Positions 1 through 64,000 of a stretch of DNA of 64,000 nt are shown one piece after another. This DNA comes from Lytechinus pictus (taxonomy: Eukaryota): NCBI RefSeq assembly GCF_037042905.1, contig NC_087258.1, positions 13,144,001 to 13,208,000 of the forward strand. Reading direction: 5' to 3'. The notes under the pieces are model-generated. The model did not search any database. It was not told the origin of the DNA and worked only from the letters and a program-made list of their open reading frames with translations. The translations under genes were made by a program, and so were the position numbers. Each line of letters opens with the position of its first letter. Position 1 is the stretch's first letter.

Positions 1-3000
1 GTGAACTGTTCTCTTCTGTCTTTGCCTGATAGCCATTATGACCTTATCTGCACTGCTAGATTTCTGTTTGTCACTCTCTGATGCCAGTTTCCTAAATCTG
101 CAACAGAACAACAAAATAATCAACAACAACAAAAAATCCACAACTCTATTTTCTTTTTTGGGGGAGATGAAACTCACTAGGGCAATTCTATTTTAAACAG
201 GGGCGTTATTAGATTATTGCACTTCTTAGCGAAAATATCAATCCACAACAACCCTTTATTTGCATGTATTTAAAAAAATCAAACATTTCAGTACATGGGG
301 GCTAATTTGCCCCCCCCCGTGCCCCCATGACCCATGGAAATCTCTATAAGTGCAACTAAAATTCTCATTGGTAATTAAATGTAGCAAATTTTGGAATTTT
401 TTTGCCTGCTACATGTTCATGTACATGTATCTACAGACTACAGTACATCTATTTTCTATTTATTTATTTTATTATCACAGTTTTTTTTTTGGGGGGGTGC
501 CTATTCAGGGTTCCCACAGAAATTTGAACACATAATTCCATGACAAAATTACTGCTTTTTGTGACGTCCCGGGAGTTATGTAGAATTTGGGGGAAAAATG
601 GAAATCATGAACACCAATTATAATAGCAGAGTATGATCACAGTGTATGAGAGTTGCGAGACACAACAAACTGGAAAGCTGCCGCAGCCAAGAGATAAATG
701 CAATTCCATGACTTTTTCATGACTTTTCACAAATTTTCCAAACTCCCTGACTTTCCATGACCACAAATTTATCCAGGATTTTAGAGGATTTTCCAAGACC
801 GTGGGAACCCTGCTTTTCATGACAAACATACTTACTGTGACTGTACCCACCTTGGGCCCGTTGCATAAAACTTTTTACCTGAGAAAACTCTGGTAAAAAC
901 TGAAAACTAAGGTTAGTCTGATTTCTACCATTGACTTTAACACAGGGCAAAAACTCCGGTAAAAACAACCTGAGTTTTCTCAGGTAAAAAGTTTTATGCA
1001 ACGGGCCCCTTATGTTCATGTTAATACCACAATATACCTGGCATTAAGTCACAATAAAGTTTATAACATTGTGACTGTCCATGTATTATTAAATCAAATA
1101 ATTGTATGACTTACAAAGGACTAGCTGGGCGGTCTGGGAGTGGACAGGCAATCTTGACCATGACTGGAGTCTGGACTCTTGGTAACCCTTTCCTTTGACG
1201 AGGACTGGACATTCCTCCATCCTTCAACCAGTTGACCGAAGGAAGTAGTCCTGGAGAGGTCACAAGGTCGGGTTGGTGGGTCGGGTAGTGCATGCTGGGA
1301 TGGAGAAGGGAATCCTGACCAGAATTGAAGCGCAGCATTGTTGTACTTGAATCCAACTCAGGACTGGAAAAAAAACATCCAATTAATATCAGTTTAATTT
1401 CTTCCTTCATACATTTTAAGCTCAGCTAAAGGACACAGAAAATAAAGCTGATCGAAAGAGGACCAACAGTCCAACAAACAGTCATTCAATGCCTAGAGGC
1501 ATGTCAATGTCAAAATAAATGTACAAAGGAAATAATTGAGGCTGAGTGGCAATGCATATGGCATCAATTCTGGGAGTTGCCCTATAATCATAAGAGCAAT
1601 TTATTGCTCGCCTAAGCGAAATGGATTTTTGTAACATACAAATTTTGATATGAAAATATGTGGAAAAACTAGAAATCAAGCAACGTCATACACTTTTGTA
1701 ATGTTTTTACAACACTTTACTTCCATGTAGACGTGTCATTCAATGATCAAACTACATATTAGAGCCTACCTTGAAAACCTCATTCTCAGTCAAGGTTTTA
1801 TAAATAACACAATTAAACTAGATTACATTTAAGCAATAACACACATTTCAAATGCTCAAGATAAATATTGCATTCAGGGCATCTGATTTTTTCGTCACTT
1901 TTGGTTATGGTTAAAGGGGAATGAAACCTTTGGGATAATTAGGCTTTTGTCTGTGCGCCTCTACTGTAGTACATGTACTAGTAGTACAGCGTTTTATGGA
2001 TGACTAAGTCTAAGACTAAGCCTAGAAATTCTCTAGATCTATAGAGAGTATAGATACTAGATAGAGGGAGGCAGCGTAGAACAAGGTAGCTTGTGTGAAA
2101 ACAGAAAAATAAAAAAAACAGATTAACGAAAGTTTGAGAAAAATCGGACAAACAATGAGAAAGTTATGAGCATTTGAATATTGCAATCACTAATACTATG
2201 GAGATCCTCCCATTGGTAATGCGACAAGGATGTGTGATGTCACTTGTGAACAACTTTCCCTTTGGACTATAAAATACCCCCAAAATGTATCTTTTTGCTT
2301 TTTCTTATGATGGTGATAAGTTCTGGTCTGCGTGGCATTATGTTCACGCATGGGAATAGTGCCTTTTTCATTCCAATACATTGGCACAGCACATTGCACA
2401 AATAGCACAGACTCAGTTTTCAAACTTATCCAAGCTAGGAAGACAACAAGATAGACCTGGAAACTTGACTGCAGGAACAACTGTATTTTTCCAGTAGATG
2501 CGGTATAAAGGTATACTGTAAAGGTATAAAGTGATACAAACTCTTTATCCATGATATATTCTTTAAAAATCTGTATTACATGCCCTCCTATAGAAAGAAC
2601 ACATGATCTACTGATAAATGTGATAAAAGAGGCAATTTAAGTGCAATATATACTAAAGTAATGGGGGGGAGTTGTTCACAGGTGACATCACACATCTTTG
2701 TCGCATTGCCCATGTGAGGATCTCCATAGCATTAGTGATCGCAATATTCAAATGCTCATAACCTTTTCATTATTTGTCAAGTTTTTCTCAAACTTTCGTT
2801 GATCTGTTTCTTTGATTTTTCTGTTTTCACACAAGCTACCTTGTTCTACGCTGCCTCCCTCTATCTAGTATCTATACTCTCTATCTAGAGAATTTCTAGG
2901 CTTAGTCTTAGACTTAGTCATCCATAAAACGCTGTACTACTAGTACATGTACTACAGTAGAGGCGCACAGCCAATATTGGAGACTGTCTCCAATGTGGGA

Positions 3001-3999
3001 GATTATCTCCAATATCAGAGACTTTTGTAAAGAATTTGGGTATCCAATTTCAGAGACAGTCTCCAGTTTTGGAGACCAATTTCCTTTGTTTACATTTGCT
3101 GCCAAAGGATTACCTTGGCAGCAAATAAAAATGTGATAAGCAGATTCCTCATAAAAAATTACCCCTTTTCACCGTCTACTTTAAAATTTCACCGTCTACT
3201 TTTGTTTTGATAAGGATTTTTGTTGTCAATCACACACAAAACAAATGGGCTTCTGACCTGTGACACAAAATTTTGGGTGGAAAAAATCATGCTTTTGTTG
3301 GTGTTGTTTCTTTTGTCGTTTTGCAAAGCAAGTCTCCAATGTGGGAGGTTGTCTCCCCTATTGGAGAGAGTCTCCCATATTGGCCGTGCGCCTCTACTGT
3401 ACTAACGTAACTTACCTGTCTACTGATTTATTAGGGGGATAAATTGGTGACAATGGGAGCCTTGAGAATGAGAACTTGTCATCTGCGCTGTATCCTGTGG
3501 AAAAATTGAATCCTTCAGTAGCTTGCCTTGGACTCCATGTTGAAAAGTTTGCAGCTGCAGCTGTAGAATTTTTAAGAGGGACCCAATTTTGTTGAGTTTG
3601 ATGTGGACTTTTCCCTTGAAATTCGCTTGTCTCCACAGCAGTTCTAAACCTTCTTGGCTTTAGTGTTGGTCTTACATAATTAACGATATTTTCCTTTCCT
3701 CTCTCTTTGATGCTGTCTGTGAGTTTCGGTTGATATGCTGGCGGCAAGGACTTCTCAGATGCCCTACTGGTGGTGGCCTCCTCTTCCGGTCGTGTCCGCC
3801 AGAACTTCGGGGCAGTCGTGCTCAAAGTCCGCACGTGGGTCAGGATCCGCGAGGCACAAGCCGGATTTTGTGACAAGTGAAACGCAATGAATGAACCAAC
3901 AGTTATAACAAAAAATACAGTTAAAGTAAAAGGCAAAACAAGTAGAAAAAGATATAGAATTATCAATACTAAAGCTGCTATTCCAATAACCACACGCAT
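1..3999 (-). CDS. POM121: POM121-like transmembrane nucleoporin, 5' part; exons 3999-3416, 1363-1115, 97-1 (continues out of window)
   Basis: Exon 1 encodes an N-terminal hydrophobic segment followed by Ser/Pro-rich sequence. GT/AG sites keep frame (phase 2 at both introns). The spliced peptides TPVMVKIACP and SSSADKVIMAIRQRQKRTVH resemble the POM121 motifs SPVTVRIAPP and PCAKETVLSALKEKEKKRTV, recognised from memory and not searched. Confidence 0.72.
506..812. mobile_element. Non-autonomous DNA transposon with hAT-like CAGGG ends
   Basis: 12-bp TIR CAGGGTTCCCAC...GTGGGAACCCTG and repeated TTCCATGAC motifs; TSD not clear. Confidence 0.7.
854..1008. mobile_element. PIF/Harbinger-like MITE
   Basis: 37-bp perfect TIR starting GGGCCCGTTGCATAAAAC; 3-bp TSD CTT. 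Confidence 0.85.
1915..2846. mobile_element. TTAA-target (Kolobok-like) foldback MITE, rearranged
   Basis: Begins TTAA|AGGGGAATGAAACC. Long imperfect inverted arms at about 2080-2260 and 2665-2846. Right terminus missing. Confidence 0.7.
2319..2530 (+). mobile_element. Secondary insertion inside the MITE, possibly a truncated non-LTR element 3' end
   Basis: Flanked by GTGATA direct repeats (2313-2318, 2531-2536) and ends in GGTATAAA-like tandem units. Confidence 0.35.
2955..3399. mobile_element. Tc1/mariner-like MITE
   Basis: TIR CAGTAGAGGCGCAC(A/G)GCCAATAT, TA on both sides, repeated GGAGAC/GTCTCC subterminal motifs; ends about 16 nt from the POM121-like exon 1 donor. Confidence 0.8.
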
Positions 4000-4463
4000 C
4001 TTTGCATTAAATTGACCTTTCTTCCTCGTCTTGTAATTCGAAGTTCAAATTTCAACATTTTTCCGCTGCAGACAGAAGTGCACTGAAGAGTTAAAATTAT
4101 TACGGTACGGTACGGTATTGGACAATTAAAAAAAGAAAACATAACGTGCTAACCATTAAAAAAAAGTAATTGACTGCTGGCTGCTCTCCTATGATTTTTT
4201 CAAGTACATGTAAGTGTAAAAGGAAAAAAAGAGGTGACAATGGGAAAACATACGAAATAAATGGGGGAAAGAGTAAAAACATACATAGAAATATACGAAC
4301 ATTCACCCAAATAATCTATACGGTACGGTACCTTTCAATACTTTGCTTGCTTGGATAATCAGGAGGTAGCCATATTCCTTTTTGTGATGTAGGCCTTATA
4401 TTCGAGTTTTTAATGTGACGAAGCCTTTGACCCATGATTTCAATGGACTTGAACACAGATATC

Positions 4464-4624
4464 CAGGGGCTGCGGAACGGTTTTCAAAGTGGGGGGGGGG
4501 GGGGGCTGACCATGCAAAAAATCACAATCACTGCATGATGGTCATTTTTCGTTTTTGTACACGGTTTTGGAAAAAAAAGTGGGGGCTGAAGCCCCCAGCC
4601 CCCCCCCCGCTTCCGCGGCCCCTG
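4464..4624. mobile_element. MITE with CAGGGG ends and 5-bp TSD (hAT5-like)
   Basis: TIR CAGGGGC(T/C)GCGGAA, TSD ATATC; relatives at 43746 and 63900. Confidence 0.8.
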
Positions 4625-5691
4625 ATATCAATGATGTCATAATCCTACATGAGTATAATTGCAGTAAACTTATAGGCATAATTGCAAAATAATACGAGAA
4701 ACGATACTAAAAAGTGTTTATCATATAAATCTTATCAATTGAAAATGTTCATTGAAAGGAAAAAAAAACTACCTGTCGATTTTGTATTTAGTGACCTTTT
4801 ATTTTATTGCACGGAGAGAATGTGAGCAACCCGGTGAGCAATATCGAAAGTTCAAACATGTGCAAATAATTAAGGTAAACAAAACTGTAGGCCTATTTAT
4901 TTCCGTCTGATTGGTAGATAAAACTAAAAAGTTAAAGCGGAATAATAATCATGAACAGATACTTCAGGATTTGGCACTGAAGAATCCCTTTACCACCTGT
5001 ATATACATTTAGTCATGCATTGGGAGCAGAACCCCCCTTTCGTGCCTTATACGGGAATAAAGGCGACGCGAGGGGGGTCGCTTTGTGAAATTCGTCTTTC
5101 TCTCGTCAACTTAATTCAGAAAGATAAAGGATGTGAACGCGTCTTTCATTTTTTTTAAATTAAAATAACCCCTACATCGAAAACAGCCGTTTATGTATTA
5201 CCAGCTACATGCAGGACTGGTAGTTTGAATGAATAAAACGGCTGTTTTCGACTCGCTGTATGTGACTGCAGCATGAAGCACGAAATGGATTTTGTTGATC
5301 TTTATCGTTTTGCAATGGACATGATGCATGCTGGGGCTCTGGACAACAAGGACTACGTCCATCAATCAATAGACAAATCAAAATGAAAAAGAATTGCACA
5401 TATAACTGTTCTTATATAGTGGTAAATGAGAAAATTTCCTCATTCAAACGATGGAACAATCTACAACAGTTCTATTTTTGAAGCCCATTTAATAAGAGAG
5501 ATAAATAAGTGAAAGGAACAATAGGAGATTCATGAGTGGGATCCACAGATATATGGCTCAACAGATTTGGCGCAACATAAATGCTGTGGGTCATCTTTTT
5601 TACTTTATCTTTCCCCCTTTCCTCCTCTTTCTCTTTAATTTTCTCTTCCCCCACCACACAGTCACTGCGGTAGGTTTACACATTAAAAATA

Positions 5692-6057
5692 CTCTTCCAT
5701 TACGTTTATCAAAAAAGGGGGCAATTTTCCCAATTAGCCCCCATCCTGGCTCACTCCTTTTGAAAAAGATTAAGGATTAAACGCGCTCTTCTCATCTTGT
5801 TTTTTTTCTTCAGAAAAATGGGACACTTTCCCCAAGTTTTCCTCATTTTGGCTCACCCTTTTTGAAAAGACCATGGATGAAATGCTCTCTTCCCATTTCT
5901 ACAAATGGGAAAATGTGGGAACTTTTCCCAATTCCCCCCCCCCCCTCCTGACTCAACTCTTTTGAAAAAAAAAATATTACGGATTAAACGTGTTCTTCCC
6001 ATTTCGTTAATTGAGAAAATGGGGGCACTTTCCCAAATGTGTACCCATCCTGGCTTC
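5692..6057. repeat. Diverged tandem repeat, about 100-bp period, about 4 units
   Basis: Recurring CTCTTCCCAT...AAAATGGG...TTTCCCAA...CCTGGCTCA...TTTTGAAAA...GGATTAAACG blocks. Confidence 0.6.
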
Positions 6058-7134
6058 CAGGCGTAGGTATATATGAGCAAATTATAAAATGGGGGTGGGG
6101 GCGTGGTAGATATAGATTATTTTAATTGAAAAAATCTATTATTATGAAAGATTTCAAACTATAAATAACATATTTCAACCCTTTTCTTTTCTTTCCTTAT
6201 CTTTCTCTTTCTCCCTCTTTCTTGATCGTAACTTTTTTCTTGGGGGGAGGGGTCCATGGCCACACCCCACCTATACGGTACTAAGTAATGTCTATGCCAT
6301 TGTGGTTAATCAATACGTGATTAGTGTTAGAACATTCAACTGTCGTGGTAAGGTTAACAGGAAGAAGCGAGTGGGCGAATTTGATAACCGTATTCACGTC
6401 GAGGAAGGACGGTTTAAAAGGGGGATCACGGGGTTGCGACTCCCTTAAAAATAAATGGTGCATTAGCAATGAAAATGAGGGGGTATTATGAGAGTCTATC
6501 ATGTCTATAATGATATCTCATTTTCGAAATAAAGTCCTTAATCGAATATTATTCTTTGTACTTTGCAGGCAAGGTTTTGCGATCCGCTTTCTAGCTAATC
6601 AATATATTTTGTAATGTTTATCTATTTAAATGAATAAATATGTAAGTTTAATTTGAATTCAAATTCAAATTTGAACATGATGCAGAGGCCTAGCCTATTA
6701 TTGATTTCATATTCTGCTTTAGGTATCTAACTTAGTTTATACTAATCTGGAGCAAGAGAAAATAACATCAAACAACAAAAATACATGCAAAATATAAACA
6801 TATGAGCATAACAAAAGAAGCTCCCCTGAACGGCCATGTTTAATTCATTCCAGGGTACACTAAGCAGCGATCCATCAATAACAAAATGGGGGGGGGGGGG
6901 GGCAAACCAGTCCCACTTTCGAAAGTGATCACAAACTGATAAAAGCGGAACCTCGCCCTATCCTTATGAAAGACCTGTATCTACCCGTGCCATTTTTATG
7001 ACAGTATATTGCTCATCAACTTTTGCTATTCTTCGTCACTCTTGGTTTGAAACTCGTCGAGTTCATACTGACACGTTGCCGTTGGGTAGTTCTCTCGACT
7101 TTGGCTACTACTGAGAAGCAGAAACTCTTCAAAT

Positions 7135-12195
<5,061 letters not shown>

Positions 12196-13261
12196 AGTCA
12201 CTCGGCAACCATAACTTATCCATTAACCTCATATTAAGTATGATAAATATACAACTGGGGAGGGGGTCGGAATGCAAGATACTTGACCTACTTTTTCAGT
12301 TACACCAGCTATAAACTTAGCTCTACCCAAGAGCTACTTAACTATCTAAAAGAAAAAAACGTATATGAGCATTTATCTTTTTATTTCGGCGTTCATATAA
12401 CAAATAAAGAGTTAAACAATGTTTTTTTTTACTATAGGCTAATTGCGTCTAAAGAAAACCCGCATAGACTTATAAAAATGTAATACAATAAACAATATAA
12501 ACATTACAAAATCAATAAGAATTCTTACGTATAATCAATGAAATAATAAATACATGGAACACCTTATAAACAAGCGCGATTAAATAAGAGGTACAGTCTT
12601 TCATATTCGTTGAAACGACGCGCGTCGCGACGCTTTTTGGAAGACGAGGCCTGGGAGACGAGGACTTTAGTCTACTGGCCAGTGTGGTCTTCATTATTGC
12701 TCGCGAGGGCGTAGTGCAATAATGTGCAATGAAAGAATATGATCAAAGAAGTGGTATGATGGGCATCTCACAACACACATGTATTTTGATAGTCATAAGT
12801 CAATTTGGGTCTTAAATTTGATATGAAATAAAATCCAACAGATTGTGTATGATAGATCATGTAGGCAAGACGTTGTCTTGTGACCCGTTTCATAAAACTT
12901 ATACTAACTTGTTATAGAAATTGTGCATTTTTTTATAAGAATAAGCCTTTCTGTGACCATGGTAACGGGATGGACCCTGTATTTCTCTCTGACGAGATGT
13001 TCGTCCGTTGACCATGCTCGATCACTCTATCTCAAAATTTTCTTTTGCTTATTAGAGTACACTCAGAAAACATTACTCAAATAAAATAAACCATGATTGT
13101 TTTTACATTATTTTGTTACTGAGTCGCACCATGTGGATAGAAATTTGATTCTTCAGCTGAGAAGCGAATACCAAAAATAATACAATATTTTGAAGTACAA
13201 TGCAATACTAACGATTTTCAAGATTAAAGAATTTTCGATTTCATCATGTTATATCTTTCTT

Positions 13262-14486
13262 GCAGTTCAAAGTCTTGTCATTTTTAACATGTTTGAAACG
13301 GGGTACTAGTGAAAATGAAGAGTTTGACTGAACTATATGATGGTGACGACGACAATGCTTATGATGATGATGATGATGGTGGTGATGATGAAGATGATAA
13401 CGGCGACGACGACGGAGATGATGATGACGATAATCATGATGACGACGATGATAATGGCGATGAGGATGATGACAATGATGATGGTGATAATGATGGAGAT
13501 GAGGGTGATGATGACGACGATCAGGATGACGATGGTGGTGATGATGATAATGACACTGATGACGATAATGATGACGATGATGATAATGATGGAGATGATG
13601 ATAATGATGGTGATGACGATAACGTTGATAAATGGTGATGGTGACGACGATGATGATGGTGACAATGATGATGATGATGAAGACGACAAAGTCGATGACG
13701 ATGATGATGAAGGAGGAGGTGATTTTGGAAATGATTATGATAATACCAAGGAAGGGTAAAGAAGGAGTGTCGGAGGAAGAGGTTAAGTAGGGGAACTTAG
13801 CGGTGGTGATGGAGATGGTGGTTGTAAAACCATGGAAGAATTATTCTCCTAATGTTCGGGATGATGATAGGAGTGGTCTAATGATGTTGGTGACAAGGGG
13901 AACAATGGCAATTCAAAGTCTTGTCATTTTTAGCATGTTTGAGTCGGGGGTAATTGTGAAAATGAAGAGTTTGACTGAACTATGATGATGGTGACGACGA
14001 CAATGTTTATGATGATGATGATGATGATGAGGTGGTGATGATGATATCGGCGACGACGATGACAACAATGGTGATGACGATGATGATAATGACAATGAGG
14101 ATGATGAGGATGATGATGATGATGATAATGATGGTGATGACGATATGATGACGATAATGATGATGACGATAATAATGATGACGATGATGACATTGACGGT
14201 GATGACAATAACGTTGATAATGGTGATGGTGACGACGATGGTGATGATGATGACGACGACGATGGTAATGATGATGAAGACGACGACGATGATGATGATG
14301 AAGGAGAGGGTTATGGATATGATAATACCAAGGAAGTAGAAAGAGGGGGTGTCGGAGGAAGAGGTTAAGGAGGGAAACTTAGCGGTGATGATGGAGATGG
14401 TGGTAAAACCATGGAAGAATGATTCCCCTAATGTTCGGGATGATGATAGGAGTGGTCTAATGATGTTGGTGACAAGGGGAACAATG
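13262..14486. repeat. Tandem duplication (about 645 + 580 bp) containing degenerate (GAT)n tracts
   Basis: Both units start TTCAAAGTCTTGTCATTTTTA and end GTGACAAGGGGAACAATG. Confidence 0.9.
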
Positions 14487-14697
14487 ACCGATATGGAAGG
14501 CAGGTCAGTGTTGAAGCATAAATATACCTTAATCATTTTTTCCAGGCTTATAGCAGAATAACTGAAAAAGAAAGGTTTCAATCAAAGAACTGAAGCAAAT
14601 CATCGAACATTGCAAACGAAACATGATGTACAATCAATCGTGAAAATAAAGCGTTTATCAATTGCTACACTTGCCATGCTCGTGTTGATGAACCCTG

Positions 14698-14826
14698 GGT
14701 CCCGTAACACAAAGGTTAGCGATTGATCGTACGCTTGATTTTTACGACTGATTGTACATTGTAGTCAATGGAATCAATCGTACAAAACTGATGTACGATG
14801 ATTGCTAAGCTTTGTGTTACGGGCCC
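14698..14826. mobile_element. PIF/Harbinger-like MITE upstream of gene 2
   Basis: TIR GG(T/G)CCCGTAACACAAAG, TSD CTG. Confidence 0.8.
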
Positions 14827-14880
14827 CTGGAATCCGTATTGACAAAGTGACCATGTAAAATGAAACATCAAATGCCACTA

Positions 14881-15084
14881 TGTTTATTTTATCACCATGT
14901 AAACGAAGATATTTGGCTTATGACATAACCAGGATTTAATGTTTAACCAGATGAAGGAGCAGCCAGCCCAACACAATTCCCGCCCAAATATTGGTTGCTA
15001 ACGGTCACTTGTCTCATTCATGTTCGAGCATTGCTGGTCTCAAGTTTTGCCGTTTTGCCTTTGTAGACGAGTAAAACCATCATC
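14881..15084 (+). promoter_or_regulatory. Proximal promoter and 5' UTR of gene 2
   Basis: Blocks conserved with gene 3: ATCACCATGTAAAC (14891) and GTTGCTAACGGTCACTTGTCTCATTC (14994). Confidence 0.55.
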
Positions 15085-19163
<4,079 letters not shown>

Positions 19164-19639
19164 TCAATAAGTCTCAAATCTTTAAGAATTTAAAAAAATT
19201 ATAATTATCTGGGTATTATATACGAGGGTCAATGCAATCAAATTGATTCTTCTTGTAATCAAACAGAGACTTTTTACAAAATGTATTCATTATCATTGAG
19301 TTAATTCTTTTTGAGCGAAGTGATAACGTATAATCACTTGCGTTTACGAATCAAGAAGCCGAGAGGCACGTCTTATCTATATATGTGCTTATTTCTGCAT
19401 TACAAATGTCTGTAACTGTTCTTGATTTTTTTACAATACTTTTGAACAACTTTACGAACACTGATAAACATTTAATTTCTATACGTACACGAGCATTCGC
19501 TACATATAGTGACATTCCGCACACTGACAGCATTACGATTCATGCAGAATAAAATATTTTATTAAATCATTAAATTATTTCAGTAATTGATGTTCAGAGG
19601 TTGATTTCATCCGACTATGATGCAATATCATTATGATCT

Positions 19640-20730
19640 ATTGAAGACGACAGATGACAGTGATGATGATGATGATGATAACCATATTGTTGAGGTGGAA
19701 GTGATAATGTTCATGTTGATAGTGGTGATGATGATGGAAATAATCTGGGAGCGATGACACAGATTANNNNNNNNNNNNNNNNNNNNNNNNNNNNNNNNNN
19801 NNNNNNNNNNNNNNNNNNNNNNNNNNNNNNNNNNNNNNNNNNNNNNNNNNNNNNNNNNNNNNNNNNNNNNNNNNNNNNNNNNNNNNNNNNNNNNNNNNNN
19901 NNNNNNNNNNNNNNNNNNNNNNNNNNNNNNNATGGTGACAGCGATAATGCTGGTGAAGATGACGACGAACAAGCTGAAGAAAATGATGATAACAAATAAC
20001 TGACGAAGTGGATCATGGTGCCTATGATGAGTATTGATAATGGTGATGATAACGATGAGTACGATGATTGGTGATGATAATCATGAGGTGGTATTGATTA
20101 TGAGAGTGTTGAAGGTGGTAGTGATGATCTTGGTGATGATGACGATGTACATGAAGAAGGAGATAATTGTAAGAATTACGCTGACGAAGAAAGTAGTGGT
20201 TATGATGATTTATGATAACGGTAACGACAATGATCGTTGATGGTGATGTTGAAGGTGATGATGATGATGACAATAATGACGAGATGATGCCATGGACCTA
20301 TCCACGGAGGATTATCTATTGTTATGGGGGGTGCTGTGACAATGCTCAGCACCCCCAGTATCACATAATAATTATCCGTGGACAGGTCCCTGGTTGATGC
20401 AGATGATAATGCCCATGTGGTGATGATGGTGGTACTAGTCTGGTAGTAAATACGAAGATTATAATGTCGATGGCGGTGGTGATGATGCTGAAGACAAGAG
20501 AGATGATGATGAAATTGCTTTCGAATAAGATGTTGATGGTGACGACAACGATGGTTGATGGTGGTGGCGGTGATGGTGATGAGGACCGTGATGATAATTT
20601 ATAATAAAGATTGCGATGAAGGAGATGATGATGAAACACTCTGCTAAAGACGATGGATGTGACGTTAATAATTGATGATGATTGTGATGGAGACGGCGTC
20701 GATAATTGATGGTGGTGGTGAGTGATGATA
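19640..20730. repeat. Degenerate (GAT/GGT)n low-complexity tract
   Basis: Read directly from the sequence; interrupted by the assembly gap. Confidence 0.85.
19767..19931. other. Assembly gap (165 N)
   Basis: Run of N. Confidence 0.99.
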
Positions 20731-22300
20731 GAAGGTATCTATCCCAGGAATATCGAGGCATGGAAGGTTATCACCAGATTACTAAAATATTAAACAGTTG
20801 ATGTAAGTAAAAAAAAAAACCGGCAGTCATGCTTCATCCCATTAATCCACTCCCCATTCAATGGCACCCCCTTTGTAAGTGAAGTCTACAATAAATGGAA
20901 TGAGGCAAGAGCAGCGCTAGGATACTCTTATAAGGAACGGGGGCGGGGGGCAAAGATGACATAATTTGTCTTCACTTGGATAGTAAGCGCGTTAGAATGA
21001 AGCATACTGTTCTTTTATAATCCTTCTTTCTTTTTTATTTCCTTCTCTCTCTCTCTCTCTCTTCATAGTTGAACATTCGGTTAGACTCAAAGGATCGTTA
21101 TTGGAATAGTCAAAAGAGAGGTTCATTAATTTGTCCGAACGTCGTTATTCCGGAAACGATTCGTAATTCGATATTCGGAATGTTCGATAGTCCCAAAACG
21201 AAATCAGATTCATATAGTGCGTTATATGTTCTAAATTTGGGGATCATCGCGAACACTCGGAATCAGAAATCCTATTTTCTTTTTGGATTAACAAACATCA
21301 TGGATAGCAAATATTCTTGATAATGATGCAAACGATCGCACTAACTAACACCCCTTCTCATTTTTGAATTTGAACGGACTTCTTGATAGGTCTATGTAAT
21401 TTGTGTGTTTAGGGAAAAAAACATGACGAGCATTCTAAAGATATGCCACGAATGTTTTGATTAACGAACCCCTTATCGTCCCCGAACTTACCATGTCTAT
21501 GGACATATTGAGAGGATATGAAATTTGCGTGTTTAGAAATAACGATTGATACCCCTCCAAAATATTATATGGGGCGGCCACTCATCCCCTATCTGTGGCG
21601 CCGTTTCAGGGTTGAAAAGATAATAAAGATGCTTTCTGAGTTAACGGGACTATGACAGTGTCAATTAAAATGTTCTGTGTCAATACTGGAATCCAGAACT
21701 ACTTGATAAGCAGAAAATGTCGAGGATTTAACCTTGGACCACAAAGCTTTGCAAAATAATATTATTTCACGGCATAAGGGACATTTTTAATCTTCGTAAT
21801 TTCGTGACATTATAAGAAGTTTCGTATCACAAATCAAAAACTTATTTTGCATGATATCATAATTACATTTTTTTGTTATCACAAATAATGAAACTGAAGT
21901 TGATGGTAAAATGAAATTGGAATAAATTCATTTTGTACGGTTTTGCCATTGAAGCCAAAAATCTCTAAGTTTGAAATTTGAATTTTTCCCATTGCTCACT
22001 ATCAGACTATTTTGAGTTGAATTGCTTAAATAGAATAATCACTTAAAATCAAAAGAAATGTTAATGGTTTTGTGATCGACCAAAACTTTTGATCAGCAGC
22101 TTCTAAATCAAAAAAGTTTATAAAATTTGACTTGATGAATACATACGGCTCGGAGCTATCATTCTTGATTGCGCAAATGGAATTGTTTATCCACGTTTTA
22201 TATAATTCAGAACCAATAGCCATGACTTAATAGACGTGTTAATTAAGCTTGTTTACCTATAACGGTTAAAGCTCAGTCACACCAAGTTAGCAGACTCCAG

Positions 22301-22837
22301 GGTCCCGTCTTACAAAGAGTTATGATTGATCCAATCAACCTCAAATATATGGAAAGCCAGCAACGTAAACGTCGAAAATGTAAGTTTGTTCAAAATATTT
22401 TCTTGATATGATGTATATTAATACATTAATTGTTTTCGTGACAAGTATGCTGCTCTTTGTATTTCGGAGGACATTGTGCAAATTTCCTACAGAAAAATTA
22501 TGACATTGATGGATTTCTATATAGTTGAGGTTGATCAGGGGCCCGTAAAGAGTTACGATTGATCCAATCAATCGCATCTCTATATGGAAATCCATCAGTG
22601 CCATAATTTTTTAAAAGGAAATTTGTAAAATGTCCTTTGAAAACACAGGAGAACACACCAAATTGTCATGAAATCGATGAATTTATGAATATACATCATA
22701 TCTAGAATTTTTTTTAAACAAACATGCATTTTATATATTGACTTTGGCTGGCTTTCCATAGTTGCGATTGATCGGATCAATCGCAACCTTTGTAAGACGG
22801 CCCCCAGATCAATCGTAACTCTTTGTAAGACGGGGCC
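22301..22837. mobile_element. Harbinger-like MITE with a second copy of the same family (22539-22804) inserted in its right arm
   Basis: Outer TSD CAG (22298-22300, 22838-22840); inner TSD CAG (22536-22538, 22805-22807). Confidence 0.8.
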
Positions 22838-22967
22838 CAGACCGATTAATTGCATATCGTCAGTCAGTTTGGATTAGTTTTCGTTGGTGTAACAGTAACA
22901 TCATAGTGTCTCTTTTTAGAACATTACAGGTTCCAATCTGTTGGAGCAAAGGTATCTAAAGAAATGA

Positions 22968-26046
<3,079 letters not shown>

Positions 26047-28331
26047 ATTTATTAGAAGTCCTTATATGTTATATTATATCACCCCATCTTTATACATCTC
26101 ATATTTTATGTCCATAATACCTACTACAAATATTTCTGAGTACTTATTTCACAAGCAATTTTAATTGAATGTTGTACACCTCATGTTTACAGTAGACGAT
26201 ATTTTAAAAATTAATGAACATGCCTAAAAGGTTTGATCTCGTCACCCTTCTGTTTCAGAAATAGACAATGTAGTCAGGATTGCACTGCATTTGAAATGAA
26301 TCCAATTAACATAAAATATAACCTTGTTGATTACCAAGATCTCTCCTCAATACAACTGTGATTGAGAATAAGCTAAACGCGAGTATGTTTTCGTCTGTTC
26401 AAAACATAAATGCTGGATTGCAGAATAGTTTTCGGTTGATGTAATGCAACATTGACGTAGAAATAACCCGCCATGGTTCCATACGCAGCATTGGCGATCC
26501 CTGAAAGAGAGGGGGATGGGGGGGGGGCGTGTTTCCCTTCGATTTCGAAATTTGTACTGGAGACTATGAGAGAGGGTCACCTCCCCCCCATGGACCAGAC
26601 ATTTTACGAAATCACCGGCTATGACAAGCAGTGTAGTCAAAAGACTTAATCAAGGGAATAATGTGAGTGTGTGAGTGCGTAGATGGGTGGGAATGTGTGA
26701 GGGTGTGTATGTGTTGGCGTATGGGTGAGGGTGTGTGTGTGAGAGTTTGTTCAGATAATACAAGGAAGGTGTGAATGTATGTGTGGGTGTCAAGTGTGAG
26801 AGTGTGGGTGTGCGCGTGGAAGTGTGAGTGAGTGAGGATGGAAGAGTGTGGACAAAACGACGACGACGATGATGATGATGAAGAAGAAGATGGAAGATCT
26901 TTTTGTTGATGATAATTATGATATCTCTATGAGATATAAGTCCTCCTAGAATTTAAAGTGCCTTCATTGATACACGGAGCAAAATCAAACGAAAATGAAC
27001 AAGTAGATTCCGCAAATGACAGAACCGGAAAACAAAACAGAACGTTTTATTGTGTAAAGATGAATGAAGTGATGGGAATGACAAGTGACGGTGTACTAGT
27101 CGCGGTCTTTCCAGGATTGAACTCTAGATATTTTACTTGTAAGCTGGGCTATATTTAAAGTAAATCCAAAAATTGTAGTGCTTACTCCATAAGAATCCAT
27201 AAGACAACGCTACCCCCAAATTCTAAGTTCTCTCACAAATCCCAAAACAAATCTTTAATTGGCAACATAATCAACAAGGAACATGACACAGGCCGGTAAA
27301 GGACTTGCTGAGCTGATTTAGATCTATCTCGAAGAATTTTTATTTCAAACAGCGCCCTCTTGTTCCTCACCAGATGAAAAAAAGCTATTTACCAGTCCCA
27401 CCATGGCTATGATATAAGTCATAGTCTAGCCCGCTAACAAGTTGATTGGAATTATAAGGAGGGGGGGGGGGGGGGGACAACATGCACAACATTTGAAACT
27501 ACGTCACACACTCAATATTTCTTTTGTAATATGACTGTAATATGAAAATGTTTCTATCTTTATCCTGCGTTGTAATTATTTGACTGCTCCCTTCATTTTG
27601 GGAATCATAACTATTGTAAATAATTATGGATCATTTAAAAGTAACTTCATCGTAAAAATAAAACTACAAATGAGGGATTTTGTATATCGTATGATCTACA
27701 AGGGAAAAAGTGGGTGTGATGTCATCAACTTGCCAATTTGCCTATCATCTGCGATGTTTATATAACTATTCTTTGAAATTAAGCAAAACTTGGAAAATTA
27801 CATATCTTTCTCATCATAGTACACGTGATTTTTGATGAGATTTTCAGTGCTCCACTTGTTTGATTCTACTCTATTAATTTGAATAAGCTTTCTGCTTGGT
27901 GTGCTTGACCTTGAACAATTCACATTTATTTCCTTTATTTTTCTTAACGTTCAGATGGCTCTTATAACGTCCGATAGGATTCTTAAATATTTTTATTCTT
28001 TCAAGGATGGACATTTCAAAGCATATAGAATCCAAGCACGGTAACAGAATATAACTCATCATGTTGACAGTATGCATGAAACATTTGACTTATACATGTA
28101 GTAACTTCCCAACTATCTGCCTTCGTATCTTTATAACTACAAAACAATAAAACAAACTGATTAACCAGCAAATGAATAAAAAAAAATGAGAAATGAATAG
28201 CTGAATGATATAAGCAATTAAACGAAATTAAAGAATATATATTATAATTTGAAACTAACCATGATTTTCATATTGATATAAACTTGATATTCAAATTTCT
28301 GTGGGTGATTAACTATACAGAAAAAGAGGTA

Positions 28332-28704
28332 CACAGTAAGAAATTTTTGAACCCTAAATGAAACACTTGTACCAACCTTTAGGGATGTAGTCTTGCACCC
28401 TAAGTGGAAAAAGGTGCAAATATGCACATTTTTATCATTATCTGCACCATTAAATGCTCGTTTGCATCCTAAAAGGTGCAAATTTGAACCTTTTAAGGTG
28501 TATAAAATACTTGACATGAAAAATGTTCAAATTTGAATCCTTGATACACGGTTCATTATTTTCTGCACCTTATAGGATGCTTAATATAGCATTGCACCCT
28601 TAAAGGTGCACAAATGAGCAAAACTGCACCCATTAGCATCCCTTGGGGTGCTGTTATTGTACCAACCCTGAGGGTTCAAATTTTAACCCTTATTTTTTAG
28701 TGTG
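28332..28704. mobile_element. CAC-ended (CMC/EnSpm-like) non-autonomous element
   Basis: Ends CACAGTAAGAAA and TTTTTAGTGTG, TA flanks, internal TGCACCC/AAGGTGCA repeats. Confidence 0.65.
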
Positions 28705-29331
28705 TATATCACGCATTTAGCATGTTTAGTGACATGCACCTGTCCATCAAATAAAGCAGCTAGATATATATTCATGGTGGGGAAATATCAGGAGCTTGAT
28801 ATAACAATTTGATTCAGGAAGAAAAAAATAAATTTTCTGTGCTTTATATTGAACAAGCAAGGCATATATATATATACATGTATGTATATGAGGCGGTTGT
28901 AACATGAAGATAAAGTAGATCTAGGGTTGTTCCTCGTAGGAATTATTTTTGTTTGGCCGATAAGTTTTCCGTTCCTATGAGACGATAATCAATAAATTTT
29001 CACGTTTTGTAATCATGCCAACGAAAAAAAATAAACAAACATCATTAAACACAAACAAATAAACAAACAAGTAGTTTCTAGGCAATGATTCTAAGTCATT
29101 CTAACGATCCATCATGATGCATCAGTGAAGAACTGAAGGAAAATCTCAGTAACCCTATTGTCATGATTACAAGACGTATTGTTAAAAATCAGTAAGGACG
29201 TCTTGAAACCTTTTTAAATGATTTGTGATATTCTGTCCTTGCAGGATATTTTGACCCCTTAAATTAAAGTTGAACCGCTGTGAACTGAAATACAGTGCAA
29301 TGTGAAGTTTCATCCAATTTGAGCAATAGTT

Positions 29332-29458
29332 GGGCTGCGTTTCATTAGATAACAGATAAACAATTTCTACTACAAATTTACTATAACGCCAATAGGATTT
29401 CAGTACTTTTAACTGTAGTACAAATTCGTTATTGTAACAAGTTTGATGAAACGGGCCC
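29332..29458. mobile_element. Degenerate Harbinger-like MITE
   Basis: GGGCTGCGTTTCATTA...TGATGAAACGGGCCC. Confidence 0.55.
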
Positions 29459-30320
29459 AGAATTTACCCATGATTGACATGCAAAGAATTTGGCCAAAAC
29501 TCTTGTCTTCTTCATAGTTCAGGTTTATTTGCTTAATAAGGTAAAGTTCAAAAATATGCAGATAGATAAACAACATTATCATACCTACAGAATATTGACA
29601 AACCTTTCATTATGTGATATTTCGGATCTAGAAACAAACATTGATACCCTTCCAAATATCATGTCTGTAAATATCTAGGACTAAATTACTAACGATACTT
29701 ATTCTTGTGTTGCGTCAAGCTATTAATCTGTTACCTTGTTATAATGGAGTCCTCGTCGGCCATTCAACACGGTCACTGTAGCGAGGAACAGTTTCATTGG
29801 TCGAAGTTCATTCAGATGTGACCAATGATATCCATGGAAATAAACCAAATAAAGCAAGTGGAATCATCATTTGAAAACGGTCACTCAACTTGAGAAGAAC
29901 AGGGACAGTCTAAAAAGTTCAAACCGCACTCTAAAAAATATTGGGTAAAAATGCTCCATGATGGTTAGTATGTGTCCAACCAACATTTTACTCGGCCTCC
30001 TTTATGAATAAAATGGAGGAGAATGATCAGCTTCCCTGACAAAATTAATGTTAGTCTGCAGATCTAATTCTTTCATGATTATTAATTTTTTTCACGCTTT
30101 TCTATAACTTTTAAATTGTATAGAATCAACATGAATCGATATGGTCTATAACTTTCGTCTTTTTGTCGTCGCCAATAGTGTTATTTCTTTTCCGGGCTTC
30201 TTCTCAACTTTCGACTTTCATCGACTTTGTCTGAAGTAGAACCGCAAGCATACTAAAACAAGAAGTTTATTGATTAATGAGCACATAACTTCAGAACCTT
30301 TTGCAAAACAAATAAAAAAG

Positions 30321-30719
30321 TTTTTCCAATTCGTTTAATGCCAATTTTTCCAATTGCCAACTCGTCTACTATCATTGGTCTACCATCGGTTCGTCCACTA
30401 TCCACGGGTCTAATTACCAATACGTCCAGTAACCATTTCGTCTAATAACCAGTTGGTCCAATAGCCATTTAGTCCATATACCATTTGGTCGATCTAATTG
30501 GGCTAGTGTTAATTGGGCGAAATGAATGAAAATAAATGGATATTAGACCACTGGTTATGAGACGAAGTGGTCATAGACGAACTGGAGATTATATAGACAA
30601 AGTGATGATTGGACCAAATGGTTGTTAGATGAACTTGACGGACGGAATGGCTTCAGACTAAATGAAAGTAGACCATGTGGTGAGTGGACGAGTTGGCAGT
30701 AGACGAATTGGCAATTACC
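30321..30719. mobile_element. Foldback element with short subterminal tandem repeats
   Basis: Left half built of CCAAyTCGTCyACT-like units, right half of their reverse complement; AATTGCCAA ends. Confidence 0.7.
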
Positions 30720-31405
30720 TAAAGTAATATGGGCCTAATTAGAGAGTGGGGCTCGGGAATATATATTTTTCTGCTGCTTCCATGAGTCTATGAGTTTTTT
30801 TTTATAAAAAAAGAAAAAGAAAAAGAACACTCTTCTTGGAAGCTGGGTAAACAATTGAAATTATTTTGCAATGATCATTTAACTTTATTTACCTCGAATT
30901 GGAACAATCATTTTGAGCAACTCAAGAAGGTACATATTGAATATCGACCAAAACAAAAATGTACATGTGTACAACAAATCTCGAAAACTAATATATATAT
31001 CTTTTGTGTATCTGTTTATATGCTTTATGTATAAACTTAAATTATATAAACAGATACACACAAGATTGAAAAGGGAAAAGAAAGTAGATGAATATAGCAC
31101 TTTCTAGACCGTCCCTAACGGTCATCTCGCGCATTTGCATACTGTCCGTATTAATGCGGATATAAGAAATAACAATAATGAAAAAAGAGAAAAATGCGGG
31201 CGTGCCTTTTGAAATCTCTGTAACGGCAGTGCGGTTGCACAGCACACCCAGAATAAAATTACTTTCGCGCTAGTACATAAATTACTTCAAGACTTCCATC
31301 GTGCCATTTCCTGCTTCATTTTAGACCAAGGTGTGCGCAAACGTACACCACTCTGCATTGTGAATTGTTTTAGATTTGGTGTTTTACTGCAATATTAGTA
31401 TCAAT

Positions 31406-36388
<4,983 letters not shown>

Positions 36389-37597
36389 GCAATTATCCTC
36401 AAATCACTGTGATATAACTGTTAATGGAACAATACACCAATTCAAATAATTAAAGGGGAACAATACCACGGCAAACTGAATTAATTTAAGTCTATCTTCA
36501 CTAATACTACCCTTATGCTGTATCAATCATGAACACGTATGGAGAACAAACATAAAAACAACAAATTTAAACCCCAAGACACCGCTCTTGCCTTAAAATC
36601 TATTTCACATTTTCTGCATGTGTATTGTCGAATGGTTCTCATCCAATACAGAACTATGACATCCACACTCGAATTGTAACAAAACAAAAGGCATTGTTCA
36701 TCCATCCTTTCATGAAGGATCACGTCATCTCTTTAGATGAAGCAATACTATTACTAAACCTCACAAAACAACTCAGCATGAGCACAAAACTTTGCAATTA
36801 TTCTTGAAGTAAACAGTAATGTAGAACGCTGAAGAGCTTTACTCTCATATTGTTTTCACTGAATTTGCAATATGTTTAAATATATAAAAAATTGTATGAA
36901 AAGTACTAATTATTATAATTTTATAGCAAATGGTGCGATCAACGACAAATAAATCCAAAACCCTTAATTGAAAGCTTGTATTCTGGTATGTACTGGATGT
37001 CTACTTACTTATATTGAAAGCTTCAGTACCCTCCTGAATTTAGTATTTAGTCTCGGAAAGGAAGAAAGAAATTTCATGATCAACCGCAGGTAGTTTGGCT
37101 TGTCAGAGGCTGTTTTTCTGTTTCTTTCATTGTTTATGTATACAATTTCATAATCCAAAAATTGTATTCAACTAGCCCGAAATTATCACGATTGATCGTA
37201 AAATTTTCATGTTCTCGATCCAGGAAGCTCAAATAGCTTCCTTTCCCAAATAGGAAAGGCCTCATTCCTGCGCAATACCGGTCCATACCCTCAAAAGTTT
37301 GCATGACTAACTCGAGCATGAATTATTATCGGACCTCTTGTACACCAAGTTTTATTTGTAGGAGTGGAGATGTGAATTGGAGACGAGGTGTGTGTGTGTG
37401 TGTGTTTGAGGATAACTAGGTGCGGGTGTGAATTGTGTTAGTGTGCGTGGGTGTGAGTGACCAGTCTGCATATGAATGTCCAAGTGTATGGTATAATCGT
37501 TGATGAGTAGTCCGAAGGGGGGGGGGGTGGGGGTGCAGCACGGGTGCTCACAATATACTGTGCTCCGGTGTTCCCCATGCACGCCATCACACATTAA

Positions 37598-37678
37598 CCC
37601 TCATTAAACCGTGGAGGGGGGTCAAATTGACCCCCCCCCCAGTATATACTGGTCCGAAATAGCCCAGTTAAGATAGGG
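37598..37678. mobile_element. piggyBac-like miniature element
   Basis: TTAA|CCCT...AGGG|TTAA, 81 bp. Confidence 0.65.
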
Positions 37679-38255
37679 TTAAAGGGGATACTCTAGGCTG
37701 GAAGTAATGATCAGATATTAAAGTAAAATTAATGATCAGATATTTAAATAAAATTAGACTAACAACACACTGAAAATTTAATCAAAATTGGACAAGGAAT
37801 AACAAAGTTATGACATTTTAAATCTATGTATTATTTTGGGAAAACGGTTCTCTGCATGTCGTCATTAATCACTGGCGTAAATCCCGGGGGGATGGGGGAA
37901 TATATCTCCCCCACTTTTCGAGGAGGGGGAATGGCCTGTACAAACATCCCCCCCCCCAGTTTTTACGAAATAAATGAAAAAAAAATCACAAGAGATAATT
38001 GTTTTATTGGTGAAAATTCTTCCTAATATACCGCTTAACAAATAAAACAATATTATTGAATCATAAAATGCAAATAAGGAGCCAGTTCACCATTTCCAAA
38101 CGAAATACTTATTTAACATTGAAGAGAAACCCCCGTTGGGAAGGGATTAAGATGGAATGTCAAAACATTTTGAATGTGATCTCTAATAAAACCATTAAAC
38201 CATCATGGGGTAAAAAATATAATAATATTGGAGGGGTATTTGCCATATGGACATA

Positions 38256-39483
38256 CAGTGGCGTAACTATGGGGGGCACATCCTCCCCATCGGCTGACCA
38301 AAAAAAAAAAAAAAAACGGGGAAAGGGGGAAAAGGAGAAAAGAGGGAGAAAGGAAGAGAAACGTAGTGGGAAAGAAAAAAATATTATTCATTCTAATGTT
38401 ATATTATAATTATGTTATGTTACATTATACATAAACATTTTTATTATAACTTTGTGAAACATAATTTGCCCAGGGCCTACGTCTTCATTGTTCCTGGTGC
38501 TCGCATTGTCTGTTTAACGAGATATATAATCCTATTGTACTAAAACATCCCGTTTTCAAGTCAATATAAACCAAATATATTTCCTAGCACTTGAGTTATC
38601 ATTGTTTTATGTAGTGACATGCATATGCTTTTTTTTCATGACTCAAAAAGTGATTGCCCTATGTTAAGGTCTTTGTATATATGAAACATTTCCTGTCCGT
38701 GATTACGTTCGCATTAGTGGATTTGTGAGATATGTCTGCTCTTCATGAATCGTTAAAATCAGTCCTTAAAATGTCCCTTCTTCTGATCTGAATATCAAAA
38801 AATTTCAGCTCGCGCTTCGCGCTCGCATCATTTGGTTAATGAAGTATGTATGGTCCTAGTTAATTCCTACAAAGAAACCTTAGAATGCCCCACTTCAGGT
38901 CTGAATTATCTAAGTTTTCAGCTCGCGCTTCGCGCTCGGTCTTTGTATATATGAAACATTTCCTGTCCGTGATTACGTTCGCATTAGTGGATTTGTGAGA
39001 TATGTCTGCTCTTCATGAATCGTTAAAATCAGTCCTTAAAATGTCCCTTCTTCTGATCTGAATATCAAAAAATTTCAGCTCGCGCTTCGCGCTCGCATCA
39101 TTTGGTTAATGAAGTATGTATGGTCCTAGTTAATTCCTACAAAGAAACCTTACAATGCCCCACTTCAGGTCTGAATTATCTAAGTTTTCAGCTCGCGCTT
39201 CGCGCTCGCATTGTTTATTAAGACAGGTACCTATCATGATTACACAAATTTGATTATAATGTCCCTTTTTAGGTCTGAATATAACAAAATTTCAGCTCGC
39301 GCTTCGTGCTCGCATTTTTTGATCAGTGAGATATATATCCGTTTAATGACATTGTCCTTAAAATGTCTCTATTAGGTCAGTATAACTGGCAACTGAGCGC
39401 GCTCACTAGCGCACTTACTCAGTGATTCAAAAATTTTGCTGGTGCCCCCCCCCCCCCATGCCGTGACCCATAGTACGCCACTG
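38256..39483. mobile_element. hAT-like element, nesting level 3
   Basis: TIR CAGTGGCGTA, perfect 8-bp TSD TGGACATA, repeated CAGCTCGCGCTTCGCGCTCG motif. Confidence 0.9.
38668..39207. repeat. 270-bp direct tandem duplication
   Basis: 38668-38937 versus 38938-39207; one mismatch seen. Confidence 0.92.
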
Positions 39484-41086
39484 TGGACATATAAATGACA
39501 ATTCCTTGCATATCTAAAAACATGATTGCAAAAAAATGCCAAAATATTTCAGTCATCCCCCACCCATCAACACGGATTTACGCCAGTGTCATTAATATAC
39601 AATGAGCATATCCCCACTTATTCTTTTGTATTCTATAATGTGAAATGATGTTTATTCAAATTTTACCCACCAAAAATATTGGATTGACGACTGATTTAAA
39701 TTCATAACATTCATTACTGCAACTTGTCTTGTTACAAAAGGATTAAAATATCAAATAATTGTGATTTCATGTAATGAAAGGAAAATGGGGATATGACATC
39801 GACCCGTCTAATGTTCATGACGGCGTGACGGTGCATATATTTATTTCACAAACTAAAGCTGAAATCTTAGTCAATAAGTTTTTAATTTTTATCAATTTTG
39901 ATTAAATTTTCGGCGTTTTGGTGAGTGAATTTTACTCTTTTTATCTAGGAATGATTTTTTTCCCAGCATGCAGTACCCCTTCAAATATGGACTCCCAATG
40001 GCGTATCACGTCGGAGTAAAATTTGTCCTCTTACATCGGAAAACAAACCGTCATTGGCGTCGAATAATTGTATCTTAGTCGCAAAACTGCTTATTTTTTA
40101 TATCTAAAAGCACAAGTATCTTAACAGTCGAACCGGCAGTCGAATAGAATGTCCTTTGTATTTAGCCACTACTGCACAGAGACTAACAAAATCCTCATTC
40201 CCTTCCCAATAATCACAAATGTTTAAAATCCAATTTTATCATGGCGCATTCACAATGGAGTTCACTTCTCGCATATGTCTGAAATTGTCGATTCCAAAAC
40301 ATGATTGTGCTACTGCTAGACATTCGTTACTGAGGCACTCCCCGGCCTCTTCTAACACAATATGCCTACAATATGTACTCCAGTTACGCATTCGGTTCCT
40401 TGAAGGAATAAATTTACATTTATTGGTTTTTAAAGGTTTCTCCATGGCTACACGGTGCAGATAGTCCATTGAAGAGACGATATTTTCTTCTCCCCGGGCC
40501 TGGGTCAGACACAAACAAAGGAAACAAAAACCACCAACCCTTGAATCCAACCTGCCAACGTGTAGTCCAATACGTGGAGATTTCCTTTTTAATATGGACT
40601 CTAATGATTGAGTGGGTGGTTTTGTTACAAAGGAAATCCTCAATTCTAGGAAAAAATGAATAGCAGAGGATAATCAGAAATCACTGGGTGCGAAACAACG
40701 TGTTCAGGAAGAAAACAATTCCATATTTTTTCCTCGTACATAACCGATTTGTCCTTCGCCTAACGAGTTTTCTACTTATGATACAGGAAGGTATAGAAGA
40801 CGATTTAGCCATATGTATATTCATATACGCAGCATAGCTATTTTCGATAGAATGAAATGCCCGATTAAAGAGCACTGCTCTGAAATACACAAGGAAAATA
40901 AATATACACAAGAAAGGCAATTTAGAATGTTTTACAACCCAAAAGTATTTATAGGTGATAATAAAAACTAAAGAATGACCATTCCAAAATTGACGCCCCA
41001 TAAGAAATTCCATATTTTCTTTCAGAATGAACAGTCCTAAGCCACTGTGCTTCAATATATTTGACGGTGAAGATTAGTTATCCTTA

Positions 41087-41248
41087 TACCTTGGTCACAT
41101 TTGCTCTACGGCGGCCGTACGGCGAGTCGAAAACAGCCGTTTTAACATTTTTTATCCAACTACATTATATGTGGTTTGAATCAAAATTAATAAAACGGCT
41201 GTTTTCGACTCGCCGTACGGCCGCCGTAGAGCAAATGTGACCAAGGTA
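41087..41248. mobile_element. Young palindromic MITE (PIF/Harbinger-like)
   Basis: 58-bp perfect TIR starting TACCTTGGTCACATTTGC, TSD TTA; eroded relative at about 5178-5255. Confidence 0.9.
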
Positions 41249-43745
41249 TTACTTGGGTGTTTTAGGGGTGGTTTTTCTTCATCGAAATGGAAAAGAAATT
41301 TTCGAGGTGTATTATTGATAAAGAAAGAAAAAGAAAAAACGCACACACTAATTAGAGGTGTGATAAGTTTTGTTCAGGGCTGCCATAAGTATTAAAACAA
41401 GACTTGACATGAATTATGACTATGTTTTGGGGGTTTTGGGGTTAGGGTCCAAGTAGTACCCTTCCTGTTTGCCGTCTTCTTTGTAATGTATTTCCAAAGG
41501 CCATTATCTTCGGTTTCATGTACCCATATTGACAAGTAAAAGAATATTTAAAAAAATAAGATAACAAAACTGGCAAGGCTGTTACTAGATAACCGATACA
41601 TTTCTACCCAGCAGAAATTCAAGGAGATCCCTGGTAAACTGCATCCCTAGACTGAAAATAACATAATGCAATTCATGGCAAATGCAATTTCGAGACAGCA
41701 GAGCATGAGAGAGAGTGCACTGAATGAGGAAATACTTCACGCAATGCCGTCACCGTCTTCTGATACATGGATGCTACAATATTCGTATGTATGCATAGGC
41801 CTACTATGCCAAGTTTATAGTTCATACCGGCAATGACAGAAGGGAACAAGTAACAAAAGATGGAATCACAAACCAATTAATATTAGAATAATTAATCAAT
41901 TTATACATCTGCAATTGTACTTTTTTCTATTATATTTGAAATAACGTATACGGCATTTTGTTTGTGTATGTAATCCCACGGTATTGTAAGTCTATTTCAT
42001 TCTGTCTATGTGCATATGTATTTGTAATTTTGTAAACCCGATGTGAAATGAATTTCCTACACAGGACGATAATACATTCAATTCAATTCAAAAGTGATGT
42101 AAACGGGTAACGCTGCAACTGCAGACAGCACTGATATAACGCTGATAAGATTCCTTCTTGCGTGGTATATATCATGGCAGAAGAATGCTCGTGCAAATCT
42201 GACGCAGATGAGAACACTCAGTAAAAATCACTGGCGTACACAAGGGGGAGGGGGCGGGGGCAGGGGACTGGTTCCTGACTTGTACGTTCCCCAAAGGTTC
42301 CACGCTAAAAAAAAGGGGGAGGAAATAATTAAGGTAGAAAGAGTGAAAAAATATCATCTTTTGAAAGATTTAGCCTAAATAACATTTTGATTTTAAGGCG
42401 GCCGAATTTTTCGCTCACTCGCAACTTTTTATAAATTTTGCCCATATGTGCCCCCTCAAAATCTTGGTTCATTCAATGGCACAAAATGATGTGAAAATAC
42501 CGATCACTCAATGTACTAGTTGCCTATGTTACTTGCTGTCTTTTGCCATTGAAGCGCATTATTTCAACTGTAGGCCTGCATGACATGGCCGTGCATGCAG
42601 TATGAAGACAGATGCATGGATACAATACATCTGGAATGTTGGCTCGTACACCAATAATTAATTGGTTTATGACCAATATATGACGAAGATATTCCATAAA
42701 CAATGACAAATGATCCTTGAGTCACTGTGTACGTGTGTCTCCTGACCCCTGCTGAATATGTGACGATGTTCTGTGCTTTTGGCAGTGCAAGTTTAGGCCT
42801 ATATAACTTGATGGTGTATATATTGATAAACACAACAATGCATCTCCATGAGGGGCTGCGGAAACAGAGATGGGGGGGGGGGGGGGGCTCGGCCCCTTCT
42901 TTTTCATTAACGTTTAGAAAACGTTAAAAACGACCTCATATTCTTTGCCTCCTGAAATTGACACGTAACTGTCCCTATATCCGTTTCTCGTTTATTATAG
43001 GGATATCATTGTCTTGTTTAATAACAAACCCAATTATTGAAGTAGGCCTATACTGATTGAAAACTGTATCTTTCATTCCTTAGACCGGATGTGGATGTTG
43101 ATTTTCTTGTGATGAACCACATATCTTCCTACTCATAATTATGATAAATATAGCCTGATAAAGATCTTGTCCAAAGTTTATTTTGCCGATGGCGTATATA
43201 GAGGGGGGGGGGGGGATTGGTGCACTTGACCCCGAAGAGCTTTACGACTAAGAAAACAAAAGATAAAAAGAAGGAGAAAACTAGAAAAGGAAAGGAAAGG
43301 GTGAATATTATACTGTCTAATGATTATATAGGCCTAAATGTAAACACATTATAAATTGTCTAAATATGTCAAGAAGCTATCACAAAAATAATTTTCAATT
43401 TTAAAGGTTAATTTCATATTATATGCTTAATATTATGGCAAAATCTATCACAAAATTATTTTTCGTTAAAAAAGGTGAACTAGCTCAACGTTTAAAAATC
43501 TTACCCCATTCTCCACGGTACGTGCCCCTCAAAGGTGTTGACTAATAACGCTTCTGTACTTTGTCGAAAGTTGAAACGGATTAGGGTAATGATATATGAT
43601 TCCTTCTCCCGTTGAAAGTGGCTTTAACCCGTTGGACACTGAGCCCTGAGCCCCTATGCGACAGACTGGTGTCTATGGAAAACGTGTGCTATATCGAAAT
43701 CATTCGGTCTCCAACAGGTTAAGAAGTTAAAAAATTGCTATATAC

Positions 43746-43927
43746 CAGGGGCTGCAGAAACAGGTTTGGAAGTGGGGAAGGGGGCTGACCACAGGAAATT
43801 ACAACCAGATGGTAATTCGGTTTCATAGTTTCTTTACACGATTTAAAAAAAAAAGGTGTTTGTGTGTGTGTGTGTGTGTGTGTGTGGGGGGGGGGCTTCA
43901 CTTCAGCCCCCCGTTCCGCGGCCCCTG
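43746..43927. mobile_element. Diverged copy of the CAGGGG MITE family with internal (GT)n
   Basis: CAGGGGCTGC...TTCCGCGGCCCCTG. Confidence 0.65.
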
Positions 43928-44835
43928 TGTATAGGGTTCTTTCTAAATACAGTGCAGCGTTGGGATTCGGACCCCGGATCTCGTCGTCAACAGCATCGAA
44001 CCGCAGCACCAAATAATACAACACCGCTGTTGATATTTAGTCTTCTGAAAATAATAAGACACATGTAATACAATTTATTGTGCCAGGTGCTTCTTTATTG
44101 GATAACGATTCAACACATAATACCACAATCACGATACCAGGTTCATATTCTTTACGATGTGATGAAATTCATTATATTCAATAATAAAACTACATTATCA
44201 GCTTCATAATGATTTAATCTGAGAAAAATATATAAATCTAATAACTGCGACAAAGGGGAGCAGGCAGGTGGATTTTTACGTAACCCTAGGTTACTGTAGC
44301 TGTTTACTCGACCTAATATTGAAGTTCTCTTTATGTATATGTCAATAAAACTGACCTAGCTATGTTTGCACGAATTAATTAGATGGACAGATTGATTCGT
44401 TATCGATAATAAGGGATCATCTGAAAACTTCAAAATGGAATTTCTGCAGTTACGAATAAAGTCAGGGTGTTTTTATAATATTTCGAGTCATATTTATCTT
44501 TTTACCCGTTTCGCTGCATAATAGTGCTATAGGTCCTCTTCCATGATATATATTTTTTAAATTCAGATTAAAACGTGGTTCACACATTTTGAATAACTGA
44601 AGATGCAGGGGGAGTTGTTTGATGCCTCATATGAAAATGTAAAATAAAATAGATTAATCCCGGGACAGCGCAAGCAATTAAGACCACTGTTTTCCCTCTT
44701 CTTCTGGAAACATTACAGACGACCGTCTGGTCGATTATTGTTCTCATATATAATTTCTTGTTTCCAAATTTATGATGTAATATATCAACTTTGTATGTAT
44801 TTATATAGATTTGAGTCAAACGTTCGAACTATTAA

Positions 44836-45150
44836 AGGGGAAGTTCACCCTGACAAAAAGTTTCCGGAAAATATAGCAAAAAAAAGTAATAAAAAAATAT
44901 GGGCGAAGGTTTGAGGAAAACCCATCAAAGAAAAAAAGAGTATTAGAATTTCAATTATTTGATGTGTGATGTCATATGCGAAAAGCTTTCCTACATGTAC
45001 CGTATGATAAATATCAATGAAATGTAAAACTAAAAAATTTGTAATTTTTGATAACTTTCTCAATCTTTAATGGATTTTCCTCAAATCTTCACGTATATTA
45101 TTTCTCTGCTATTTTTACAACAAAATTTTTCGTCAGGGTAAAATTCCCCT
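44836..45150. mobile_element. Internally deleted TTAA-target MITE about 300 bp upstream of gene 5
   Basis: TTAA|AGGGGAAGTTCACCCTGAC...GTCAGGGTAAAATTCCCCT|TTAA. Confidence 0.85.
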
Positions 45151-45445
45151 TTAATTCTGAATTGAAACAAAACTCCTGTCAGTCGAATATCTTTGTAGAA
45201 GGTCCCTTAGTAATTTGCATGGGTCTTGACACCTTTCTCAACGACGAGGGCGCACGCCGCAGAATCTTTTCGGAAAATTACGTGATAGCCAATTCCTCTG
45301 TAAATAAAAGGGCGTGTTCTCTCTCCATCTCTTGCAGAATAAATCACTGCAGTAGATACAGCCACAGCTGCATTGGAGAAATTCCTATCATTTCCAAATT
45401 GGTATAGGCCTAGGTTTCTGATTGAAACTAAAAAACAGTCCAACC

Positions 45446-50386
<4,941 letters not shown>

Positions 50387-52619
50387 GCGCATGTATATTA
50401 TAAAAGCATAGGAATGTAAAACTCAATATTTAATATCTATATAGTTTTTTTGTGTAAAACATTTTATTTAAATGAAAGTATTTAAGTATGCCCATCATGA
50501 CTTTTTGGAGATCTTCTCTTTCTTCCATCAATAACGCTTTGTTTCAACGTGCCCGGAACGTAAACACGTAAACTGGTGATTGTCCTCGTTCAGTAATATT
50601 GTTCTTTTCCAATTCTCTCTTTCTCGAATTTTCTTCGCGATAATTCAATAATTTCATTATTTTATGATTCAATATTCATTATAATGTATAATGGGTGATT
50701 TCTCTTACAGTACTTGAGTGTGTAATGATTTTTTGAACAGATTATTCACTATTGATACATATATTAATATTTATTTTCAAACTGCCAGATCACGTCGATA
50801 TATTGCTACTTATATAGTTATATCCATCGATGTTTAATTGCATGAGGTAATAAATTGTGATGTATATTGTTAACAATGTTTGCCCTGAGGTGGGAATAAT
50901 GTTTTCTTCATATTGTATCGATAAAGTAAATGTGCAATACGTCTTTTTTTTTTATTAAATCAAAGTAAGACACATGGAGTTCATTCAATAGAACTATAAT
51001 AATTATCATTAAAAGTTTATATAATGTCATTGATACCCACTCAAAGAAAAAACCAAAATAAAACAAAACAAACAAAACCATCGGAAAACCTAACTTGCGA
51101 AAATATTACAAAAGTAATGTTTAAGATGAAGCTTTGTATGACATAAGATTCGACTAATTACTATGAATATTAGCTCGATGGAAAAGGGTCTCTTTCGGCT
51201 CGAGAAAATAATTATCTTCAATCATTATGACCGTTACATCGTAAATGTCGATATTCTGCATTTCCAGTCCGTGCGGCTTCTGTCAAGTAAACATTGTGTA
51301 ACTTGTGAAAATAAATGGCGATGCTTAAAACAAATAAGGTATTTATAAATGTTTATTCTTATTGGCTTTGTTGAATACGCTCAAATGAAATGGGATGCGG
51401 TAATGCAGATTATGGTACACTTTAAGAACTTTTTTAACCGACCCAAAAGTTGGTTAATAATGAAGAAACGACCAAACTGTTGGTTGAAAAAAATGCAATC
51501 CATTTTGAACGCATTTTTTTTTTTTTTTATATATATATATATATTTTTTTGGGGGGGGTTCAACCAGGAGTTTGTAGGTTATTTAAATCAACTGGATTGG
51601 TTAGAAGTCTATGTTTGTACCTTAGCTTTATCCTAAATTATTAAAAGTGAAGAAGTGGGTCACAAGTTCTGATCTATCTCTTTCTCTTTTTTTTCTTTAT
51701 CATACTTTGTTTATATTGTAAAAGCCTAAATTTTTGCCCTTTTCTGTAGCATCATTGTTTAATTTCTTGATTTAAATGTTTTGTTGTTTAAATTTTTGTT
51801 TGGGAGTTTAATTAATTTATTGTTTTCATTTTCTCTTGGGGGTGTTAGTGCTTGGGGTATAACAGTCAACACTGGATATTCGTCTTCTTCCTTTTGCTCA
51901 ATATTTCCATTTGCGTCATACATTTTATCACTTTTGATTCTTTTTTCCAAAATTATATGCCTATCTATAAATAAAAATTCTAATGTCTAGAGTGGAAAAG
52001 TGAGGGGCATATTTTCACTTTATGGGCGTGCCTGTATATGTGCGTGTGTGTCCCCCACATCTCCCTCTTACTGAAACTACTATTTTCTCTCTTTCTCATG
52101 CAGTTAATTCCCTTTTTCTTGCTATCGCTTTGTGAAACGTTGTGTAGGTGTGTGTGCACACCCCTCTACCATCACTCAAACCCTCCTCCTTACTTCATAT
52201 CCCTCTGTTTGATTCTTGTTCTTGTTATCACTCTCGGTGATGATGTGCGTGTGTCTGTGTGTGTAAGAGAGAATGAATGTGGGTGTGTGATTACGTGGGC
52301 AGATGAGGAAGGGTGTGTAAGAGGGTATGTGCGAGTTTGTACTGGTGTTCTTCTTCCTGTATGATCTTTGGTCATCCGCCACTACAAAAAAAAACAATAA
52401 CAAAGAAAACCATGAATTAAAAGTAGAGTCTGGATCATGAAAGGACTGTTTACAGAAATTCATAAAAAGCATACGTATCTCACCAGGGGCGCTAAGCGCG
52501 AACTGCAGATCTTTGATATTTAAACCTCAGAAGCGCGGGACAATCTAACTGATCATGAACAAGATATCTCACACATAATAAAAACATGATCCAAAAGGCG
52601 GGTAGTCGGATGGTCCGAA

Positions 52620-53750
52620 TGTTCACCTATGGTCAGGTTTTATTATGGTCCGACCAAGTTTATGCAAAGTAACTGGGATGTCGAATCAGATATTGCTTAG
52701 AGTTTATCGTTGACGTGAAAATGACCAATGACCAACGTGGTAAACTGTTCTCTTAATCGGCCGTGATGGATGGAATGGGATAGCATCACTGTAACGATGG
52801 CGACTGTGGATCGTGAAATAAGCAATTGCAAAAGAAACCTTGAAGTTCATTACCAACTCGGTCATTGGGAATGCATCGTCGTATACATGGCAACTGCGAT
52901 GCAGAAAGAGGGAATTCATCGGAGAGCTCTTTCTTTAGTAATTTGTAGTAATTTATATTTTATTCGTTGGTCCAGCAGAAAAAAACCTGTTTGATGGAAG
53001 TAATACCATTCATATTCGAAATATGTACCCTTTCAACGCAAATAGAATCGGAATGATATAAAAACATAAATAACATCATCGTCATCTAAGGCAATAGGCT
53101 ACATTAATTGAAATTCCATTTTAATTGCGAGTGTAAATTCTCACGCCGCCCCAAACGTAAATCATTATTTATTTAGATATAAATATTTCAACCCGGAGCA
53201 TCCTTTAACGAGTTGAATTGCATATGATACATTTGAATGTAACTAAACTACGTGCGTCGTGGTCTAGTGGTTAAGATTCTCGTCTTTCAATCTGAAGGAT
53301 GTGGGTTCGATTCCAAGACATGGCGTGTTTTCCTTCAGAAAGAAATTTATCCAACACCAGAATCGGTAGACTAGCTTAGCCGGGGTAATATAGGAGCACC
53401 TTGAGCACCTATCAAGGTGGATACGTGCGCTATACAAATCCTATATTATTATTATTATTATCTTTATTCTAGCGCGGGTGATTATCCCTTTAATCGCACA
53501 AAATAGACTATATCAATCACAATACCAATAGAGAGAGAGAGAGATAGATTGTCATTGTCTTATGGGAGTTTACTCTCTATTTGTATCTATAGAAACGCGA
53601 GTTCCATAAATTATTTCAATATCAAGTATGTCCTTGCTTCTGCTTATGTCATTTCGGAATCAACCAGTCATTAATAAAGCAATGAGCTCTCGTTCTATCA
53701 ATTTGCGAATAGACGATTGCTTATTCATTTGTATTCTACAGTACGCATAC
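52620..53750 (-). promoter_or_regulatory. Orphan diverged paralog of the gene 6 upstream region
   Basis: Colinear similarity blocks to 60435-61480; no tubulin exon follows. Confidence 0.6.
53252..53460 (+). mobile_element. tRNA-derived SINE
   Basis: A box TGGTCTAGTGG, B box GGTTCGATTCC, unrelated body, (ATT)n tail. Confidence 0.85.
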
Positions 53751-54039
53751 TCTAAGTGGTATACTGTTACATAAAATTATGGACAATTTGATAAATGTCG
53801 GATGTTTAATCCGCATTTGCTGGTTTTGATAATCATTTTTTACTCTTTTTCTTGCCTCAAGTATCATTTCGTTGATTATAAGTGGCATCGTATAATCCTA
53901 ATATCTAAATATGTGCCCATTCATGAAACTACCGAAAACATTTATTTTACATCCTCGCTCACTACGCTCAATCGCATTGACATAAAAAAAATAGTTACAT
54001 TCAAATGTATCCTATGCACTTCAACTCGTTAAACAACGA

Positions 54040-54666
54040 TCCGGGTTTAATAAATATTAATATCTAAATTAATAGAATAAAATTCATCGAGCAAAATGCT
54101 AAAAAAAAAAATCAAAATCTGATAACATCAAAATCAAAATCTGATAACAAATAGCGAAGTTATTTAAAATTTTAAAGTTTAGCAATGTATTGTGAAAACA
54201 GTTATATGCTCGTCGTCATGAATATTCATTACGTGGACTGATGATGTCACATCTCCACTTTCCTTTTTCTTGTGTTATTACATGAAATCATAATTGTTTC
54301 ATTTTTCATACATTACTTGTGTGAATGATATGTCTCACTTGTAATGAAATAAGTTGCACCAATGAATATCTTTTAATGCACTTAATTAGTTGTTATTCCA
54401 ATATTTTTGGTTCTTGAAGGAAAAAACAAACAAACCTAATTTCATATAATAAAATACAAAAGAACAAATGGAGATTCGACACCATCAGTTTGCTCATTGA
54501 ATATTCATAAAGACATGCCTAGAACTGTTTCACCGGAATAACGCAAATCTTTAAAATGCCATAATTGTTATTCCGAGTCCGATTTTGATCAATTTTTTCA
54601 GTGTTTTGTTTATCCTGTTTTTCTTAATCTGTTCAAATCATATTATTTTCAACATGGAGTAATCCT
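54040..54666. mobile_element. TTAA-target foldback MITE, left end eroded
   Basis: Inverted arms with family motifs; ends GGAGTAATCCT|TTAA. Confidence 0.6.
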
Positions 54667-54929
54667 TTAAAGAGGCAAAATTGGACTTGGTGCCTTCCAG
54701 TAATATTTTTCATATTATTGCACGAAGGTAATAAATATTAAAACCATTTTATTTTATTCTCTCGCTTCTCTGATCCGCACATTGATATAATATGGGCCAT
54801 CATACCTACAGGTGAATTGCCTATACACGCGATTCTATACGTGTTCACAACAAAACATAGTAAACAAATATAATTAATTACACATTTTAGGCACCGCCCC
54901 TACACATTTTTATTTTATCATTATCATTA

Positions 54930-54963
<34 letters not shown>

Positions 54964-55062
54964 GGGGGAGGGTAGGCCTATACCTCTAAAAATTAAAACA
55001 AAAATAAAACACCCACATTTACCACCCACCCTCTCATCCTTAGTCACTATTACCTTTACATA

Positions 55063-55513
55063 TACCGTGTTTACACTTAATCGGCATTTGAATCGGCTCG
55101 CGGTTCTGAACCGCGAGCCGATGCAGCATCGGCTTTTTCATAGCGTGTAAACGCGAGTAACTTGAATCGGCTCGCGGTTCAGAACCGGCAATTTGCACCA
55201 CCAAAGTAGTAGGTTCTGAACCGCGAGCCGATGCAGAATCGGCTTTTTTACAACGTGTAAACAAAAAGCCGATTCTGCACCGGCAATTTGTGCGCATTTC
55301 AATTACTTTACCATTGTGACGTAATTGTTAGCGCACTGATCCAGCGTTGTCTTTATTATGACGTATATTGTAGGTATGCGTATCATTTCAAGTTTTTGCA
55401 TCGGCTCGCGGTTCTGAACCGCGAGCTGTAACAACGTGTAAACGCAATCCAAATGCCGATTCTGCATCGGCATTTGGTTCAGAACCAAATGCCGATTAAG
55501 TGTAAACACGGTA
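55063..55513. mobile_element. Hairpin-rich MITE, copy 1
   Basis: TIR TACCGTGTTTACACTTAATCGGCA; internal palindromes ATCGGCTCGCGGTTCTGAACCGCGAGCCGAT. Confidence 0.9.
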
Positions 55514-55578
55514 ATCGTGTACCTTCCTCGCTCTTTCACGCGCACGGACACCCACTCCCCAAAACACACATGCGCGCT

Positions 55579-56030
55579 TACCGTGTTTACCGCTTAATCG
55601 GCATTTGAATAGGCTCGCGGTTCTGAACCGCGAGCCGATTCAGCATCGGCTTTTTCATAGCGTGTAAACGCGAGCAACTTGAATCGGCTCGCGGTTCAGA
55701 ACCGGCAATTTGCACCACCAAAGTAGTAGGTTCTGAACCGCGAGCCGATGCAGAATCGGCTTTTTTACTACGTGTAAACAGAAAGCCGATTCTGCACCGG
55801 CAATTTGTGCGCATTTCAATTACTTTACCATTGTGACGTAATTGTAAGCGCACTGATCCAGCGTTGTCTTTATTGTGACGTATATTGTAGGTATGCGTAT
55901 CATTTAAGGTTTTTGCATCGGCTCGCGGTTCTGAACCGCGAGCTGTAACAACGTGTAAACGCAATCCAAATGCCGATTCTGCATCGGCATTTGGTTCAGA
56001 ACCAATTGCCGATTAAGTGTAAACACGGTA
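55579..56030. mobile_element. Hairpin-rich MITE, copy 2, same orientation
   Basis: About 10-13 differences from copy 1 over 450 bp. Confidence 0.9.
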
Positions 56031-58266
56031 ATAGACGCACGCATACACACCAACTCACACATCCTCCTTCACCATAACCTAACACCGTCTATCTTCCTCG
56101 CTCTTTCACGCACACAGACACCCACATCCCAAACACCAATACACACCCACCCTACATCCACATACGCACACACGTTTACACCCACACCCCCGCACACGCA
56201 CATGACATAATAGATAAACACAAGCGCTTTCAAGACTGGAATAAAAAGACTTGAAAGAAGTTTTGTTGGCTTTTGACATTGTCTTTTCGTAACCTTATTA
56301 ATTCTGGCATTCACAAAAAATATACATGCATGTAGGGTCTAAATGTAATTTTATATTATCATTATTGGCAAGGCTATTATACGGTACAAAGGTAAAATAG
56401 TCAAAATTTATGCAAAATAGGACCGTGCCCATGGAAACTCATTTTGGGTGTGTTTCGTTACGAACAAAAATATTGAAAGATGAAGTAAACATACCCTCAA
56501 TTTCCCTAATTCCCCAAACAACACGTAAAAATATGCGATTTATAATGCAAGTCTCAAATCCAATATTTTTTTTCATTTTGGAGGGGGTACGTTTTGTTGT
56601 GATGTTTTTCTAATTAGGTTCATTCTTTATGGCTAATTTTGTTTTTAACTTTTAAGGTCCTTTTTGTTCTGAGGTTACAATCTTCAATTTTGGAACAAGC
56701 ATTTCTACATCTACAAGATATTTTGGGAGCCAAATTTTTTTTTGGCAATTTTGGTTATGTATACTTTTTACTTCTCAGAGACTTTCCCGGAAAATTGCAA
56801 GAAGCTGTTTAAAGAAGCATCTTTAAATCTCCAAATCATTATCGGAGCAAATAAAAAGTGTTGATTATGTGTACTGCTCACTTCTCAGAAACTTCCCATA
56901 AGATTGTAAAGAGCTTTTTACAGGAGCATTTCTGATGATTGCAGTTGGTTCTATGGTAGCATATAGACCTAAATTTGATGAGAGAAAATAATGGTGAAAA
57001 ACAATAAGTTATATTATTCACGAAATCAAATAGTACATGATTAAATAGATGACCCATGTATAGCACATACACCAACGAAACCGACCCCAGATCGACGTTA
57101 TAAAGATATTAAGTTATTACCTGTGAGTCAAAACATTGGGGGCATGACATGAAGTATTGGGCAAAATTTATATTAACAAAAAGTTGCGAGCGAGCAAGAT
57201 TTTTGTCCTTCTTAATACCAAAATCTAATTTTGTGGTAGATTTTGACATAATATTCAGAAATCATATCATAATATGTTTCCTTTTCTCCTTCCTTCTCTT
57301 TACTTTTCTCATTTTGTTCTTGGTTATGAAAATTCAGGGATCCACGGCCCCAAGTCCCCCCCCCCCCACTTGTTACTACCTACGTCATACAATCGGTCGG
57401 TTTGGAGTTTGTTTTGCTGGTATGAGGTGAGCCGTCTCTTAATTAGCAAGATATGCGCGTCAATAGTTTATTTTTGTTCATGTCAGCTTAGAAATTACTA
57501 AAATTATATCACTTACGTTCTTTTAAATAGTCCTACCAGTGACGTATATTCCAAAATTGAAATTGAAAATCAAAGCAGCTTGAGACGCTGACTTGTACCA
57601 TTAAAACTATTTTGCGTGTATGCTCAAACTTTTCAGTTCTATGGAAAACATGAACGTTAGTTTCACTTTTAGCAATACAGCATTGTTTAATTTTTTCTTT
57701 TCTATAATTACCAAACATAAGGAACATGAATATTCATTGTTAATATGTATTCGTATGTTCATTTTTAAACCTGTTTTTCTTATGTATTGGTTGAATTATA
57801 TCGAAGAATGGCACTGGACCCCCAAAGTTCCACGAATAAGAAAAGAGATTATTATGAAAGCCTAAAGGGAAAAGGACGAAATGTGATATTTATATTATGT
57901 CAAAATCTATTACAAAATAAGATTTTCTCTCGCTCGCGATTGCACCATACATCTTGCAGTGCCCCCTCGATATTTTTGGCTCATTACCCCCACTCACCCT
58001 GTATTTGTTTTGAATTCATCTCTTGATTTTTTTTTTCTACGTGAATGCAGAACTCTCCTCGAGTGTTCATGAATACACTTAATATTTGTCGACCATGTCG
58101 ACAGAATATGAATAACTGAAATAAATGAGTAAATAAAACCAATATATATATATATACCGTGTGGAGACAAAGAGGACATTTGAACCAACAGAAAGTTGGA
58201 CGAATAATCAGATTGGCCTAAACTAAATGATGTGTTAATTTTTATACGAAATCCAACGGAATAACG

Positions 58267-60293
<2,027 letters not shown>

Positions 60294-60362
60294 GTTGATT
60301 GTCTTGAGGCAAATATAACCTGACAAGAAGATAAAGGACTAGATGATCTGCAAATCAAACAC

Positions 60363-60776
60363 CTTCTATATAGAAGTTGGATGATTGTTTGTATTTTAAG
60401 ATGGATACACCAACTGACAGTTTTATGGTCTTTTCCGTTACGACTATATGACCAAAGAGTACTGATCGGAGCAAGTATGTAAATTCACTGGGATCAACTC
60501 AGATATTGCTTTAAGGGTATTAGCATTATTACGTACACCCATCTGATATCTGATGTGTAATTTGAGGCGATCCCAAAGGGTGTTGGCATGGAATAGACCA
60601 ATTGCAATAGAGATGTTGATGTTCTTTGTCAATGTTACTCTCCATTGGTTGTCAAGATGGCTGTACTAGAATCTCTTCGCTGTAACGATGGTGACTTCTA
60701 CGTTTAACGAACGAGTTAATGAATCGTGAACCTTGTTAGTTCATGGGGAAATTGTTTACACCGTTGCTATAGAAAT
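60363..60776 (-). promoter_or_regulatory. Gene 6 upstream region with TATA-like, X-box-like and forkhead motifs
   Basis: Palindromic CTTCTATATAGAAG 60363, CAACTGACAGTT 60412, GTAACGATGGTGAC 60682, TGTTTAC 60753, GTTGCTATAGAAAT 60763. Confidence 0.5.
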
Positions 60777-61592
60777 TGATTGATCGTATATTCAGTCGTC
60801 CACTAGCAAAACCTTGAATTTGATGGGAATAATATAAATTCACACTCCAAAATATCTACACTATTGAAAACATTTAGAATAAAAACATAGGAAACATAGA
60901 TTTAAAAATGATAGCAATAACAAAAAATGCTACCACACCACTACCGTGTACCGCAAATGCAATGATATTTTAGTGTTTTATTTTCTGTTGGAAATGAAAT
61001 AAGCAATAATTACTTAGATAGTCAAAAGGTAACTCCTGCACAACTCTCGTCTGCTGTTTATTCTTTTTCATCTGTGTTTTAATCGTCTTCATCTTAAGCT
61101 TCTAAAATTTCATCTGATGGAATAAAATTAATTAATGGCAAAAGTTAAACATCCATGGGCAAGCAAAGAGAGAGAGAGAGAGATAGGATTAATTGAAATT
61201 TGTAATAATAATAATACTAATACAACTACTAATAATAATGATAATGTATGAATATGCATGTATGAACAAAATCATCCACACTGAGGAGGTTGCTATTGTC
61301 TAACTGTGAGTCTACTCTCTGTACCCAAGGAAACGGGAGTTCGATAGATTATTTATATATCAAATATGTCCTTGATGTCGTTTAGGAATCAACCATTCAT
61401 ACAAACCCACTGCGAGTTCATTATCAATATCAATACAATTAGATGGCTACAAATTCTGCATTTGGACAATGTACTTTCCGCCTTTTTTTTGTACTTGCTA
61501 ATAGCAAAGCTTTTTACACCGCACTGCAAAAAAACGCCGGTGTTAATTTAACACCAACCTGGTATCTAGATCGAGAGAACAACATCATTTAA

Positions 61593-62197
61593 AGGACAAG
61601 TCCACCCCGACAAAAAGTTGATTTGAATAAAAAGAGAAAAATCCAACAATCATAACACTGAAAATTTCATCAAAATAGGATGTAAAATAAGAAAGTTATG
61701 ACATTTTAAAGTTTCGCTTATAGTTTCACACAATAGTTATATGCACATCCTGGCCAGTATGCAAATGAGGGGACTGATGACATCACGCACTCACTATTTC
61801 TTTTGTATTTTATTATCTGAAATACGAAATATTCTGATTTTCTCACTCATGTCATTTGAAATCGAGCTTTATTCTTCCCTGAACTTGTGGAATTAACATT
61901 GTTTAACATTATGTAGTTCAGTCAAGTTTTACATTATTGTCAATTCTGTATAAATTGAAATATTGTATAATTCAAACAATAAAAAACAAATGAAATAGTG
62001 AGTGATGGACATCATAGACTCTCGCATTTGCATATCACTGAGTTGTGCATATAACTGTTTTGAGAAAAATATGCGAAACTTTAAAATGTCATAACTTTCT
62101 TATTTTACATCCGATTTTGATGAATTTTTCAGCGTTATGCTCGTTAGATTTGTCTCTATTTATTCAAATCAACATTTGTCTGGAGTGGACTTGACCT
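61593..62197. mobile_element. TTAA-target (Kolobok-like) MITE, apparently nested in a CACTG-ended element starting at 61522
   Basis: Same family as 32514 and 34022; AACACC/GGTGTT repeats flank it on both sides. Confidence 0.88.
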
Positions 62198-62322
62198 TTA
62201 AGAATCAGATCGATATTGGTTTACTTACACTAATTGGTGTTGCTTAAATGCCAAATTGGTGTTAGCCTAACGCCGAACAGGTGTTGTTTCAACACCTCTC
62301 TGGTGGTGTGGATTGATATATA

Positions 62323-63690
62323 CACAACAAAAAAAGTAAGTCCCCCCTTAAACAAACATCAATAATTTCCGAACCAATGCAAGTTTTTAATATATTTTTA
62401 CATGAGCGTGTAGGTAATTTTATAGGCTACCCTCTGAGTAAATGTTATGGACGTATTTTACGTCATGCTTCAGTGAGCACCGTCAGAAGGCAAAATGTCA
62501 CTTTTCAAAAGTCACAAGCCAAATATCATGACTTTGATTCCATTTTTATTGGAACTAATTCCACATTCTCATAATGAAAAATAGTCAGAAGGCTTGTAAA
62601 AGGTACTTTCTAAAAGACGATACAACTTTTCTGGCTAAATTTCACGGTTGAATGAACACAAGTCCAAATTTGCTATAATTGGATTTTTTACACATTTCTA
62701 TCAATAAAAATGATAGAATATGATGACAGTTATTTTTGGGAAGAGTATCTTCAACAATATTCATTGTTTCACGGTTCAATGAACATTTATTGAAAACAAA
62801 AGATACGATTTTCAAATATCATAGGCAAGTATTGTTTCATTTTGGTAACTGAAAATGATCTTTTCTCAACTTTTTCGTTATGTTCATGACCAATTAACAT
62901 GCTTCAATGATTCAAAGGCGTTTAATTAAACATTCACGCTTGAATGAACATGTGGAATGTGATTAGCTCTTTTTTACGTTATTGGAATAAAACGCAATTT
63001 GTAACTATGTATATCTATCACAAACCTCCTTGCATGGTTCATTTGATTTGATTTTTATGAAAATCCCGATGTTTAATGCATCAGTGAGCACACAATATTC
63101 GAAAATTATGCAAATGAGAAGAAAGTTCAAGGCCCTGGCCCCACTCTGTGCCGTATCAAATGGTTATTTTGGTGTGCGCACATTTTGAATAGTGTTACAC
63201 TGAAGCCATGTGCGAAGTTTCATGAAATAACTGTTGGCAGAAGTAACAAAAACCGTCCATGAAACAAACCCTCATTTCATATTTGTTAAAATGTTGACTT
63301 CCTCTCTCATAGACTGGACAGGTGTACATTATGGGTGCATATGTTTAAGAATAAGTAACCCCCTATTCAACGTGGTGGAACTTTTTTTCAAGGCTGTCTT
63401 TAGCAATATCATTTGGCAGTAATGTTTATCAACCTATGGGCAGAATTCTGTGCAAAAATGAAATCGATTTGTTTATTTATGGATGAGTGAGCACACATCA
63501 AAGTGGGAAATTGGGTATTTTCAATGTCACAGACCCATTTTAAATGGTAATAAAGTGAATATTGGGGGCAAATTCGGTTTCAAATGCGACTTTAATTGCT
63601 GTTGTTTTTATCATCCATCATTTCTATCACCACACACTTTCCGAAGTTTTAAAATTTTCATGGTTGAGCGAGCACATTCGAAAACTTAGG
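62323..63690. mobile_element. Probable non-autonomous DNA transposon segment with a CAC end
   Basis: Starts CACAACAAAAAAAG; repeated TTCACGGTT(G/C)AATGAAC and CAGTGAGCAC motifs; right end not identified. Confidence 0.35.
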
Positions 63691-63899
63691 AATGAATACT
63701 CTTTATACTGCATAATTGTATTTTTTCTTACAAATTCTCATGATCAGTTTAATTTATGGACAAATCAGTGGTGGATTCAGAATTTTAAAATGGGGGAGGG
63801 CCTATAATCGGGGGAGCCACCAACATTTTCAAATTTTAACATGATCTAACAAGTTGTAGAGGATACTACCATAAACCCCTTTGATGATACGTCACTATT

Positions 63900-64000
63900 C
63901 AGGGGCCGCGGAACGGTTTTCAAAGTGGGGGGGGGGGGCTGACCATGCAAAAAATCACAATCGTATGGTCATTTTTACATTTTTGTACATGCTTTTGGGG
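63900..64000. mobile_element. CAGGGG MITE family copy, cut by the window end
   Basis: Closely similar to the left part of 4464-4624. Confidence 0.85.

What the first reader, a model, noticed from the sequence alone, without database searches (positions are those of the whole stretch)
52620..53750. Orphan copy of the gene 6 promoter/enhancer with no tubulin gene, aimed antisense at gene 5
Seen: about 1.1 kb between convergent genes 5 and 6 aligns colinearly and in the same orientation with the gene 6 upstream region (60435-61480). Anchors are TCAGATATTGCTT (52686/60499), CTGTAACGATGG(C/T)GACT (52789/60680), AACCTTG..AGTTCAT (52836/60729), a block at 52961-53050/60789-60880, a (GA)n run (53529/61168) and a block at 53555-53670/61295-61400. 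Similarity stops about 145 bp short of the ATG-equivalent. Where exon 1 should be (about 52480) there is a hAT-family fragment, and I see no tubulin relic in 50.4-52.6 kb. The copy is old (roughly 70% by eye, and it has gained a SINE), yet the 17-mer holding an X-box-like site has one mismatch and a second X-box-like site (GTATACATGGCAAC, 52881) is present. Inference: this is the remnant of a deleted seventh paralog whose regulatory DNA was kept. It could act as a shadow enhancer for the cluster, or as a minus-strand promoter firing into the 3' end of gene 5 about 2 kb away. Because the exons are homogenised, such an antisense RNA could pair with all paralogs.
Basis: partly seen in the sequence, partly recalled or inferred. 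Interest (0 to 1): 0.78.

Follow-up and report, generated by a model that had tools for sequence, protein, structure and literature searches.

The report
Decayed duplicate of tubulin upstream DNA
About 1 kb between two beta-tubulin genes is a real, old, two-copy duplicate of the DNA upstream of gene 6, but it lacks the core promoter and shows no transcripts, so it looks like an ordinary leftover of gene-cluster rearrangement.

Summary
Window 52646-53702 aligns colinearly, in the same orientation, with 60463-61428, which is -170 to about -1135 from the gene 6 ATG. There are five or six blocks at 68-81% identity. The best is 53546-53671 / 61287-61400 (74%, E 7e-17). Global score is 370 against 172 +/- 23 for real intergenic controls. 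It is not a dispersed repeat: whole-genome DNA and profile searches find only these two copies. No tubulin relic lies in 50.4-58.2 kb.

- The copy has no counterpart of gene 6's proximal 170 bp, which holds the TATA-like box, so it is not a promoter copy.
- Four RNA data sets give zero reads on the unique parts of 52.0-53.2 and 53.6-54.0 kb. One of them covers the gene 5 3'UTR to about 51.5 kb.
- The exons are not homogenised (dS 0.47-1.4).
- X-box-like matches occur at chance frequency in the window. Their retention in both copies fits neutral decay.

A seventh beta-tubulin gene lies on the + strand just right of the window, so gene 6 is a single inverted member. The truncation may therefore mark a rearrangement breakpoint as readily as a deleted gene. 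The scan holds no earlier follow-up of this stretch. Verdict: ordinary duplication relic, low interest.

The parts
52646..52698 (-). Homology block 1, the end nearest the missing gene. It pairs with 60463-60511 (about 81% identity, contains TCAGATATTGCTT). Homology to gene 6 upstream ends here, about 170 bp short of the ATG-equivalent.
52746..52850 (-). Homology blocks 2-3. They pair with 60633-60744 and include the 17-mer CTGTAACGATGGYGACT (16/17) and AACCTTG..AGTTCAT.
52881..52894 (.). X-box-like 14-mer GTATACATGGCAAC (1 mismatch to GTHNYYATRRNAAC). The roughly colinear partner is 60763-60776.
52946..53075 (-). Homology block 4, AT-rich. It pairs with 60770-60922 at about 68% identity.
53252..53470 (+). 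tRNA-derived SINE inserted after the duplication and absent from the gene 6 copy. This copy lacks about 70 bp that most family members have.
53490..53547 (-). Homology block 5 with a shared (GA)n microsatellite. It pairs with 61132-61186.
53546..53702 (-). Homology block 6 ('block B'), the best conserved. 53546-53671 pairs with 61287-61400 at 74% identity. It holds an X-box-like site at 53583-53596, aligned with 61321-61334. This is the distal end of the homology.
60463..61428 (-). The partner copy: gene 6 5' flank from -170 to about -1135 relative to the ATG at 60293.
60294..60462 (-). Gene 6 proximal promoter and 5'UTR (TATATAG at 60363-60369, about -70). It has no counterpart next to the orphan copy or anywhere in 50.4-52.7 kb or 62-70.4 kb.
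50387..51507 (+). Transcribed 3'UTR of gene 5 (contigs of run X1, depth 37-66). Coverage falls to about 1 by 51.9 kb and to 0 from 52.0 kb.
52441..52560 (.). Fragment of a low-copy repeat with tandem subunits, lying where exon 1 would be expected. hAT identity is not shown.

Best explanation
Window 52646-53702 is a decaying paralogous copy of the gene 6 beta-tubulin 5' flank (-170 to about -1135). It is left over from a local duplication in the beta-tubulin array. The partner gene and core promoter are gone, and a SINE was inserted later.

Shown:
- The two stretches are homologous, colinear and in the same orientation.
- Only these two copies are found in the genome.
- The copy has no core-promoter counterpart and no tubulin coding relic.
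- No transcripts were detected over it.

Inferred:
- The duplication is about as old as the youngest gene pair in the cluster, or somewhat younger. JC distance is 0.22-0.42 in the alignable blocks, against dS 0.47 for genes 4 and 6.
- The copy is evolving neutrally and has no promoter activity.

How the partner was lost is unresolved. It could be deletion of an eighth gene, or truncation at the left breakpoint of the rearrangement that turned gene 6 round between the + strand genes 5 and 7.
For: - Homology statistics.
- Exact anchors.
- Only two copies: whole-genome DNA searches of both halves and of the gene 6 flank return only themselves, apart from the SINE and a microsatellite. A profile of block B finds the two copies at E 1.8e-35 and 1.5e-31, with the next hit at E 0.46. 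No third copy lies near any gene of the cluster.
- No coding relic.
- No counterpart of gene 6's -1 to -170 anywhere nearby.
- RNA: zero depth on the unique sequence at 52000-53199 and 53600-53999 in three raw rRNA-depleted runs and one contig run. The contig run does cover the gene 5 3'UTR.
- Runs of identity in block B (longest 11) are what a uniform 74% identity would give (my calculation).
- X-box retention is compatible with neutrality.
- Array context: six genes in the window, and a seventh on the + strand to the right.
Against: - About half of the stretch is unalignable while short cores are 85-95% identical, which could also reflect constraint on small elements.
- Two X-box-like sites sit at colinear positions in both copies.
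- RNA sampling is thin. Gene 5 itself is silent in the three raw-read runs, gene 6 expression in them could not be checked, and only about 6% of each run was read.
- There are no chromatin data.
- No related species was available to date the event or to show the ancestral arrangement.
Confidence: 0.7

Rival explanations
1. Inversion by-product. The orphan is the distal upstream region of the gene that once followed gene 6 in a head-to-tail array (candidate: gene 7, now on the + strand right of the window). An inversion of the gene 6 segment, with one breakpoint at about -170, separated it from that gene. On this reading no gene was deleted.
For: - Gene 6 is the only minus-strand member, lying between the + strand genes 5 and 7.
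- The orphan lies exactly at the left edge of the minus-oriented block.
- It sits at the spacing expected for the next promoter: 5.8 kb from the gene 6 stop codon, against 2.9-9 kb intergenic distances elsewhere.
- The homology is cut off sharply.
Against: - Gene 7's proximal 400 bp, and the whole of 62-70.4 kb, show no similarity to gene 6's proximal 170 bp.
- Gene 7 is not gene 6's closest paralog: dS is 0.83 against 0.47 for gene 4.
- Neither point is decisive, because half of the flank is unalignable anyway and gene conversion could blur dS.
Confidence: 0.2
2. Retained cis-regulatory module. After losing its gene, the copy was kept as a redundant ('shadow') enhancer for neighbouring beta-tubulin genes, possibly through RFX-type X-box sites.
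For: - X-box-like sites with at most 1 mismatch occur at colinear positions in both copies: 52881/60763 and 53583/61321.
- Short cores with 16/17 and 17/18 identity are flanked by unalignable DNA.
Against: - X-box-like matches are at chance frequency across the window (16 against 15.07).
- The neutral probability of keeping both sites in both copies is 9-15%.
- Published work stresses that a degenerate X-box upstream of a gene does not predict RFX control (PMC2375033).
- A SINE has been inserted into the middle of the copy.
- The other five upstream regions in the window show no such module.
Confidence: 0.1
3. Active minus-strand promoter producing an antisense RNA across the gene 5 3' end.
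For: Only the orientation of the copy and its position 1.1-2.3 kb from the gene 5 3' end support this.
Against: - The copy has no homologue of the gene 6 core promoter.
- Depth is zero on both strands across 52000-53199 in all runs. Coverage over 50400-51507 in X1 is continuous with gene 5 and drops to about 1 and then 0 before the orphan.
- Paralog exons differ by 9-17% at the nucleotide level.
Confidence: 0.03
4. Two copies of an old dispersed repeat that happen to lie near tubulin genes.
For: Both copies are followed within 0.2-0.5 kb by members of the same palindromic MITE-like family: 54133-54672 and 61588-62171.
Against: - No further copy was found by DNA search or by profile search of the whole genome.
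- That MITE family is common in the window, with at least six other copies, so its presence beside both copies can be coincidence.
- Search sensitivity is limited: the DNA search missed the 74% partner, and only 150 of about 29,000 profile candidates were scored.
Confidence: 0.04

Closest known systems
Relic flanking DNA left by duplication and loss in tandem gene arrays (gene-less duplicate fragments, partial duplicates)
   Same: It is a paralogous non-coding segment at the spacing of the next array unit. It is truncated, has been invaded by a SINE, and is diverging at about the neutral rate.
   Different: Usually some coding relic (a pseudogene) survives. Here only the -170 to -1135 flank is recognisable and no exon trace is left.
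Echinoid beta-tubulin gene family (seven genes in Paracentrotus lividus, three exons, introns after codons 19 and 131; PMC6539552)
   Same: The genes here have the same three-exon structure with splits after codons 19 and 131. Seven genes lie in or beside the window.
   Different: That paper's text as searched does not describe the cluster arrangement, the inverted member or an orphan flank. The species of this window is not known to me.
Shadow (redundant) enhancers
   Same: It is a second copy of upstream regulatory DNA within the same locus.
   Different: No evidence of activity, TF occupancy or constraint was obtained. Shadow enhancers are defined functionally.
RFX/X-box control of ciliary genes (PMC2375033; C. 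elegans consensus GTHNYYATRRNAAC recalled from memory)
   Same: One good half-site with an imperfect second half occurs twice in each copy, at matching positions.
   Different: Most of the four sites do not meet the published degenerate consensus RYYNYY N1-3 RRNRAC on either strand. The exception is 60763-60776 on the minus strand, checked by eye. Frequency in the window equals chance.

Membership tests
Paralogous duplicate of the gene 6 5' flank | Colinear, same-orientation similarity well above shuffled and real-sequence controls | tested here: met
Paralogous duplicate of the gene 6 5' flank | Low copy number (not a dispersed repeat) | tested here: met
   within the sensitivity limits stated
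Promoter copy | Counterpart of the core promoter (TATA-like box, TSS region, 5'UTR) of gene 6 | tested here: not met
   No similarity to 60294-60462 in 50387-52700
Promoter copy | Transcripts starting at the element | tested here: not met
   Zero depth at 52000-53199 on both strands in X9-X11 and in X1. Sampling is limited.
Pseudogene / deleted paralog | Recognisable coding relic next to the flank | tested here: not met
   tblastn at E <= 10 and DNA Smith-Waterman alignment find nothing in 50.4-58.2 kb
Shadow enhancer | Open chromatin, TF occupancy and reporter activity overlapping the primary enhancer | not testable with these tools
   No chromatin or reporter data
RFX X-box site | Match to the X-box consensus more often than chance, or kept beyond neutral expectation | tested here: not met
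   16 matches against 15.07 expected. Neutral retention probability 9-15%.
Dispersed repeat / transposable element | Many genomic copies with defined ends | tested here: not met
   Only the inserted SINE and neighbouring MITE-like elements are repeated. The homologous blocks are not.
   There is only a 45-bp match to two loci that carry a tandem-subunit repeat. No transposase was found.

The most novel reading that the evidence does not exclude
The orphan flank is a cis-regulatory module kept after its gene was lost or separated. It would work as a redundant, RFX-responsive enhancer lying between the convergent genes 5 and 6. That would be a shadow enhancer born directly from paralog loss in a ciliary tubulin array.
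Probability: 0.08. Interest if true: 0.5.

Novelty: new member of a known kind. Interest (0 to 1): 0.2.

Why it matters
It matters mainly as annotation. The copy marks an old duplication or rearrangement boundary in a seven-gene beta-tubulin array, and it shows that gene 6 is an inverted member. If the copy were shown to be active, it would be a clean natural example of enhancer retention after gene loss. Nothing found here points that way.

Tried and rejected
- Orthologous loci through proteins: the search for homologous proteins with gene 6 exon 3 returned only highly conserved tubulins from unrelated animals and no echinoderm locus. Synteny in relatives could therefore not be examined, and I ran no further search on it.
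- Inversion test: gene 7's upstream and the whole of 62-70.4 kb were compared with gene 6's proximal 170 bp, with no similarity. The inversion model is neither confirmed nor excluded.
- Rfam and tRNA scans of 50.3-62.5 kb found nothing in the orphan. The only hits were weak miRNA-like ones inside a MITE at 55.1-55.7 kb.
- A profile for block 4 was aligned but not searched genome-wide. It is AT-rich and of low information.
- LTR-like reading (direct repeats flanking gene 6): rejected, because gene 6 keeps both introns and belongs to the array.
- Enrichment of consensus-preserving substitutions in the X-box-like pairs: rejected as circular. The pairs were chosen because both match the consensus, so I used a forward simulation instead.
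There is therefore no positive control for gene 6 promoter activity in those samples.

Full report
**Setting.** The window is G000:C14:13144001-13208000 of an 812-Mb animal genome. It holds six beta-tubulin genes.
- Genes 1-5 are on the + strand, with ATGs at 7135, 15085, 23185, 31406 and 45446.
- Gene 6 is on the - strand, with its ATG at 60293 and exons at 60293-60237, 59780-59442 and 59238-58267.
- The three-exon structure, split after codons 19 and 131, is the one described for sea-urchin beta-tubulin genes (PMC6539552).
- Fetching the flanks showed a seventh gene on the + strand just right of the window. Exon 1 is at L001:6454 and exons 2-3 are at L002:6869-8228.
- Gene 6 is therefore a single inverted member between + strand neighbours.

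- Local alignments beat dinucleotide shuffles clearly: 52646-52698 / 60463-60511 (z 10), 52946-53075 / 60770-60922 (z 7) and 53546-53671 / 61287-61400 (74% identity, z 32; BLASTN E 7e-17).
- Two further colinear HSPs are 52746-52805 / 60633-60696 and 53490-53547 / 61132-61186. None appear on the opposite strand at the same threshold.
- With the SINE removed, the global score against the gene 6 flank is 370.5. The equivalent upstream range of the other six genes scores 152-216, and 60 real intergenic windows score 172 +/- 23 with a maximum of 228.
- Roughly half of the length is alignable, at 68-81% identity. The rest has been replaced by indels.
- Homology starts at about -170 from the gene 6 ATG (weakly about -130) and ends at about -1135.

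**Is it a repeat?** No, apart from its insert.
- The first whole-genome search was swamped by the tRNA-derived SINE at 53252-53470, with 4098 first-look candidates.
- Searching the two halves separately, and the gene 6 flank, returned only the queries themselves plus a microsatellite.
- That search missed even the 74% partner. I therefore built a sequence-only profile of block B and ran it on the whole genome. The two copies score E 1.8e-35 and 1.5e-31, and the next hit is at E 0.46.
- With filters off on 94 kb around the cluster there is no third copy near any other tubulin gene.
- This test has a limit: only 150 of about 29,000 first-look candidates were scored.

**What is missing from the copy.**
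- tblastn with the assembled gene 6 protein at E <= 10 finds no coding relic in 50.4-58.2 kb or in 60.3-64 kb.
- DNA-level Smith-Waterman alignment of gene 6's proximal 170 bp, exon 1, introns and exons against 50387-52700 is at background.
- Gene 6's proximal region carries a TATATAG at about -70. Nothing corresponding to it lies beside the orphan.
- The sequence where exon 1 would be (52441-52560) is a fragment of a low-copy repeat built of tandem subunits, seen at two other loci. I could not show that it is a hAT element.

**Transcription.** One look-up found three raw, rRNA-depleted, paired RNA-seq runs of the same species label (X9-X11) and a contig run (X1). I laid them on 50400-56399.
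- All raw reads fall on repeats: the SINE, the MITE-like element at 54.2-54.6 kb and the MITE pair at 55.0-56.1 kb. Most fit only partly, so they come from other copies.
- Depth is zero on both strands over 50400-53199 and 53600-53999, apart from traces of at most 0.5 at 51.6-52.0 kb and in the 53.0-53.2 kb bin beside the SINE.
- X1 covers 50400-51507 at depth 37-66, continuous with gene 5, so this is the gene 5 3'UTR of at least 1.1 kb. It falls to about 1 at 51.7-51.9 kb and to 0 from 52.0 kb.
- The uneven coverage shows that X1 is RNA.
- There is thus no sign of a minus-strand transcript arising near 52.5 kb.

**The antisense argument.**
- The exons are not homogenised. Pairwise CDS identity is 83-91%.
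- Nei-Gojobori dS runs from 0.47 (genes 4 and 6) to about 1.4.

**X-box-like motifs.**
- The consensus GTHNYYATRRNAAC (from memory) with at most 1 mismatch gives 16 matches in the window, against 15.07 +/- 4.8 in shuffles. There is no enrichment overall.
- Four distinct sites do fall in the two homologous segments at colinear positions: 52881 with 60763, and 53583 with 61321. The second pair is aligned within block B.
- A forward simulation from perfect ancestral sites gives a 9-15% chance that both sites survive in both copies at 26-30% divergence. Shared ancestry is therefore enough to explain them.
- Published work warns that degenerate X-boxes upstream of a gene do not predict RFX control (PMC2375033).
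- In block B the longest identity run (11) is about what a uniform 74% identity would give.

**Origin.**
- JC distances in the alignable blocks are 0.22-0.42. This is similar to, or somewhat below, the dS of the closest gene pair (0.47), so the duplication belongs to the later history of the array.
- The copy sits 5.8 kb beyond the gene 6 stop codon, a normal intergenic spacing for the array. It is therefore where the next promoter of a minus-oriented tandem pair would lie.
- Two histories fit. In one, a partner gene (an eighth gene) was deleted together with its core promoter. In the other, the rearrangement that inverted gene 6 cut a neighbour's upstream region at about -170.
- The second history predicts that gene 7 keeps the matching proximal 170 bp. 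No similarity was found, and gene 7 is not gene 6's closest paralog. Neither test is decisive, given how much of the flank is unalignable.

**Verdict.** The feature is real and its origin is interesting only locally. It is a decayed, gene-less duplicate of upstream DNA in a rearranged tubulin array. The functional readings (antisense promoter, shadow enhancer) have no support from sequence, motif statistics or the available RNA data. The enhancer reading remains untested for lack of chromatin data.

An earlier first-reader note on another piece of this genome (s1-327755) reports X-box-like motifs in tubulin promoters. In this window such motifs are at chance frequency.

Noticed in passing
L001:6454-6513 and L002:6869-8228 (G000:C14:13214454-13226228): A seventh beta-tubulin gene lies on the + strand right of the window, with an intron 1 of about 10.4 kb. 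Gene 6 is therefore the only inverted member of a seven-gene array.
   Followed up: partly
window 14881-15084 and 22981-23184: Genes 2 and 3 share about 200 bp of proximal promoter (core 61 bp at 87%), although their dS is 0.92. No other pair of proximal promoters is alignable, so this may be a constrained regulatory block or a conversion tract.
   Followed up: no
window 55063-56032: Two tandem copies (97% identical) of a young 451-bp MITE-like element with inverted ends of about 125 bp. At least 40 scored genomic copies are 98-99% identical, out of 1142 first-look candidates. RNA-seq reads map here, and there are weak miRNA-like Rfam hits.
   Followed up: partly
window 53166-53245 and 53992-54074: An 83-bp inverted repeat (85.5%) brackets the SINE and block B. 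Its right arm overlaps the start of a dispersed repeat (54040-54127). A few RNA reads join 53166 to 54133 on opposite strands. Its origin is unexplained.
   Followed up: partly
window 54133-54672, 61588-62171, 32868-33102, 34077-34250, 37761-37869, 39610-39800; L001:589-1136: A palindromic MITE-like family is scattered through the cluster. One copy lies 0.2-0.5 kb distal to each of the two homologous flanks, which is probably coincidence.
   Followed up: no
window, all seven coding sequences: dS among the paralogs is 0.47-1.4 with dN 0.006-0.047. This indicates strong purifying selection on the protein and no recent gene conversion. Genes 4 and 6 are the closest pair, although their upstream regions are unalignable.
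   Followed up: yes
window 53252-53470: This SINE copy lacks about 70 bp between its two halves compared with most family members. The 3' half is up to 99% identical to other copies, and the 5' half about 85%.
   Followed up: no
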